A stretch of DNA of 64,000 nucleotides from Candidatus Dadabacteria bacterium (lineage in GTDB: Bacteria; Desulfobacterota_D; UBA1144; Nemesobacterales; CSP1-2): assembly GCA_963805855.1 (NCBI GenBank), contig CAWDVW010000007.1, forward strand, positions 608,001-672,000, in the 5' to 3' direction. Positions 1 to 64,000 of the stretch are shown piece after piece. How positions within the stretch are numbered: position 1 is the stretch's first letter; each line of letters opens with the position of its first letter. A program made the translations under genes and the position numbers. The notes under the pieces are model-generated. The model was not told the DNA's origin, searched no databases, and saw only the letters and a list, made by a program, of their open reading frames with translations.

Positions 1-263
1 CAATCACGGTATTTCCTCCTTTATATCAGATAATCATTATTTTATAAATGGCGCAATGTATGGTGTCAAGAAGCAATTTGAAAAGGCAATTTTCAGCCCC
101 GATGAGAGACGGGAGAATGTTGACGAAGACCCATCCCCGCTCCACTGTTATCAATTTCTCCGGACTGAGTTCTTCAAATATAATTTTTTTGTAGTATGTC
201 ATATTTTCGGACAAGCGACGAAGATTGAACTTCGATAATATCACATCTTTTCAGTAAGTTAGA

Positions 264-731
264 TTGTGGTACGAATATTGCGATACACCCTTACAAATGA
301 ATAGAAAAGGCGAGAGAATAAGAAATGAGATAATTGCGCTCTATGGAAACGGTGTAAGAAAACCCTCCAATGTCGCTAAAGAGCATCCACGACTTTATTC
401 GAATGCGAGGAAGGTTTTCGGTTCGTGGAAAAAGGCATTAGAAGCCTGCAAAATAGACTACGAAGAAGCAAGAAATCATAAGAAATGGTCGAGGGAAAAG
501 GTAGCTAACGAGATTAAAAGGTTATACCTAAGTGGTCATACCCTGAGGCCAAAGGATTTAAAGAAAGGCGGAGCAACAAGGCTGATTTCAGCAGCAAACT
601 ATCATTTTGGTTCCTGGTCTAAGGCTGTTAAGCAGAGCGGTATATACTATTTATTTGAAAGAAACAACAAGAAGACGGATCAGATTGATATATGCTATAA
701 TCAATTCAGGACAAAGCAGGGCGTTAGATAA
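264..731 (+). CDS. Basic protein with two tandem helical repeats (resembles homing-endonuclease-associated repeat), putative DNA-binding; start may be ATG 297
   Basis: Repeat pair LYSNARKVFGSWKKALEACKI / LISAANYHFGSWSKAVKQSGI linked by KWSREKV. Confidence 0.5.
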   Translation: MWYEYCDTPLQMNRKGERIRNEIIALYGNGVRKPSNVAKEHPRLYSNARKVFGSWKKALEACKIDYEEARNHKKWSREKVANEIKRLYLSGHTLRPKDLKKGGATRLISAANYHFGSWSKAVKQSGIYYLFERNNKKTDQIDICYNQFRTKQGVR

Positions 732-756
732 TCCTTGCTTATAAAATTATAAAATG

Positions 757-796
757 GGTGACAGACACTTGTTTACTGAAAGAAGTGTCTGTCACC
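757..796. repeat. 40-bp hairpin repeat (family E), copy 1
   Basis: GGTGACAGACACTT-N12-AAGTGTCTGTCACC, 14-bp perfect inverted repeat; near-identical copy at 36990-37029. Confidence 0.9.
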
Positions 797-815
797 TGTT
801 AGAGAGAGTTGAAAA

Positions 816-1913
816 ATGAATCACGATAACTTGAAGAGAGATAGATACTTCTATTCAAAACCCATAAACGTATACTTTGAGAGCACAATTGCATGTGACC
901 TTGACTGTAAACATTGCCGAGCGGAGGCAATACCCGAGAGAAGCCCTTTTGAACTAGATACCGAGGAGGTGAAGAAATTTCTAAGGGATGTGAAGAAATT
1001 AGGCTCTCATCTCATAATATCAGGTGGAGACCCTCTTAAAAGAGAAGACCTGTTCGACATCATCTCCTATGCAAGGGGGATTGGAATTCCAGTTGGAGTT
1101 ACTCCCACGACTTCTCCGCTCGCCACATTCGAAGCTATTAAAAGGATGAAAGATCTCGGGATCTTTGCCCTCGGTATAAGCCTTGATGGCGCGACTCAGG
1201 AATCACAGGATAGTTTCAGGGGAGTTGACGGAACCTTCAATAACTCTATGAGGGTTTTAAATTATGCAAAAGAGCTTAATATTCCAGTACAGGTTAATAC
1301 GACTTGCACAAAAGGGACAATTTCAGAGATAGAAGGAATTTACAATCTTTTAGCAGAAAATTTTTCTCCACCCGTTAGCAGATGGTCAATCTTCTTCCTC
1401 ATACCCGTTGGGAGGGGGAAAGAGCTTGGGATGCCTTCTTCTTCCGAGGTAGAATCAATTTTCGGATTTTTATACAAAAAATCCAATGAGTCTCCCTTTC
1501 AGATAACAACAACCGAAGCCCCTTCTTACAGGGCTTATTTCTTCCTCAAGGAATTTGAAAAAGGTAAAAACAGGGATGAAATAATACACGGGAACAGAAG
1601 AATGGGATTAGGTGTGAGGGATGGGAACGGTGTCATTTTCGTATCCCATAGAGGCGACATATACCCTTCGGGTTTCCTCCCGATTAACCTCGGAAATGTG
1701 AGGGAAAAGAAGCTTTCGGATATCTACAGAAATGATGAGATCCTAAATACACTTCGTGACCCCGGCTTCTACAAAGGAAAGTGCGGAGTGTGCCCATTCA
1801 AGTTTATATGCGGGGGTTCAAGGGCAAGAGCATACGCCGTAAATGGCGATTTCCTCGAGGCCGACCCTCTATGTTACTTTGATGAGGAATACCTGAAGAG
1901 CATAAATTTCTAG
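816..1913 (+). CDS. Radical SAM/SPASM protein (NirJ/AhbD-like, BA_1875-type)
   Basis: CDLDCKHC motif, SGGDPL, C-terminal KCGVCPFKFICGGSRARAYA...DPLC. Confidence 0.85.
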   Translation: MNHDNLKRDRYFYSKPINVYFESTIACDLDCKHCRAEAIPERSPFELDTEEVKKFLRDVKKLGSHLIISGGDPLKREDLFDIISYARGIGIPVGVTPTTSPLATFEAIKRMKDLGIFALGISLDGATQESQDSFRGVDGTFNNSMRVLNYAKELNIPVQVNTTCTKGTISEIEGIYNLLAENFSPPVSRWSIFFLIPVGRGKELGMPSSSEVESIFGFLYKKSNESPFQITTTEAPSYRAYFFLKEFEKGKNRDEIIHGNRRMGLGVRDGNGVIFVSHRGDIYPSGFLPINLGNVREKKLSDIYRNDEILNTLRDPGFYKGKCGVCPFKFICGGSRARAYAVNGDFLEADPLCYFDEEYLKSINF

Positions 1914-1949
1914 ATTTACGCACTCTAATCCTTTCAACCCTAATCCGGA

Positions 1950-2023
1950 CATCCTGAGCAAGGTCAAAGGATGATTTAAGATCACCAAATGGAGTAATTG
2001 CACACTTCGATGAACTCAGTGTG
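1950..2023. repeat. Two inverted copies of REP-like family C (CTTCGA-N4/5-CTCAG)
   Basis: CATCCTGAGCAAGGTCAAAGGATG (1950-1973) and CACACTTCGATGAACTCAGTGTG (2001-2023). Confidence 0.75.
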
Positions 2024-2037
2024 AACGGGTTAGTGAG

Positions 2038-2170
2038 ATTTTAACGTCTTCGCTTCTGATTTTTAACGCAATTTTTGGAAGGCCATTAAAGTCCCTTTCA
2101 TTTTGAAAAGGATTAATGCAAATCAATCAACTCATGAAATTTTGGAAAATTTGCCCGCAACATATCTAAC
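2038..2170 (+). repeat. Partial (right-half) copy of MITE-like family B
   Basis: ttaacgtcttc...acgcaatttttggaaggcc...gtcc(c/t)tttcatt..aaaagga aligns with 3229-3360. Confidence 0.8.
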
Positions 2171-2308
2171 TTCTACGATTCCGAATGAGATGAAACGATC
2201 CTCGCCACCCCTGTTTTGATCGGCGATTAGGCAACTCACCTACCTGTTATCGAGAGAGGAGATTGTTTATTCGTAAAATCATGGCTTGCTACCGCCCGTG
2301 TACTTTGC

Positions 2309-2977
2309 TTATTCCTCTACGACATATTCAAACGTAACTGCGCAAGCGGCAATAAAGATCAGATCAAATGATATCAGAATGTGTAAAGCAGAATCGTTAA
2401 ATAGTATTGAATCGCCTTGAAGTATTGACCCTGTTAATTTTACGGAGCTAATTATTACCGGGATCACGATAGGGAAAAGAAGAATAGGAAGAAGAACTTC
2501 ACGAAGCTTCGTATTCAGCGCGACCGCAGAGAAAAGTGTTCCTACCGAAACAAAGCCAACAGTTCCCAGGATTATCACAAGCAAGAGAGGTAGCAGGACA
2601 TCGGTAAAGCTGAAATTAAAAAATAGACTGAATAAAGGAAGGATGATCAACTCGACTATAATAACAAAAATAAAATTCCCAATCATTTTCCCAAAGAATA
2701 GAACGCTCCTGTCAACCGGCGTCAGAAGGAGCCCCATTATGGAATTTCCCTCTTTTTCGATTGCGAATGAGCGACTGAGTCCCAAAACTCCGGCAAAGGT
2801 GAACGAAACCCATAAGATGGCGGGAGCCGCAAATTTTATGACCTCCGTTGAAAGGCTGAAGGCAAAATTAAAAATAACAAGCAACAGTATTGCAAACGTA
2901 AACATGGCTGACAGGAGTTCCTTAGTCCTGAGCTCGATTATTATGTCTTTATAGAGGATCGCAATGATATTTTTCAT
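2309..2977 (-). CDS. ccmB: Heme exporter protein CcmB
   Basis: KDIIIELRTKE start, E-x-E-G...LLL-x-P and LLPILLFP motifs, hydrophobic; next to ccmA. Confidence 0.9.
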   Translation of the reverse strand: MKNIIAILYKDIIIELRTKELLSAMFTFAILLLVIFNFAFSLSTEVIKFAAPAILWVSFTFAGVLGLSRSFAIEKEGNSIMGLLLTPVDRSVLFFGKMIGNFIFVIIVELIILPLFSLFFNFSFTDVLLPLLLVIILGTVGFVSVGTLFSAVALNTKLREVLLPILLFPIVIPVIISSVKLTGSILQGDSILFNDSALHILISFDLIFIAACAVTFEYVVEE

Positions 2978-3040
2978 GTTTCAAACCGATAATCCTGCAG
3001 GATGCCAGGGTATCGTTAAGTCAAGGATCAGTTTCTCATC

Positions 3041-3374
3041 TCATTGCTGTAAATGTCAGATATTTCCAGGCCAGAATCTTTAAACGTATCTTCCTCAGTT
3101 GCTTTAGCCTTATCTCTAACTTCTTTGTCTTGATACAAAGAAGCAAAAATCAAGGCTGTCCAAAAATTTGCTAAAAATCATACACTCCGACTAAAACATT
3201 TAATCCAACCACAACCCGCAAATTTTTTTTAACGTCTTCATTCCTGATTTTCTTGACGCAATTTTTGGAAGGCCGTTCAAGTCCTTTTCATTCTAAAAAG
3301 GACTAATACAAGCTAATCTCCTCACAAAATCGCATCAAGTTTGCCCCCGAATCATATAACATTTACAGCAATGA
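3041..3374. mobile_element. 334-bp MITE-like element (family B) with 16-bp terminal inverted repeats
   Basis: TCATTGCTGTAAATGT (3041-3056) / ACATTTACAGCAATGA (3359-3374); internal tctttgtcttgatacaaaga shared with copies near 31.9, 34.6 and 35.9 kb. Confidence 0.75.
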
Positions 3375-3479
3375 CAGTGCACATGCACGGGCGAAGTAAA
3401 AAATCAGTGCAAAAAATCATTTCTCAACCAATCTTAAATCAAATCCGAAGCACTTAAATTTTAGAGAACATGCCCGCTG

Positions 3480-4202
3480 TCATATGGGTTTAACTACCTT
3501 CTCAAAATATATATCTGTAAATTTGTCATCCTCAAGGTCATTCGTGAGACCTTCAAAGACAAACGTTCCATTACTAAGAATTGCTACTCTATCGCTCAGC
3601 TCAAACCCTTCTGATATGTTATGAGTCGTCATCAATATAGTTCTCTTTTGCGTTTTAAGCAATTTCAGCATCTCATTAAATATTCTGGTCCCATGCTGAT
3701 CCAGACCCGAGTAGGGTTCATCCAAAAGAAGGATTTTAGGGTCATGAACTATTGCCCGCGCTACAGCCAGACGTTGCTTCATGCCACTGGAAAATGTCCT
3801 GACCAGATCGTGCCTTCTATTCTCGAGTCCTACTCTTCTGATTACCTCGGCGGCCTTTTCGTCAGCATTTGAGATTCCATACATCGAAGCAAAAAATCTA
3901 ATATTCTCAAAAGCGCTAAGACTTTCGTATAAAAAGGGCTGATGTGAAATGAAGCCGACAGATTTTCGTATCTCCTGAGGTTCTTTTTTTATATCGTGCC
4001 CTGCTATCAATACCTTCCCTTTTGTAGGCTTGGTTAGAGAGGATAGGATTCTCAGCAGCGTTGTCTTCCCCGCGCCATTAGGTCCGAAAATCGTAAGAAA
4101 CTCCCCCTCTCCGACGCTAAGATCAATGCCGGCTAATGCGTCAAGGCTTCCGAATGATTTTGAAAGCCCCTCGATGTGTATATCGAAACAGGTGGTATCC
4201 AA
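3480..4202 (-). CDS. ccmA: Heme ABC exporter ATP-binding protein CcmA
   Basis: GPNGAGKT Walker A, FSSGM signature, LLLDEP; upstream of ccmB. Confidence 0.85.
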   Translation of the reverse strand: MDTTCFDIHIEGLSKSFGSLDALAGIDLSVGEGEFLTIFGPNGAGKTTLLRILSSLTKPTKGKVLIAGHDIKKEPQEIRKSVGFISHQPFLYESLSAFENIRFFASMYGISNADEKAAEVIRRVGLENRRHDLVRTFSSGMKQRLAVARAIVHDPKILLLDEPYSGLDQHGTRIFNEMLKLLKTQKRTILMTTHNISEGFELSDRVAILSNGTFVFEGLTNDLEDDKFTDIYFEKVVKPI

Positions 4203-4354
4203 TTATTAGTATCCTAAACGATAACAAGAAGATAAAAGACTTATGAAAATCAAGAAATAAACAGTGTTCGTAAATTATATTCAGAATACTTACAAATTGT
4301 TATTAATACACAGGAAGATTGTATCCAAAGGGTTGGTAACATGGAAGTCTTTGC

Positions 4355-5386
4355 TCAGCTTTTCAATAATCTCTCTATACCGCCTATACCTTTAACCCAA
4401 TCTGCAAGTTGCCTGAGGCCCTCATCCATATTTACAATTGGCTTGTACCCAATTTCCTGCTTGGCCTTTTCAATACTATAACTCCTGCTTCCTGCGAGCG
4501 CTGCAACGGCAAATCTTGTTAACACAGGGGGGTTTTTGGAATTGACTATTTTGAATAAGATCTCCATTATATAAGCCACGCCATAGGCAATTGAATACGG
4601 TATAGTAAATTTTGGTGCCCATTCTATCCCAACCGCGCCAAGAAGCTTGGTCAGGAATTCAATGTGCTCTATTTTTACACCGTCATTGATAAAATAAATA
4701 TTTCCTCCATGACTGTCGCCTTCTACCGAAAGCACGAGCGCATGAACAAGGTTATCGACATGGCAGGGCGAAACCCATCTGTGTCCGCTCCCCATCGGGA
4801 AAAGGATACCCTTCTTAGCTGCCAGGGCTATTCTCGGCAGTATCACCCTGTCTCCTGCTCCCCACACGTTCGACGGCCTGAGCACAATCGTCTCAAGGCC
4901 GGTCCTTTCATGGAAGCCTGTCACAATCCTCTCAGCCTCTGCCTTGGTTTCATTGTAATGATCGTTGTACTTTTCCGGATACGGATAGCCCTCGTCTATA
5001 TCCTTAATATCGTGCACTTCCCAAAAATCTGACTTCCACACAACAGTTGAACTGCTCATATATATAAACCCCTTCACTCCCGAATCTTTGGACGCATCCA
5101 ATAGAACCCTGGTCGCCTCAACATTCATACTGTAAAAATCTCGCTTGGATCCCCAGTCGGTGACCATTGCGGCCAGATGATATACCAAATCGCCACCCTT
5201 TGTTAAGCTTCTGAGTGAATCATGATCTAAAAGATCTCCGTAGCACAACTCTACTCCCAATTTCTTCAACGGTTCAACTTGACTGGATTTTCTGACCAGA
5301 CATTTAACTTCATATCCCTTCTCAACTAATCTCTCCACGAGCCTACTCCCGATAAATCCAGTGCCGCCGGTGATTACTGCTTTCAT
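4355..5386 (-). CDS. NAD-dependent epimerase/dehydratase (3-beta-HSD-like extended SDR)
   Basis: TGGTGFIG, YNETK catalytic YxxxK, LRPSNVWG. Confidence 0.9.
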   Translation of the reverse strand: MKAVITGGTGFIGSRLVERLVEKGYEVKCLVRKSSQVEPLKKLGVELCYGDLLDHDSLRSLTKGGDLVYHLAAMVTDWGSKRDFYSMNVEATRVLLDASKDSGVKGFIYMSSSTVVWKSDFWEVHDIKDIDEGYPYPEKYNDHYNETKAEAERIVTGFHERTGLETIVLRPSNVWGAGDRVILPRIALAAKKGILFPMGSGHRWVSPCHVDNLVHALVLSVEGDSHGGNIYFINDGVKIEHIEFLTKLLGAVGIEWAPKFTIPYSIAYGVAYIMEILFKIVNSKNPPVLTRFAVAALAGSRSYSIEKAKQEIGYKPIVNMDEGLRQLADWVKGIGGIERLLKS

Positions 5387-5581
5387 TTGTAGATCTCCAA
5401 AACCCTATTGGGTTCTTTAACGGATTTTTCGTTTCAAAAGATATGATCTAGAACCAACCAGCAAACTCAATAGATTGATTGTGTTTAAAGAAAATGGAAA
5501 TTCACAGATAGAGGCCTTTCCGTTCAGAAATAACTCGATAACACTGATCATCGCATCCTCTTATATCTCGGGAATCCAGAT

Positions 5582-6196
5582 CTAATTTGAATATTTAACT
5601 GAACAGCCGTATGGTTTTGATTGAGTTATTGTGACTGGCTTTCCGGCAAGTATTTCCTCAAGAGCCTGATCAACGTAGTTCAAAGCCTTTCCATCCTTTG
5701 ATCCCCGCGGGTCGTCATCGATCGCTCCCGAATAAACGAGTATGCCGGACGGACCTATTATATACATGTTTGGCGTGGTCTTTGCGCCGTAGAGTTTACC
5801 AACGCTCCCAGAGCTATCATCCAGTATGGGATAGCCAACTTTAAACTTATTGATCCAATTTTGGTTGTCTTGCTTATTCATGTAATGTGTGCTGTTGATC
5901 GCTATCCAAACCACATTCTTTTCTTTATATTTATTCGCTAATGTGGTCATAGTCTTGGAGTCGTAATGCCTTTGGACGAAAGGGCAATCTGGGTTCATCC
6001 ATTCAAGCACGATTATACTATTTTTAATGTCTGACAATTTAACCTCATGACCTGTTTGATCTTCAAGAGTAAAATCGGGTGCCGGAGATCCGATTTCTGC
6101 CTTGGTCTTATTATCCTGAGCGCTTAGACCTAGAATTAATGAGAAAAATATTGAAGTTGAAAAAAGGATCATCTTAATCAGTGAATTCAATTTCAT
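5582..6196 (-). CDS. Secreted redoxin/AhpC-TSA (thioredoxin-like) protein
   Basis: Signal peptide, APDFTL, EWMNPDCPFV, GAIDD, PYGCSVKY; GGAGG RBS before ATG 6196. Confidence 0.85.
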   Translation of the reverse strand: MKLNSLIKMILFSTSIFFSLILGLSAQDNKTKAEIGSPAPDFTLEDQTGHEVKLSDIKNSIIVLEWMNPDCPFVQRHYDSKTMTTLANKYKEKNVVWIAINSTHYMNKQDNQNWINKFKVGYPILDDSSGSVGKLYGAKTTPNMYIIGPSGILVYSGAIDDDPRGSKDGKALNYVDQALEEILAGKPVTITQSKPYGCSVKYSN

Positions 6197-6294
6197 AATT
6201 CCCTCCATGAGTTTATGATACTTTCTTTGACTCTTTTCATCATTTAGCAACAGGCTATAGGACTCGTAAGATAATGACTTTTGTCTGCTTGTTT

Positions 6295-7149
6295 TTAATT
6301 CTTAGGATTCCGCTGAAGTGGAATTTGCAAGACAGTGCCATTACGTCTCCCATCCTTGTCCACGTATAATACCAAAGATTCCAGAATATCAGAGTCCAGT
6401 CTTTGACCGGGGTAAACCGATGCCTTGAATCTAATATCGGTCTTATCACTCCCTTTACGAATTTGAATTTTATCAATCTCTAATTCATTCTCTGGTGCCG
6501 GAATCCAATCTACATCCAGCGGTTTTTTTCTCCAGTCAAGCGTCACAGTGATATTTGAATCTGTTTGATCACTGTTCACATCTCTTTCAATAACAGCTAT
6601 AAATGGACTCGTGCCGGGATCGTATTCTATTGGTAAACGTTTTTCCCATTCTTCGAATAACGACGTGTTTATATGAGCTTCCGAATCAGTTGATATAACC
6701 GAGGTTTCGAGATTGCTCTTTCCTGGTATACAAATATCTGAACAACTGGTCCAGCTCACCTCCGCCCTTATTGGTATCGTTTCATAGTTTGAAAGATCAG
6801 ACGGCGCCCTGACTTCGGAAAATAAAAGCAAAGAGCCTTCATAACCAAAGTCCTCAATATCTCCGGGTCGTTTGAAGATCATGGGTATCGGCCACCGAAG
6901 ATCCTGCACAATAAAGCCATCAGGAAGAACAAAATTCACCGAGGTAGGCAATCCGGAATCACCGGGGTTTTTCCAGTATATATGCCAATTTGGTTCAATC
7001 TTAAACCTGACACCTATCTTGAATGTTTCCTCTGCCTTTATTTTCGAAACGTCTGCTATGAGTTCCGATTTAACTGGTGTTGGCAACTCCCCTGCCAACA
7101 AGTTAATCGGTGGAAAAAAATAAACCACAAAAAATATGAAAATCAGCAT
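6295..7149 (-). CDS. DsbD N-terminal-type (protein-disulfide reductase) domain protein
   Basis: WHIYWKNPGDSGLPT and CSDICIPG motifs. Confidence 0.85.
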   Translation of the reverse strand: MLIFIFFVVYFFPPINLLAGELPTPVKSELIADVSKIKAEETFKIGVRFKIEPNWHIYWKNPGDSGLPTSVNFVLPDGFIVQDLRWPIPMIFKRPGDIEDFGYEGSLLLFSEVRAPSDLSNYETIPIRAEVSWTSCSDICIPGKSNLETSVISTDSEAHINTSLFEEWEKRLPIEYDPGTSPFIAVIERDVNSDQTDSNITVTLDWRKKPLDVDWIPAPENELEIDKIQIRKGSDKTDIRFKASVYPGQRLDSDILESLVLYVDKDGRRNGTVLQIPLQRNPKN

Positions 7150-7238
7150 ATTATCTTCACCTATTTAAAAAACCTTTTAACAACCCTGAATCCATCTATT
7201 AAACAAGATGTCTATATCAACCGATTTAAATGTTGACG

Positions 7239-7712
7239 TTAAACCTGATGATACCAATCCTCCGCAGGTACACGTATAGCAAGAACTTCTCCTTCGGCGC
7301 ATTTTATTTGATTTGAAAAGAGCGAGCAACTAACCACGGTTTTTCTACCTTCTGTTTTTGAAATTCTGGCCCTCAGGTCAACAGGCTTATCAATATGTGC
7401 AGGTTTGTGATAGTCAATTTTTAATGATGCTGTAACATACCAAATAAATGGTTCTGTATCCAACCCCCTCCCCTCTTTCCTGTATGCCGCCGCAATGGCT
7501 GTACATACCGAGTGACAGTCGATGACGGTTGCGATAATCCCTCCGTTTAGAATATTTGTGGGACCCGCCATATGCTGCGGGCTTGGTACCCATGTGCAGA
7601 CCGATTCTTCACCTGACCAATAACTTTTCAAACGTAGTCCCTGCTCGTTACCGCTTCCACAACCCCAGCAATTGTTCCTACGAAGATAATCCTGAAAGCC
7701 TCTTTTCTCCAT
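7239..7712 (-). CDS. PaaI/hotdog-fold thioesterase
   Basis: CWGCG, LNGGIIATVIDCHS, VTASLKIDY. Confidence 0.85.
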   Translation of the reverse strand: MEKRGFQDYLRRNNCWGCGSGNEQGLRLKSYWSGEESVCTWVPSPQHMAGPTNILNGGIIATVIDCHSVCTAIAAAYRKEGRGLDTEPFIWYVTASLKIDYHKPAHIDKPVDLRARISKTEGRKTVVSCSLFSNQIKCAEGEVLAIRVPAEDWYHQV

Positions 7713-7940
7713 TGAATGATCCTCCTCTTGAGATGAGATTAATTTGACTCAGCTTGCACAAAACTCAACTGGGAAGAAAACACGTAATTAATTACCAATT
7801 ATTATCATAGCGAAAGTATTTTTGGGAAATTTACCTTTTTGATATTCCTTTTCACAGAATTATACTATTCCTCTTTATTAAGATATATAATATCAATCCA
7901 AAGATTGTAAAAACCTAGCTGAGCACAGGAGATAATCTAC

Positions 7941-8858
7941 ATGACACCAGCCGATGAAACATTTGATGGGACGTTCCCATTCAGGGCTCATTTTTCCGAA
8001 GTCAACGGTTTTAAAATGCACTATGTAGATGAAGGCGAGGGTGAGCCGATTATCTGTCTCCACGGCGAGCCTACGTGGGGTTATCTGTATCGGAAATTCA
8101 TACCCCCTCTCTCCAAGACAAATAGGGTCATCGTACCTGATCATATGGGATTTGGAAAAAGCGAAACTCCTCAGGATAAAGAGTATACCCTACAAACACA
8201 TGTCGAAAATCTTGTAGGGTTGATTGAAGAGCTTGGCCTCCAAGATATAACATTTGTCGCCCAGGACTGGGGTGGACCAATATGCAGCGCTTACACAGTT
8301 CGCTACCCGGATCGAGTAAAGCGATTCTGCCTCATGAATACCCTTCTCGGCTATGGACCCCTTGTGCCAAATGCTCCAAAAATACCGGCATTACATACAT
8401 CACCGTGGTTTACCTGGGTAATAAAAGGATTAGAAGACGGTTCCTACTATGAGGTGTTGGGAAACTTACGCACGACTACTCTGAGTGTGATGAAGCTGCT
8501 CGGGTTTGAGAAGTCACAGGTCGTGGATCAAGCGTGGCTCAGGGCGTACTCTTCGCCATTTGAGAACAAATCTGAGTGCAAAGGCGCGATAGAATTTCCC
8601 CTAGATGTAGCCCAGCAACGGATACTCAATTATGTAAAAGAGGGGATAGGCGGAATCGACGAGTTACGCAAGAAGCCAGCGATGCTGGCTGAAGGCATGC
8701 GCGACAGAGCCATACCTCCAGCAAGAGCGATCGCAGATTTCAAAATACTCTACCCGACTGGCCCTATAGTTGAGTTAGAAAATGTGGGCCATTTCTGTCA
8801 GGAAGACGCGCCAGAAACCCTAGTCGCTCTGATCCAGCAATTTATTCAAATGACATAG
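7941..8858 (+). CDS. Haloalkane dehalogenase-family alpha/beta hydrolase
   Basis: MHYVDEG, HGEPTWGYLYR, QDWGG nucleophile, GHFCQED. Confidence 0.85.
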   Translation: MTPADETFDGTFPFRAHFSEVNGFKMHYVDEGEGEPIICLHGEPTWGYLYRKFIPPLSKTNRVIVPDHMGFGKSETPQDKEYTLQTHVENLVGLIEELGLQDITFVAQDWGGPICSAYTVRYPDRVKRFCLMNTLLGYGPLVPNAPKIPALHTSPWFTWVIKGLEDGSYYEVLGNLRTTTLSVMKLLGFEKSQVVDQAWLRAYSSPFENKSECKGAIEFPLDVAQQRILNYVKEGIGGIDELRKKPAMLAEGMRDRAIPPARAIADFKILYPTGPIVELENVGHFCQEDAPETLVALIQQFIQMT

Positions 8859-8882
8859 AGAATGAAGAGTCATTGACCACAT

Positions 8883-9182
8883 TTACAATAAGTACTTATC
8901 ATACACTTCCTTGGCCCAGAAAATATCTGTTCCTGAAGAAAGCAGCCCGGTCATCATAATTGTCTCGGCTATCTCTTCTTTACTTATTTTCATGGCAAGA
9001 GCTTTTTTTATGCGAGAACTTGTACAATGAGGGCATCTGCCGTGAACAACTACCGCTACTGCAATCAAGGCCTTTGTCTTCTTATCAAGCTTTGTCTCGC
9101 CCTCGACTGCATTGTAAAATTTCCACCACCCTTCTGCCATCTCAGGGGCATGCTTTTCGAACCACCTCTGATCATCTGCCAT
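8883..9182 (-). CDS. Carboxymuconolactone decarboxylase/AhpD-family protein
   Basis: LDKKTKALIAVA...CPHC...EEIAE; AGGAGG RBS before ATG 9182. Confidence 0.85.
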   Translation of the reverse strand: MADDQRWFEKHAPEMAEGWWKFYNAVEGETKLDKKTKALIAVAVVVHGRCPHCTSSRIKKALAMKISKEEIAETIMMTGLLSSGTDIFWAKEVYDKYLL

Positions 9183-9365
9183 CTTGTAATACCTCCTTTT
9201 TATGTTTTGATATTGTAAAGATTTTAACACATTATATTACTGTATTACCGGGTTAACCTAATATTTAGATTAAATTATATCTGTTTGGGTTCGTGATTAT
9301 AGGTTTATTTAATTCCAGTACATTGGTATGATAATTGACGTGATAAAAAAGCGGAGGAGGTTATT

Positions 9366-9764
9366 ATGCAATTTCTACACACCATGATCAGGGTTGGCGA
9401 TTTGGAGAGATCTATTAAATTTTATACAGAGGTTTTGGGGCTAAAACTACACAGAAAAACGGACTATCCAGATGGGAAATTCACCCTGGCCTTTTTAGGT
9501 TATGGCGGAGACGCTGAGCCATTTTTGGAATTGACATACAACTGGGATACCGATAAATATGACCTGGGTAATAGCTATGGTCACATGGCATTTGGCGTTG
9601 AGGACATTTATGCTGCCTGTGAAAAGATTGAGGAGCTAGGAGGAAAGGTCGTTAGACCCCCCGGGCCTATGAAGCACGGGACAACCGTTATTGCATTTGT
9701 CGAAGACCCCGATTCATATAGGATCGAGCTGATAGAGAGAAAGGAAAAGTCGTCGGCTTATTAA
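9366..9764 (+). CDS. gloA: Lactoylglutathione lyase (glyoxalase I)
   Basis: [44 protein letters not shown]. Confidence 0.95.
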
Positions 9765-9869
9765 GGTTCTATTTCGCCCTAATATACATTCGCAGCGCCC
9801 GTTTCGCGAGCGAGCACGAAGATTGGAACTGATGAGGGCATAGGTCTCGACATAGACCTTTGCGAGAAT

Positions 9870-11210
9870 CTAGTCCTTTTCCTTTCTACGTTCTTTCCAA
9901 ATCCTTTCGAGATACTTCTTTAGATTTGCTTCTTTTCCAATTTCGGTCGGGTCGTAATAGATCCTGCCTTTCAGCTCATCGGGAAGATAGCCCTGATCAA
10001 CAAAATGATCCTCGTAGTTATGAGAGTACTTATAGCCCTTCCCGTATCCCAAATCCTTCATCAGCTTTGTAGGCGCGTTTCTAAGATGTATCGGGATTGG
10101 AATGTAAGGCCTTTCTTCAACGTCCGACATCGCCTTTGATATCGCAATGGTGGAAGAGTTACTCTTTGGACAGCTGGCAAGAAACGTAGTTGCCTGTGAA
10201 AGAATTAAATTAGCCTCGGGCATGCCTACATAATGCACCGCAGTGAAACAGGACGTTGCCAGCGTGAGCGCATATGGCTCGGCATTGCCAATATCTTCGG
10301 ATGCTAGAATGATAAGTCGGCGTGCAATAAATTTAGGGTCTTCTCCAGCTTCGAGCATTCTTGCAAGGTAATAAACAGCCGCATCAGGGTCACTGCCCCT
10401 TACGCTTTTGATAAATGCGGAAATGGTATTATAATGCTCCTCTCCGCTTTGATCATATTTATAGTGTTGTGTTTGATAAGCCTCGCGGACCCTGCTCTTA
10501 TCGATTCCCACCGGCGCTTGCCCCTTGTTCAAATTAAAGGAGATCTCGAGGGCATTGAGCATGACCCTTGCGTCGCCACCGGATAGTCTAATTAATTCTT
10601 CGCGAGCGTCTTCGGCTAATGACACGCCCTTGATAACTTCATCTATCTCCAGTGCTCGTTTTAAGATTCTTTCTAGATCATCCCCGGTCAGGGGATCCAG
10701 TGTATAAACCTGACACCTGGAAAGCAACGGGGATATCACTTCAAATGAAGGGTTCTCGGTAGTCGCACCAATAACAATGATTGTCCCTTCTTCCACGCTT
10801 TTAAGCAGAGCGGCCTGCTGGGCCTTATTAAACCGGTGAATCTCATCAATGAATAGAATCGTTTTTGTTCCTATTTCCAGCGACTTCTGTGCCCGATCTA
10901 CTATTTCCCTTAATTCCTTTACTCCAGATGAAATGGCATTTATTTGAATAAAATCTGCCTTCAGTGTCCCCGCAAACATCCTTGCAAGCGTAGTTTTACC
11001 TGTGCCAGGAGGCCCCCAAAGAATCATGGCGGGGATGGTACCGGCCTTTATCATCTTCCTGATTACACCGTCTTCACCGAGCAAATGATCCTGCCCTATG
11101 AACTCGCTCAGCCCTCTTGGCCTAACCCTTTCGGCAAGGGGAACGGCCGATTTCGGGGCCTTGAATAAGGAAGGAGTATCCCGCTTTAGATTCGAATATT
11201 TCTTTGACAT
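9870..11210 (-). CDS. rarA: Replication-associated recombination protein A (MgsA/RarA AAA+ ATPase)
   Basis: PLAERVRP, GPPGTGKTT, DEIHRFNK, GATTENP, ISAFIKSVRGSDPDAA. Confidence 0.95.
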   Translation of the reverse strand: MSKKYSNLKRDTPSLFKAPKSAVPLAERVRPRGLSEFIGQDHLLGEDGVIRKMIKAGTIPAMILWGPPGTGKTTLARMFAGTLKADFIQINAISSGVKELREIVDRAQKSLEIGTKTILFIDEIHRFNKAQQAALLKSVEEGTIIVIGATTENPSFEVISPLLSRCQVYTLDPLTGDDLERILKRALEIDEVIKGVSLAEDAREELIRLSGGDARVMLNALEISFNLNKGQAPVGIDKSRVREAYQTQHYKYDQSGEEHYNTISAFIKSVRGSDPDAAVYYLARMLEAGEDPKFIARRLIILASEDIGNAEPYALTLATSCFTAVHYVGMPEANLILSQATTFLASCPKSNSSTIAISKAMSDVEERPYIPIPIHLRNAPTKLMKDLGYGKGYKYSHNYEDHFVDQGYLPDELKGRIYYDPTEIGKEANLKKYLERIWKERRKEKD

Positions 11211-11397
11211 CTCTCGTTTATAAAAACCCTTGTTGTTAATAGGTTAAATCGATAACACTGAGAAATCAATTTAAGTATTAAAAAGTTTTAGTTCAGGTTT
11301 CTGAGATGTGATGCAGGGAATTCCAGAAATTTTAAGATCCGATCTTAATAGTGAAACCTAACGGCTTTTCATTAAGAAATTAATTCATAAGATATGT

Positions 11398-11417
11398 GCG
11401 GGACAGGAATGTCCCGC
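11398..11417. repeat. Short REP-like hairpin
   Basis: GCGGGACA-GGAA-TGTCCCGC perfect 8-bp stem in an intergenic region. Confidence 0.5.
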
Positions 11418-11507
11418 CTATCGCCCGACGGCATTCAACGCTATTCATAAATATAACAGCCGCTTTTTTTTACTCCGCGTATCATATTTTGATAAATAAA
11501 ACGAATA

Positions 11508-11951
11508 TTACCTATCTCGCTCGTTTGACAATTGAATCGTGTATCTATATGTCCACCAGATAAAAAATAATTGCAGAGGTATCCGAAACAACAAATATTT
11601 AGGCCCATATGCGTGACCGCCAAAAGCAACATGCTTATATGCCGCATAAACGTTGGCCGGAAGAAACCCAACCAACATGAGAATCAGGCAAATACCAGCC
11701 AATCTCCGAAGCCGTGGTACTAATATCCCGATTGCGCCCAGTAATTCTAATACGCCCGTCATATAAATTATCTCAGATTTATATGAAAGATAATCAGGCA
11801 GCATCATCGCCATTTCCTGTGTTTTGTAGAAGTGAGCGGTTCCGGTGAAAATGAGAAGGACAGCCAGCGATATTCGACCCCTCAATCCCTTTTCGACCTT
11901 AATCAAAGCTAGAACCACGTAAGAGACTAATAAAACGGCCAATGTTATCAT
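11508..11951 (-). CDS. DoxX-like membrane protein
   Basis: GTAHF, GVLELLGAIG, FLPANVY, RIPLQ motifs; four hydrophobic segments. Confidence 0.7.
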   Translation of the reverse strand: MITLAVLLVSYVVLALIKVEKGLRGRISLAVLLIFTGTAHFYKTQEMAMMLPDYLSYKSEIIYMTGVLELLGAIGILVPRLRRLAGICLILMLVGFLPANVYAAYKHVAFGGHAYGPKYLLFRIPLQLFFIWWTYRYTIQLSNERDR

Positions 11952-12215
11952 TGTCTAGCCATTTAAATATGATTAGCTTAAATGCACTGACAAACAAAAA
12001 AATCAATTATAATTCAATTATGAAGTACCTCATGTTCAATTACAATTCGATTACAATCTCAATACCGGCTTCTTAGAGATCGCTCCCAATCCGCTCACAA
12101 AGAAATTGGTAAACGTATTGACTCCGAACAGTCTAATAACATATCATTACAATTATATTTGGAGCTGAAACAAATTTCATCAAACAACCAATAAGCCAAG
12201 ACGGGGGTAAATAAA

Positions 12216-13910
12216 TTGTCTAAAAACGAAACGAGTACAGTAGGATCGTATCTCGCAACACGCCTGGAGCAGATCGGGATAAGACACTATTTTGCAGTGC
12301 CCGGCGATTATAATCTCATACTCCTCGATGAGTTTCTGAAAAATGAAAATCTTAAATTGATCGGATGTTGTAACGAATTAAACGCCGGTTATGCGGCTGA
12401 TGGTTATGCACGCGCAAATGGCGTTTCTGCAGTAGTGGTTACATTCTCTGTAGGCGGTTTAAGCGCAATTAATGCCATAGCGGGGGCGTATGCCGAGGAC
12501 CTTCCAGTGATCATAATCTCAGGTGGCCCAAACAGTAATTCAGAATCCGAAAATCAACTACTACACCACACATGTGGTGAAGTTCGGTATGGATATGCAC
12601 TCGATATCTTTTCACATGTGACAGCAAACTCAGTCATCATAAGACATCTTAAGGATGCACCGTCACAGATCGACGAAGCCATCTCAGCATGTGTCCGAAA
12701 GCGTAAACCCGTTTATATAGAAATAGCCTGCAACATAGCCAAGTTAGAGACATCATTTCCGAAGAGGCAACGATTTTTTATTAAACATTCAAGCCACCCG
12801 GAAGCTTTAACGGACGCGGTAGAGCATGCGACTTCACTACTCAATAAAGCTTCAAAACCGGTTTTAGTCGCTGGGCCAAGACTTCGGGCATGGGGAGCTA
12901 TTGAATCTTTTCAGAAGCTCGTTGACGTTTCTGGATACGCAGTTGCCGCTATGCCGAATGCGAAAGGGTTTATCCCAGAAAATCATCCGAGCTTCATCGG
13001 TACGTACTGGGGACCGGTGAGCAGCCCCGGAACAAATGAAATCGTTGAATCGGCAGACGCATATTTATTCGCGGGTCCTATTTTTACAGATTACACCACG
13101 AGCGGTTTTACGACTCTGATCAACCAAGAAAAACTGATCAACGCGGAGCCGGACAGGATACACATCACAAACCAAACATATAACGACGTGACACTGGATG
13201 AGTTCTTAACGGCATTAGCCGCTAAAATCAAACCAAATAATGGTTCGCTCAAGGCATATGAACGCATTAAGACCGAATATGCCCCAGAGCCACCTATAAG
13301 GCCTGATAAGCCGCTTACCACACGAAGGCTCTTTAATCAGATCCAGCAATTACTCGATTCGAATTCTGTTGTGATCGCGGAGACCGGTGATTCCTGGTTT
13401 AACGGGATGAAATTAAGGCTTCCGGAGGGTGCGAGATTTGAGATACAGATGCAGTACGGATCGATCGGCTGGTCTGTTGGTGCCACCCTCGGCTATGAAC
13501 TGGGCAGCGCTAAACCATGCCGCGTAATCTCATTAATAGGCGATGGTTCCTTTCAATTAACCGCCCAGGAGGTTTCAACCATGATAAGATACGGATTGAA
13601 ACCCATCATCTTTCTGATCAATAATGGCGGTTACACGATAGAGGTTGAGATTCATGATGGTCCTTACAACAACATTAAAAATTGGAAGTATGCTGAACTC
13701 ATAAATGTCTTTAATGCGGATGATGGAAATGGCTGGTCTACAAAGGTTTCGACAGAGGGAGAGTTGGATAAGGCACTGATGGAGGCATTAACCCACGACG
13801 GAGTAAGTTTCATAGAGTTAATAATCGACCGGGATGACTGCAGCAAAGAGCTGCTTGAGTGGGGAAGCCACGTCGCAGCGAATAACGGGCGCCCTCCGAG
13901 GAATTTGTAG
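12216..13910 (+). CDS. pdc: Pyruvate decarboxylase (ThDP-dependent alpha-keto acid decarboxylase)
   Basis: [39 protein letters not shown]...[15 protein letters not shown]. Confidence 0.85.
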
Positions 13911-13978
13911 TTCTTCGGGCGACTTCGAGCACCGCTTTTTAATGCGGTGCCACAAAACACCACCTAATACGGGGAGGA

Positions 13979-14662
13979 ATGCTCATGGAACTCTACGATA
14001 TCATGCGTAGTACGTTTTCCGCGAGAGAATTCACGGATGATCCAATTCCTGACCGAACAATATTTAAAATCCTGGACAACGCGCGCTTCGCCCCAAGTGG
14101 TGGCAACAGGCAGGGGTGGCGCGTTATCATAATACGTAGGCAAGAAACGAGGGAGGCGTTAGCAGAGCTAACGATAGCGGCTGCAAAGCGGTATGCAGCA
14201 CAAATAAGAGCTGGAGAGAATCCCTGGAATACCGTAAATCTTACCAAGGTTGATGATCGAACGATTGAGCTCACAGCTGCGCCATCACAGTTTACAAAAC
14301 CGTACCTGCAGGCAGCTGTGGTGCTTGTCGTGTGCGTTGATCTGAAGGTAGTCGCATCTATGGATCAATATTTGAACCGTGTCGGTGTCGTCAGTGGCGC
14401 TTCAATTTATCCATTTGTCTGGAACATATTGCTTGCCGCAAGACACGAAGGCTACGGCGGAACCATTACAACCCTAGCAATTTCAGAGGAACCCAAGCTT
14501 CAGGAACTGTTGGGCATTCCCGAACACTTTGCGGTATCCGCGATTATACCGCTAGGAAAACCGGTCAGATACCTCACGAGGCTAAAGCGAAGACCAGTCT
14601 CGTCTTTTGCGACATTTGAACACTTCGATGGTACACCCCTTACCGACGTTAGGGATGAATAG
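13979..14662 (+). CDS. Nitroreductase family protein
   Basis: SAREFTDDP, ARFAPSGGNRQGW, LLAARHEGYG. Confidence 0.9.
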   Translation: MLMELYDIMRSTFSAREFTDDPIPDRTIFKILDNARFAPSGGNRQGWRVIIIRRQETREALAELTIAAAKRYAAQIRAGENPWNTVNLTKVDDRTIELTAAPSQFTKPYLQAAVVLVVCVDLKVVASMDQYLNRVGVVSGASIYPFVWNILLAARHEGYGGTITTLAISEEPKLQELLGIPEHFAVSAIIPLGKPVRYLTRLKRRPVSSFATFEHFDGTPLTDVRDE

Positions 14663-14765
14663 AATTTCAAGAAATTGCGTCATGCAATATTTAAAGAGCA
14701 TGATCCCCCTTTCCTATTCTCAGCTCTGAAACTTATCTGCTGAAATTCAGTTTATTAACTATGAA

Positions 14766-15134
14766 ATGACTAATAAGACGATTCTCCTGTCATCATTAAT
14801 TACGCTGGTTTCACTTGCGATCACATCGTGTTACGCAGCCTACCCCGGTGGATATGGTTATGCAGGAACCGGGGCTCTATACTATTCGAATTCAGGAGCT
14901 TACTACGACTATCCAGGATACTACTACCCATATTCAAGATATCGACATTTTCATGATAAACATGGAAATAGGCGCAATAAATTTTACGGCGGTGCTCACG
15001 ATAGGGATCCGTGGATATCCGATCATGAGCATAACCGTGATTACCATGGGTCAGAACGTTTGCACGAGAGGGGACATCAGGGGTTAAGGAATTCGCACAA
15101 CCGCGGTGATCGTGGGATAGGTCACAGGAGATAA
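14766..15134 (+). CDS. Small putative lipoprotein, Tyr/Gly-rich then His/Arg-rich
   Basis: Hydrophobic N-terminus ending ITSC (lipobox-like), low-complexity mature region. Confidence 0.55.
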   Translation: MTNKTILLSSLITLVSLAITSCYAAYPGGYGYAGTGALYYSNSGAYYDYPGYYYPYSRYRHFHDKHGNRRNKFYGGAHDRDPWISDHEHNRDYHGSERLHERGHQGLRNSHNRGDRGIGHRR

Positions 15135-15405
15135 ACAAAGCATCGTATTTTCAAAACGTAAACGGATCATTTCTTTTTTACAACAGTTAATCCGAGCTAG
15201 ACCTCAATTTGCGATTAATCTCGACCCCATGAACTCCTCATGCTTTTCTTTTAATTGTCGGAAAAAGTTGTTCCAAATTCAAAGTTCAATAATTGGAAAA
15301 ACGCTTGGCTTGGGTATTATCTTGCTGAAGTATTAACTTGTTCAGCAAGTTAAGTTCTCTTGATTCGATCACCCTTATAAGGCTAAGAAATCAAAGAAAA
15401 GAGTT

Positions 15406-16079
15406 ATGATAATTGTAAGGAATTTATCAAAGCACTTCTACGTAGAAAACACTGCTAGATACATCTTGAATAATGTATCACTCGAAATCGAAAAAGGCGA
15501 TTTCGGAATAATTACTGGAAGAAGTGGGGCAGGTAAATCGACACTGTTACACCTAATCGCCGGGCTGGACACACCCAGTAGTGGCGAATGCTGGATTGAG
15601 GAAGACCTTATATCAAGCTTTGATGAAGATAGGCGAGCAGAATTTAGACTGAAAAATATCGGATTTGTGTTTCAAACTTTTAATTTTCTGTCCAGCCTCA
15701 CTATATCTGAAAATATAATGATCCCAAAAATCTTATTGAATAATGACTCCGCGGGTGAAATTAAAGCCCAGATAGAAAACATATCTAATGTACTCGCAAT
15801 TAATCAAATATTAAATCAGTTGCCGAGTGAGGTTTCAGGAGGAGAATTGCAGAGAGCATGCATAGCAAGAGCAATGATTAATAACCCGAGAGTTATTTTG
15901 GCAGATGAACCGACCGGAAATCTGGATACCGAAAACAGGGAAGTTGTCGTTGAATCGTTTAACAAGATCAAAAGTCAATTCAAAGTAACAATTCTGATGG
16001 TTACCCACGACGAAGAAATAGAAAAAACGCTGACGCGATATTTCATTTGAAAGATGGCATCATAAATAAGATTCGATGA
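15406..16079 (+). pseudogene. LolD/MacB-type ABC ATPase with a C-terminal frameshift
   Basis: GRSGAGKST, SGGELQR, ADEPTGNLD; the conserved ADAIFHLKDG tail lies in another frame after the A-run at about 16022-16027. Confidence 0.8.
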
Positions 16080-18570
16080 AATACCTCCATCTTATTAAGT
16101 TATTAACTTATAACTACTTCAAAAAGCATTTCATTAAAATCGTTTTTGCAATAATCGGCATGTCCACCGGCATAGCAATTTTTGTCGCTACTAATGTATA
16201 TAAAGAAACGATCTATAATGATGTAAGCAAGAAAGAACGATTAATACAGCAAACGGATGAATGGTTAATAATTTCAGAAACTGGAAGGATTTCAGAGAAA
16301 ATTGTTCAGGAAATTATCGATTTGAAGGTTTTTGATAAAATTGCACCAAAATCCCAGCGAGTTGAGTACATATATGACGATGAGAATAAAACGATTCCGG
16401 CAAGATTTGTGGGTATTGACCTAGATCTCCGGTTCGAAACGATAGGTACCAATCTGATATATTTAGTATTGATGAACGCAAAATTAATGCAGATCCCTGT
16501 TTTTGGCTCTAACTATTTTAAAAAAAGCGGAAGTCTCAAGCTTAGAAACCGACCGACAGCAAATGAGATATTTGTAACAGACACCATTGCTGAAAGCCCA
16601 AACGATTCACCATTTATAGTTACCGATATTGCATTTTATCAAGCGCTGTTCGAGGACAGGGGATGGATAGATGAATTAGGGGTGCATTTTACAGGAAATC
16701 AACTAAGTGGGATTCAAAAATTATTAGAGCAGATTGACCCGAAATTATCGTTAATTAGTCAGAACAAATATCTAGGAAAAAACAATCCCTATCGTATGCC
16801 TTTCGGTAAATCTGCAGCTGTTTTCACTGGTAGCTTTGATAATCAGCATATTACTTATCTATCAGTTTTACGGCTTTATATTGATTGACAGAGAAACGGA
16901 CTTTGCAAAGCTCAGATCATTGGGTATTTCATCGAGAGATATCAAGATTCTTCTCTCAATCGAAATACTTTTCCTGGGACTCATATCTTCGATTTTGGGA
17001 ATACTCGGAGGACTAATCTTATCAAAACTTTCTCTGACAATCATTACGTCCACCGTAAATACCTTTTATTTCGGCGTAGATGCAAAAGACATTCACCTAA
17101 GCTACCGATTAATTCTTATAAGTCTTATCTTGGGAGTAACGGGATGTCTGTTATCGGGCATCCAGCCAGTAATAAGACTTATGAAATCATCAAGACCTCT
17201 TGGTTTTTTGAGTTATACAGCTCCAGCTGGTGGTTCAGAAGGACTTTCTTACATCTTTATTCTAGGTTTGATATTGCTGTCGATGTTATTCATGGCTTTG
17301 AACACATTTCCTTGATTCCTCAAGTGTTACTAACTATCTTAAGCATAATTTTGTTTGCTTTCGGTATGTTCCTCGTATTCTTATCTAATTATGAAGGCGA
17401 CGTCGTGCATCATCGATAAAAATATTGTATCAGCTTTAAAAATAAAAACCGCAGCTTCCTACATAGCAAGAACCTTAGCCAGACAGTCCCTTTTCGTTTT
17501 ATCCTTGGGAATCCTCGTTGGATTTGTGATAAGTCTAGTAATTTTCGTCTCGAGTTTTAGACAGACCATAGAAAACTGGATATACCAGGTAACGCCGGCA
17601 GACCTTTATATACAGTCTGAACTTAATAGCATGCAAAAGCCATTTCCACTGCCGCAAGAGTTTCTGGAAGGTATCAAGAATCATCCATTGGTTAAGAAAT
17701 TCGATACTATAACGAGATATGAATACGAATTTGAAAACACGCCTATACAGATTCGTGCCAGTGATTTTGAAATAATACGGCAAAAAAACCGTCTAAAGTT
17801 CAAATCGCTTGCGAAAGATTTAAGCGAAATCAATAAAGATTGGATCTTAATCTCTGAACCGTTTGAAAACCGATTTGATAAGGGTCTAAATGATGAAATC
17901 ACAATTGTTGGGGATAGAGACACACGAAAATTAAAAGTTATGGGCATTTTTTATGATTATGTAACTGAGAGAGGAGCAATATACATTGATAAGAGATTGG
18001 GTAAGGAGCTTTATTCAAAAAGCTTTGTTAACGGTGTCTCAGTATATGATCTAGAGCCGAATGAAAGGCTTGAATTTGAGCACGATATTCGAACATCATA
18101 TCCGAGCGAAAATATTCAAATAGAAAGTCAGAACAAAATAAGAGAAAGTACGCTTTCTCTTCGATAAGACATTTCGGATTGTGTGGCTTTTGGCAGGGCT
18201 CGCGGTAATAATATCAATCGTAACGATAATAAACTCCACGCTAATGGTTTATCTCGAGCGCGCGTATGAGTTAACCCAACTCATGGCCTTGGGCGCATCG
18301 ACTGGGCAGCTCGTATCTATAATATGGTCACAGATGTCGTTACTAGGTTTCTACTCGATCCCTATTGCCTTTGTTTTTAGTGTGGGGTTTCTAAATATCA
18401 TAGTGAAAACAAACAACGTTTTTTTTGGATGGACTATCGATTTAAATTTCGACTGGAAACCCTATCTGATAGCTTTATTAACGTTATTTACCTTGGCCTA
18501 CGTGACAATAAGATTGACTTTCAAAAAGCTGAAAAATGATATAAAGCTTTACAATTTAAGAAATGAATAA
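16076..18570 (+). pseudogene. FtsX-like ABC permease split into four fragments
   Basis: Consecutive ORFs 16076-16888, 16836-17315, 17355-18167, 18181-18570 with FtsX motifs (RETDFAKLRSLG; ERAYELTQLMALGAS). Confidence 0.8.
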
Positions 18571-19597
18571 AATCTATTTAATAGTTTGTCTCATAATATT
18601 TAGCACCTATAACGGCATTGCTTTTGGTGAAGATTATGAGAGGGCTATCGATACGAGGGCATGGTCTTTCCGAGGGACCATGGATCGCATCGAAATTTTA
18701 AAACTGAATGGTGGTACTCCACCGGCCACCTAAAAAGTGGTACGAAATTTTATGGGTTTCAGCTGACATTTTTTCGATTTGCTAACCGAGACCTCAAAGA
18801 ACTAGAATCAGACTGGACTCCCGATCAAATCTACTTAACCCACTTTACAATCACAGACGAGAGCAAATCTAAATTTTATAAATATGAAAAAGTAAACAGA
18901 CGCTCCTTGGACTTTCAGGTTCCAGTGTTGACACGCTTCGCGTTTGGAATGGATCGTATCGAGTTGAATTAATTGACGATAATATAGAGATAAAAGCCTC
19001 GAGTCCGGAAACAAAATTGGAGTTATCTCTGAAACAAGTCTCTCCGGTTGTCTTGAATGGCAAGGAGGGTTTAAGTCCTAGAGGGTCTAAAAGTGGCCAG
19101 GCTTCTTATTACTATACAATACCTAGATTAGTGGGAGACGGGATTGGATTTAACGATAAACTAGGCAAGCCCTTGGATGGATCATGAGTTTTTCACAATT
19201 GATGAATCTGAGCACCAAGGTTGGGACTGGTTCGCGGTTCAGTTTGAGGATCAATCTTCACTTATGGTTTACCAGCTAAGAAATAAAAATGGCAAAAAAA
19301 CTAACTTCTCCTCGGGAACTTATCTAAGCAAAAATGGCAGAAAACTGATATTAAACGCCGACGATTATACTCTTATTCCGGTCGAATATTGGAGAAGCAA
19401 TGAGACCAATGTTGACTATCCAATAAAATGGAACATAAGCATTTAAAAAATGGGTAATTGATATCTTCGCGAATCCCACAATAAAAAATTAGGAATTGGC
19501 ACAAGCGAAGTTAATCAATCTGAATTATTGGGAAGGTCGATGCACAGTTACCGGCAGCCACGATGGTCAGGCATATGTCGAGCTTGTTGGGTATTGA
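18563..19597 (+). pseudogene. AttH/CrtC-like secreted lipocalin-fold hydrolase, frameshifted and with an in-frame stop
   Basis: FPRDHGSH..EWWY, FQLTFFR, ASYYY, WMDHE, GWDWF, YWEG...AYVELVGY in different frames; TAG at 19490. Confidence 0.85.
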
Positions 19598-19694
19598 CTC
19601 TTAGCGCAGTCGCTGGGGTCTGCCCTGAACATTATACTTGAGAAAATTGTGACAAAGGAAAAAGAGGACTAACTTTTTCAATTCGGGTTGTCAA

Positions 19695-19955
19695 TCACTC
19701 CTCAACTATTTTATATACCTTATCTCCCTTTCTCACTTTTTCGGATACCTTTACCCCGATACTGTCTCCTTGCTTCGCCTCTGTAACAGATTCGTGTTCT
19801 ATCTGGATCGAATCTACCGTTGACTTAAAATCTGTTGTATGTCCTTTAAAACGTATCGTATCACCTACTGACACCATACCACTTGTTATCTCCACAGCGG
19901 CTACCGATATTTTGCGAAAGTAGTCGGAGACATAACCAATCTCATTTTCTTCCAT
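19695..19955 (-). CDS. Small translation-factor beta-barrel-like protein (EF-Tu domain II / U32 C-terminal-like)
   Basis: IGYVSDYFRKISVAA, GDTIRFKGHTTDF, GDSIGVKV; GGAGG RBS. Confidence 0.8.
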   Translation of the reverse strand: MEENEIGYVSDYFRKISVAAVEITSGMVSVGDTIRFKGHTTDFKSTVDSIQIEHESVTEAKQGDSIGVKVSEKVRKGDKVYKIVEE

Positions 19956-20267
19956 AGCTAACCTCCCCTTCCGTGTTAAAACATATGTAACAAATTATCT
20001 CATTAAATATCAATGTTGTTAAGTCTTCGCCTTTACAATTTATAGCCTTACATTCGTTTTCATAATCTACAAGCTGCTTCCGCCACTTAACCTAATTTCC
20101 CTTTATAACTTCTTTTTCTTAATACGAGAGGGAGCCCTTCCATCCTTTGATTGAATGAAGGACCATGGTAAACGGGATATGATCATCGAATTTAATGGGA
20201 AGTGGGATAGGTGAGTGGAATAATGCAAAATGCTAATCGAAACCTACAAATCAAATACAAAACCGAT

Positions 20268-20435
20268 CACACTGAGTTTATCGAAGTGTGATTGAGAAAA
20301 AGCGAGCGGGTCGGGGTTTGCTTATTTATTTGTTAAGCTTTTTCGTAATGCATCCGCATTTTTTCTCGCATGGTCTTGTCGAGCCGGCCCCGGAGCGACG
20401 TAAGTGGTTCACCCTTCGACAGGCTCAGGGTGAAC
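20268..20435. repeat. Inverted pair of REP-like family C palindromes
   Basis: CACACTGAGTTTATCGAAGTGTG (20268-20290) and GTTCACCCTTCGACAGGCTCAGGGTGAAC (20407-20435). Confidence 0.8.
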
Positions 20436-20602
20436 GTATTAAAGATTTTAACTTCCATTCCTTTCGACGAAGTCTCAAATACCATCTCGAAAACGAAATC
20501 CGAAGTGAATTCAAGCTAACCTCTTGATGGATCACAGGTAGAACCTGTACTGAAACCCTCATCGGGAAGCTTTCGGGAATGACGATTGGTGGTGGATTGG
20601 GG

Positions 20603-21109
20603 CTACTTATTTTCCACTGACTTCTCAAGCGAAGGTATAATATCCGTGTGATGGCTGATCATCTTCCACTTTCCTTCCTCCAGCCGGAATATGTTTGTCG
20701 CTCGAATATCAACTGTTACAGGCTTGCCATCAACATAACTGGTTCCGCGTTCGTAGTTGTGAGTAATACCGATCTTATCTCCTACGGTAATATGCATATC
20801 TTCCGGGTTTACCTGACCTCCTAATTTAAGTGCTGCCTGCTCCTCCCAGGCGTTACGGACTTGATCCCATCCGATCAGGATACCCCCCTGCGGTCCAAGA
20901 TATGTTACGTCAGGAGCGTGTGACCATAGTTCGATCATTGTAGAGACATCGCCCTTAAACATAGTGTTAAGCGCCGAATAGAACTGCATCGCCGCTTCCT
21001 TAACCCCCTTCTCTGATTCCGAGGAGAAAGAGGACTCAATATTAATGAACATAAAAACAAGCACTAATAATAACAATCCGGCAATCCTAACAATCCTTTT
21101 ACCTTTCAT
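20603..21109 (-). CDS. Secreted NTF2/SnoaL-like protein
   Basis: Signal peptide, FYSALN, RATNIFRLEEGKWKMISHH. Confidence 0.85.
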   Translation of the reverse strand: MKGKRIVRIAGLLLLVLVFMFINIESSFSSESEKGVKEAAMQFYSALNTMFKGDVSTMIELWSHAPDVTYLGPQGGILIGWDQVRNAWEEQAALKLGGQVNPEDMHITVGDKIGITHNYERGTSYVDGKPVTVDIRATNIFRLEEGKWKMISHHTDIIPSLEKSVENK

Positions 21110-21287
21110 ATCAAGCCTCCTATGTATTATTTAACATAAGAGCCGAACCACTCGCCTCTTTTAAGAGTTGATTCTGGCACTATTTTAAATAATGGATTTT
21201 TACATCATATACCTGCTTTCCAGTACTATCAAGTTAATTTACCTTTATCGCTCCTGTTGTTATAAATCTCCTCTTCGTGATACAACA

Positions 21288-21551
21288 TGTCATCTCGAGT
21301 ACTTCGTTGAACTCAGCATAAACTCCTGCGAGAGATCTTGTAGTTACATAGGTAGAAGCGAAAGACAAAGGAAAGATTTCTCGCTCCGCTCGAAATGACA
21401 AGGCTATTCGATATGGCAACTTTTTTTCTGTCATCTCGAACGCATGTGAGGATCTCATAGTTAAGTCGGAAAAAGCAAAAACAAAGGAAAGATTTCTCAT
21501 ATTCATTCGAAATGACAGATGGTATTCGAATTGACAACAGGTCAAATGACA
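21288..21551. repeat. Cluster of paired palindromic repeats (family A, TGTCATYTCGA...GAGARATCT / AGATTTCTC...TCGAAATGACA)
   Basis: Units 21288-21400 and 21429-21517 plus extra AATGACA half-sites, immediately upstream of the GIY-YIG gene. Confidence 0.9.
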
Positions 21552-21597
21552 ATGGCGGGATTATACTTAGTTATAGACGCATAATGGCGTAAAGGCT

Positions 21598-21894
21598 ATG
21601 AAGGAACACATTTACTATGTTTACATTACAACAAACCCAACCAGGAGCACCCTGTACGTCGGTGTAACGGACGATATAGGAACAAGGCTTCAACAGCATT
21701 ACGAGAATCGGAGTAATCAAGAATCCTTTGCTGGAAAATACTATTGCTACAATCTCGTATATTGTGAAGTGCATGAGGACGTTGTGGGTGCTATAGAGAG
21801 GGAAAAGGAGATTAAGAAATGGAGGAGAGAGAAAAAGGTGAAGCTGATTGAAGAACAAAATCCGGATTGGAGGTTTATGAATAACGACATTTAA
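21598..21894 (+). CDS. Stand-alone GIY-YIG nuclease
   Basis: YYVYIT...LYVGVT...RLQQH, AIEREKEIKKWRREKK..LIE..NPDW. Confidence 0.9.
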   Translation: MKEHIYYVYITTNPTRSTLYVGVTDDIGTRLQQHYENRSNQESFAGKYYCYNLVYCEVHEDVVGAIEREKEIKKWRREKKVKLIEEQNPDWRFMNNDI

Positions 21895-21949
21895 TAGATG
21901 TTCTCCTGTCTTTGTCAGCTCTTCCGCTTTCCCCTCAACACGTTTCCCC

Positions 21950-22035
21950 TGTCATATCGAGCCTATAAAACATGTCATCTCGAACGCATGTGAGAGATCT
22001 TGTAGTTAAGTCAGTCAATACAAGGGGAAATGACG
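21950..22035. repeat. Family A repeat copies downstream of the GIY-YIG gene
   Basis: TGTCATATCGA at 21950 and TGTCATCTCGAACGCATGTGAGAGATCT at 21973-22000. Confidence 0.9.
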
Positions 22036-22199
22036 GATTTCCCATGGAGCCTGTACTTAACTGCATCTGAGTATTCGAAGTGGGGGATCGATAATGCATT
22101 CCTCGCCAGCAAGACTGGCGAGCTACCCATTAATTTTTTGCTTGAAAGTTTAAGTGGAGGCCAGCCCATACTTAATTTTCCCGCTTTGCAAATTTCTAC

Positions 22200-22231
22200 T
22201 TTACAAATAATATACTACAGTGTAGTATATT
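22200..22231 (+). promoter_or_regulatory. Putative lexA promoter overlapped by a palindromic operator
   Basis: TTTACA-N17-TAGTAT (22200-22228) overlapping AATATACTACA-G-TGTAGTATATT (22209-22231). Confidence 0.65.
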
Positions 22232-22252
22232 GTATTGTTAAGGGTTTTTGCT

Positions 22253-22855
22253 ATGAAGGGGTTAACCAATATCCAGAACAGCGTTTTAACTTTCATTAAA
22301 AGGCATGTCGATGCCGGACTGCCTCTTCCTTCGCTTAGAGAGATTGCAGGTCATTTCGGATTTGGGCATACAACGGCAAGGTTTCACCTAATGGCGCTTG
22401 AAAGGAAAGGCTTTATTAAGAAGCGCCGCCAGAGAGTGAGTGACTATATGATCGCTGAAGATCGTTCTGATATTCCAAGCACGTTTGATCTGGTTGCAAC
22501 AATTCCCGCGGGAACACCCCTGGCCATATTCGAGGGTACAGAGGATACCTTCACGGTTGATAAAAACTTTTTTGGAGGCGGTCAGCTGAAAGCCGTCTAT
22601 ATCTCGGGCGATAGCATGAACGGGGATTCAATCTCCGACGGGGATATAGGAATAATACGGCTCCAAAAGGATTGGAGTAAACGCGACATCGTGGCAGTGA
22701 GAGTGAATGGCGACGAAATAACCTTGAAACGGATCAGGATAAAGAAAAATATCGTTGAATTAATACCTTCCAACCCGGAATTCCCCGTTCGAAGGTTTCC
22801 GGCGGAAGAAGTCGAGGTTGTCGGCAAGCTGGTTGGAATAATCAGAAAAACCTGA
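22253..22855 (+). CDS. lexA: LexA repressor
   Basis: PSLREIA HTH, Ala-Gly cleavage site (IPAG), catalytic Ser (GDSM) and Lys (TLKR). Confidence 0.9.
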   Translation: MKGLTNIQNSVLTFIKRHVDAGLPLPSLREIAGHFGFGHTTARFHLMALERKGFIKKRRQRVSDYMIAEDRSDIPSTFDLVATIPAGTPLAIFEGTEDTFTVDKNFFGGGQLKAVYISGDSMNGDSISDGDIGIIRLQKDWSKRDIVAVRVNGDEITLKRIRIKKNIVELIPSNPEFPVRRFPAEEVEVVGKLVGIIRKT

Positions 22856-22902
22856 ACCAACCTAAAAAAAGCGATGGGGTTTTTTGACTTTAGGACTTAA
22901 AA

Positions 22903-23529
22903 ATGGATGCTCTGGGAGAGAAGTTAAATCACCAAGAGATTTGGAGAAGATTAAAGTCCGGGGATTTTCCAATTAAACCCGATGCTAAGGTAATTCGCAC
23001 CGGAATCTCTGAGCTGGACGAGATCTTTTCCGATGGCGTAAAACCTGGAAAGCTGATTGAGTGGGGGCTCCCCCAGGGAAGAAACGGTCGTATTTTACCC
23101 ATACTTTTTTTAAGAAAGGAAATTCCTCTCACAATCTGGATATACGCCGATTTGGGTCTGGACATCTATGCGCCCGCATGGGCAAGCCACGGCATAGATC
23201 TGAGAAGAATCTTCTTCGTAAAATGCGACGATCCCGTTAAGAAACTCAAACCCATATTCCTGGATAACACCTTTAAAGTCATCGTAATTGATTCACCCAA
23301 GAAATTTTCGAAAGGCGATATCTCCTTTATATCTGTCCGGGCCAGGGCGAACAGGCAGATCATTTTTCTGATCAGAAATTATTTCTTAAGCCCCAGGATC
23401 GGAAACCCATTTGCCCACATACGTGTAAATTGCTCACGAAACGACAGAGGTATCTATTCAGTAAATTTTATCAAGGGAAAAAATCCAAAAAGACTTCTTT
23501 TATCAAGCTCGAGGTTTTTCAATGAATGA
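22903..23529 (+). CDS. imuA: ImuA-like RecA-fold mutasome protein
   Basis: TGISELDEIF..G..PGKLIEW, degenerate P-loop, YAPAWASHGIDL; lies between lexA and imuB/dnaE2. Confidence 0.7.
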   Translation: MDALGEKLNHQEIWRRLKSGDFPIKPDAKVIRTGISELDEIFSDGVKPGKLIEWGLPQGRNGRILPILFLRKEIPLTIWIYADLGLDIYAPAWASHGIDLRRIFFVKCDDPVKKLKPIFLDNTFKVIVIDSPKKFSKGDISFISVRARANRQIIFLIRNYFLSPRIGNPFAHIRVNCSRNDRGIYSVNFIKGKNPKRLLLSSSRFFNE

Positions 23530-25042
23530 TACAGGCATCGCAAAGGTAATCGATTTAAAGACCTTCTCAACGGACGAAAACTGTCCATACTTCGGTGCAT
23601 TTTATTGTGAGATGGAAAAGGCAGGAAAAGATATATTTTCCCTTACACCACGGGTTATGCAGTGGGATGAAAACACATGGTTATTTGATTTAAGCCCCTG
23701 TAGAAATTTTTGGGCTATTCAGAAGGAAAAGGAAGGAAAAAATCTTTATGAACTCCTTGAACAGATACTGAATAACTCTTTTGAGAAAGGATATCTCTCG
23801 GTTTTCGGAAACCATCCCTGGCAGTGCCTGTTGTTTCTCGATTTCTTACTGGAAAAAAAGTCGAAAGGTCTATTTTCGTTAGACACCCTTCTAAATAGAA
23901 AGATCTATGAAAGTCTTTCATGGGATCACTGGTTTGAGCCTCTTGGTATCCTTTCCGACCATCTCAGTTATCTGAAGGTCAAAGGGTTTAAAGAATCACA
24001 ATTCCGCTCCAAGCAGACTCAGTTGAAGCGTTTCATCAAAAGAATGAACCTCCGTGGACCCTTTGATTTGAGCCAGGCCGATGTAGCCTCGATCGAAAGG
24101 AGGTTTTCCGGATGGCTTGGAGAGATCTGGGCATGGACGTTTCATGGTTTTTTAGAAGATGAAGAAAAAACTCCTGATCTGTTCAAGTCATCAGAAAATC
24201 AAATCGATCTGGGTTCATTTCCCTGGATCCCGTTTCGGATAGAAGATCCTCCCAGAGCCATCAGACACCTGGAATATCCGGTAAACCGGTGGGACGTTAT
24301 TGAGCCTCTCCTTATCGAGGATCTTTCTAAATTATGTGCCATGAAATCATGGTCTGAACAGGAACGGGTAAGCTCGATGATCTGGGCAATTACCCTATAC
24401 AATCTGGAGGAATTGAAATTAGAGCTCTCATTTCGAAACCCTTATTCACTCCACATGGACTCTCGAAATAATTTTAAGACTGCTCTATACCAGGCCTACT
24501 ATGCCTATATGGGGCTCATGGATAAATTAAAGGCCAGAGACACCGATTTAGACCTGCCTGAAGAAATTCCCTTTGTTAGCTGGGAAGTTGAAATAAACGA
24601 ATGTCTTTATATCTCTCCTCAAACCATGGAATTAATCTCTATCGAGAATGGCGGGCTAAATTACAAAGGAGTTTTGGATCTACAGAATAAGATCCCCCTT
24701 CCCATAGAGTCCTATGTAGTCGTGCCGGACTTCACTGCCGACCTTTCGTTCAGACCAGAAGAGTCAGGTGGTAATACTTTCAAATATGATTTTTCACTCA
24801 ACCAGTGGATAGAGGCCTCATTAAACAGGCCCTTTTTCTATTACAGAAATCCCCTGCCCATAACGAGTCCACCGGATTTAAAGCCGAAGTTTTTAGAAAG
24901 GACAAGCAACGATTGGTGGACGGGTGAGAATTTAATGGACATGACCAAGGACTATTTTCTCGTAGAAGATCGAGAGGGAAGATTTATCTGGGTTTTCAGG
25001 GATAGCTCAGGGGTATGGTATAAACATGGCATCTATTCTTGA
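23522..25042 (+). CDS. imuB: Divergent ImuB-like mutasome scaffold
   Basis: TPRV near the N-terminus; C-terminal ER...WW...DYFLVED..G..WVFRD...W..HG; overlaps imuA and dnaE2. Confidence 0.65.
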   Translation: MNDTGIAKVIDLKTFSTDENCPYFGAFYCEMEKAGKDIFSLTPRVMQWDENTWLFDLSPCRNFWAIQKEKEGKNLYELLEQILNNSFEKGYLSVFGNHPWQCLLFLDFLLEKKSKGLFSLDTLLNRKIYESLSWDHWFEPLGILSDHLSYLKVKGFKESQFRSKQTQLKRFIKRMNLRGPFDLSQADVASIERRFSGWLGEIWAWTFHGFLEDEEKTPDLFKSSENQIDLGSFPWIPFRIEDPPRAIRHLEYPVNRWDVIEPLLIEDLSKLCAMKSWSEQERVSSMIWAITLYNLEELKLELSFRNPYSLHMDSRNNFKTALYQAYYAYMGLMDKLKARDTDLDLPEEIPFVSWEVEINECLYISPQTMELISIENGGLNYKGVLDLQNKIPLPIESYVVVPDFTADLSFRPEESGGNTFKYDFSLNQWIEASLNRPFFYYRNPLPITSPPDLKPKFLERTSNDWWTGENLMDMTKDYFLVEDREGRFIWVFRDSSGVWYKHGIYS

Positions 25043-28000
25043 AAGATACGGACTCCACGAATGGCTCTGCAAGACCAATTTTAGTTTTCTCATAGGTGCA
25101 TCTCACCCACATGACATCGTTAAGACCGCCTCCGATCTTCAATATAGTTCGATTTGCGTGAATGATTTTGATGGAGTATATGGTCTAGCGCGAACATACA
25201 GAGAGCTGGAGAGACTTAAAAATGAGGATGAGAACAATAACTTAAAATTAAACTTCGGTGCAGAAATTCATTTTTCGGTCGATCACGACAAGCCCATACT
25301 CCTGCAGGATACACTGGTTTTAGTTGCCAAGGATTGGGAAGGATATAAGAATCTTTGTGAGCTACTTACCTATTCCCACAGAGACGGCAAAACTTACGCA
25401 AATATACCCTTAGATTATTTGCTCTCTGCCAATATTTCTGGTCTCTTTGCGATCCAACCCATGAGAGGGCTCATCAGATCGAATGTAGAAAAAGAGTCCT
25501 TTTATAATTTATATTCCCATTTCAAAGGCGAATTCTACTTTGCAATCAGTAAGCACTTTCACAGGTCAGAGGACAGGTGGATTCGCCCGACAATAGACCT
25601 TGCCACTAAGATCGGGGCGAAATGCATCCTAAGCCAGGATGTGTTCTTCCATAACAGGTCCCAAAAACCCATGAGTGATTTACTCCATGCAATAAGGACA
25701 AACAGGACTCTAAACACGTGTAAGGAACATTTATTCCCTAATGGAGAAAGGTGCCTCCACGACATAGAAACCATTGAGCGATTTTTCTGCGACCTGCCTG
25801 TATTTGAGGAAGCGATAAAACTTTCCCACGAATTAAATGAGCAATGCTCCTTCAGCTTTTCACAACTAAGGTACCAGTACCCTAAAGAAATGATCCCCCA
25901 TGGCTATACGGCTCAAAGCTACTTAGAGCATCTAGTCTGGCAGGGTGCCAGGAGGCGGTTTGAAAATAACATCTCTGAAAAGATCCGTAAAAGCCTTACT
26001 CACGAACTGGACCTTATCGAGAAACTAAACTTTGCCGATTACTTCTTGACCGTGTGGGATATTGTGAGCTGGGCCAGATCAAAGAATATACTCTGTCAGG
26101 GAAGAGGCTCTGCAGCCAACTCAGCGGTCTGTTTTGTCTTAGGGATTACCGAAGTTAATCCGGATTTGTTTGATTTGCTTTTTGAAAGGTTCATCAGCAT
26201 GGAGAGGGGCGATCCTCCCGATATAGATGTAGACTTCGAGCACGAAAGAAGAGAAGAAGTTGTTCAATACATCTATAAAAGATATGGCCGTGATAGAGCG
26301 GCAATGGTAGCAAATGTCATTACATTTAGGGCAAAGGGTTCCATGCGTGCGGTTGGAAAGGCGCTGGGTGTTAGCGAAGAGCTACTTGGGGAAATGTCAA
26401 AGCTTGCAGACTACAAATATTTTCTCCGGAGCAGAACACGGGATATTATCTCAGAATTGAATAAGGGTGAGAATAGCAATAATGCTCCTAAGAATTTTTC
26501 ATGGAAATTATGGGTTGAGCTCTCGGAAAGATTGCGAGGGTTCCCAAGGCATCTCGGCATTCATTCAGGCGGCTTCATGCTCACCGATAAGCCTTTGAAT
26601 TATCTGGTTCCTCAGGAACCCGCATCGATGGAAAACAGGACAGTGGTCCAATGGTGTAAGGATGATATCGAAGGATTAGGATTTTTTAAGATTGATATTC
26701 TCTGTCTGGGGATGCTCACCGCAATTAGAAAGTGCTTTGAGAGCATTGAGGAGAAATATGGAAGGAAACTAACGTTATATAGCATTCCTGAAAATGACCC
26801 CGCAACATACGAAATGATCCAAAGGGCAGATACAGTAGGCACCTTCCAGATTGAGTCGAGGGCCCAGATGTCCATGCTTCCCCGTCTTAAGCCGCGATGT
26901 TTTTATGATCTCGTTATAGAGGTGGGTATTATCCGCCCTGGTCCTATTCAGGGAAAGATTATTCATCCTTACCTCGCGCGGCGAGAAGGGAAAGCACCCG
27001 TTATTTATCCCGATGAAAGGATGCGCCCTATCCTTTCCAGAACCCTCGGCGTCCCTATCTTTCAGGAGCAGGCCATGAGAATTGCGATTGACGTGGGCGA
27101 TTTTACCCCCGGCGAAGCAAATGAGCTCAGAAAAAATATAGGCTCGTGGAATGTAAGAGAATTCAAGATGAACCTAAATCCCTGGCTTGAGAAACTCAAA
27201 AGGGGTATGGAGAGGAATGGAATTAAAAAAGAATTCATCGATCAAATTCTCCGTCAGATGAGGGGGTTCGCACATTACGGTTTTCCCGAATCGCATGCCG
27301 TTTCGTTTGCGTTACTGGCGTATGCCTCCAGTTACCTGAAGTGCCATCATCCCGCGGCGTTTTTCAATGCTGTCCTAAATTCACAGCCTATGGGATTTTA
27401 TCTGCCGCATGCCCTATTACAGGCAGCCCAGAGGAACGGGATTATGATTCTTCCCGTTTCCATCAATGAGTCAGATTGGGACAATAAGCTGGAGAATATC
27501 TCGAGCGAAAGCCGAAAGTTAATTTATGGTATACGTCTTGGATTCAGGCTCGTCAATTCACTTTCTAAATCCGGTTGCCAGGATATGCTAAAGGTCAGGA
27601 AGGACATTGGACGTTGGGAAAGTTTAGATCATTTCTTAAAAACAACCCAGGTTTACCGGGATGATTTTACGGCTCTTGCCGCAGCCAATGCCTTCGGGGA
27701 GTTTGGGATCAACCGTTCAGAGGCAATCTGGAAAGCCGAAGCTGCACCCTTCCGCAGGCTTGTTGATATTGAGGGCCGAAAGATTGACTGGAATCACGAA
27801 ACCAAGATGCAGCAGATCCAAAGGGATTTCCATTCTTTCAATACAAGCCTGGAAGAGCATCCTGTTAAAATTGTCAAACAAGACAATTGGCCCTACAGGA
27901 TACCGGTCAAGAGCCTGGTGCTCGCTGAGGATTTATCATCCAAGAGAAGAAACAGCATTGTCTTGACCTTTGGCATGACCCTGGTGAAGCAATCCCCCGG

Positions 28001-28289
28001 CTCTGCCAAAGGGATGGTTTTTATAACCCTGGAAGACGAGACGGGTTTCATAAATCTCGTGTTCACACCTAACATTTATGCGAAGTATTATCACATCGTC
28101 GAGCGCCAGCCCTTTCTATGCGTAGAAGGACAGCTACAAAAGGCAAGTGACTATCATTCTATACTGGTGAGGAAGCTTTTTGAGCCGAACCTGAATCAGA
28201 ATGTCGTTAAAATAGAAAGAAAGGAAGAGCGGTATGAAAAGGTTGAGAGCAACATGACAGAATTGATCAAGCCGCGAAGTTTTATGTGA
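25026..28289 (+). CDS. dnaE2: Error-prone DNA polymerase DnaE2 (ImuC)
   Basis: NFSFLIGASHP, QGRGSAANSAVC, PPDIDVDFEHERREEV, YGFPESHA, LNSQPMGFY, FITLEDETG. Confidence 0.95.
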   Translation: MASILERYGLHEWLCKTNFSFLIGASHPHDIVKTASDLQYSSICVNDFDGVYGLARTYRELERLKNEDENNNLKLNFGAEIHFSVDHDKPILLQDTLVLVAKDWEGYKNLCELLTYSHRDGKTYANIPLDYLLSANISGLFAIQPMRGLIRSNVEKESFYNLYSHFKGEFYFAISKHFHRSEDRWIRPTIDLATKIGAKCILSQDVFFHNRSQKPMSDLLHAIRTNRTLNTCKEHLFPNGERCLHDIETIERFFCDLPVFEEAIKLSHELNEQCSFSFSQLRYQYPKEMIPHGYTAQSYLEHLVWQGARRRFENNISEKIRKSLTHELDLIEKLNFADYFLTVWDIVSWARSKNILCQGRGSAANSAVCFVLGITEVNPDLFDLLFERFISMERGDPPDIDVDFEHERREEVVQYIYKRYGRDRAAMVANVITFRAKGSMRAVGKALGVSEELLGEMSKLADYKYFLRSRTRDIISELNKGENSNNAPKNFSWKLWVELSERLRGFPRHLGIHSGGFMLTDKPLNYLVPQEPASMENRTVVQWCKDDIEGLGFFKIDILCLGMLTAIRKCFESIEEKYGRKLTLYSIPENDPATYEMIQRADTVGTFQIESRAQMSMLPRLKPRCFYDLVIEVGIIRPGPIQGKIIHPYLARREGKAPVIYPDERMRPILSRTLGVPIFQEQAMRIAIDVGDFTPGEANELRKNIGSWNVREFKMNLNPWLEKLKRGMERNGIKKEFIDQILRQMRGFAHYGFPESHAVSFALLAYASSYLKCHHPAAFFNAVLNSQPMGFYLPHALLQAAQRNGIMILPVSINESDWDNKLENISSESRKLIYGIRLGFRLVNSLSKSGCQDMLKVRKDIGRWESLDHFLKTTQVYRDDFTALAAANAFGEFGINRSEAIWKAEAAPFRRLVDIEGRKIDWNHETKMQQIQRDFHSFNTSLEEHPVKIVKQDNWPYRIPVKSLVLAEDLSSKRRNSIVLTFGMTLVKQSPGSAKGMVFITLEDETGFINLVFTPNIYAKYYHIVERQPFLCVEGQLQKASDYHSILVRKLFEPNLNQNVVKIERKEERYEKVESNMTELIKPRSFM

Positions 28290-28326
28290 ATCAGGCTCTC
28301 CTGCCCCGAGCTTAGGCGAAGCATTG

Positions 28327-28496
28327 GAAATGACAACTTTTTTCCTGTCATCTCGACCAGTCTTGTCATTTCGAATGAAAATGAGAAATCTTTCATTTGT
28401 CTTTTGTTTTTCCCCGGCTCAACTACAAGATCTCTCACATGCGTTCGAGATGACATGTTGCATAGGCCCGTGATCATAAGAGTGGCCGAAATGACA
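28327..28496. repeat. Family A repeat cluster, inverted relative to the 21.3-22.0 kb copies
   Basis: Full unit 28364-28455 (TGTCATTTCGAATGAAAATGAGAAATCT...AGATCTCTCACATGCGTTCGAGATGACA) plus half-sites. Confidence 0.9.
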
Positions 28497-28713
28497 AAAC
28501 GCAGTCACGAGATGGCTTTCTCAAGGAGCCTGTCCTCTATCTAAATGAAGCGAAGGGTGAGTCAATAAGCAAATAAACAAAGCCTGAGCCCGAGCTTTTA
28601 TTTCGCCCCGCAAAAACTGGAGCCTTACTTAATTGCGTTCTTCATGAAACCGAACCGCCAAAGGCTCTAATTGACATATCGGGGGCTTACCTAAAAACTT
28701 ATCAATCAATCTT

Positions 28714-29283
28714 ATGGATAGGAGAACCGTTTTGATAGAAGCAAGTGTAATTCCAGCATTACTGCTGTTATTATTCGGCATCAACAGTTTAGCTGAATCA
28801 AAGGATGAACCTGAAACCGTCGAGCGAGTCGATTTAGGACGATATGCGGGGCTCTGGTATGAAATTGCAAAAATTCCGAATCGCTTCCAACGAATATGTC
28901 ACAGAGACACTACGGCTAATTATAAACTTCGGGATGATGGACGCATCTCAGTTTTGAACAGATGTATTGACAAGGAAGGCAACCCAATCGAAGCCAGTGG
29001 ACTCGCGAAAGTAATAGATTCTGATACAAATGCCAAATTAAAGGTTAGCTTCTTCCGTATATTCGGGATTCAGCTTTTCTGGGGTGATTACTGGATTATA
29101 GGACTCGGATATGATTATGAATATGCAATTGTTGGACACCCAGCTAGAAAGTACGGATGGATACTTAGCAGAGAACGACAGCTCTCTTCTGAAAATCTTG
29201 AGGAAATATATTCCATTCTTAGAAACAGTGGATACAATCCAGATGATTTTGAATTTACAGTCCACTCTAAGACAGGGCTTTAG
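28714..29283 (+). CDS. blc: Bacterial lipocalin (Blc family)
   Basis: VDLGRYAGLWYEIA, AKLKVSFF, GDYWII, WILSR. Confidence 0.9.
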   Translation: MDRRTVLIEASVIPALLLLLFGINSLAESKDEPETVERVDLGRYAGLWYEIAKIPNRFQRICHRDTTANYKLRDDGRISVLNRCIDKEGNPIEASGLAKVIDSDTNAKLKVSFFRIFGIQLFWGDYWIIGLGYDYEYAIVGHPARKYGWILSRERQLSSENLEEIYSILRNSGYNPDDFEFTVHSKTGL

Positions 29284-29823
29284 CACGAGCATAGGCTTAA
29301 GTCATTTGCCAATTAAGAAAACACTATGCGATTCATACTTTCAATCGTCTTAAAATGATTATCTCTTTTTTTGAGTAGATTTAATGTCAATAATTTGTTG
29401 GAGAGGGGAATTAATGGGGACGCATGTACTAGCTCACTAATTCGGTAACTTTTTGCGACTTATCAGTAAGTGATTCATTATTCGTTCAAAAAAGGTTTCT
29501 TAGATCACTTAATTCAAAAATGAAAATCACAAATTTAAGATAACACACTACTTAGACACACAATTATTTGATTAAATAAATTATTATATGGTTTTTAGAG
29601 ATAAAAGTTCAGCTCCTCTATTTGTTAAATTAAGATTTCTTCGTTATTGGAAAAGAGGGACATAATTACTGAGCATCTACAACGCAACCCTTTAAAAGCG
29701 AGCATAAACGGTTTCTGGCATGCATATTGACTTAATTACAAAGGGCCCGGTATTTATTCCCGATTAAAATTGAAAAAAAATAGATACAATCTTGGAGCTT
29801 CGCTATTATTAGATAGTTTCTTG

Positions 29824-30192
29824 TTAATCTGCCAATTGATTTTTAAGCCAGGATTTTATTGAATCATTTATTGGGTAGCGACCGTCGGTCTTAATATTGC
29901 CTCCCGCTTCTGTAATTGCTTCCTGGATCATTTGTTCGGGCGTCTCAATTATTTCAGCAATGAAGTCGCCAGAACCATCTGGATAGTTTTCATACAGGTA
30001 GAGTGCGGTTTGAAGATTTCTTACTTCTATAAAAAAGTAGAAACCGACCCTAGCTTGCATCTGCCTCTCAATCTCTTCGATCTCTTCTCGGGTTTCATTC
30101 CCTTTCCGCCTTATCCTCTCGCGTGGCTTCATGTCCCAGTTAATTTGAGATATTAGGGCTTTCTCGTTTCTAATGTCCACAAGTGTTTTCAT
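29824..30192 (-). CDS. Hypothetical protein (resembles DVU0772 family)
   Basis: INWDMKP...YFFIE...GG....GRYPINDSIKSWLK pattern; family call from memory only. Confidence 0.5.
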   Translation of the reverse strand: MKTLVDIRNEKALISQINWDMKPRERIRRKGNETREEIEEIERQMQARVGFYFFIEVRNLQTALYLYENYPDGSGDFIAEIIETPEQMIQEAITEAGGNIKTDGRYPINDSIKSWLKNQLAD

Positions 30193-30262
30193 CTGTAATT
30201 CGTCCTCGCTTCCATGATGGATCCTCAGTATTTATGAACGAAATTAAAGGGGACGCTACCCT

Positions 30263-31378
30263 TTAATTAAGAAGTTCATCGATTGGAGTATAATCATAAC
30301 CGAATGCTTCAGCTACACCTTTGTAAGTCACCTTACCTCTAACAACGTTAGCACCACGTTTTATTTCACTGTTTTCCTTCATAGCCTTTTTCCACCCTTT
30401 GTTAGCAATCTCCAGGGCGTATGGCAAAGTGGCATTGGTCAAGGCAAGGGTTGAGGTTTTGGGCAAGGCACCCGGCATATTTGACACACAATAATGCACA
30501 ATGCCATCGATATTGTATATGGGATCGGCATGAGTTGTCGGCCTCGAAGTCTCAAAGCATCCACCTTGATCGATAGACACATCTACTAACACGGCACCTT
30601 TCTTCACCATTTTCAACATTTCACGTGTTATGAGTTTCGGAGCCTTTGCTCCGGGAATAAGGACTGCTCCCACAATTACGTCAGCTATTGGGAGAAACCT
30701 GCGAATAGTGGCCGGCTTAGACATCAAAAGGAAGCAATTACGAGGCATAATGTCACTCAGATACCTAAGGCGATCAAGGTTCTTGTCTAGGACATAGACT
30801 TTGGCTCCCAAACCGCATGCAGTTTTAGCAGCATTAGTTCCAACGACACCACCTCCTAGAATTACTACAGTGCCCGGATCGACTCCAGGTACACCCCCCA
30901 AAAGTATACCCTGCCCCCCGTGTTCCATTTCCAGATACTTCGAGGCCTGTTGAATCGCCATCCTTCCCGCCACTTCACTCATTGGTGTTAATAGGGGCAA
31001 AGTACCATCTTCCTTCTGGATAGTTTCGTACGCGATATTTACAGATTTTCTCTCAATTAAGGTTTGTGTTAATTCTTCAGATACAGCCAGATGAAGATAG
31101 GTGAAAATAATCTGGTCTTCTCTTATGAGCCCATATTCGGAAGGCTGAGGCTCCTTAACATGCATCACAGTCTCGGACCGACCATAAATTTCCTCTGGAC
31201 CTGCAACAATTTCAGCTCCATGCTCGACATAGCTGGCATCCTCAAATCCGCTGCTCACACCGGCGTTGCTCTGAACCAGCACCACGTGTCCGTTCTGGAC
31301 CATGAGTTCCACTCCACCCGGAGTCATCGAAACACGATTTTCTTCAGTCTTTATTTCCTTTAGAATACCAACTATCAT
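30263..31378 (-). CDS. ald: Alanine dehydrogenase
   Basis: KEIKTEENRV, VKEPQ, FTYLHLA, PMSEVAGR, GGGVVG, DQGGCFETS, NMPGA. Confidence 0.95.
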   Translation of the reverse strand: MIVGILKEIKTEENRVSMTPGGVELMVQNGHVVLVQSNAGVSSGFEDASYVEHGAEIVAGPEEIYGRSETVMHVKEPQPSEYGLIREDQIIFTYLHLAVSEELTQTLIERKSVNIAYETIQKEDGTLPLLTPMSEVAGRMAIQQASKYLEMEHGGQGILLGGVPGVDPGTVVILGGGVVGTNAAKTACGLGAKVYVLDKNLDRLRYLSDIMPRNCFLLMSKPATIRRFLPIADVIVGAVLIPGAKAPKLITREMLKMVKKGAVLVDVSIDQGGCFETSRPTTHADPIYNIDGIVHYCVSNMPGALPKTSTLALTNATLPYALEIANKGWKKAMKENSEIKRGANVVRGKVTYKGVAEAFGYDYTPIDELLN

Positions 31379-31442
31379 TTTTGGCCTTCCTTATCAACCT
31401 AATTTTCTTATTTAACGATCCTGACTACCCAATCTTAAATCA

Positions 31443-31772
31443 TTACTCACTGGAAGCTTTAGTATCGAGAAAAGTCTCAAATGTTTCCAAATGGCTCGGC
31501 TTGCTAAATGCCTCTTTAGAGAGCGTACCGCTCTTAGCATGACCCTTTTTGAAAGCATCCGAATTTACCCAATTATTAAAATGCTCCTCTGTTTGCCAAA
31601 ACGTCATGACTACATAGGGTTGTTCAGGTTCTTGGGGTCGTAATACTAGATTGCGTATAAAACCTCTCATTTCGTCTACTGCATGAATCCGATTACGGAA
31701 ACGTTCCTCAAATTTAGGAGCATATTCCGGGCTTACGAAAATTCGATTCATAGTAACAAACATGATTTTCAC
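31443..31772 (-). CDS. Antibiotic-biosynthesis monooxygenase (IsdG/HmoB-like)
   Basis: MNRI, FEERFRNR, W..SDAFKKGH. Confidence 0.85.
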   Translation of the reverse strand: MKIMFVTMNRIFVSPEYAPKFEERFRNRIHAVDEMRGFIRNLVLRPQEPEQPYVVMTFWQTEEHFNNWVNSDAFKKGHAKSGTLSKEAFSKPSHLETFETFLDTKASSE

Positions 31773-31839
31773 CTCATTGAATGGAATCAGGAGAATTTAT
31801 TATATCATAGGAAAAGAATATCTTCTGTTTGAGGAAGGG

Positions 31840-31867
31840 GATGCACGATGCAGGATACAGGATACGG
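31840..31867 (+). repeat. Heptamer tandem repeat (GATRCAG-type x4)
   Basis: GATGCAC GATGCAG GATACAG GATACGG. Confidence 0.7.
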
Positions 31868-31905
31868 AATATAACTAGTAGGGTGGCCAGCTACGTGTGG
31901 GGTCG

Positions 31906-32187
31906 AGCTTAATCGGGGATCAATTGTTCTATTTCTCATTTTCTCTGTCTTGATACAAAGAAACAAAAATAAAGGTTTTCCAAACCCTGTCATCTCGAAC
32001 GGATGTGAGAGATCTAGTAGTTAAGTCGGTAAATGCAAGAAACAACGGAAAGATTTCTCATATTCATTCGAAATGACAGTGATGATTTTCACTCTTCTTA
32101 ACGCTTCCGGAATTGATTCTGGAAATTTTTTGAATGCCCATTTAAAATCAAAATATTGTCCTCGGATTACCTGACATTTACAGCAAT
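31906..32187 (+). mobile_element. Family B element carrying a complete family A unit (31988-32078)
   Basis: tgtcttgatacaaagaaacaaaaat, ttaacgcttccggaattgattctgg, right end CTGACATTTACAGCAAT; internal TGTCATCTCGAACGGATGTGAGAGATCT...TCGAAATGACA. Confidence 0.8.
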
Positions 32188-32254
32188 CGCCTCCTCGGAT
32201 TCCCTCTCATATTGCGCGGGACGCGGTAAGAGTGGATCCCTGATTCGCACGCAC

Positions 32255-32980
32255 TCACGCGTTGAGCTTGTTGGCCAGGTCGATGAAGTCCGTAGCAGTT
32301 ACGTCGAATGATGGATCTGTAATAAGATCGGGTTTTCCTTCGGGGCCAAATTCCAGAGGCCGGAGGACGAATGCCGTTTTGAATTTAACCCTCCTTGCTG
32401 CATGAAGGTCATCTTTGTGCGCTGCCACCATCATGACCTGCCCCGGCTTTAGCCCCAGCAGATCAGCCGCCGTCTGATAAACCTCTTTATCAGGTTTGTA
32501 GTGTTTCGCCAATTCGGACGATAATATACAGTCCCACGGCAGTCCCGCGTTCTTAGCCATGTTGACAAGCAAGGATACGTTGCCGTTGGAGAGAGTCGCC
32601 ACAATAAATCGTCGGCGAAGTCTTCTTAGCCCACGAATGGCATCAGGCCACGGCTTTAATCGATGCCATACACGATTCAGATCTTTTTTCTGGGTTTCGC
32701 TTAATTCTTTTATATTAAATTCTATAAGAAGGTCATCCAGGATCATGCGATGAATTTCGTCAATATTCATCCATGGCAATTTTCCATCACGAACCTTGTT
32801 CATTGCCGGCGCGTAGCCTCGGCGCCAGGCATCGGCAAATTCATCCCAGGCCAAACTTATTCCCTTGGATTTTCCGAGGAGAGTACACTCACGGATTATT
32901 GAGGTACGCCAATCGACGACAGTGCCGAACACGTCGAAGGCAAGCGCTTTGATAGAGGATATATCTGTTATTTGTTTCAT
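32255..32980 (-). CDS. Haloacid dehalogenase type II
   Basis: AFDVFGTVVDW, WHRLKPWPD, LSNGN, YKPD, MVAAH. Confidence 0.9.
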   Translation of the reverse strand: MKQITDISSIKALAFDVFGTVVDWRTSIIRECTLLGKSKGISLAWDEFADAWRRGYAPAMNKVRDGKLPWMNIDEIHRMILDDLLIEFNIKELSETQKKDLNRVWHRLKPWPDAIRGLRRLRRRFIVATLSNGNVSLLVNMAKNAGLPWDCILSSELAKHYKPDKEVYQTAADLLGLKPGQVMMVAAHKDDLHAARRVKFKTAFVLRPLEFGPEGKPDLITDPSFDVTATDFIDLANKLNA

Positions 32981-33139
32981 AACTTATTGTTCAAGTTAAC
33001 TCCATCGAAGGGAACAAAGCAATACCAAAAGATGGGATTGTTTCCTAGACCCTGCACTGAGGAATTATGTTAAAAAGGGGTTAGGTACAGACGGTTCCCT
33101 TCTTATAATTAAAAGGAAAAAAATAAGGAGGGAACCGTA

Positions 33140-34204
33140 ATGAATAGACAAAGTATAGATTACACAAATCAAGATTTTTTTCTAGGCATAGATGTGCATA
33201 AGAAGAGCTGGAAAGTAACGGTGAGGACTAACGGCATGGAGTTAAAGACTTTCTCCATGGATCCATCACCGGAGCAACTGTACGGATATATGCACAAGCG
33301 TTATCCGGGAGGAAACTATCACAGTGTGTATGAAGCAGGATTCTGTGGGTACTGGATTGATCGGGAGTTAAAGAGGTACGGGTTTAACAATATAGTAATC
33401 AATCCGGCAGATGTGCCTAGTACCCAGAAGGAGAAATCGACAAAGACCGACAAGGTGGATAGCCGTAAGCTGGCACGAGAGCTAGAGAATGGGTCATTGA
33501 GAGGGATATATGTACCGGATGAATTTCACCAACAATTGCGATCATTGTGCAGGCTGAGATTTAAGGTGGTACAGTCGCAAACTCGGCTTAAGAATCGGAT
33601 CAAGGGGTATTTAGCATTCTATGGTTATGTCATACCGCGCCATGATGAGATTGGTCACTGGTCTGGGGGATTTATAAGGTGGTTAAAGACATTAGAGTTT
33701 TCATACGGGATGGGTAGGGATTATCTTAGGCTATGTCTCGAGGAGCTAGAAAGTCATCGAAGGCGTTTAGCAGAGGTAGTGAAGTTGGTGCGGAAGTATT
33801 ATCGGGAATACGGGTTTGGGGAAGAGGTAAAGAATCTGCGTAGTGTGCCAGGGGTTGGTTTTGTAACAGCGATGACATTATATGGGGAACTGATGGATAT
33901 GAGTCGGTTCAGGAGTATAGACGATCTTGCTAGTTATGCGGGGTTAGTGCCATCGGTAAGTAGTTCTGGGGAGAGGGAGAGCACTCTGGGGCTCAGCTTT
34001 CGGCGTAACCGGTATTTACGGTACTTACTGATAGAGGCAGCGTGGGTAGCGATACGAGAAGATCCGGCTTTGGGGCATGTGTTTAGTCAATTGATCAGGC
34101 GGATGACCAAGCAGAAAGCGATAGTTCGGATCGCCAAGAAGTTATTGAACAGGATAAGATACGTGTGGAAGAATAAGGAGAGTTATGCTTATGGATTGAT
34201 TTGA
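33140..34204 (+). CDS. IS110-family DEDD recombinase/transposase
   Basis: GIDVHK, YEAG, KTDKVD (DEDD), VPGVG, YAGLVP..SSG (catalytic Ser), LIEAAW. Confidence 0.95.
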   Translation: MNRQSIDYTNQDFFLGIDVHKKSWKVTVRTNGMELKTFSMDPSPEQLYGYMHKRYPGGNYHSVYEAGFCGYWIDRELKRYGFNNIVINPADVPSTQKEKSTKTDKVDSRKLARELENGSLRGIYVPDEFHQQLRSLCRLRFKVVQSQTRLKNRIKGYLAFYGYVIPRHDEIGHWSGGFIRWLKTLEFSYGMGRDYLRLCLEELESHRRRLAEVVKLVRKYYREYGFGEEVKNLRSVPGVGFVTAMTLYGELMDMSRFRSIDDLASYAGLVPSVSSSGERESTLGLSFRRNRYLRYLLIEAAWVAIREDPALGHVFSQLIRRMTKQKAIVRIAKKLLNRIRYVWKNKESYAYGLI

Positions 34205-34214
34205 TAAGTAATAG

Positions 34215-34400
34215 GGACTGGATCTATGAAATCTCAAACAATAAAGTGTGGACCGCTATCGACTGGCTGCAAAGAAAATGTTTTACTGAGAGTGCGGCCA
34301 CAGGTTTGAGTGGTTTAATGAATTTAATGCAGCACTGCAAAGAGGCAGCTGACTGTTTATAACAGATTGATTCAAGATAGGATTTATTTACACATGAGAT
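34215..34400 (+). ncRNA. Putative bridge/seekRNA in the IS right end (boundaries approximate)
   Basis: Two stem-closed loops each containing CTGCAAAGA; guides TCGACTGGCT (34259-68) and ACTGAG (34285-90) match the target; ATAACAG (34359-65) matches the donor end. Confidence 0.75.
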
Positions 34401-34570
34401 ACATTACATAAAAAAGCACGAAGGGATTCGTTTGTTCAAAGTTAAAGTTTTCCCTAACATAACCCTTGACTTTTTACATAACAGCCAGTCGAAGTGCTCA
34501 CAATTGTAGATGTTAGATATTTCGTGGACAAAATCTAAAAAATAACAAATTTTCTGGAAATTTATTCATC

Positions 34571-34872
34571 CGTCATCCTCGAATGTTCCCCGCCAGGATC
34601 ATGCCGGGACAAGCTTAATCGGGGATCCATCGTTTAATTTTTTATTTTCTTTGTCTTGATACAAAGAAACAACCCTTCGACTGTGCTCAGGACAAGGGCT
34701 GTCAAAAAATTAGGAATTATTAAATCAATTCCTACAGCTAAAAATATTTAATCCAACCACAACCCCAAATCTTTTTTTAACGCTTCCGGAATTGATTCTG
34801 GTAATTTTTTGAATGCCCATTTAACATCTAAAATACTATCCCCGAATTATGTAAAATCCAGAGCAATGACAG
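34571..34872 (+). mobile_element. Family B element with CGTCAT...GCAATGACA ends and a family C insertion (34673-34691)
   Basis: tctttgtcttgatacaaagaaac, atttaatccaaccacaacc, ttaacgcttccggaattgattctgg shared with the 3.1 and 32 kb copies. Confidence 0.8.
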
Positions 34873-34913
34873 TATATACGAAACGATGTGGCAAGTTGAA
34901 AGGAGTTCGCGAG

Positions 34914-35357
34914 TTAACCTTTGCCTATACTCATATTTCTTTTCTTTTCTACTTTTGAACTGAACCTTTCGGCATCCACTATGAATCTCTCGTGTGTCCC
35001 CTCCGAGATGACATCAACTCCGTCGCTTGCAACGATAGAAAAGGTAAGCTTCCTTCCTTCGATTTTTATAAGTTCTCCTTTAACCTTGACCGTCAATCCG
35101 TAAGGGGTAACGGCAGAATGACTAAGTTTTACGTCAATCCCCACCGATTGTTCCCTCGGCCAATCTATATACCCATTGATGAACTTAATGCACGCCCACT
35201 CGATCAAGCCTATCATATATCCAGTAGCCAGCACTTTCGGCATCATTTGAAACTCCTCAGATTCAGGATAGAGGTATGGAACCGTCTTCGTCTCGGGAAT
35301 CGTAAAACCAAATTCAAAGGTCAACCCAGGTTTCAATGAATCATTCATACGTTGCAT
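34914..35357 (-). CDS. FlK-like (fluoroacetyl-CoA-type) thioesterase
   Basis: VLATGYMIGLIEWAC, SVG..V..SH..TP.G, EGTHERF. Confidence 0.85.
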   Translation of the reverse strand: MQRMNDSLKPGLTFEFGFTIPETKTVPYLYPESEEFQMMPKVLATGYMIGLIEWACIKFINGYIDWPREQSVGIDVKLSHSAVTPYGLTVKVKGELIKIEGRKLTFSIVASDGVDVISEGTHERFIVDAERFSSKVEKKRNMSIGKG

Positions 35358-35535
35358 CTCCCATAAGTTTTGATCGTCATGTCATTTGCCCTGATCTTGT
35401 ACTTAAATAATAACGGGTGGAAATTCCATCTGCCGAATTAAAGGGCATGATATACTAAGGATTATAAGTGGGCAAGTGGTAATATCAGCGTCGAAATCTA
35501 TGTTGGATTTGCCATTTCCAACTTTGGGAGACATA

Positions 35536-35856
35536 ATGGCGCGTCTTCGAGAAGATAAAATGATACAGGCAAAGACAACCCGCCAAGAGATCACAGACGA
35601 GCTTCTCTCGGGATTGAGGACGATAAGGGACCTGTCTCAGACACTGGGCATTTCAGAAAAAGAGGTAATTACCCACCTACCTCATGTAAGGCAATCCGCA
35701 AAGCATAAGGGATATGAATTTGTTATTGAACCCTCCAAGTGTTTAAAATGCGGATTCATATTTGAACATCGGGAGAGGTGGGCTAAGCCGAGCAGATGTC
35801 CAAAGTGTAAGGAGGAGAAGATAACTACTCCGATATTTAGGCTAACCTCTAGGTAA
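35536..35856 (+). CDS. HTH plus Zn-ribbon transcriptional regulator (COG3357-like); start 35536 or 35560
   Basis: TRQEI..L, EKEVITHLPHV, PSKCLKCGF.F...KPSRCPKCK. Confidence 0.8.
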   Translation: MARLREDKMIQAKTTRQEITDELLSGLRTIRDLSQTLGISEKEVITHLPHVRQSAKHKGYEFVIEPSKCLKCGFIFEHRERWAKPSRCPKCKEEKITTPIFRLTSR

Positions 35857-35924
35857 AATTAATAGAGAATTTTACGATGCGTCGTGCCGCGATCAGGACT
35901 GTAGCAGATTTGCAATTCTAGGAG

Positions 35925-36045
35925 CCAGCAGAATCTTTAAATGTCTTTTGCTCCGATATCCTACGCTTCTTTCTAACTTCTTTGCCGTGATACTGAAACG
36001 AGTTCAGCACAGGTACAATGAAGCAACCCTTCGCTTTGCTCAGGA
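35925..36045 (+). repeat. Degenerate family B left half with family C insertions
   Basis: cagaatctttaaa..., tctaacttctttg matching 3070-3128; CCCTTCGCTTTGCTCAGG at 36027-44. Confidence 0.65.
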
Positions 36046-36250
36046 CGCGGCTAACAAACAGTCTGATTATAAATTTTACACGTTAATTTGAATCCCCGAT
36101 AACTATCCTCGGGGATGCCAGGCCTGAGATTGCGCCGCTCTTCGTCGCGATCGACTGTGTTTGTGAATGATTGCATAGGATAAATTGGAATACGCAATTA
36201 TTCTCAGGTACCTTTCAACAAATTGATGAGAAAAACTTAGGAGGTTAGAT

Positions 36251-36976
36251 ATGGCCACAGTTACAGAAATTGCCCCTGATGTTTATCGCATCTCAATATA
36301 TGTTGGGGACTTTGACTTACAATTTAACCATTTTCTTGTAAGGGATGAAGAACCCCTGCTTTATCATGCAGGGATGCGAAAGATGTTCCCCGAATTGCAC
36401 GAAGCTGTATCAAGCTTGATTGATCCAAAGACCATACGTTGGATAAGCTGGAGCCATTTCGAGGTTGACGAATGTGGTGGTCTTAACGAATGGTTGAAAG
36501 CGGCGCCACAAGCAGAGCCAGCCTGCAGTGTTGTTGGGGCTCTAGTAAACATTAGTGACTTTGCGATTCGCCCGGCGAAGGGCCTCCAGAAAGACGATGT
36601 CCTGACTACCGGAAAATATCGCTTCCGATACGTCTCAACCCCTCACCTACCCCATGGCTGGGACGCAGGATCACTATTTGAAGAAAAAAACGGCACACTG
36701 TTCTGCTCTGACCTCTTTCATCAAATTGGCAAAGTAGAGCCTGTCACGGAGTCCGACGAAATCCTTGAACGGACGCGGAAGGCTATCATTGAGTATCAGG
36801 CAGGGCCACTGATGGACTATCTACCTTACACTAAAAACACCAAACAACTCTTGTATCAGCTGGCCGACTTAAAGCCCAAAACACTGGCAACTATGCACGG
36901 TTCGAGCTTTAATGGTAATTGCGAACGACTACTGCATGAACTGGATCCAGTGCTCAAAGATGTATTCGGAACCTAA
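36251..36976 (+). CDS. Metallo-beta-lactamase-fold protein (FprA/ODP-like)
   Basis: [31 protein letters not shown]. Confidence 0.85.
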
Positions 36977-36986
36977 AAATGGAAAA

Positions 36987-37032
36987 ATAGGTGACAGACA
37001 CTTGTTTACTGAAAAAAGTGTCTGTCACCTAT
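36987..37032. repeat. Hairpin repeat (family E), copy 2
   Basis: ATAGGTGACAGACACTT-N12-AAGTGTCTGTCACCTAT; differs by one base from 757-796 over 40 bp. Confidence 0.9.
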
Positions 37033-37153
37033 CTCGAAGTGAATCAAATAGTAATTCTATCCGAGTTAAAGCTGAATTCTCTAATCTATAGAAAAGCGAC
37101 GAGGCTCAGTATATTGGCAAATATCTCACTGTTAGTTATAATCGTACCCCGTC

Positions 37154-38179
37154 ATGCGTATCGAACTCCTTAAGCAGCTCTGCGAGACCCCGGGGCTTCC
37201 CGGAGCCGAAGAGCCTGTAAAAGAAATCGTTATTTCAAACCTGAAAGAGTTCACACAGGAAATAACGGAAGACACACTGGGTAATGTTATCGCACACATT
37301 CCCGGAATTGGGCCAAGGCTCGTGATGGATGCGCATATGGATGAAGTGGGGTTTATGGTAAATCACATAGACCAGCGGGGTTTTCTGAGACTTACACCAC
37401 TCGGCGGTGTCGACCAGAGGGTATTCTATGGTCAAAGATTACTCATCTGGGGGAAAAGACCCCTCGTCGGGATGGTTGCGGCAATACCACCTCATATCAG
37501 CAGGAATTCGAGTGACAAAGAGGTCCCGGAGGTAGAGGATTGTGTGATAGATCTAGGGCTTTCGGACGAAAAGGTAAAGGATCAGGTTAAAATAGGTGAT
37601 GTCGTTTCTTACTATTCTCCATTTGAAGAAACCGAGGATGCTATCATCTCGAAGGCAATCGACGACAGGGTCGGCCTATTTGTCATACTAGAGGCACTTA
37701 GAAGAAAACCAAATTTAGCCTGCGACCTCTACGTGACAGCATCCGTACAGGAAGAGGTTGGGCTACGGGGGGCAAGGGTAATCGTCCCCGTCTATGAGCC
37801 CGATTTTGTCCTAGCGTTGGAGGGGACAGTCTCTATGGATTTCCCAGGAACCCCTGAACATAAGAAATTGGCAAGGGTTGGAAAAGGGCCTGAAATAAGG
37901 CTTTCGGACAGATTCCTCGTTGCCAACAGACCGTTTAGCTTCTTTATCACGGATCTTGCAGAAAAGAACAGAATCCCCTATCAGGTTACTGTAAAGAAAG
38001 CGGGAAGCACAAACGCAACGGCCATGCAGGTTACGGGTAAAGGGAGCCGCGCAGCGGTCATATCAGTGCCAGTGCGTTATCTCCACAGCCCGAGCAACTT
38101 AGCATTTAAAAGCGATATTGAATCGACCATTAGCCTGGTCTTCAAGGTCTTAGAGAACTTAGGGAATTTTAGATTATAA
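37154..38179 (+). CDS. M42 family metallo-aminopeptidase
   Basis: AHMDEVG, KAIDDRVG, QEEVGLRGA, RYLHSP. Confidence 0.9.
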   Translation: MRIELLKQLCETPGLPGAEEPVKEIVISNLKEFTQEITEDTLGNVIAHIPGIGPRLVMDAHMDEVGFMVNHIDQRGFLRLTPLGGVDQRVFYGQRLLIWGKRPLVGMVAAIPPHISRNSSDKEVPEVEDCVIDLGLSDEKVKDQVKIGDVVSYYSPFEETEDAIISKAIDDRVGLFVILEALRRKPNLACDLYVTASVQEEVGLRGARVIVPVYEPDFVLALEGTVSMDFPGTPEHKKLARVGKGPEIRLSDRFLVANRPFSFFITDLAEKNRIPYQVTVKKAGSTNATAMQVTGKGSRAAVISVPVRYLHSPSNLAFKSDIESTISLVFKVLENLGNFRL

Positions 38180-38192
38180 TCTATAAATCAAA

Positions 38193-39029
38193 ATGCTTGA
38201 GGATTACAGTCAAAGGCCCAAGTCATTTTTCAAGATTCTCTCCTTGTTCCTTATTTCCCTACTACTCCATGTCAACCTATCATTCTCTAAAGAATTTGTC
38301 TCACTGCCATCGGATACTCAATCAAATCCGAATCTAGAGAAGGCTAAATCCATTTTTCTTAACTATCATAAAAATCCTATGCTTCTCGACGAGACGATTG
38401 GAATTCTTAAAGGGATAGTAAAGCAGACTCCCACAGACGTTGACACATTAATATTTCTATCAAGGGTTTGGTTGACATACGGATTTGTGAAGGCGAAAAA
38501 CAAAGAAGAGAGAATATCTGCTTTCAGAAATGGCAAGGAGATCGCGCAAAAGGCGATAGATATCTCACCCGACAATCCCGACGCTCACTTCTTCTTTGTC
38601 GCAAACCTCTCCACGTTGGGACAGACGCAGGGCATCGTGAATTCACTCTTCATGCTACCCCGCGTCAGGAAGGAAATCGACACCATCCTGGAGCTTGATC
38701 CAGATCATGCGTATGGAATCGCAATGCAGGGATTATTATTTACTTACCTACCTCCTATACTGGGGGGAGATCTTAAGATCGGGGAAAGCTACCTCAGAAG
38801 ATCCGTGATTCTCGACCCACATACCTCTTCCACAAAGATCTATCTGGGTATAAACCTGAAAAGGCAAAAGAGATACGATGAAGCGAAAGAGGTTTTCAAA
38901 GAGATTATCGATGAGAAAAATCCAAAGGTTTATCCCGATTGGTACATTAACCGGAGATGGGCAAGATGGTGGATAGCAAGATTAAACGAAAAAATTAAAA
39001 ACGAAAAGGATCGATCCGCTTCAAAATAA
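38193..39029 (+). CDS. Exported TPR-repeat protein
   Basis: N-terminal hydrophobic segment; AIDISPDNPDAHF, ILELDP, LPPILGGD. Confidence 0.75.
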   Translation: MLEDYSQRPKSFFKILSLFLISLLLHVNLSFSKEFVSLPSDTQSNPNLEKAKSIFLNYHKNPMLLDETIGILKGIVKQTPTDVDTLIFLSRVWLTYGFVKAKNKEERISAFRNGKEIAQKAIDISPDNPDAHFFFVANLSTLGQTQGIVNSLFMLPRVRKEIDTILELDPDHAYGIAMQGLLFTYLPPILGGDLKIGESYLRRSVILDPHTSSTKIYLGINLKRQKRYDEAKEVFKEIIDEKNPKVYPDWYINRRWARWWIARLNEKIKNEKDRSASK

Positions 39030-39095
39030 TTATCAACTTAATCTCACATTTTCATAACTATCTTTTAATTGTTTCAGGTATATTAAATATCAGAA

Positions 39096-39446
39096 ATGTA
39101 TAAAGAGAACTTGGCCATTATTTTCGAAAATACCGTTGTTAAATGCGCCGATGTCAACGTGGAAGACCTGAAAGAGCATCTCATTCGAACAATTGAAAGA
39201 AAAAAATATGATTTACAGGATCAGGGAATAATTGAAGCAATACTGGAGGATGGTGAAAAAACCTTTGAGAATTCATTCAGCGAAAACCTTGAGCAATATA
39301 TAGACGATCTTGATTCAAAGCATGATCTCGGGAATTATCTGAGATCCGATGAAGCTAAAAACGAAATAGTTGAAATGTTCATATCCGACCTTGAACAGCT
39401 CATTAATTATTTCTATAACATGCTGATAAATAAACACTTCACGTAG
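39096..39446 (+). CDS. Hypothetical acidic helical protein
   Basis: 116-aa ATG ORF filling the gap; no motif recognised. Confidence 0.55.
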   Translation: MYKENLAIIFENTVVKCADVNVEDLKEHLIRTIERKKYDLQDQGIIEAILEDGEKTFENSFSENLEQYIDDLDSKHDLGNYLRSDEAKNEIVEMFISDLEQLINYFYNMLINKHFT

Positions 39447-39792
39447 TGATTAAGCATTTCGTCTCAAAACCGAATTGAATCAATACTTTTCCTTTCCATT
39501 TAAAAACAATTTTTGATGCTTTTAAGTCGTTGATAAAAGCCTTCATCGGAAAATTATTGGCAAAGGTGCTTTTTACTAAAATTCTCTGGAGCAAGCTACT
39601 CGGAACTTGCTATTTAAAAGACTTCTCCTATCCTGGACTAGGATGTCCCGACTATCGGAGACAATATTCACTTTTCAATAAACAGGCATTTACAAAATCT
39701 GTAAAAAAATGCATATATATAACATCTATTTATTTACATGCTTTTAATTTTCATAATATGTGTTAAAAATAATTAACTAAAAGGAGAGGCAT

Positions 39793-40161
39793 TTGATTTC
39801 CTATATCAATCTTATCATTTACTTTTGTGTAGTGCTGATCTTTGCAGTCCTAACTCTATTTGTTGCAAAGCTAATCAGATTCAGAGACCCCAGGTATAAC
39901 CCGGTAAAGCTCCAACCCTATGAATGCGGAGAAGATCCAATTGGAGATGCGTGGGTTCGATTCCCGGTTTCATTTTATCTGATCGCGCTTGTGTTTGTTT
40001 TATTCGATGTCGAGGCAGCTTTTATTTTCCCGTGGGTATTAGCATTGCCTAAGTTGGGTATTCTTGCTTTCATAGAGATGCTTATCTTTCTCGTTATTCT
40101 CTTTCTTGGATGGATTTATGCCTTTAAAAAGGGGGCCCTTAGATGGGAGCGCAACCAGTAA
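39793..40161 (+). CDS. nuoA: NADH-quinone oxidoreductase subunit A
   Basis: YECG, FVLFDVE, KKGALRW; AGGAG RBS. Confidence 0.95.
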
Positions 40162-41177
40162 ACGACGGTAAAGAAAATCCCAGGCTTGGACTGGAGGAGC
40201 TTGGGGATTTAATACATGTTCCGGGTGCAAATATATTTTTAACTTCCACCAAGAAGATATTGTTCTGGGCCGAGAAATCGAGCCTCTGGCCCCTGACGTT
40301 TGGTCTCGCCTGTTGCGCGATTGAAATGATGGCAACATTCGCATCCAGGTTTGACCTCGATCGCTTTGGCATCATCACTAGGGCATCCCCGCGGCAATCA
40401 GATTTAATGATAATCGCGGGGACCGTAACAGTCAAAATGGCCGAGCGCATAAGGAAGCTGTACGACCAGATGCCCTACCCGAAATGGGTAATCGCCGCGG
40501 GAAGCTGTGCGATATCGGGCGATCACTATCGTCATATATACAGTGTAGTTCCCGGGGTAGACTGGGTAATTCCCGTGGACGTATACGTCGCTGGCTGTCC
40601 ACCAAACCCTGAGGCTTTTATGGAAGGTATTTTAAAGCTTCAAGAAATTATTTCCAATGAAGACACAAATCCGCATTTTAATATCGCATCGAAGGAAATC
40701 GTCAGCGAGGAGACCACAGAGCCTAAACAAAAAAAACTACCCGACCTGCCGCGGTCCGGAGATTATGTCTCACCTGACGAAGTGCTTCAAAAAGCACAAA
40801 CCCTGAAAAACGATGGGTTTGAATATTTATCATTCGTAACCGCCGTCGACTATGGCAACATACTCGACGTTATATACCAAGTACACTCCATCAACAAAGG
40901 TGAGGATAGAATCTTTAAGGTCGCTCTTGATCCTTCAAACCCCAGATTACCGTCTATAACCACAATATACAAAGGGGCAAACTGGCTTGAAAGAGAGGTT
41001 TTTGATCTTTTTGGCGTTAATTTTACAGACCATCCGGATCTCAGAAGAATCCTTCTTCCAGAATATTGGGAGGGACACCCATTGAAAAAGAACTATGCAA
41101 TGGATACTTCAAGGCTACCCTACCGTCCGCTAAGAAAGGAGTACGAAGCTTGGAAGGAAATGTTGAAGAAAGGATAA
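40143..41177 (+). CDS. nuoBC: Fused NADH-quinone oxidoreductase subunits B and C
   Basis: [18 protein letters not shown] followed by [30 protein letters not shown]. Confidence 0.9.
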
Positions 41178-42307
41178 TAGAGCGCGAGTTCGGTGAACTT
41201 GCCCTGAACATGGGTCCTCAGCACCCTTCGACCCATGGTGTTTTCAGGATGAAATTGCACCTTAGGGGAGAAACCGTTGTAAATGTCGTCCCGGATATAG
41301 GTTACCTTCATCGTGGTGTGGAAAAGCTCTCGGAGACACTTGATTATGACATGCTACCACCTGTCTACGAAAGGGACGACTATCTTTGCCCCACCGCCAA
41401 TTCTCTTGCCTTTGTACTCGCCGTTGAAAAGCTCGCAAGCATAGAAGTTCCGAGGCGCGCAAGCTATCTTAGAGTCATAACGGCTGAGCTGCAGAGGATA
41501 GCGTCACACCTGGTAGCTATAGGCACATTCGGCCTCGATTTAGGGGGGTCAATGGGCGGAGGTACCACGCTATTTCTATACTGCTTCAGGGATAGGGAAA
41601 AGGTTCTCGACCTGATGGAGTCCTTAACGGGCACGAGGTTCCATACAAACATGAATCAAATCGGGGGGGTGAGGTACGACTTATATCCGGATTTTGCGAA
41701 GGAGGTTATGGAGCTAAAACAATATCTGGAAAAACTTGTAGACGACTACAGATCTATGCTTGAGACCAACCCCATCTTCCTCGAGCGTACCAGGAACGTT
41801 GGTATAGTCACGCAGGAACTGGCAAAAGAGTTTGGTGCCAGCGGTCCTGTGATCAGGGCGACCGGGATACCATACGACATCAGAAGAAGCAAGCCATACT
41901 CAGCCTACGGCGAATTTGAATTTAATATTCCGCTTGGAACCATTGGCGATGTCTTCGACAGATACCTCGTAAGGATACTCGAAATTTCCGAATCGTTGTC
42001 GATTGTTTCTCAAGCCCTGGAAGGCCTTCCCGAAGGACCAGTCAATTCCAGAAAACCACTTAAGAGCGCCCTTCTCTTGAAGCCACCAAAAGGGGCAGAG
42101 GCATACGGCGCCGTTGAATCACCCCGTGGCGAGCTCGGCGTTTTCGTCGTATCCGACGGGACTTCGAAGCCTTACAGGTTAAAACTACGCTCACCATCAT
42201 TCTCTAATCTCGCCCTTATTTCGGAGATTCTACCCGGCAACCTGGTGGCGGATGCAGTGGCTATCCTTGGCTCCTTAGATCCCGTATTTGGAGACGTAGA
42301 CAGATGA
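41150..42307 (+). CDS. nuoD: NADH-quinone oxidoreductase subunit D
   Basis: [37 protein letters not shown] start with AAGGAG. Confidence 0.95.
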
Positions 42308-43272
42308 TTTTCATAATGGGATTTCTCGAGAGTGCAATTTTACTAGGTGCTGTAATCGGTATTGTAGCATATCTAACCTGGCTTGAGAGAAAGTTTAGCG
42401 GGCGCATGCAGTCTCGCATCGGCCCTTATCTGGTTGGCCGACCCCACGGCTGGCTTCAGCCAATTGCAGACGGTCTAAAATTGATTTCGAAAGAAGACAT
42501 CGTACCCGCAAAGGCAGACGGGCTACTATTTAACTTTGCACCGGCATGGATCCTGGTCGTCAGCCTTCTGGGTTTCGCTTTTCTCCCGATCACAGCAAAT
42601 TGGGTACTGGTAAATATGGATCTCGGACTTCTATACTTTACGGCTTTCGGCTCGCTTATAGTGATCGGAGTATTTACCTCTGGTTGGGCATCGAATAATA
42701 AATATGCATTGCTTTCATCCCTGAGGTCAGCGGCACAGATAGTAGCGTATGAAGTGCCCTTACTATTCTCACTCCTGGTTCCAGCCATACTTGCGGGGTC
42801 GCTTGATTTTATGGATATAATTCGGGCTCAAAAGGGTTACTGGTTCATTACCTTTCCAGTTATTGGACAGATATCATTCCTGATCTTCCTCCTAGCGTCG
42901 CTTGCAGAGAGCAACCGCATGCCATTTGATCTGTCGGAGGCGGAGTCTGAACTCGTTGCAGGTTTCAGCATAGAATATTCGGGCATGAAATTTGCATACT
43001 TTTATTTGGGTGAATATGTTCATCTTCTGGCTGTGTCGCTGCTCGTGAGCATACTCTTCTTCGGCGGTCCCCTAGGCCCTATTCTTCCGGGTGGAGTATG
43101 GATAACGATTAAAACCATGGCTGTTTTTCTTGGTATCTTATGGATAAGGTGGAGTTTCTTAAGGGTTAGAATCGATCAGCTGATGATGTTTAACTGGAAG
43201 ATTCTCACACCCGTAAGCTTTATAGTACTTCTCTTGGCGGGTTTATGGGTAAGTCTGAAGGCGGGTATGTGA
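42304..43272 (+). CDS. nuoH: NADH-quinone oxidoreductase subunit H
   Basis: ERK...RIGP, QPIADGLK, NRMPFDLSEAESELVAG. Confidence 0.95.
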   Translation: MIFIMGFLESAILLGAVIGIVAYLTWLERKFSGRMQSRIGPYLVGRPHGWLQPIADGLKLISKEDIVPAKADGLLFNFAPAWILVVSLLGFAFLPITANWVLVNMDLGLLYFTAFGSLIVIGVFTSGWASNNKYALLSSLRSAAQIVAYEVPLLFSLLVPAILAGSLDFMDIIRAQKGYWFITFPVIGQISFLIFLLASLAESNRMPFDLSEAESELVAGFSIEYSGMKFAYFYLGEYVHLLAVSLLVSILFFGGPLGPILPGGVWITIKTMAVFLGILWIRWSFLRVRIDQLMMFNWKILTPVSFIVLLLAGLWVSLKAGM

Positions 43273-43276
43273 AATA

Positions 43277-43786
43277 ATGGCAAAGAAAGTAAGCAAGATC
43301 AGATTAGTTGAGGCCATAATATTCTCATTATGGATAACGCTCAAAAACCTCTTTAAAAGGCCTGTTACTGTACAATATCCCATCGAAAGGAGACCCATTC
43401 CCGAACGATGGAGAGCAGGGACATTCGCCTTAACCACTGATAAGGAAACAGGAGAAGAAAATTGTATCGGGTGCAAGCTTTGTGAGAGAATTTGCCCATC
43501 AGACATTATTATCGTTGAATTGGAAAAGCATAGTGGCAGGGGATGGGCAAAGAGCTTTGTATTAGACCTCCAAGCCTGTATCCAATGTGAATTGTGTGTT
43601 CAGGTTTGCCCAACAGATGCAATAGTAATGCTTCGCGGAATGGCTACCCCGGTTGCGAGACGAGAGGATTTTATACTTGACAAAAAGAAGCTAATGGAAA
43701 ATGAAGAATTATTCGAAGCGGCATGGGCGACCGGGATAAAATTACAAAAATTACACGAACCCCAGAAAGCCGGGGAGAAATCCTGA
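43277..43786 (+). CDS. nuoI: NADH-quinone oxidoreductase subunit I
   Basis: TVQYP, CIGCKLCERICP, CIQCELCVQVCP. Confidence 0.95.
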   Translation: MAKKVSKIRLVEAIIFSLWITLKNLFKRPVTVQYPIERRPIPERWRAGTFALTTDKETGEENCIGCKLCERICPSDIIIVELEKHSGRGWAKSFVLDLQACIQCELCVQVCPTDAIVMLRGMATPVARREDFILDKKKLMENEELFEAAWATGIKLQKLHEPQKAGEKS

Positions 43787-43801
43787 AATGAGAACAGATT
43801 C

Positions 43802-43836
43802 GATGCAGGATGCATGATGTACGATGCAGGGTGCAG
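43802..43836 (+). repeat. Heptamer tandem repeat (GATGCAG-type x5) between nuoI and nuoJ
   Basis: GATGCAG GATGCAT GATGTAC GATGCAG GGTGCAG. Confidence 0.7.
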
Positions 43837-43903
43837 GTTAGTGATTAGGAAATAATCCCTCATTGAAGATTTAACGTAGAATAAGGAGGATGGATTCGAC
43901 TTA

Positions 43904-44428
43904 ATGCAAGGGCAAACCATAATCTATTTAATACTTGCTCTGGGCTTATTAGTTTCTTCCATAGCATCTGTGTGCTCGAGACGTATCCTGAGGAGCGCCA
44001 TATTTCTGGCGGTAGCCCTAATATTCACGGCCTTCCTTTACCTTTTGCTTGGTGCCGAACTATTAGCAGGAATCCAAATCCTTCTATATGTAGGCGGAGT
44101 GATAACATTGATAATCTTCGCGTTGCTCATATCTGAAAAATTGGGTAGCGACCAATCAGAAGCAACGCATCGTAATATTATTCCTGCGGCAATCGCGTCG
44201 ACTGTACTGTTTCTCATCCTTCTCTTCTTCACATACACGTCGCGTAGGATCAGTGAGTTGGCAACCTCAAGTCCAATGGGTGAATTTGGTGCTTCAGGAG
44301 AGCTTTCGGAATTAATTTTTAGAGATTGGGTTCTTCCTCTGGAGGTGCTATCGCTACTCTTGCTTGCAGCAATAATTGGGGCATTGGTTATTGCGCGTCG
44401 AGAACATAAACAGGAAGGCGAACAATAA
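43904..44428 (+). CDS. nuoJ: NADH-quinone oxidoreductase subunit J
   Basis: QILLYVGG, LPLEVLSLLLLAAIIGA. Confidence 0.9.
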   Translation: MQGQTIIYLILALGLLVSSIASVCSRRILRSAIFLAVALIFTAFLYLLLGAELLAGIQILLYVGGVITLIIFALLISEKLGSDQSEATHRNIIPAAIASTVLFLILLFFTYTSRRISELATSSPMGEFGASGELSELIFRDWVLPLEVLSLLLLAAIIGALVIARREHKQEGEQ

Positions 44429-44430
44429 CC

Positions 44431-44730
44431 ATGACGATCTATCACATATTGTTTCTGTCATATCTTGTTTTTTCTATTGGTCTCTTTGGCGTGCTTAGTA
44501 GAAGGCATGTTGTTGGAATACTCATTGGTATTGAACTGATGTTCAATGCCGCAAACCTTGCCATTGTCGGTATTGCATGGACTATGCAGGTATTAACCGG
44601 TCAAATAATTGCACTGTTTGGAATAGCTATAACCGCTGCCGAGATAGCAGTTGGACTGGCGCTTTTCCTGCTCGCCGAGCGCCTCAGTAAAACTGTTTAT
44701 GCAGACAAGATTGACTTGATGAAAGGATAA
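44431..44730 (+). CDS. nuoK: NADH-quinone oxidoreductase subunit K
   Basis: IELMFNAAN, AAEIAVGLA. Confidence 0.95.
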   Translation: MTIYHILFLSYLVFSIGLFGVLSRRHVVGILIGIELMFNAANLAIVGIAWTMQVLTGQIIALFGIAITAAEIAVGLALFLLAERLSKTVYADKIDLMKG

Positions 44731-44734
44731 TAAA

Positions 44735-46654
44735 ATGCCATCTCAGCCACAAATTCTGTTATGTTTAGTTCTTCTCCCTCCGTTCGTCTCGTTTGCGCTC
44801 AACGCATTAATCCCTCCGTTGAGGAAGAATAGAAATGCATCTTCGGGCCTGAGCATCATTGCGGTACTCATCTCTACGCTTGCCTCTGTGGTCTTGCTCA
44901 AGATTAATCCGAGGGCTGAGTTTATATTCGAATGGATCCCATTAAATATCTTTTCAAAAATTGAATTCGGCTTCTTTACCGATCCCGTTGTATTAATAAT
45001 GTTCTTTATTGTTTCCCTCGTTTCTCTCGTCGTACAGGTATATTCGCTTGGCTACATGAGTGAAGAATCTCCCCCAAGCCTTGGCAGGTACTACACCTTC
45101 CATTCCCTTTTCGCATTCTCGATGCTCGGGTTCGTGGCTTCTTTAAACCTCCTACAAATTTATATCTTCTGGGAACTGGTCGGGCTTTGCTCATACCTTC
45201 TCATAGGGTTCTGGTACACTAGACCAGAAGCCTCAAGGGCAGCTGTAAAGGCCTTCTGGGTCACCAGGTTCGGGGACGTTGGGTTTGCTATTGGCATGGT
45301 ACTCTTATGGGGAGCTACGGGCACCTTCTTGCTCCCAGAGCTCTTTGCAAAAGCACCGGACGTGTCAAAGCAATTAATTACGGTATGCATGTTCCTAATT
45401 CTTTTTGGAGCCATGGGGAAAAGCGCTCAGTTCCCGCTTCACGTATGGCTTCCCGACGCCATGGAGGGACCAACTCCTGTGTCAGCCCTTATTCACGCTG
45501 CAACCATGGTTGTGGCCGGTATTTATCTAGTGCTTCGCCTCTTTCCTCTTTTCGAATTGACACCAGATGTTCTAGTTTTCGCCTTATGGATAGGATCGAT
45601 AACCTCTCTGCTGGGTGCGAGTCTTGCTCTTGTTCAGAATGATATTAAACGCATTTTAGCATATTCTACGGTTTCGCAAATTGGCTATATGTTTGCTGCC
45701 CTTGGAGCCGGGGCGCAGGGTATCTCGTTCTTTCATCTGTTTACACACGCCTTCTTCAAGTCCCTGCTTTTCCTTGGCGCGGGATGCATAATTCACGCAC
45801 TCCATACTAATAACATATGGGAAATGGGCAAGTTGGGTAAAAGGATGCCACACATAGCCATTTTATTTCTCATAGGCTCATTGTCCCTGTCTGGGATATT
45901 TCCATTCTCGGGCCATTTTTCAAAAGATGAAATACTTATGTGGATGCATGTAAAGGGCTTAGATATACACTTCTTGATACTTCTTATAACGGCCTTCCTC
46001 ACTGCCTTTTATATGTTTCGTGCCTTTTTTGTTGTATTTTTCGGCGATAGGGAATCCTCAGCAACAAAGATCCGCAAAACACCATGGATAATGAGCCTTC
46101 CCATGTGGATTCTTGCGATTCTAACGGTGTTCGCAGGTTTTGGAGCATCGAAGTTCTTTGGTTTCTTGGGTTACAGGCTCGAGCAATACCATACCCGCCT
46201 TGAATATCTCCCCCTCATAGCTTCAATATCGGGGATTGCTTTGGCGTGGTCCTTTTATCAGGTGGGTTATCTTAGCCCCGCCCGCACCTACAGCCAACTA
46301 TCACCCTTTGCATTGGCGTTGGAAAGAAAATTTTGGATAGATGACATCTACATGTGGATCTATCGAAACATTTTAGATGGACTATCGAGTCTATGCGGAT
46401 GGTTCGACCGGTATATTGTAGATGGTTTTGTGAACCTTATAGCATATTCTACCAAATTGACCTCACAAAGATTAAGGACAATTCAGACAGGGCGTGCTCA
46501 AGATTATCTTTATGGGATTATAATAGCGATCATTTTGTTTTTCGCTTTGTCCTTAATGACACCGCACATTGGGAAAACACTTACCGATAAACAGGGTTAC
46601 AACGAAACTCAAAGACCGACCATAATAAAAGGATGGGGACAATATGACGACTGA
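44735..46654 (+). CDS. nuoL: NADH-quinone oxidoreductase subunit L
   Basis: WELVGLCSYLLIGFW, GKSAQFPLHVWLPDAMEGPTPVSALIHAATMV. Confidence 0.95.
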   Translation: MPSQPQILLCLVLLPPFVSFALNALIPPLRKNRNASSGLSIIAVLISTLASVVLLKINPRAEFIFEWIPLNIFSKIEFGFFTDPVVLIMFFIVSLVSLVVQVYSLGYMSEESPPSLGRYYTFHSLFAFSMLGFVASLNLLQIYIFWELVGLCSYLLIGFWYTRPEASRAAVKAFWVTRFGDVGFAIGMVLLWGATGTFLLPELFAKAPDVSKQLITVCMFLILFGAMGKSAQFPLHVWLPDAMEGPTPVSALIHAATMVVAGIYLVLRLFPLFELTPDVLVFALWIGSITSLLGASLALVQNDIKRILAYSTVSQIGYMFAALGAGAQGISFFHLFTHAFFKSLLFLGAGCIIHALHTNNIWEMGKLGKRMPHIAILFLIGSLSLSGIFPFSGHFSKDEILMWMHVKGLDIHFLILLITAFLTAFYMFRAFFVVFFGDRESSATKIRKTPWIMSLPMWILAILTVFAGFGASKFFGFLGYRLEQYHTRLEYLPLIASISGIALAWSFYQVGYLSPARTYSQLSPFALALERKFWIDDIYMWIYRNILDGLSSLCGWFDRYIVDGFVNLIAYSTKLTSQRLRTIQTGRAQDYLYGIIIAIILFFALSLMTPHIGKTLTDKQGYNETQRPTIIKGWGQYDD

Positions 46655-48173
46655 ATCCTTTCCGATATTGTCGATTATAGTGCTCTCCCCGCTAATCGGG
46701 GCCATCATCCTGATCTTTCTGCCCGATAGGTTTCAACTTGGCGTAAGGCTGACCACTCTTTTCTTTTCATCTATCTCTCTTCTGGCATGCCTATTTATCT
46801 TCATGACTTACAATAAAGCTATGGGCGGATTTCAATTCATCGAGCAGATCCCTATAGTGCCAAGCATCGGTTTTTCATACTATCTGGCCGTAGACGGGAT
46901 CAGTCTGTCTCTGGTCCTCCTAACTTCTATAATCCTGATAACCGGATTTTTCGCTTCCTGGAATTTACCTATGAGGAGCAAAGAATTTTATATACTATTG
47001 CTGCTCCTTGCCACCGGGGTTTTTGGCGTATTCGTATCATTCAACCTGCTCTTATTTTTTCTCTTTTATGAGCTAGCGGTACTCCCCATGTATTTGTTGA
47101 TCGGGATTTGGGGAACCTCCGCCAAGGTGATTCCGAAGGGTATTTTCGCAAACGCTATTAGAATGACTGGGTTGGGAAGCAAGGAATACGGCGCAATGAA
47201 GCTTACGCTTTATCTTCTCTTAGGCTCCGCTTTTATACTTGTTGGATTTTTTGGGCTATATATTTTCTCAGGGTTCCAAACATTCAACTACACCGCATTG
47301 ACGGACTTCGGTTTCAGTAAGGCTACACAGAATTGGCTACTGATCCTATTCTATATCGGATTTGGAACGCTTGCAGGGGTATGGCCCATTCATACCTGGT
47401 CCCCGGATGGACATGCGGCCGCACCTACAGCTGTATCGATGATGCACGCAGGAGTGCTCATGAAGCTGGGTGCTTACGGGATAATCCGCATAGGAATGGG
47501 ATTACTCCCTGACGCCGCGGTAACGTTTGCTCCATTGATAGGAACGATAGCAGTGATAAACATTGTCTACGGCGCCTTCGGAGCAATGTGGCAAAGAGAC
47601 CTCAAATATGTCGTCGCATACTCGTCCGTATCCCACATGGGCATAGTATTACTTGGTGCGGCAACCCTGAATGAAATGGGTCTAAATGGATCTATCTTTC
47701 AAATGTTCTCGCACGGAATCATGACGGGACTTTTGTTTGCGCTCGTTGGGCTGATCTATGAAAAAGCTCATAGCAGAGAAATCTTAAAGATGGGGGGATT
47801 TGCAAGGGCCATGCCTGGAATTGCCACTTTCTTTTTAATTGGCGCATTAACCTCATTGGGATTGCCTGGTCTGAGCGGCTTCGTCGCCGAGATACTCGTA
47901 TTTTTGGGAGCCTGGAAGTCTATATACTCGTGGTGGCTCGTTCCGGCCGTGCTGGGTGCTTTCATCACTGCGGTGTATGTCTTGAGGGTTTCGAAGTGGA
48001 TATTCTTCGGACCCGCAAAGGAAATTGGATCACTTAAAGATGCAGTTGGCTTTGAGTGGATTGCTCCGACGGTTCTTTCGGGGATCCTTATATTACTCGG
48101 GATATATCCCAAACTGCTTTTGGATCCGATAAATAAGAGCATTATAGAGTTTCTAGATATTTTTGCGAAGTAA
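46644..48173 (+). CDS. nuoM: NADH-quinone oxidoreductase subunit M
   Basis: VDGIS, HTWSPDGHAAAPT, AYSSVSHMG, LGLPGLSGFVAE. Confidence 0.95.
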   Translation: MTTESFPILSIIVLSPLIGAIILIFLPDRFQLGVRLTTLFFSSISLLACLFIFMTYNKAMGGFQFIEQIPIVPSIGFSYYLAVDGISLSLVLLTSIILITGFFASWNLPMRSKEFYILLLLLATGVFGVFVSFNLLLFFLFYELAVLPMYLLIGIWGTSAKVIPKGIFANAIRMTGLGSKEYGAMKLTLYLLLGSAFILVGFFGLYIFSGFQTFNYTALTDFGFSKATQNWLLILFYIGFGTLAGVWPIHTWSPDGHAAAPTAVSMMHAGVLMKLGAYGIIRIGMGLLPDAAVTFAPLIGTIAVINIVYGAFGAMWQRDLKYVVAYSSVSHMGIVLLGAATLNEMGLNGSIFQMFSHGIMTGLLFALVGLIYEKAHSREILKMGGFARAMPGIATFFLIGALTSLGLPGLSGFVAEILVFLGAWKSIYSWWLVPAVLGAFITAVYVLRVSKWIFFGPAKEIGSLKDAVGFEWIAPTVLSGILILLGIYPKLLLDPINKSIIEFLDIFAK

Positions 48174-48192
48174 AAATATAGGGGTGGCGTAC

Positions 48193-49668
48193 ATGTTTAA
48201 ACCATTGTTTTTGGAATCTATTCTAATTGTTGGAATCCTATTAATCTTTTTTTTGGACCTGTTCTTACCAAGGAACCGGAAGATAATTCTGGGTATTTCA
48301 ACACTCATCTTATTAGTAATCGCATTCATACTTAGCCTTTCACTAGACCTTCAAGGGACAATCCTGTCACAAACCTTTGTTAATGATTCGTTTGCCATAA
48401 CCCTAAAACAGATCTTTCTTATCTCAACGATTATAGCGATCTTGGGTTCAATTGACCATGTTTCAAAATCACAAATGGGAAGAGAGGGTGAATATTTTCT
48501 GCTTCTGTTATTTTCCCTTGTCGGCATGATGGTAGTCGTTTCTTCAAGGGAGCTTCTCTTGTTATTTGTAGGGTTCGAGCTGATGAGTATCCCGCTGTAC
48601 GTGCTCTCTGGTTTTTCAAAAGAAAACCCTAGGAGCGCAGAGGGAGCAATAAAGATCTTTTTATTTGGAACCGTATCATCTGCCGTGTTACTGTTGGGAA
48701 TTGGTATTTTCTATGCACTCACCGGAACCACATCTTGGTCTACCCTGGGCTCGTCTATGGTCATTGAAGATTCGCTGGGATCGCTTGCCCTGATACTTCT
48801 ATTTTCTGGCTTTGGTTTCAAGATAGCCGCATTCCCCTTCCAGTTCTGGGTTCCTGATACATATGAAGGCTCCCCGACCCCTTTTGTCGCATTTCTTTCA
48901 GTTGCACCAAAGATCGCAGGATTCGGAATACTCTTTCGCTTCTTATTCGAAGCTCTTGATCCCCTTTCCCACAGCTGGACCATGTACGCATTCTGGCTTG
49001 CTGCTTTCACCATGATAATAGGAAATATGCTCGCGCTTCCTCAAAAAAATATAAAACGGCTGCTAGCGTACTCAGGCATCGCTCATATCGGGTATATACT
49101 GTTGGGATTAGCCACTGGGACATTGCTCGGTCTCGAAATGAGCGTTTTCTATTTTGTATCGTACCTCTTTGCAAACATGGGCGCCTTCCTCGTGGTTGAG
49201 GTAGTAAATCGATTCGAAGGAAATGACGAAATTGATTCCTTTAAAAACCTTTCTGGTCGTTCACCCTTTTTATCTCTCGCAATGCTAATATTTTTACTTT
49301 CACTTGGAGGAATTCCTTTCGTCGTAGGTTTCTGGGCAAAGCTATACATATTCTTGGCTGCAGCTAGGGCAGGCTACTTAACCCTCGTATTTTTGGGTGC
49401 CCTCATGACCGTTATAGCACTCTTCTACTATCTGAACATCGCTAGGAAGATGTACATAGATGAAGGTCACGCAAAGATTAACGCAACTATACCAATACCA
49501 ATTAATTTGTTGGTAAGCATTGGTATCTGTGTGGTTTTTGTGGTGTTACTTGGTTTATTTCCTCAAGGGGTTGTTCTGTTCTCAAAAAAAGCTCTATCTT
49601 CTTTCGCCAGTTCAGGCAATATAATCGACCAGACCCTCCGTCACGTCCTTTCGTCTACTGGTATGTAA
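48193..49668 (+). CDS. nuoN: NADH-quinone oxidoreductase subunit N
   Basis: FKIAAFPFQFWVPDTYEGSPTP, KRLLAYSGIAH, SLGGIP. Confidence 0.95.
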   Translation: MFKPLFLESILIVGILLIFFLDLFLPRNRKIILGISTLILLVIAFILSLSLDLQGTILSQTFVNDSFAITLKQIFLISTIIAILGSIDHVSKSQMGREGEYFLLLLFSLVGMMVVVSSRELLLLFVGFELMSIPLYVLSGFSKENPRSAEGAIKIFLFGTVSSAVLLLGIGIFYALTGTTSWSTLGSSMVIEDSLGSLALILLFSGFGFKIAAFPFQFWVPDTYEGSPTPFVAFLSVAPKIAGFGILFRFLFEALDPLSHSWTMYAFWLAAFTMIIGNMLALPQKNIKRLLAYSGIAHIGYILLGLATGTLLGLEMSVFYFVSYLFANMGAFLVVEVVNRFEGNDEIDSFKNLSGRSPFLSLAMLIFLLSLGGIPFVVGFWAKLYIFLAAARAGYLTLVFLGALMTVIALFYYLNIARKMYIDEGHAKINATIPIPINLLVSIGICVVFVVLLGLFPQGVVLFSKKALSSFASSGNIIDQTLRHVLSSTGM

Positions 49669-50930
49669 TCCCTTCTCGCACTGCCCAGATAGATCTGCCG
49701 AGGTCTTGAAATCTTTCTATCTTCATCCTGGAGCATCTCCTTCCACTGAGCCAACCAGCCTGATGTACGTGCTATTGCGAATAGAACTGTAAACATGCTG
49801 GTTGGAAGTCCCATGCTCTGATATATCAAACCAGAATAGAAATCAACATTTGGATAGAGCTTTCGTTTCACAAAATATTCGTCTTCAAGGGCTATTCTTT
49901 CCAACTCCAATGCGATGTCAAGTAATGGATTCTTACCGGTAACTTCAAAAACCTCATGGGCTATCTGTTTGATTATTCTCGCTCTCGGATCATAGGACTT
50001 GTAAATCCGATGCCCAAACCCCATTAATCTGAACTCACCTTCTTTGGCCCTTTTTATGTATTGTGGAATTTTATCCTTAGATCCTATTTCCTGCAGCATA
50101 CTGAGAACTTCCTCATTGGCACCACCATGCAGGGGCCCATAGAGTGCAGCGATCGCGGCCGCCGTAGATGAGTAAGGATCCGGAAGCGAGCTCCCTACGC
50201 CTCGCATGGCACTTGCACTACAGTTCTGTTCATGATCGGCATGGAGAATAAACAATATATCTATGGCCTTCTCTATCACGGGATTCGGCTTATATTTTGT
50301 TTCAGTCATCTTAAACATCATATTCAAAAAATTGCCCGTATAACTGAGGTCGTTGTCTGGATACACGTATGGTTGACCTACCGTGTGTCTATATGAGAAT
50401 GCAGCAATCGTAGGCATCTTTGCTATTAATCGGTGAAGCTGGATCTCCCTCAATTTGGGATCGAATATTTCTTTTGCCTCAGGATAAAAGGTTGATAATG
50501 CACCAACCGTTCCCAAGAGCATTCCCATAGGATGTGCGTCGTAGCGGAAACCATCCATGAATTTCTTTATGTTCTCATGTATGAATGTGTGATGGGTTAT
50601 GTTATAGACCCACTCTTCGTATTCTGACGCCGTAGGAAGCTCTCCGTAAAGAAGCAAATATGCAACCTCCAAATAATTGCTTTTTTCCGCCAGTTGCTCA
50701 ATCGGATAGCCACGATATGATAGAATTCCTCTATCTCCGTCAATGAAGGTTATGGTGCTCTTACAAGAAGCAGTATTGCTAAAGGCCGGATCGTAACTCA
50801 TCATGCCGAAATCCCCCTCCGAAACCTTTATTTGGCGAAGATCGATTGCCCGAATAGTATCGTGTTCGACGGGAATCTCGTAGGTTTGACCCGTCCTGTT
50901 ATCGGTGATAGTTAGAGTATCTTTTGACAC
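49641..50930 (-). CDS. gltA: Citrate synthase
   Basis: LHADHEQN, GPLHGGANE, MGFGHR, YPNVDFYSG, RPRQIY. Confidence 0.97.
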   Translation of the reverse strand: MSKDTLTITDNRTGQTYEIPVEHDTIRAIDLRQIKVSEGDFGMMSYDPAFSNTASCKSTITFIDGDRGILSYRGYPIEQLAEKSNYLEVAYLLLYGELPTASEYEEWVYNITHHTFIHENIKKFMDGFRYDAHPMGMLLGTVGALSTFYPEAKEIFDPKLREIQLHRLIAKMPTIAAFSYRHTVGQPYVYPDNDLSYTGNFLNMMFKMTETKYKPNPVIEKAIDILFILHADHEQNCSASAMRGVGSSLPDPYSSTAAAIAALYGPLHGGANEEVLSMLQEIGSKDKIPQYIKRAKEGEFRLMGFGHRIYKSYDPRARIIKQIAHEVFEVTGKNPLLDIALELERIALEDEYFVKRKLYPNVDFYSGLIYQSMGLPTSMFTVLFAIARTSGWLAQWKEMLQDEDRKISRPRQIYLGSARRDYIPVDERT

Positions 50931-51118
50931 TTGCCTTCCTCCTTCTGAAGCACGAATTATTAACGCAAATCACATAGCGACTGACTCAACACTCATGCCG
51001 TCACAAAAATTGATGTGAATACTCCCGACTAATAAACCAAAACAAAATACCTAAAATTATTGAATTTTCAATCCTTCCTAAAAACTAAAGTCTATCCAGT
51101 TATCAATCGCTCAAGCCA

Positions 51119-52018
51119 CTATATCCTTATTGGCATAGGAGTAAAACACCCAATGAATATAAACAACGCTACCAGGCTGAGGAACTTTCTCTTTCCATCA
51201 AGCTGAATATCGTCGTACATTGTCGGAGGATGCCGGGTCCCCATAAACGTCAGAAGAACGGCCCACATTAACCATCCTGCCCATCCCTCGAAGTTAAGAA
51301 TATCTTTGTAGCTATAAAGAGCAGTTCCCTCTAAATAAGACTGAATATGTTGAATTATGGGCTGCGTACCCAAACCAAATAAAAGAAGAACCAGGATAAT
51401 CATAATGGAGGTCCGCTGGTGCCACTTTTTCGAAAAAATGGAATACATGATGTGTCCACCGTCAAGCTGTCCGGCAGGTATTAAATTAAGAGCCGTTACA
51501 AAAAGACCGATCCACCCGGCAAAGGCCACTGGATGAAGAAGCAGATCATAACCATCCGGAATTTTGCCAATTATGCTGTCTGAAATTAAAGAGAATATCA
51601 GAGGAGATCCAAGCGTTAGTCCTTTGTCCAACGAGTTGCTCCCTGATTCAACCACGCTTGATAGTTTTATACCGACAATGATAACGGGGATGGCCGCGAT
51701 TATTCCAGCGATTGGTCCGGCTATCCCAATGTCAAACAGCGCTCTTTTTGTTGATATAGGGGATTTAATCTTTATAAAGGCACCAAATGTTCCGATGGGA
51801 GATACTATGGGCGGAGCAGGAATGAAATAAGGCGGTGTAATGTTAACTCCATATTTCCTTCCATACAAAAAGTGTCCCATCTCATGTGTACCAAGAATGA
51901 AAATAAGGGCTGCAGAAAACGATATCCCGCTGGATATACTCCCACCCTGAAAGAATCCCGAAATGAAAGTCGTGACAAGGGTTGTTAGAAACAATATTAC
52001 ATGGATTCTTTTGATCAT
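51119..52018 (-). CDS. Site-2 (M50) intramembrane protease
   Basis: HEMGH, IGTFGAFI, AGPIAG, NLIPAGQLDGGH. Confidence 0.9.
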   Translation of the reverse strand: MIKRIHVILFLTTLVTTFISGFFQGGSISSGISFSAALIFILGTHEMGHFLYGRKYGVNITPPYFIPAPPIVSPIGTFGAFIKIKSPISTKRALFDIGIAGPIAGIIAAIPVIIVGIKLSSVVESGSNSLDKGLTLGSPLIFSLISDSIIGKIPDGYDLLLHPVAFAGWIGLFVTALNLIPAGQLDGGHIMYSIFSKKWHQRTSIMIILVLLLFGLGTQPIIQHIQSYLEGTALYSYKDILNFEGWAGWLMWAVLLTFMGTRHPPTMYDDIQLDGKRKFLSLVALFIFIGCFTPMPIRI

Positions 52019-52134
52019 AGTTCTATTTCAAAAAGTGATTAAGGCTTGAGGAGTTATTGGCCGTAAATATAACTAAATCAATTTAGAGTTTAAAGATATA
52101 CCCTGCGTAATATGAACCTGTTGAATAGAGACTA

Positions 52135-54429
52135 CTAAAACTCTAACAGGGCTGGATCTATTGATTCAACTACATCGCTCAAGTAACCCTTAATCTCGCT
52201 CAATTTCCTCTCACCTAGTATCGTCGATCGCACATCCCCCAAAAGACCTTTGTCTATTCGCTTGGACAGGAATTTTATAACCGGTGCGCGCGAAGGGGAG
52301 ACGCTCAGATTATTGTAACCTATTGAAACCAATGCCAGTGCCCCAGCAGGCGTTCCCGCCATCTCTCCGCAGACCGAGGTCTCCTTTCCCATAGAAGCCA
52401 GGTTCTGGTAAATATCGTCGAGCATCCTGAGAACGGAGGGGTGAAATTCAGAGTACAAATGGCCGACCACATTGGAATTCCTGTCCACCGCAAGCAGATA
52501 TTGGATTAAATCGTTAGTGCCGACAGATACAAAATCAATCAGGTCTCTATAATCATTAAATTGATAAAGCATTCCGGGTACCTCCATCATCACCCCCAGC
52601 TTAGGTAATTCTGATTCAGCGATTCCAACTTCGTTACCTATCTCCTCAATCAGACTCTTCGCCGTTTCCACCTCCCATACGTTAGATATCATGGGTAGAA
52701 GGATTCTGATTAGATGACCTTTTTTCATAGTAAATAAGATTGACCTGATCTGCTCGCGAAAATGTTCAAGGTATTCCATCGAGAATCTGATCGCTCTGAG
52801 ACCCAAAAGGGGGTTCTCTTCTTTTGGAAAATCAAAATATGATAAGGTCTTATCAGCGCCGATATCAAGAGTTCTAATCGTTATGTAGCCCTCAAAGTGT
52901 TTGGCAATATTCTCATATATACCCACCTGTTCCACCACGCCAGGCCATTTTTTAAATTGGGCAAAAGAAAATTCTGTTCTATAGAGACCAACATCTTTTA
53001 ATCTGTGCAGCTTGGCTATCTCCACATCAATGGGAAATGCTATATTTGCTGAAAGTTTTATGGGGAAACTATCGCTATCAGCTTTCGCCCCCTCCCTTTC
53101 AATTAATTCTTTGAGGTTGATGTGCTTCCGATAATTGTTTTCATATTCAGATACGAGACTATCGTCAGGGTTTGAGAAGATAAATCCTGTTTTTCCGTCC
53201 ACAATGAGCCTGTCGCCCGGCTTTAGCAGGCTGCAGATATTGTCAATCCCGACTACGGCGGGAATCCCAAATGACTTTGCAATAATAACGGCATGCGAAG
53301 TCTCTCCCCCCTTTTCAGTAATTATTGCCGAAACCCTATCTCTATCCAACATTGCCAGGAATGACGGACCGAGGTCATGTGCAACAATTATGGAACCATC
53401 GCTGATTCCATGCGCCAGATGTTCTTCTCCAATTGACGTCATAAGTTCGTGAAGAATCTTCTCGCCTATATCACGAAAGTCTTGAGCCCGCTCCTTTAGG
53501 TATTTATCATCAAGCCTTTCAAAGTCCGCCGCTACAGATTCTATCCCTTCGACAACAGCTTGCTCGGCTGAGACCCTTTTCCCCGCGAGCTTTTCCAAGA
53601 TAGCGTTTCTAAACCTAGAATCCTTCAGTATCAATAAATGCGCATTGAAAATATCAATCTCACTATCAGACAAGACACCCCTGGCCTTAAGATGGTTTAT
53701 AAGATCCTTGAAATCCTTCTCCACATTTGAAAATGCTTTTGATAGCCGTGATTTCTCTACTCTTATGGGAGAAACTGGTAGCTTATTGGCTTGTACGTGT
53801 TGAAAAAGGCCTGTAAAAATATATGCTTTACCGTAGGCAACCCCACCTGATACCCCCTTGCCCTGATAGGTTATAGTTTTATGTTTAATAATGGAAGGCG
53901 GTTTAACTCTATCGAGTCTATCGGCAACTTCCAAAAGTCCCGCAAGCCTTGATGCGATGATCTGAAATAGTGTCTCTTCCGCTGGATTTATTAGCCTCTT
54001 GTCTTTTGTCTGGCCTACTAAAACACCCAAGCACCTGTTTTGAAGTATGATCGGAACACCTATGAAACTTTCAAACTCTTCCTCCCCAATTTCTTCAAAA
54101 TATTTATAGCGCGGGTGCGCGGACGCCGGCATGACAATCAAGGTTCTTCGCGTTTCATAGACCAATCCAGTAAGGCCCTCTTCGGGCTTTAAACTAACGG
54201 GATTGCCAGGATCTATAATCAAACCTTTAGTAGATCGTAAGAATAGTTCTCTCTTATCATCATCCCAAATGTAAACCGAGACTACATCGAAGTGAAGCGA
54301 ATCGCTAATTTTATTGACGACACCATTTAGGATGATGTTAAGTCCGACCGCCTGATTTACAAGATCGCTGATTTCATGGACAATCTTAAGATGGTAATCT
54401 GCCCTCTCGATTGCTATGTTTTCTTTCAT
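52135..54429 (-). CDS. ptsP: GAF-domain PEP-protein phosphotransferase (EI-Ntr)
   Basis: N-terminal GAF, TSHAVI phospho-His, GLYRTEF, RTLDIGADK, SVGTNDL, CGEMAG. Confidence 0.92.
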   Translation of the reverse strand: MKENIAIERADYHLKIVHEISDLVNQAVGLNIILNGVVNKISDSLHFDVVSVYIWDDDKRELFLRSTKGLIIDPGNPVSLKPEEGLTGLVYETRRTLIVMPASAHPRYKYFEEIGEEEFESFIGVPIILQNRCLGVLVGQTKDKRLINPAEETLFQIIASRLAGLLEVADRLDRVKPPSIIKHKTITYQGKGVSGGVAYGKAYIFTGLFQHVQANKLPVSPIRVEKSRLSKAFSNVEKDFKDLINHLKARGVLSDSEIDIFNAHLLILKDSRFRNAILEKLAGKRVSAEQAVVEGIESVAADFERLDDKYLKERAQDFRDIGEKILHELMTSIGEEHLAHGISDGSIIVAHDLGPSFLAMLDRDRVSAIITEKGGETSHAVIIAKSFGIPAVVGIDNICSLLKPGDRLIVDGKTGFIFSNPDDSLVSEYENNYRKHINLKELIEREGAKADSDSFPIKLSANIAFPIDVEIAKLHRLKDVGLYRTEFSFAQFKKWPGVVEQVGIYENIAKHFEGYITIRTLDIGADKTLSYFDFPKEENPLLGLRAIRFSMEYLEHFREQIRSILFTMKKGHLIRILLPMISNVWEVETAKSLIEEIGNEVGIAESELPKLGVMMEVPGMLYQFNDYRDLIDFVSVGTNDLIQYLLAVDRNSNVVGHLYSEFHPSVLRMLDDIYQNLASMGKETSVCGEMAGTPAGALALVSIGYNNLSVSPSRAPVIKFLSKRIDKGLLGDVRSTILGERKLSEIKGYLSDVVESIDPALLEF

Positions 54430-54752
54430 AAGATAGAGACTAAAAACTGGGTCCGACGACAAAAACTCTGAGATCCTAAAACATATTATACCGAAAAGAA
54501 ATATTTAGTGTATCTCATCCAAAATCACTGAAACTCCACACAAGCTTAGTAATTAACAAATGCACTAAAATATTGAAAAAACAAAAATGTAACATTCAAG
54601 AAAAGGTTGTCGGAAGCATTGACTTTTTTTTATAGGTGATATAATTAACAAGTCTTTTCCATCTATTGATCAATAAACCGTTGTGAGATTTGCTAATTAA
54701 ATTTAATGCGTACAAGAAAAGTGATCAAATATTTGTCAGTACAGAGTCCAGT

Positions 54753-55466
54753 ATGTCCACGAACAAATTAACAGCAATAGTAATTGAGAAGAAATTCATT
54801 ACAGATAACCTCATGGTTATTAAAATTAAGCCGAATTCTCCGTTCGTTTTTAGACCGGGCCAATATTGTACCGTGGGTTTCAACGGAAGTGAAAGACCAT
54901 ATTCTATCGTATCAGCACCACATGAGGAATATATAGAGTTATTTGTTGAGTTAGTACGAGACGGCACACTGACCCCAGGTTTACGGAAGGTTAACTCTGG
55001 AGATATTATTAACATCAGACCAAGGGCAAAGGGAATATTTACCCTTGACGACAATTATGATAACCATTTCATGATTGCAACAGTTACTGGCATCGCTCCC
55101 ATACTAAGTATGATAAGAGATTCATTACACCACGGTGTGAATCCACATAAATTTTATATAATTCACGGAGCAAGCTTCGAAAAAGAGCTTGCATACAGGG
55201 TTGAATTGGAAAACCTATCAACGATACACGATGATATATTTTATACGCCGACAGTGAGCAGGCCCCATGATCCCGAAAACAACCGATGGGAGGGCGAAAC
55301 TGGCAGGGTCAATAGTATTTTTTATAAATACATTGATAAATTTTCTCTGAGTCATGAAAATACATTAATATACGCCTGCGGACACCCCGAAATGGTCGAA
55401 GATGTTAAGGCGCAGGCAAGGGGAAAAGGATTCATGGTCAAAGTCGAAAAATACTGGAGCAATTAG
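54753..55466 (+). CDS. fpr: Ferredoxin/flavodoxin-NADP+ reductase
   Basis: FRPGQY, RPYSIVS, ATVTGIAP, CGHPEMV, EKYW. Confidence 0.85.
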   Translation: MSTNKLTAIVIEKKFITDNLMVIKIKPNSPFVFRPGQYCTVGFNGSERPYSIVSAPHEEYIELFVELVRDGTLTPGLRKVNSGDIINIRPRAKGIFTLDDNYDNHFMIATVTGIAPILSMIRDSLHHGVNPHKFYIIHGASFEKELAYRVELENLSTIHDDIFYTPTVSRPHDPENNRWEGETGRVNSIFYKYIDKFSLSHENTLIYACGHPEMVEDVKAQARGKGFMVKVEKYWSN

Positions 55467-55640
55467 AAACTTATCATTAAAATCGTGAGGAATTCAATCG
55501 CAACATAAAGATTCGAATTGAATCCGATAATCAAGAAGTTCCGATTGAGTAAATCATGAACATACGCACTTTTAAGTGTCGTACCTCTCGAATCAACAGG
55601 AAATAATTAAGACAGATTATCGACAACTTCTTATCATTGA

Positions 55641-57662
55641 TCATCCTGTTTTCGGAAGCAAATAAACCTGCTTCCGTATTGGATCTGCCTTCACTACGGT
55701 CAGCTTCAATTGCTCGCCTTCGTTTAAAACCGTCTCCGAATTAAGAGAGATTGGTACTTCCAAAAGGTAATCCGGAAGATAAACAGAAGCACCGGAGCCG
55801 GTCAAAGAGCTAATTATTCCCCTTATATCCTCTCCCTGAAGGTTTCTTATGTGTTTAAATACCCAGTACTTTTCTCTGGATTTTTCAACCATCTTTTTTT
55901 CACGAAGCCCAAAATCAACGTAATGGAATATACTCTCGAGCTCTTCTATTGTGTAATACAACCCGCTTCCATCGAGAAAACTACACAATTGCCTTTGTAA
56001 AACCAAATCTAGATATCTCCTGATGGGAGAGGTTATCTGTAAGTAGACATCCAACCCGAGTAGCATGTGCGGCTCCGGCGAGTTTCCAATTCTTGACGGT
56101 CTCAGAAATCTCACCGCCCTCAAAGGGAACAACGGATCTTCTTCGTCAAGTTCCCTAGCTTCTTTAGATATAGGGTCTGGCTGAGAGCGAAAGATTGCAG
56201 GGATGTCATTTATCTTGAAAAACCTTGCTGCTAACCAATTCATGAGAATCATAAACTCGGTAACAACTCTGTGGGCGGTAGTATTCATATAATTCTTTCT
56301 AATTTCTACCTTACCATTCTCATTTAACTTAATCTTCAGATCGGGAAGCTCCAGTATAAACGCACCCGATTCCACTCTTCTTTTTCTGAGGTTAAAAGCT
56401 ATATCGATTAGTTTGGAGCCATTCTCATATCCGGATAAGGCTTCTTCCGCATTTTTGTAACTGAGATTTCGATGTACATGGATTTTCGATTTAGTAAACC
56501 TGTAATGCTTAATTTTTAAATTTTCGTCAAATAAGACCAGCAGTGAAATTGCTTTTTTTGGGGATCCCTCCGTGAGGCTGAATTTCGTACTTACCAAATT
56601 CAGCGGGAACATATGTATATTTCCTTCAGGGAGATAAATTGTTTCACCTCTGCTCTTTGCCTCTTCATCTAACTGACTCCATCTGGGCACATAACTAGCA
56701 ACATCAGAAATGTGAACACCAACAATAAATCCCTCAGAGACTCTCTGTATTGAAATAGCGTCGTCTATGTCAAGCGTGCCCTCATCATCAATAGTGAATG
56801 TTTCAACACTTGTTAGATCCTCCCTTCCTTCAAAACCAGCATTACGGTTTATAATCGCTGAAACTTCATCAGCTATGCGCTGGGAAAAACCGGCCTTGAG
56901 ACCCAGCCTTTCAATCAAAGGATCTTCATCTTCATTCCACTTTCCGGCTTTTATAAGAAACTCGAGTGCATCTTCTATGCTTCTTATACCTATCTCAGAA
57001 AGAAATGATTTGGCATCTGCGGATTTTTCATATCTCTCGAGATACACTACATATCCCTTGATCAGTTCAAGGTATCTTTCGGCAAATTTTGCTTCCGCCC
57101 CCTCTTCATCTACACCTTTTATGACACCCCTTGCCCACTTTACGGCCAACTCACGTTCAACACGCTTCTTCTTCTCAGTCTCCTTACGTTGAACCGCATC
57201 TTCTACTTCCCCTGCCGTTCTGGGCGTATACCCACCGTCATCATTACTGAAATAAATGTCATCCTTTTCCAGTGCCCAAAAAAGCAGAAGTGCCTCATCG
57301 TCACGAATGTTATCTTTATCACTTTCTCCAAAATAAATATCGACCATTTGCTCCAGGGTTAAAAGATTTGTAGATTCATAGACACATTCCCAGAGGGTTT
57401 TTAAATCTACTGCTGCTTGGCTATCTTCGAGCTTTTTCCTGATCGTCCTAAGCCGGAGTTTTTTCTCTGAGAGAGTCAATTCATTCTCACACTTAATCCC
57501 TGTGGACAGCACTACCCTTCTCATATCCAGATCTAGCTCATTTCCGTCTTCTGTAAGTACCGATAGCTTCTCGGCGACATTTTTTCTTGCCAACCCCAAT
57601 GAGAGATCCTTTCTTTTTCTGAATACAACCAACTCATGAACAACAGGATTCTTTCTAATCAT
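55641..57662 (-). CDS. RNB-domain exoribonuclease (RNase II/R family)
   Basis: TIDDEGTLDIDDA, VHISDV, EFMIL, TSPIRRYLDL. Confidence 0.92.
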   Translation of the reverse strand: MIRKNPVVHELVVFRKRKDLSLGLARKNVAEKLSVLTEDGNELDLDMRRVVLSTGIKCENELTLSEKKLRLRTIRKKLEDSQAAVDLKTLWECVYESTNLLTLEQMVDIYFGESDKDNIRDDEALLLFWALEKDDIYFSNDDGGYTPRTAGEVEDAVQRKETEKKKRVERELAVKWARGVIKGVDEEGAEAKFAERYLELIKGYVVYLERYEKSADAKSFLSEIGIRSIEDALEFLIKAGKWNEDEDPLIERLGLKAGFSQRIADEVSAIINRNAGFEGREDLTSVETFTIDDEGTLDIDDAISIQRVSEGFIVGVHISDVASYVPRWSQLDEEAKSRGETIYLPEGNIHMFPLNLVSTKFSLTEGSPKKAISLLVLFDENLKIKHYRFTKSKIHVHRNLSYKNAEEALSGYENGSKLIDIAFNLRKRRVESGAFILELPDLKIKLNENGKVEIRKNYMNTTAHRVVTEFMILMNWLAARFFKINDIPAIFRSQPDPISKEARELDEEDPLFPLRAVRFLRPSRIGNSPEPHMLLGLDVYLQITSPIRRYLDLVLQRQLCSFLDGSGLYYTIEELESIFHYVDFGLREKKMVEKSREKYWVFKHIRNLQGEDIRGIISSLTGSGASVYLPDYLLEVPISLNSETVLNEGEQLKLTVVKADPIRKQVYLLPKTG

Positions 57663-57742
57663 CTTGCAATCTTACGAGAAACATTTTTTTGCTTATTTTA
57701 CGAAGAAGATTCTTGTGCATACAAGATATTGCACTTTAAATC

Positions 57743-59356
57743 TTAAAAAGAAAGTGAGGATTTATACTCTAGTGCAACCCTTACAAAATCTCTAAAGAGG
57801 GGGCTTGGGTTTATTGGCGTAGACTTAAATTCCGGGTGAAACTGACATCCCACAAACCAAGGGTGGTTTTGTAACTCTATTATCTCCACTAATTTCCCAT
57901 CCGGTGAAAGACCACTTAGAACCATACCATTCTTCTCGAAAATTTCCCGGTATTCATTATTAATTTCGTACCTATGTCTATGACGTTCAGATATCTCATC
58001 TGTCTTGTATGCGCTGTGTGCCAGTGTCCCTGATTTTAACGAGCAAACGTAAGCACCAAGCCTCATGGTGCCCCCTTTATCTTTTATCGACCTTTGTTGT
58101 TCCATAAGGTCGACGACCGGGAAGGGTGCGTCAGGAGCAAACTCAATCGTATGGGCACCGGTCAGTCCACACATGTTTCTTGCGTATTCAACTACCGCCA
58201 TCTGCATCCCGAGGCAGATTCCGAAAAAGGGCACCCTTCGTTCTCTGGCAAACGTCACTGCCTGGATTTTACCTTCGAAGCCCCTTGTACCGAATCCTCC
58301 GGGGACCAAAATTCCATGCACGTCACCAAGCAATGATTCCGTTCCATCTGATTCGATTTCCTCAGAGTCCACGTATTTAACGTTAACCCGTGAATCATTT
58401 GCTATCCCACTATGCGATAACGCTTCATGAAGGCTCTTATAAGAATCATTATGACTTACATATTTACCCACAACCCCAATCGTTACATCCGACTTCGGGT
58501 TTTTGAGTTTTTCAACTATCTCTTTCCATTTCTTTATATCTGGTTTTCTGGTCCACATATTTAAAGATTCAACTATTATCTCATCAAGCCCTTCCCTGTG
58601 GAAAATTAAGGGGACCTCGTAAATCGTATCAACATCTTTTGCACTTATGACAGCTTGAATCTTTACATTGCAAAAAAGCGCAATCTTCTCTTTTATAGCA
58701 TTTGGAAGAAATCTATCGGTTCTGCAGAGTAGCACATCTGGCTGAATTCCAATCTGAAGCAAGTCTTTAACGCTATGTTGCGTTGGCTTGGTCTTCAGCT
58801 CTCCCGCTGGAGCTACAAAAGGCACATACGTAAGATGAACAAAGAGGGTATTCACCCGTCCCAGGTCAGCCCTTAACTGCCTTACGGCTTCAAGAAACGG
58901 GAGACTTTCTATATCTCCCACGGTTCCTCCAATTTCTACAATTACAACATCTACGTCTTTTGCTATATCCAGTATGCAAGATTTAATTTCATCTGTTATA
59001 TGTGGGATTACCTGAACGGTAGCACCTAGATATTCACCTTCCCGTTCCTTGGTTATTACAGAATTATATATCTGCCCAGATGTAAAATTGTTCTTGCTTG
59101 TGAGATTTGCATGAGTAAAACGCTGATAGTGTCCAAGGTCTAAATCTGTTTCTGCGCCGTCATCGGTAACATAAACTTCGCCATGCTGTAATGGATTCAT
59201 GGTACCTGGATCGATGTTCAGATAGGGATCGAGTTTTTGAAGTGTCACCCTCAATCCACGGCTCTCAAGAAGTGCACCAATGGATGCGGCTGCGAGGCCT
59301 TTCCCAAGGGAGGACATCACACCGCCTGTCACAAAAATAAATTTTGTCTTTTTCAT
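57743..59356 (-). CDS. pyrG: CTP synthase
   Basis: [33 protein letters not shown]. Confidence 0.98.
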
Positions 59357-59500
59357 TAGGCCTTATGCAAATTGTGAAGTAGATTGCCACCGTATACAGC
59401 AACTAACATTAATATATTCAATACTAAAAAATCATGCAAATCGTTGCATTTAAACCGAATCAAATCACGATCTACTAAAATCGGCATCGCAAATTAGAGA

Positions 59501-60106
59501 CTACTCACATAGAAGCTTCTTTAGATCTCTTACCGCCCGCGCCCTGTGGCTTATCTGATTTTTTTCATCTAAGGTGAGTTCAGCCATGGTTTTATTTAAA
59601 TCTTTTGAGAAGAAGACAGGATCGTAGCCAAACCCGCTGGTACCTCTAGGCTTATGAAGAATTATTCCTTCGCACCGGCCTTCAGCTATCACCTGTCTTC
59701 CATCTGGAAAAACCAGGGCAAGGCTACAGACAAAGCAGGCCTTTCTATTGGGTTTATTAATCAGTTGCAAGAGTAGTTTCGCGATGTTTTCTTCATCACT
59801 TGATCTCTCTCCTGCAAATCTTGACGAAAAAATTCCCGGTTTGCCGTCGAGGACTTCGACTTCAAGTCCGGAATCATCGGCTAGACATATTTTATCTGTC
59901 AGTAAACTTATATGACGCGCCTTCTTAATAGCATTCTCCGAGTAAGTATTCCCATCTTCGATTACATTGTATACAGAATCTAACTCGCACAAGGAGGACA
60001 TTTTCTTTACGAGGCCTCCCAGCAGTATCTTGAATTCTTTGATCTTTCCTGCGTTTCTAGAAGCGAGTATGACTTCGTCCAGCATGATTGTAAATTGATC
60101 CGACAA
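59501..60106 (-). CDS. rdgB: dITP/XTP pyrophosphatase
   Basis: ASRNAGK, DDSGL, GFGYDP, KNQISHR. Confidence 0.95.
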   Translation of the reverse strand: MSDQFTIMLDEVILASRNAGKIKEFKILLGGLVKKMSSLCELDSVYNVIEDGNTYSENAIKKARHISLLTDKICLADDSGLEVEVLDGKPGIFSSRFAGERSSDEENIAKLLLQLINKPNRKACFVCSLALVFPDGRQVIAEGRCEGIILHKPRGTSGFGYDPVFFSKDLNKTMAELTLDEKNQISHRARAVRDLKKLLCE

Positions 60107-60117
60107 TATTTCTCTCT

Positions 60118-60834
60118 TTACTGAGAAATCGCCTCTTTCTGTTTTCTAATGATCCTTGTAATACCATTTCCTGCAAGATTCAACATTATATCTAACTGCT
60201 CCTTGCTGAATGGTTCTTTTTCCGATGTACCCTGAATCTCGACTATTTTCCCCGATCCAGTCATGGCGACATTCATATCCACCTCGGCGATTGAATCTTC
60301 CTCATAACAAAGATCTAGTATAGGTTTACCTTTCACCAGACCCACACTGACAGCAGCAATGAAATCATTAATCGGGTTTTCGGATATGAGACCCCGTTCT
60401 AATAGATTAAAAACTGCATATGTGAGAGCAACAAAGGCACCGTTTATCGAAGCGGTTCGCGTGCCACCATCAGCTTGAACCACGTCGCAGTCGAGTATAA
60501 TCGATCTTTCCCCGAGTTTATTAAGATCTACTACCGCCCTGATTGCTCGTCCGATTATTCGCTGAATCTCCTGTGATCTACCACCCACCCTACCCCTAAC
60601 AGAATCCCGGGTTGTTCTCGTTTTTGTGGCTCTGGGCAACATAGAGTACTCGCTAGTTATCCATCCCGTACCGGTCCCTTTGAGAAAATTTGGAACACCT
60701 TCCTCTACCGATCCCGAACACAAAACCTTAGTATCTCCCATTTCGATGAATGCCTCACCTTCTGCATACTTCATATTTCCCCTAGTTATTCTCAATGGCC
60801 TCATCTCATTCCACTTTCTTCTGTCTGGACGCAT
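60118..60834 (-). CDS. rph: Ribonuclease PH
   Basis: [32 protein letters not shown]. Confidence 0.97.
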
Positions 60835-60936
60835 GACCCTAATTTACCTTCTACAAGATCTAATTTTCACGAAATAATAACATATTAGTTTGACATAAAT
60901 CAGGAAATCTCTCTGTTGGAATTATTCATAATAAAG

Positions 60937-60964
60937 GTGGAGACGCAAATTTTTGCGTCTCTAC
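60937..60964. repeat. GTAG-type REP-like hairpin; possible terminator downstream of tmRNA
   Basis: GTGGAGACGCAAA-TT-TTTGCGTCTCTAC. Confidence 0.6.
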
Positions 60965-61040
60965 TACAAAAGATAAATCATTATCGCGATTATGGAATTT
61001 TGAAATTCCTATAAACTTATTAAAAGTAGGATATTAATAC

Positions 61041-61397
61041 TGGTGGAGGCGCTGGGAATCGAACCCAGGTCCGAGAAAGAGCTTCACCCAGCTTCTACAT
61101 GTTTAGCCCAGCATTCTTTTCTCAAAGTGAAATCTCCGATGGGCAGGACTTTCACTTCCAGCTTGAGAATTTGCTTCATCAGTTTATGTCTCAAGCACCA
61201 GCAACTGACTAACCCGTCTAGTCGGCGCCTCATAAAAACCCAACGGGTGAGGCTTTTACAGACGTCACAGCTCTATTTAGGCTGCGAGTGCATTAATTGG
61301 TTCGGCACTTATACGTGCTCTGCCATTTTTACGAGTTAACAGAAGCTCGACATGCTGCTCAAGCTATCCCATTCCCCGTCGAAGCCATTTCGCCCCC
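61041..61397 (-). ncRNA. ssrA: tmRNA; tag peptide AEPINALAA* (61306-61277)
   Basis: 5' GGGGGCGAAATGGCTTCGAC, 3' GGTTCGATTCCCAGCGCCTCCACCA; ATAAGT-GCC resume context; adjacent to smpB. Confidence 0.97.
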
Positions 61398-61527
61398 AAT
61401 TTTGAAAGAACAATAAGCAAATTCCAAATCTCAAATTAAGAAAATCATTTACGCCGATCTTTATTTGTAATTTGGAGCTTGCAACTTAATATTCAACGTA
61501 CAAGTATAACTATTGTCAAAAGCAAAC

Positions 61528-61977
61528 TCAATAACGTTTCTTTAAAGCCTTTTCTACCTCTCTTTCTGCGTCGCGCCGCTTTATATCCTCTCGTCTGTCA
61601 AATGATCTTTTTCCCTTAGCAAGGCCCAACTCAACTTTTGCAAGGCCATTTGTGAAATAGATCTTAACGGGTATCAATGTATAACCCCTTATCCGTACCT
61701 TTCCAATGAGTCGATTAATCTCGCTTCTATGAAGTAGTAATTTCCTATCCCTCTCCGGTTCGTGATTAAATATGTTCGCACTTTCGTAAGGGGCTATATA
61801 ACTGTTGATTAAAAACAACTCATCACCTCTTACGATTGCAAAGCTCTCTTTAATACTCGCCTTTCCATCGCGCAGAGATTTAACCTCCGAACCCATAAGT
61901 TCTATTCCAGTTTCATACCTTTCCTCAAGAAAGAAGTCTCTATGCGCTTTGGGATTCTTACAAACGATCTTTTGCAT
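61528..61977 (-). CDS. smpB: SsrA-binding protein
   Basis: GIELMGSEVKSLRDGK, RKLLLH, LAKGK. Confidence 0.97.
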   Translation of the reverse strand: MQKIVCKNPKAHRDFFLEERYETGIELMGSEVKSLRDGKASIKESFAIVRGDELFLINSYIAPYESANIFNHEPERDRKLLLHRSEINRLIGKVRIRGYTLIPVKIYFTNGLAKVELGLAKGKRSFDRREDIKRRDAEREVEKALKKRY

Positions 61978-62275
61978 AAAATTAATATAATGATTGGATT
62001 ATTGAATTCAATTTCCCGACTTTTCCGCGACTTGAAAATCAATCCTATTGTGAGAGATGCTGTCTATGAGAGAATCGTTTTTCAAAACCAGTATTGAAAC
62101 GCAGATGTGTTCCCTGAAATTAGAAGAAAACCTTTTCATTAAAAACGGAGCTCTTTGATTCCTCGTTAATTATATCACAGCCCACAAGGGGATCGGCCAA
62201 ACTGTTAATTAGTATAGCAATATTAACAGTCAGTTACAAATATACATTAGAGTAACTTCTTAGATGTTCCACGAA

Positions 62276-62725
62276 TCAAAAAACCTTGTTACTATCCAAT
62301 AACAATGTGACAGGCCCTGAATTTATCAGATTTACATCCATCACTGCCCCAAATCTACCGGTTTCGACTTTCATCCCCTTTTTCCTTATTTCTTCTACAA
62401 AAAGATCATATAGACTCACTGCAAGTTCGGGGGCAGCGGCTTCATCAAAAGATGGTCTCCTCCCCTTCCTGCAGTCACCATAGAGCGTAAATTGGGAGAC
62501 CACCAAGATCTCACCGCCTTTATCCATAATTGACAGGTTCATTCTTCCCGCATGATCTTCAAAAATTCTTAAACCCAAAACCTTCTCAACCAGGTATTCG
62601 ACGTCCTCAATTGAATCATCACTTTTAATTCCCAATAGCAGAAGTAATCCCTCCCTGATCCTTCCCACGAGTTCTCTGTCAACTTCTACTCGAGCGTGTT
62701 TAACCCTCTGTACAACCAGTCGCAT
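62276..62725 (-). CDS. dtd: D-aminoacyl-tRNA deacylase
   Basis: VVQRV, LRIFED, SQFTL, GRRPSF, NSGPVT. Confidence 0.97.
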
Positions 62726-62814
62726 GGTGCTATACCTGATTCAATATAAGTAGAATTTCCGAATTAAAAAATTTAATTAACACACAAGATGTCAGTTCCA
62801 CGATATTTTAATAT

Positions 62815-63768
62815 CTATTGTTCACCCTCTTTAACTATGTTCAATAGTTTTTCAATACTTCTATCATCCACGACAGACGATAGATAGGATAATAATTCGG
62901 AAAGTCTGTCTGAGGTTCCAAAGGTCAATCTGATTTCCAGATCATTACCTTCAAAGAAAGGGGAATGATATAAAGTAATACCTTTAGGAAGATTAAAACC
63001 ACTTAGGCATGTCTTATAGTTTTCTTCAACTTTACTCAAGGTAGGGTATCTCAATCTTCTTAGTGCATGTCTAAACTCGTTCTTTCCTCCGGACCCGCCT
63101 ATTTCAGATGAGATGCGGTCGATTATTTTACCAAGCGACACTTTGTCCCTTGAGGCCACTGCCACTAAATCTCTGATCATTTCTCTTGTTTCATTGTTGT
63201 TAAACTTAAACCTCTTAAGGATCCTCCTAAGAATTTCAAGCCTTTTATCCCCATCCACTTCACTTAACGAGACGACCTGCTCTAACGAGATCTTTTCTGT
63301 ATAGCAAGCCTCCTTAATTTCGCTCTCCAGGCCTGTCAAAGACATGTATCTTTCAAGATTTTTTCTTGTAGCTCCAATCCCGATCAGTGGAAGGACTTTC
63401 TGAATTAGGTCATCGTCATTTAAATCGCATAAGAGCTTGAATTTGAAGATTAGCTCGGCCTTATCGATTTCATTTAATCTTTGCTGATTTTCATAAAGTA
63501 CAAATTGTAGACAATCCTCATCCGACAACTCGTCCATCTCATATACAATGGATGGAATTTCATCGCAGCCTAGCTGCTTACAAACCTTGATCCGTCTCCA
63601 TCCGCATATGATTTGATATTTGTCCCCATTCCTTCTTAAGGACGGCGGATTTATTATCCCAACTTCCTCAATGGAATTTAGAATACCAGTGTAATCGTCT
63701 GAAGAGCCAATTAAAAATATCTTATCATGAAAATCTAACGCTGATATTTGAACGGCTTCAAACTTCAT
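62815..63768 (-). CDS. ParB/Srx N-terminal domain protein
   Basis: SIEEVGIINPP, YQIICGWRR, ENQQRLNEIDKA. Confidence 0.75.
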   Translation of the reverse strand: MKFEAVQISALDFHDKIFLIGSSDDYTGILNSIEEVGIINPPSLRRNGDKYQIICGWRRIKVCKQLGCDEIPSIVYEMDELSDEDCLQFVLYENQQRLNEIDKAELIFKFKLLCDLNDDDLIQKVLPLIGIGATRKNLERYMSLTGLESEIKEACYTEKISLEQVVSLSEVDGDKRLEILRRILKRFKFNNNETREMIRDLVAVASRDKVSLGKIIDRISSEIGGSGGKNEFRHALRRLRYPTLSKVEENYKTCLSGFNLPKGITLYHSPFFEGNDLEIRLTFGTSDRLSELLSYLSSVVDDRSIEKLLNIVKEGEQ

Positions 63769-64000
63769 TTAAAAGAGTGTGATCACACCTATAGAAGTCC
63801 CAATTATACTTAGCGGAGCCAAATCTACGGCGGTGTCAATTCCCTTATCAACCTTCTTTAATGTGTTCTGGGCATCAAAATACAGGGAGTCGTCGTTTAC
63901 GAGCCTACCCAGCGTCCCTTGTCCGCTATTGATCTTTTTCAGCACTGAGTTGAGGTTTGTAGCAGCTTCATTAGCCTGATTATAAAGCGAGTCGTCATTC
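63769..64000 (-). CDS. 3' end of an MCE/MlaD-family protein (truncated by the window edge)
   Basis: Minus frame reads NDDSLYNQ...INSGQGTLGRLVNDDSLY...ITLF*. Confidence 0.75.
   Translation of the reverse strand, partial: NDDSLYNQANEAATNLNSVLKKINSGQGTLGRLVNDDSLYFDAQNTLKKVDKGIDTAVDLAPLSIIGTSIGVITLF

What the first reader, a model, noticed from the sequence alone, without database searches (positions are those of the whole stretch)
33045..34500. RNA-guided IS110/IS1111 recombinase whose guide RNA matches the REP-like repeat it inserted into
Seen in sequence: removing the element at a shared AG (33060-61 / 34483-84) joins ...CCCTGCACTG-AG-CCAGTCGAAGTGC..., giving GCACTGAGCCAGTCGAAGTGC. This is an intact copy of the family C palindrome (compare 20268-20290, 2001-2023, 20407-20435). 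The non-coding right end contains TCGACTGGCT (34259-68), the exact reverse complement of the right flank plus core (AGCCAGTCGA). It also contains ACTGAG (34285-90), identical to the left flank plus core. Both sit in a loop closed by CTCAAAC/GTTTGAG and TGTGG-CCGC/GCGG-CCACA stems. Established knowledge: IS110-family DEDD recombinases use a bridge/seekRNA with target- and donor-binding loops; the IS621 core is CT, which equals AG on this strand. Inference: this is a natural bridge recombinase programmed against an abundant host repeat, and it is a candidate programmable tool.
Basis: partly seen in the sequence, partly recalled or inferred. Interest (0 to 1): 0.92.

Follow-up and report, generated by a model that had tools for sequence, protein, structure and literature searches.

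The report
RNA-guided insertion sequence in a REP hairpin

Summary
The element (33062-34484, counting one AG core) encodes a 354-aa DEDD recombinase that passes NCBIfam's "IS110 family RNA-guided transposase" model. It has IS1111-group anatomy: a 78-nt left end, a 278-nt right end and 11-nt subterminal inverted repeats. The genome holds three near-identical copies, each in ACTG-AG-CCWGTCGA. Six uninterrupted copies of that site fetched from two sister genomes read straight through where the element is inserted here.

A covariance model of the guide-bearing stem-loop hits 52 of 94 sources, always just 3' of the recombinase gene. Its stem covaries. Across about 30 relatives with different insertion sites, both guide segments track their own flanks (0 of 10,000 permutations each). 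A second stem-loop carries segments matching the element's own ends.

Three points need qualifying:
- The exact 14-bp target is rare. G000 has no free copy, against 4 and 9 in the sister genomes.
- The outer CTCAAAC/GTTTGAG stem is not conserved.
- No RNA evidence covers the non-coding end.

REP-targeting IS110/IS1111 elements with bridge/seekRNAs are published, so this is a new member of a known kind, of moderate-to-low interest.

The parts
33054..33061 (+). Left half of the interrupted REP-like hairpin (GCACTGAG). ACTG (33056-59) is the left target arm and AG (33060-61) the left copy of the core.
   Evidence: all three copies have ACTGAG here; contiguous with CCAGTCGAAG in uninterrupted sites.
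33062..34484 (+). The insertion sequence, 1423 bp counting one AG core. The boundary is ambiguous by the 2-nt core.
   Evidence: three copies, four differences inside the element; empty sites.
33062..33139 (+). Left non-coding end, 78 nt. 33062-66 (GAATT) is the donor arm proposed to pair with D1.
33065..33075 (+). Left subterminal inverted repeat (TTATGTTAAAA). It contains the -10-like TATGTT at 33066-71.
   Evidence: repeat I9: 11 nt, 91% complementary to 34471-81. Conserved in relatives.
33091..33138 (+). 5'-UTR hairpin (16-nt arms, 94% complementary). Its 3' arm covers the ribosome-binding site AAGGAGGG at 33125-32.
   Evidence: repeat I2. An equivalent hairpin with other letters is visible upstream of the gene in relatives.
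33140..34204 (+). Recombinase gene, 354 aa: DEDD RuvC-like domain plus the Transposase_20 domain.
   Evidence: PF01548 1.1e-16, PF02371 1.2e-22. NF033542, 216.8 bits against a cut-off of 140; conserved D18, E65, D104, D107 and GLVPSVSSSG.
34205..34482 (+). Right non-coding end, 278 nt, encoding the proposed bridge/seekRNA.
34247..34302 (+). Target-binding stem-loop. The stem is 34247-51 plus 34253-56 paired with 34294-97 plus 34298-302. It encloses the two guides and a small inner hairpin at 34269-81.
   Evidence: covariation; model R1 hits once per element copy.
34259..34268 (+). Guide 1 (TCGACTGGCT), complementary to the top strand of core plus right flank (34483-92).
   Evidence: family-wide covariation with right flanks.
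34285..34290 (+). Guide 2 (ACTGAG), identical to left flank plus core (33056-61), so complementary to the bottom strand.
   Evidence: family-wide covariation with left flanks.
34320..34327 (+). Proposed donor guide D1 (GAATTTAA). AAUUU at 34321-25 can pair with the element's first bases GAATT, with one G.U pair and no pairing to the core.
   Evidence: 24 relatives, 4.0 of 5 against 2.69 when permuted, 0 of 10,000. Weakest for this element itself.
34328..34357 (+). Donor-loop hairpin. The base stem is GCAG (34329-32) paired with CTGT (34353-56).
   Evidence: 100% paired in 43 relatives, with compensatory variants..
34359..34365 (+). Proposed donor guide D2 (ATAACAG), identical to the element's last bases plus core (34478-84).
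   Evidence: changes together with the right end in L040 and in L069, L070, L076 and L092.
34466..34471 (+). -35-like TTGACT. In a circle junction it would lie 17 nt from TATGTT (33066-71).
   Evidence: Read; no + strand promoter-like site in the integrated element. Inference.
34471..34481 (+). Right subterminal inverted repeat (TTTTTACATAA).
   Evidence: repeat I9..
34483..34497 (+). Right copy of the AG core (34483-84) and right half of the REP-like hairpin (CCAGTCGAAGTGC).

Best explanation
This is an intact, recently active IS1111-group member of the IS110 family, inserted in the loop of a REP-like hairpin. Its mechanism is inferred from the anatomy together with published work on the family, as follows.

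1. The element excises as a circle. Joining its ends would create a promoter: TTGACT, 17 nt, TATGTT.
2. That promoter would drive the recombinase gene and, on the same transcript, the 278-nt right end.
3. The right end folds into two stem-loops. The first presents guide 1 (34259-68), which pairs with the top strand of AG+CCAGTCGA, and guide 2 (34285-90), which pairs with the bottom strand of ACTG+AG. Together they specify a 14-bp site centred on the AG core.
4. The second stem-loop presents short segments matching the element's own left end (D1) and right end plus core (D2).
5. The DEDD recombinase, bound to this RNA, would exchange strands at the AG core. That leaves AG on both sides and no target duplication.

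Shown here: the protein family, three copies in one site type, empty sites, the conserved covarying RNA structure, and guide-to-flank covariation.

Inferred: that the RNA is made, that it binds the protein and directs insertion, and that the junction promoter works.
For: Protein. Pfam PF01548 and PF02371 both match. NCBIfam NF033542 'IS110 family RNA-guided transposase' scores 216.8 bits against a cut-off of 140. There are weak sequence matches to the solved ISCro4 and IS621 transposases.

Copies. Three copies differ at four positions, encode identical proteins, and all lie in xxACTGAG|IS|AGCCWGTCGAA.

Empty sites. The pattern ACTGAGCCWGTCGA occurs 0 times uninterrupted in G000, 4 times in G001 and 9 times in G002, with reversed-pattern controls at 0. 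All 6 of 6 fetched sites read through the insertion point.

RNA. Model R1 hits 52 of 94 sources, each on the + strand downstream of the gene, and hits exactly three times in the whole genome, once per copy. Stem covariation gives 0 of 500 shuffles.

Guides.
- Guide 1 against the right flank, 29 de-duplicated loci: mean 6.0 of 8 matches against 2.75 for cross-pairs, 0 of 10,000 permutations.
- Guide 2 against the left flank, 30 loci: 4.17 of 6 against 1.60, 0 of 10,000.

Donor loop. D1 against the left end gives 0 of 10,000. The base stem is 100% paired in 43 loci. D2 changes with the right end in L040 and in the L069 group.

IS1111 traits. Right end 278 nt against left end 78 nt. Subterminal repeats of 11 nt. 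Guide order and the GL-P----SG motif as described in PMC11187229 and PMC11208160.
Against: - No RNA evidence for the non-coding end. The three metatranscriptome runs gave only 151-181-nt contigs inside the gene at depth about 2, which could be DNA carry-over.
- The right end as a whole folds no better than shuffles (z = 0.09), and the local fold is only z = -1.71.
- Guide 2 alone is not significant in this one sequence (292 of 2000).
- Two of the three copies (B and C) have one mismatch to guide 1, T for A in the spacer.
- 5 of 29 relatives fit guide 1 poorly: L083, L016, L008, L034 and L049. In L049 this is partly misalignment.
- In this element D1 pairs with at most 5 nt and not with the core, so donor recognition is the least secure part.
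- No Rfam family matched the region at E up to 10.
Confidence: 0.9

Rival explanations
1. The match between the right end and the flank is read at the DNA level. The protein would recognise the element's ends and the REP hairpin directly, and the internal segments would be leftover copies of target or terminal sequence rather than RNA guides.
For: No transcript of the non-coding end was seen. D2 and its neighbourhood (TGACTGTTTATAACAG) resemble the true right end (TGACTTTTTACATAACAG). In L016 the element ends at the position where D2 sits in this window.
Against: The two target segments lie on opposite senses, split by a hairpin, inside a stem that keeps pairing through compensatory changes. 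That pattern points to selection on an RNA fold. They track unrelated target sequences across about 30 relatives. For IS1111-type elements the RNA has been shown to co-purify with the transposase and to be essential (PMC11187229, abstract and sections read).
Confidence: 0.04
2. The element is a real RNA-guided insertion sequence but is now stalled or decaying in this genome.
For: There are no uninterrupted sites with 0 or 1 mismatch to the 14-bp target in G000. There are 25 sites with 2 mismatches, against about 17 expected from a shuffle. No + strand promoter-like site lies in the integrated copy. The relative L010 is frameshifted, and L016 has lost the donor loop.
Against: All three copies have intact and identical reading frames and differ at only four positions. 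That argues for recent movement. Lack of free sites limits spread but does not inactivate the machinery.
Confidence: 0.3
3. The guide-to-flank match in this window is a coincidence, helped by low-complexity REP sequence.
For: The 6-nt guide 2 match alone is common in shuffles (292 of 2000).
Against: The 10-nt match spanning the core arose in 1 of 2000 shuffles, and both matches together in 0 of 2000. The same relation holds in relatives with non-REP targets.
Confidence: 0.01

Closest known systems
IS1111-group elements with seekRNA: ISEc11, ISPa11, ISKpn4, ISPst6 (Siddiquee et al. 2024, PMC11187229; abstract and sections 6, 9, 13 and 14 read)
   Same: - DEDD transposase of about 340-350 aa with a GL-P----S/TG motif.
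- The long non-coding region lies downstream of the gene.
- Subterminal inverted repeats.
- Two short RNA segments match opposite strands of the target and overlap at the insertion point, with the top-strand complement 5' of the bottom-strand complement.
- Natural reprogramming among relatives.
   Different: Sequence relationship to those named elements was not measured here. The hosts of the relatives found are Ignavibacteria, Bacteroidota and Calditrichota-type metagenome genomes, not Proteobacteria. The target is a different repeat. No biochemistry exists for this element.
IS621 bridge RNA system (Durrant et al. 2024, PMC11208160, passages and section 12 read; structure paper PMC11208158, search listing only)
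   Same: One RNA with a target-binding loop and a donor-binding loop. Each loop has two guide arms that pair with opposite strands around a 2-nt core. The natural target is a REP element. A promoter is completed at the circle junction.
   Different: In IS621 the RNA is in the left end, upstream of the gene, the core is CT, and the subterminal repeats are only 2-3 bp. Here the RNA is in the right end, the core is AG on the gene-sense strand, the repeats are 11 nt, and the donor segments flank the base of a hairpin rather than lining a simple internal loop. Durrant et al. note this last feature for many IS1111 orthologues. Sequence similarity to the IS621 protein is weak (E = 0.0046).
ISPpu9 and ISPpu10 of Pseudomonas putida (PMC12288879 and bioRxiv 10.64898/2026.03.19.712850; only the abstract openings in the search listings were seen)
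   Same: IS110-family elements present in several copies, all inserted into repetitive extragenic palindromic or conserved intergenic repeats. ISPpu9 has a small RNA gene downstream of the transposase.
   Different: ISPpu9 has extra orphan copies of its small RNA gene. Here the RNA model hits only the three element copies. The host phylum and the repeat are different.

Membership tests
IS110 family (RNA-guided DEDD transposases) | [quoted passage not shown] | tested here: met
   PF01548, 1.1e-16, residues 15-160. D18 (GIDVHK), E65 (YEAGF), D104 and D107 (KTDxxD) are conserved in the 8-sequence alignment. Which residues are catalytic is recalled by analogy with IS621, not tested.
IS110 family (RNA-guided DEDD transposases) | C-terminal PF02371 domain with the conserved Ser-Gly | tested here: met
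   PF02371, 1.2e-22, residues 231-310. GLVPSVSSSG with invariant G268, P271 and G277.
IS110 family (RNA-guided DEDD transposases) | Passes the curated whole-protein model | tested here: met
   NF033542 equivalog, 216.8 bits against a cut-off of 140.
IS110 family (RNA-guided DEDD transposases) | Site-specific insertion with a short core on both sides and no target duplication | tested here: met
   three copies in one site type, AG on both sides; uninterrupted sites carry a single AG.
IS110 family (RNA-guided DEDD transposases) | Non-coding RNA with a target-binding loop whose arms covary with the flanks | tested here: met
IS110 family (RNA-guided DEDD transposases) | Donor-binding segments that covary with the element's ends | tested here: inconclusive
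   Supported across the family. In this element D1 pairs with at most 5 nt and not with the core. D2 is invariant in most relatives because the right end is.
IS110 family (RNA-guided DEDD transposases) | The RNA is made, binds the recombinase and is required for movement | not testable with these tools
   One search gave RNA-library contigs only inside the gene, at depth about 2.
IS1111 group | The longer non-coding region lies downstream of the gene | tested here: met
   278 nt on the right against 78 nt on the left.
IS1111 group | Subterminal inverted repeats of 7-17 bp | tested here: met
   repeat I9: 11 nt, 91%, starting 4 nt in from the left end and ending 1 nt short of the right end. Conserved in relatives.
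IS1111 group | The top-strand-complementary segment lies 5' of the bottom-strand-complementary segment | tested here: met
   34259-68 precedes 34285-90. The criterion comes from PMC11187229.
IS1111 group | The transposase clusters with IS1111-type transposases in a phylogeny | not tested
REP (repetitive extragenic palindrome), as the target | A short hairpin-forming repeat in many copies | tested here: met
   41 plus 74 copies of CTGAG-N4/5-TCGAA, most with flanking complementary arms. Whether each copy is extragenic was not checked.
REP (repetitive extragenic palindrome), as the target | Association with a RAYT-type tyrosine transposase | tested here: inconclusive
   10 Y1_Tnp matches in the genome. 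No link to this particular repeat was tested.

The most novel reading that the evidence does not exclude
The element and the host's REP family may be diversifying together in the same habitat.

- In this genome every site that fits the guides is already occupied. IS-free sister species keep 4 and 9 free sites.
- One marsh metagenome holds a close variant of the guide loop with two changes in guide 1 (C34263T and G34266A). Those changes would redirect it from the CCAG-spacer REP to the sibling TCAA-spacer REP. That REP exists intact in the same metagenome, and G000 has one exact copy of the predicted 14-bp site.

If this is real, it is natural guide reprogramming that hops between spacer variants of one repeat family. 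The clade, with at least 52 loci carrying the RNA, would then offer many matched guide-and-target pairs for an IS1111-type architecture whose donor segments flank a hairpin base rather than line an internal loop.
Probability: 0.3. Interest if true: 0.5.

Novelty: new member of a known kind. Interest (0 to 1): 0.33.

Why it matters
The finding is a clean, fully annotated natural example of an IS1111-type bridge/seekRNA element outside the Proteobacteria. It has defined target and donor segments, empty sites, and about 30 relatives that give matched guide-and-target pairs. That is useful raw material for anyone mining orthologues for genome-writing tools or studying how these elements choose repeats.

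It does not change what is known. RNA guidance, REP targeting, the right-end location of the RNA and subterminal repeats are all published for this family, and NCBI's annotation model already names the protein correctly.

The modestly interesting extras are two. There is also a hint of natural retargeting between REP spacer variants.

Tried and rejected
- **Rfam.** A search of 32900-34700 at E up to 10 returned only chance-level hits. None lies in the right end.
- **The rebuilt 21-mer.** Searching the window for it at 3 mismatches or fewer found nothing. The family had to be defined by the looser CTGAG-N4/5-TCGAA pattern.
- **Folding the whole right end.** It gave no signal (z = 0.09).
- **Orthologous empty sites.**
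  - Copy A: the locus in G001 has no element, but the hairpin there is degenerate.
  - Copy B: G002 lacks both the element and the small repeat it sits in, though an intact target-type REP lies 60 nt away.
  - Copy C: the left flank is not adjacent in G001 or G002.
  - The empty-site evidence therefore rests on paralogous uninterrupted copies.
- **A second donor guide.** A literal reverse complement of core plus left end is not in the right end. The D1 assignment came only from the family comparison.
- **RNA runs.** They show no cover of the non-coding end. Contigs cannot show absence, so this counts neither way.
- **Protein alignment.** The first attempt failed because L010 is frameshifted. 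L010 was dropped from the protein alignment but kept for the RNA and flank analysis.
- **Regex anchoring.** The first regex pass missed many loci: 27 of 94 found, and the D2 regex was wrong. Model R1 and corrected patterns replaced them.
- **Not run.** Structure prediction, complex prediction and the protein atlas would not have changed the verdict.
- **Supplements.** Supplementary files of the papers were not seen. Their lists of IS1111 bridge-RNA structures might already include this clade.
Full report
**The observation.**
- AG is at 33060-61 and 34483-84.
- TCGACTGGCT at 34259-68 is the exact reverse complement of AG+CCAGTCGA at 34483-92.
- ACTGAG at 34285-90 equals 33056-61.

In shuffles of the right non-coding end, a core-spanning reverse-complement match of 10 nt arose 1 time in 2000. 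The 6-nt same-sense match arose 292 times in 2000. Both together arose 0 times. The guide 1 and flank pair is also the strongest inverted repeat in the region (I1).

The whole 280-nt end is not unusually stable (z = 0.09).

**The element.** The reading frame 33140-34204 encodes a 354-aa protein with PF01548 (DEDD_Tnp_IS110) and PF02371 (Transposase_20). It passes NCBIfam NF033542, "IS110 family RNA-guided transposase", at 216.8 bits against a cut-off of 140. It has weak sequence matches to the solved ISCro4 and IS621 transposases.

The conserved acidic residues (D18, E65, D104, D107) and the GLVPSVSSSG motif are present. That motif is the GL-P----S(t)G pattern that Siddiquee et al. give for IS1111-type proteins.

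The left non-coding end is 78 nt and the right is 278 nt. An 11-nt subterminal inverted repeat lies at 33065-75 and 34471-81 (I9). These are the traits that separate the IS1111 group from the IS110 group (PMC11187229; PMC11208160).

More than 5,800 database proteins match at E of 1e-30 or better, out of 7,999 candidates scored. Where named, they are called IS110 family transposase or IS110 family RNA-guided transposase.

**Copies and insertion site.** The genome (3.11 Mb, 9 contigs) holds three copies. They differ at four positions inside the element and encode identical proteins. All three are flanked by xxACTGAG on the left and AGCCWGTCGAA on the right. W is A in the window copy and T in the other two, so those two have one mismatch to guide 1.

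The site is the loop of a hairpin repeat with the consensus stem, CTGAG, N4-5, TCGAAG, stem. The genome has 41 copies with N4 and 74 with N5.

The exact 14-bp target is rare. G000 has no uninterrupted site with 0 or 1 mismatch. It has 25 sites with 2 mismatches, close to the roughly 17 expected from a shuffle.

Two sister genomes of the same genus gave no match to the recombinase. They hold 4 and 9 uninterrupted copies of ACTGAGCCWGTCGA, with reversed-pattern controls at 0. I fetched 6 of those 13 sites, and all six read ...ACTGAG|CCAGTCGAAG... without a break. One of them (L124) matches both flanks of the window copy. This is the empty-site evidence. The element adds 1423 bp and one extra AG, with no target duplication.

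**The RNA and the covariation test.** Relatives were collected from one-genome-per-species contigs (11 loci), from related genomes and from metagenome contigs (the best 80 of 496 confirmed). Their hosts, where named, are Ignavibacteria, Bacteroidota and Calditrichota-type metagenome genomes.

Their right ends share one architecture:
- a stem built on GACCGYT ... TGCGGC;
- a variable segment;
- a small hairpin starting GCA;
- a second variable segment ending in AG.

On 24 sequences the stem is 94.2% paired with 44 double-change cells. No shuffle out of 500 reached that, and the slid controls fall to 25-60% paired.

A covariance model of this stem-loop hits 52 of 94 sources, always on the + strand directly after the gene. 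It hits exactly three times in the whole genome, once per copy.

For loci where an element end and its flank could be found, results were as follows.
- Guide 1 matches core plus right flank at a mean of 6.0 of 8 positions in 29 de-duplicated loci, against 2.75 for cross-pairs (0 of 10,000 permutations).
- Guide 2 matches the left flank at 4.17 of 6 in 30 loci, against 1.60 (0 of 10,000).
- Six loci match 8 of 8 for guide 1. Five fit poorly: L083, L016, L008, L034 and L049. L049 is partly a misalignment.
- Kin share ancestry, so the permutation figures overstate independence. The targets are nonetheless plainly different sequences, and the relation is complementarity, which shared ancestry does not by itself produce.

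The segment order and the overlap at the core are those reported for IS1111-type seekRNAs.

**The donor side.** Downstream of the first stem-loop, all relatives have a second hairpin. Its base stem (GCAG with CTGY) is 100% paired in 43 loci, with compensatory variants such as GCGG with CCGT and CCAG with CTGG.

The 8 nt before this hairpin (D1) are complementary to the first bases of the left end. For example, left ends starting AAG, AAC, AAA, AGA and GTG go with CTT, GTT, TTT, TCT and CAC. The mean is 4.0 of 5 against 2.69 when permuted, 0 of 10,000, over 24 loci.

The 7 nt after the hairpin (D2, ATAACAG) equal the right end plus core. D2 changes with the right end in L040 and in the L069, L070, L076 and L092 group.

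In some relatives D1 runs through the core (...CT before TGCAGC). In others, including this window, it stops short of it (...AA before TGCAGC). Here D1 (34320-27) can pair with only about 5 nt. I regard the donor assignment as probable for the clade and tentative for this element. Durrant et al. state that in many IS1111 orthologues the donor-binding nucleotides lie in a multi-loop rather than a simple internal loop, which fits.

**Expression.** No sigma-70-like promoter lies on the + strand in the integrated element. Joining the ends would place TTGACT (34466-71) 17 nt from TATGTT (33066-71). That is 9 of 12 consensus matches, enough to meet the scan's own criteria. Both hexamers are conserved in relatives. 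A promoter completed at the junction is described for this family. Here it is an inference.

Three marsh metatranscriptome runs hold short contigs inside the gene only, at depth about 2. This shows neither transcription nor its absence for the RNA.

**Comparison with what is known.** The element works like, and by every feature I could test is a member of, the IS1111 group of the IS110 family. REP targeting by this family is long known (references cited in PMC11208160; ISPpu9 and ISPpu10 abstracts in the listings).

Differences from IS621:
- the RNA is at the right end;
- the subterminal repeats are 11 nt;
- the core is AG on the gene-sense strand;
- the donor segments flank a hairpin base.

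**Verdict.** Novelty is low: a new member of a known kind.

Two things are mildly new. One metagenome contig (depth about 3) carries a two-base change in guide 1 that would retarget it to the TCAA-spacer variant of the same repeat. That variant repeat exists intact in the same run, and G000 has one exact copy of the predicted 14-bp site. The variant's own flanks were not seen, so this stays a lead.

Noticed in passing
window 34485-34870: The roughly 390 nt right of the element is itself a multi-copy mosaic repeat. It gives 51 matches in G001, 64 in G002 and 30 in G004. The element therefore sits at the edge of a larger repeat unit, not in an isolated hairpin.
   Followed up: partly
L002 (G000:C7, copy B) about 1400-1510 and 2931-2990, against L121 (G002:C13) about 780-950: Copy B lies in a small REP-like unit that is itself inserted in the loop of another, oppositely oriented hairpin repeat. 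G002 has that outer hairpin uninterrupted. This makes three nested levels of insertion.
   Followed up: partly
L016 (G004:C68) 986-1070: An 84%-identical relative has lost everything between the donor-loop TGAC and the right-end TGAC, so its right end sits where D2 should be. Its flank starts AG|CGAAGCG, 5 nt short of the site its guide 1 predicts. It is a decayed or aberrantly recombined copy.
   Followed up: no
window 33483-33602 (run X17, record 1): One 151-nt contig from an RNA library joins position 33602 inside the recombinase gene directly to the right flank of copy B, starting at GTCGAAC. It has depth 2.1 and three differences from the window. It could be a truncated copy in another strain or a chimera.
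   Followed up: no
window 34208-34310 (run X8, record 9): A variant of the guide stem-loop at depth about 3 carries C34263T and G34266A in guide 1, predicting the target AG+TCAATCGA. A second contig changes G34246 to C, which would add a base pair to the stem.
   Followed up: partly
window 33091-33138: A strong hairpin (16-nt arms, 94% complementary) sequesters the recombinase's ribosome-binding site. Relatives have a hairpin at the same place with different letters, which suggests conserved translational control.
   Followed up: partly
G000 genome-wide, for example C7:605298-605765 (just before the window), C5:922437-922904 and C2:79951-80382: Four further IS110-family DEDD genes of other types, and ten Y1 (IS200/IS605 or RAYT-type) transposase matches, occur in the genome.
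   Followed up: no
genome-wide repeat CTGAG-N4/5-TCGAAG (for example window 20269-91): The conserved loop-proximal part of the hairpin would form C-G and U-A pairs, then tandem G.A/A.G mismatches, then G-C. This is a kink-turn-like arrangement. Several relatives of this element in other genomes (L016, L020, L049, L055) also have guides ending in CTGAG, so they target the same kind of repeat.
   Followed up: no
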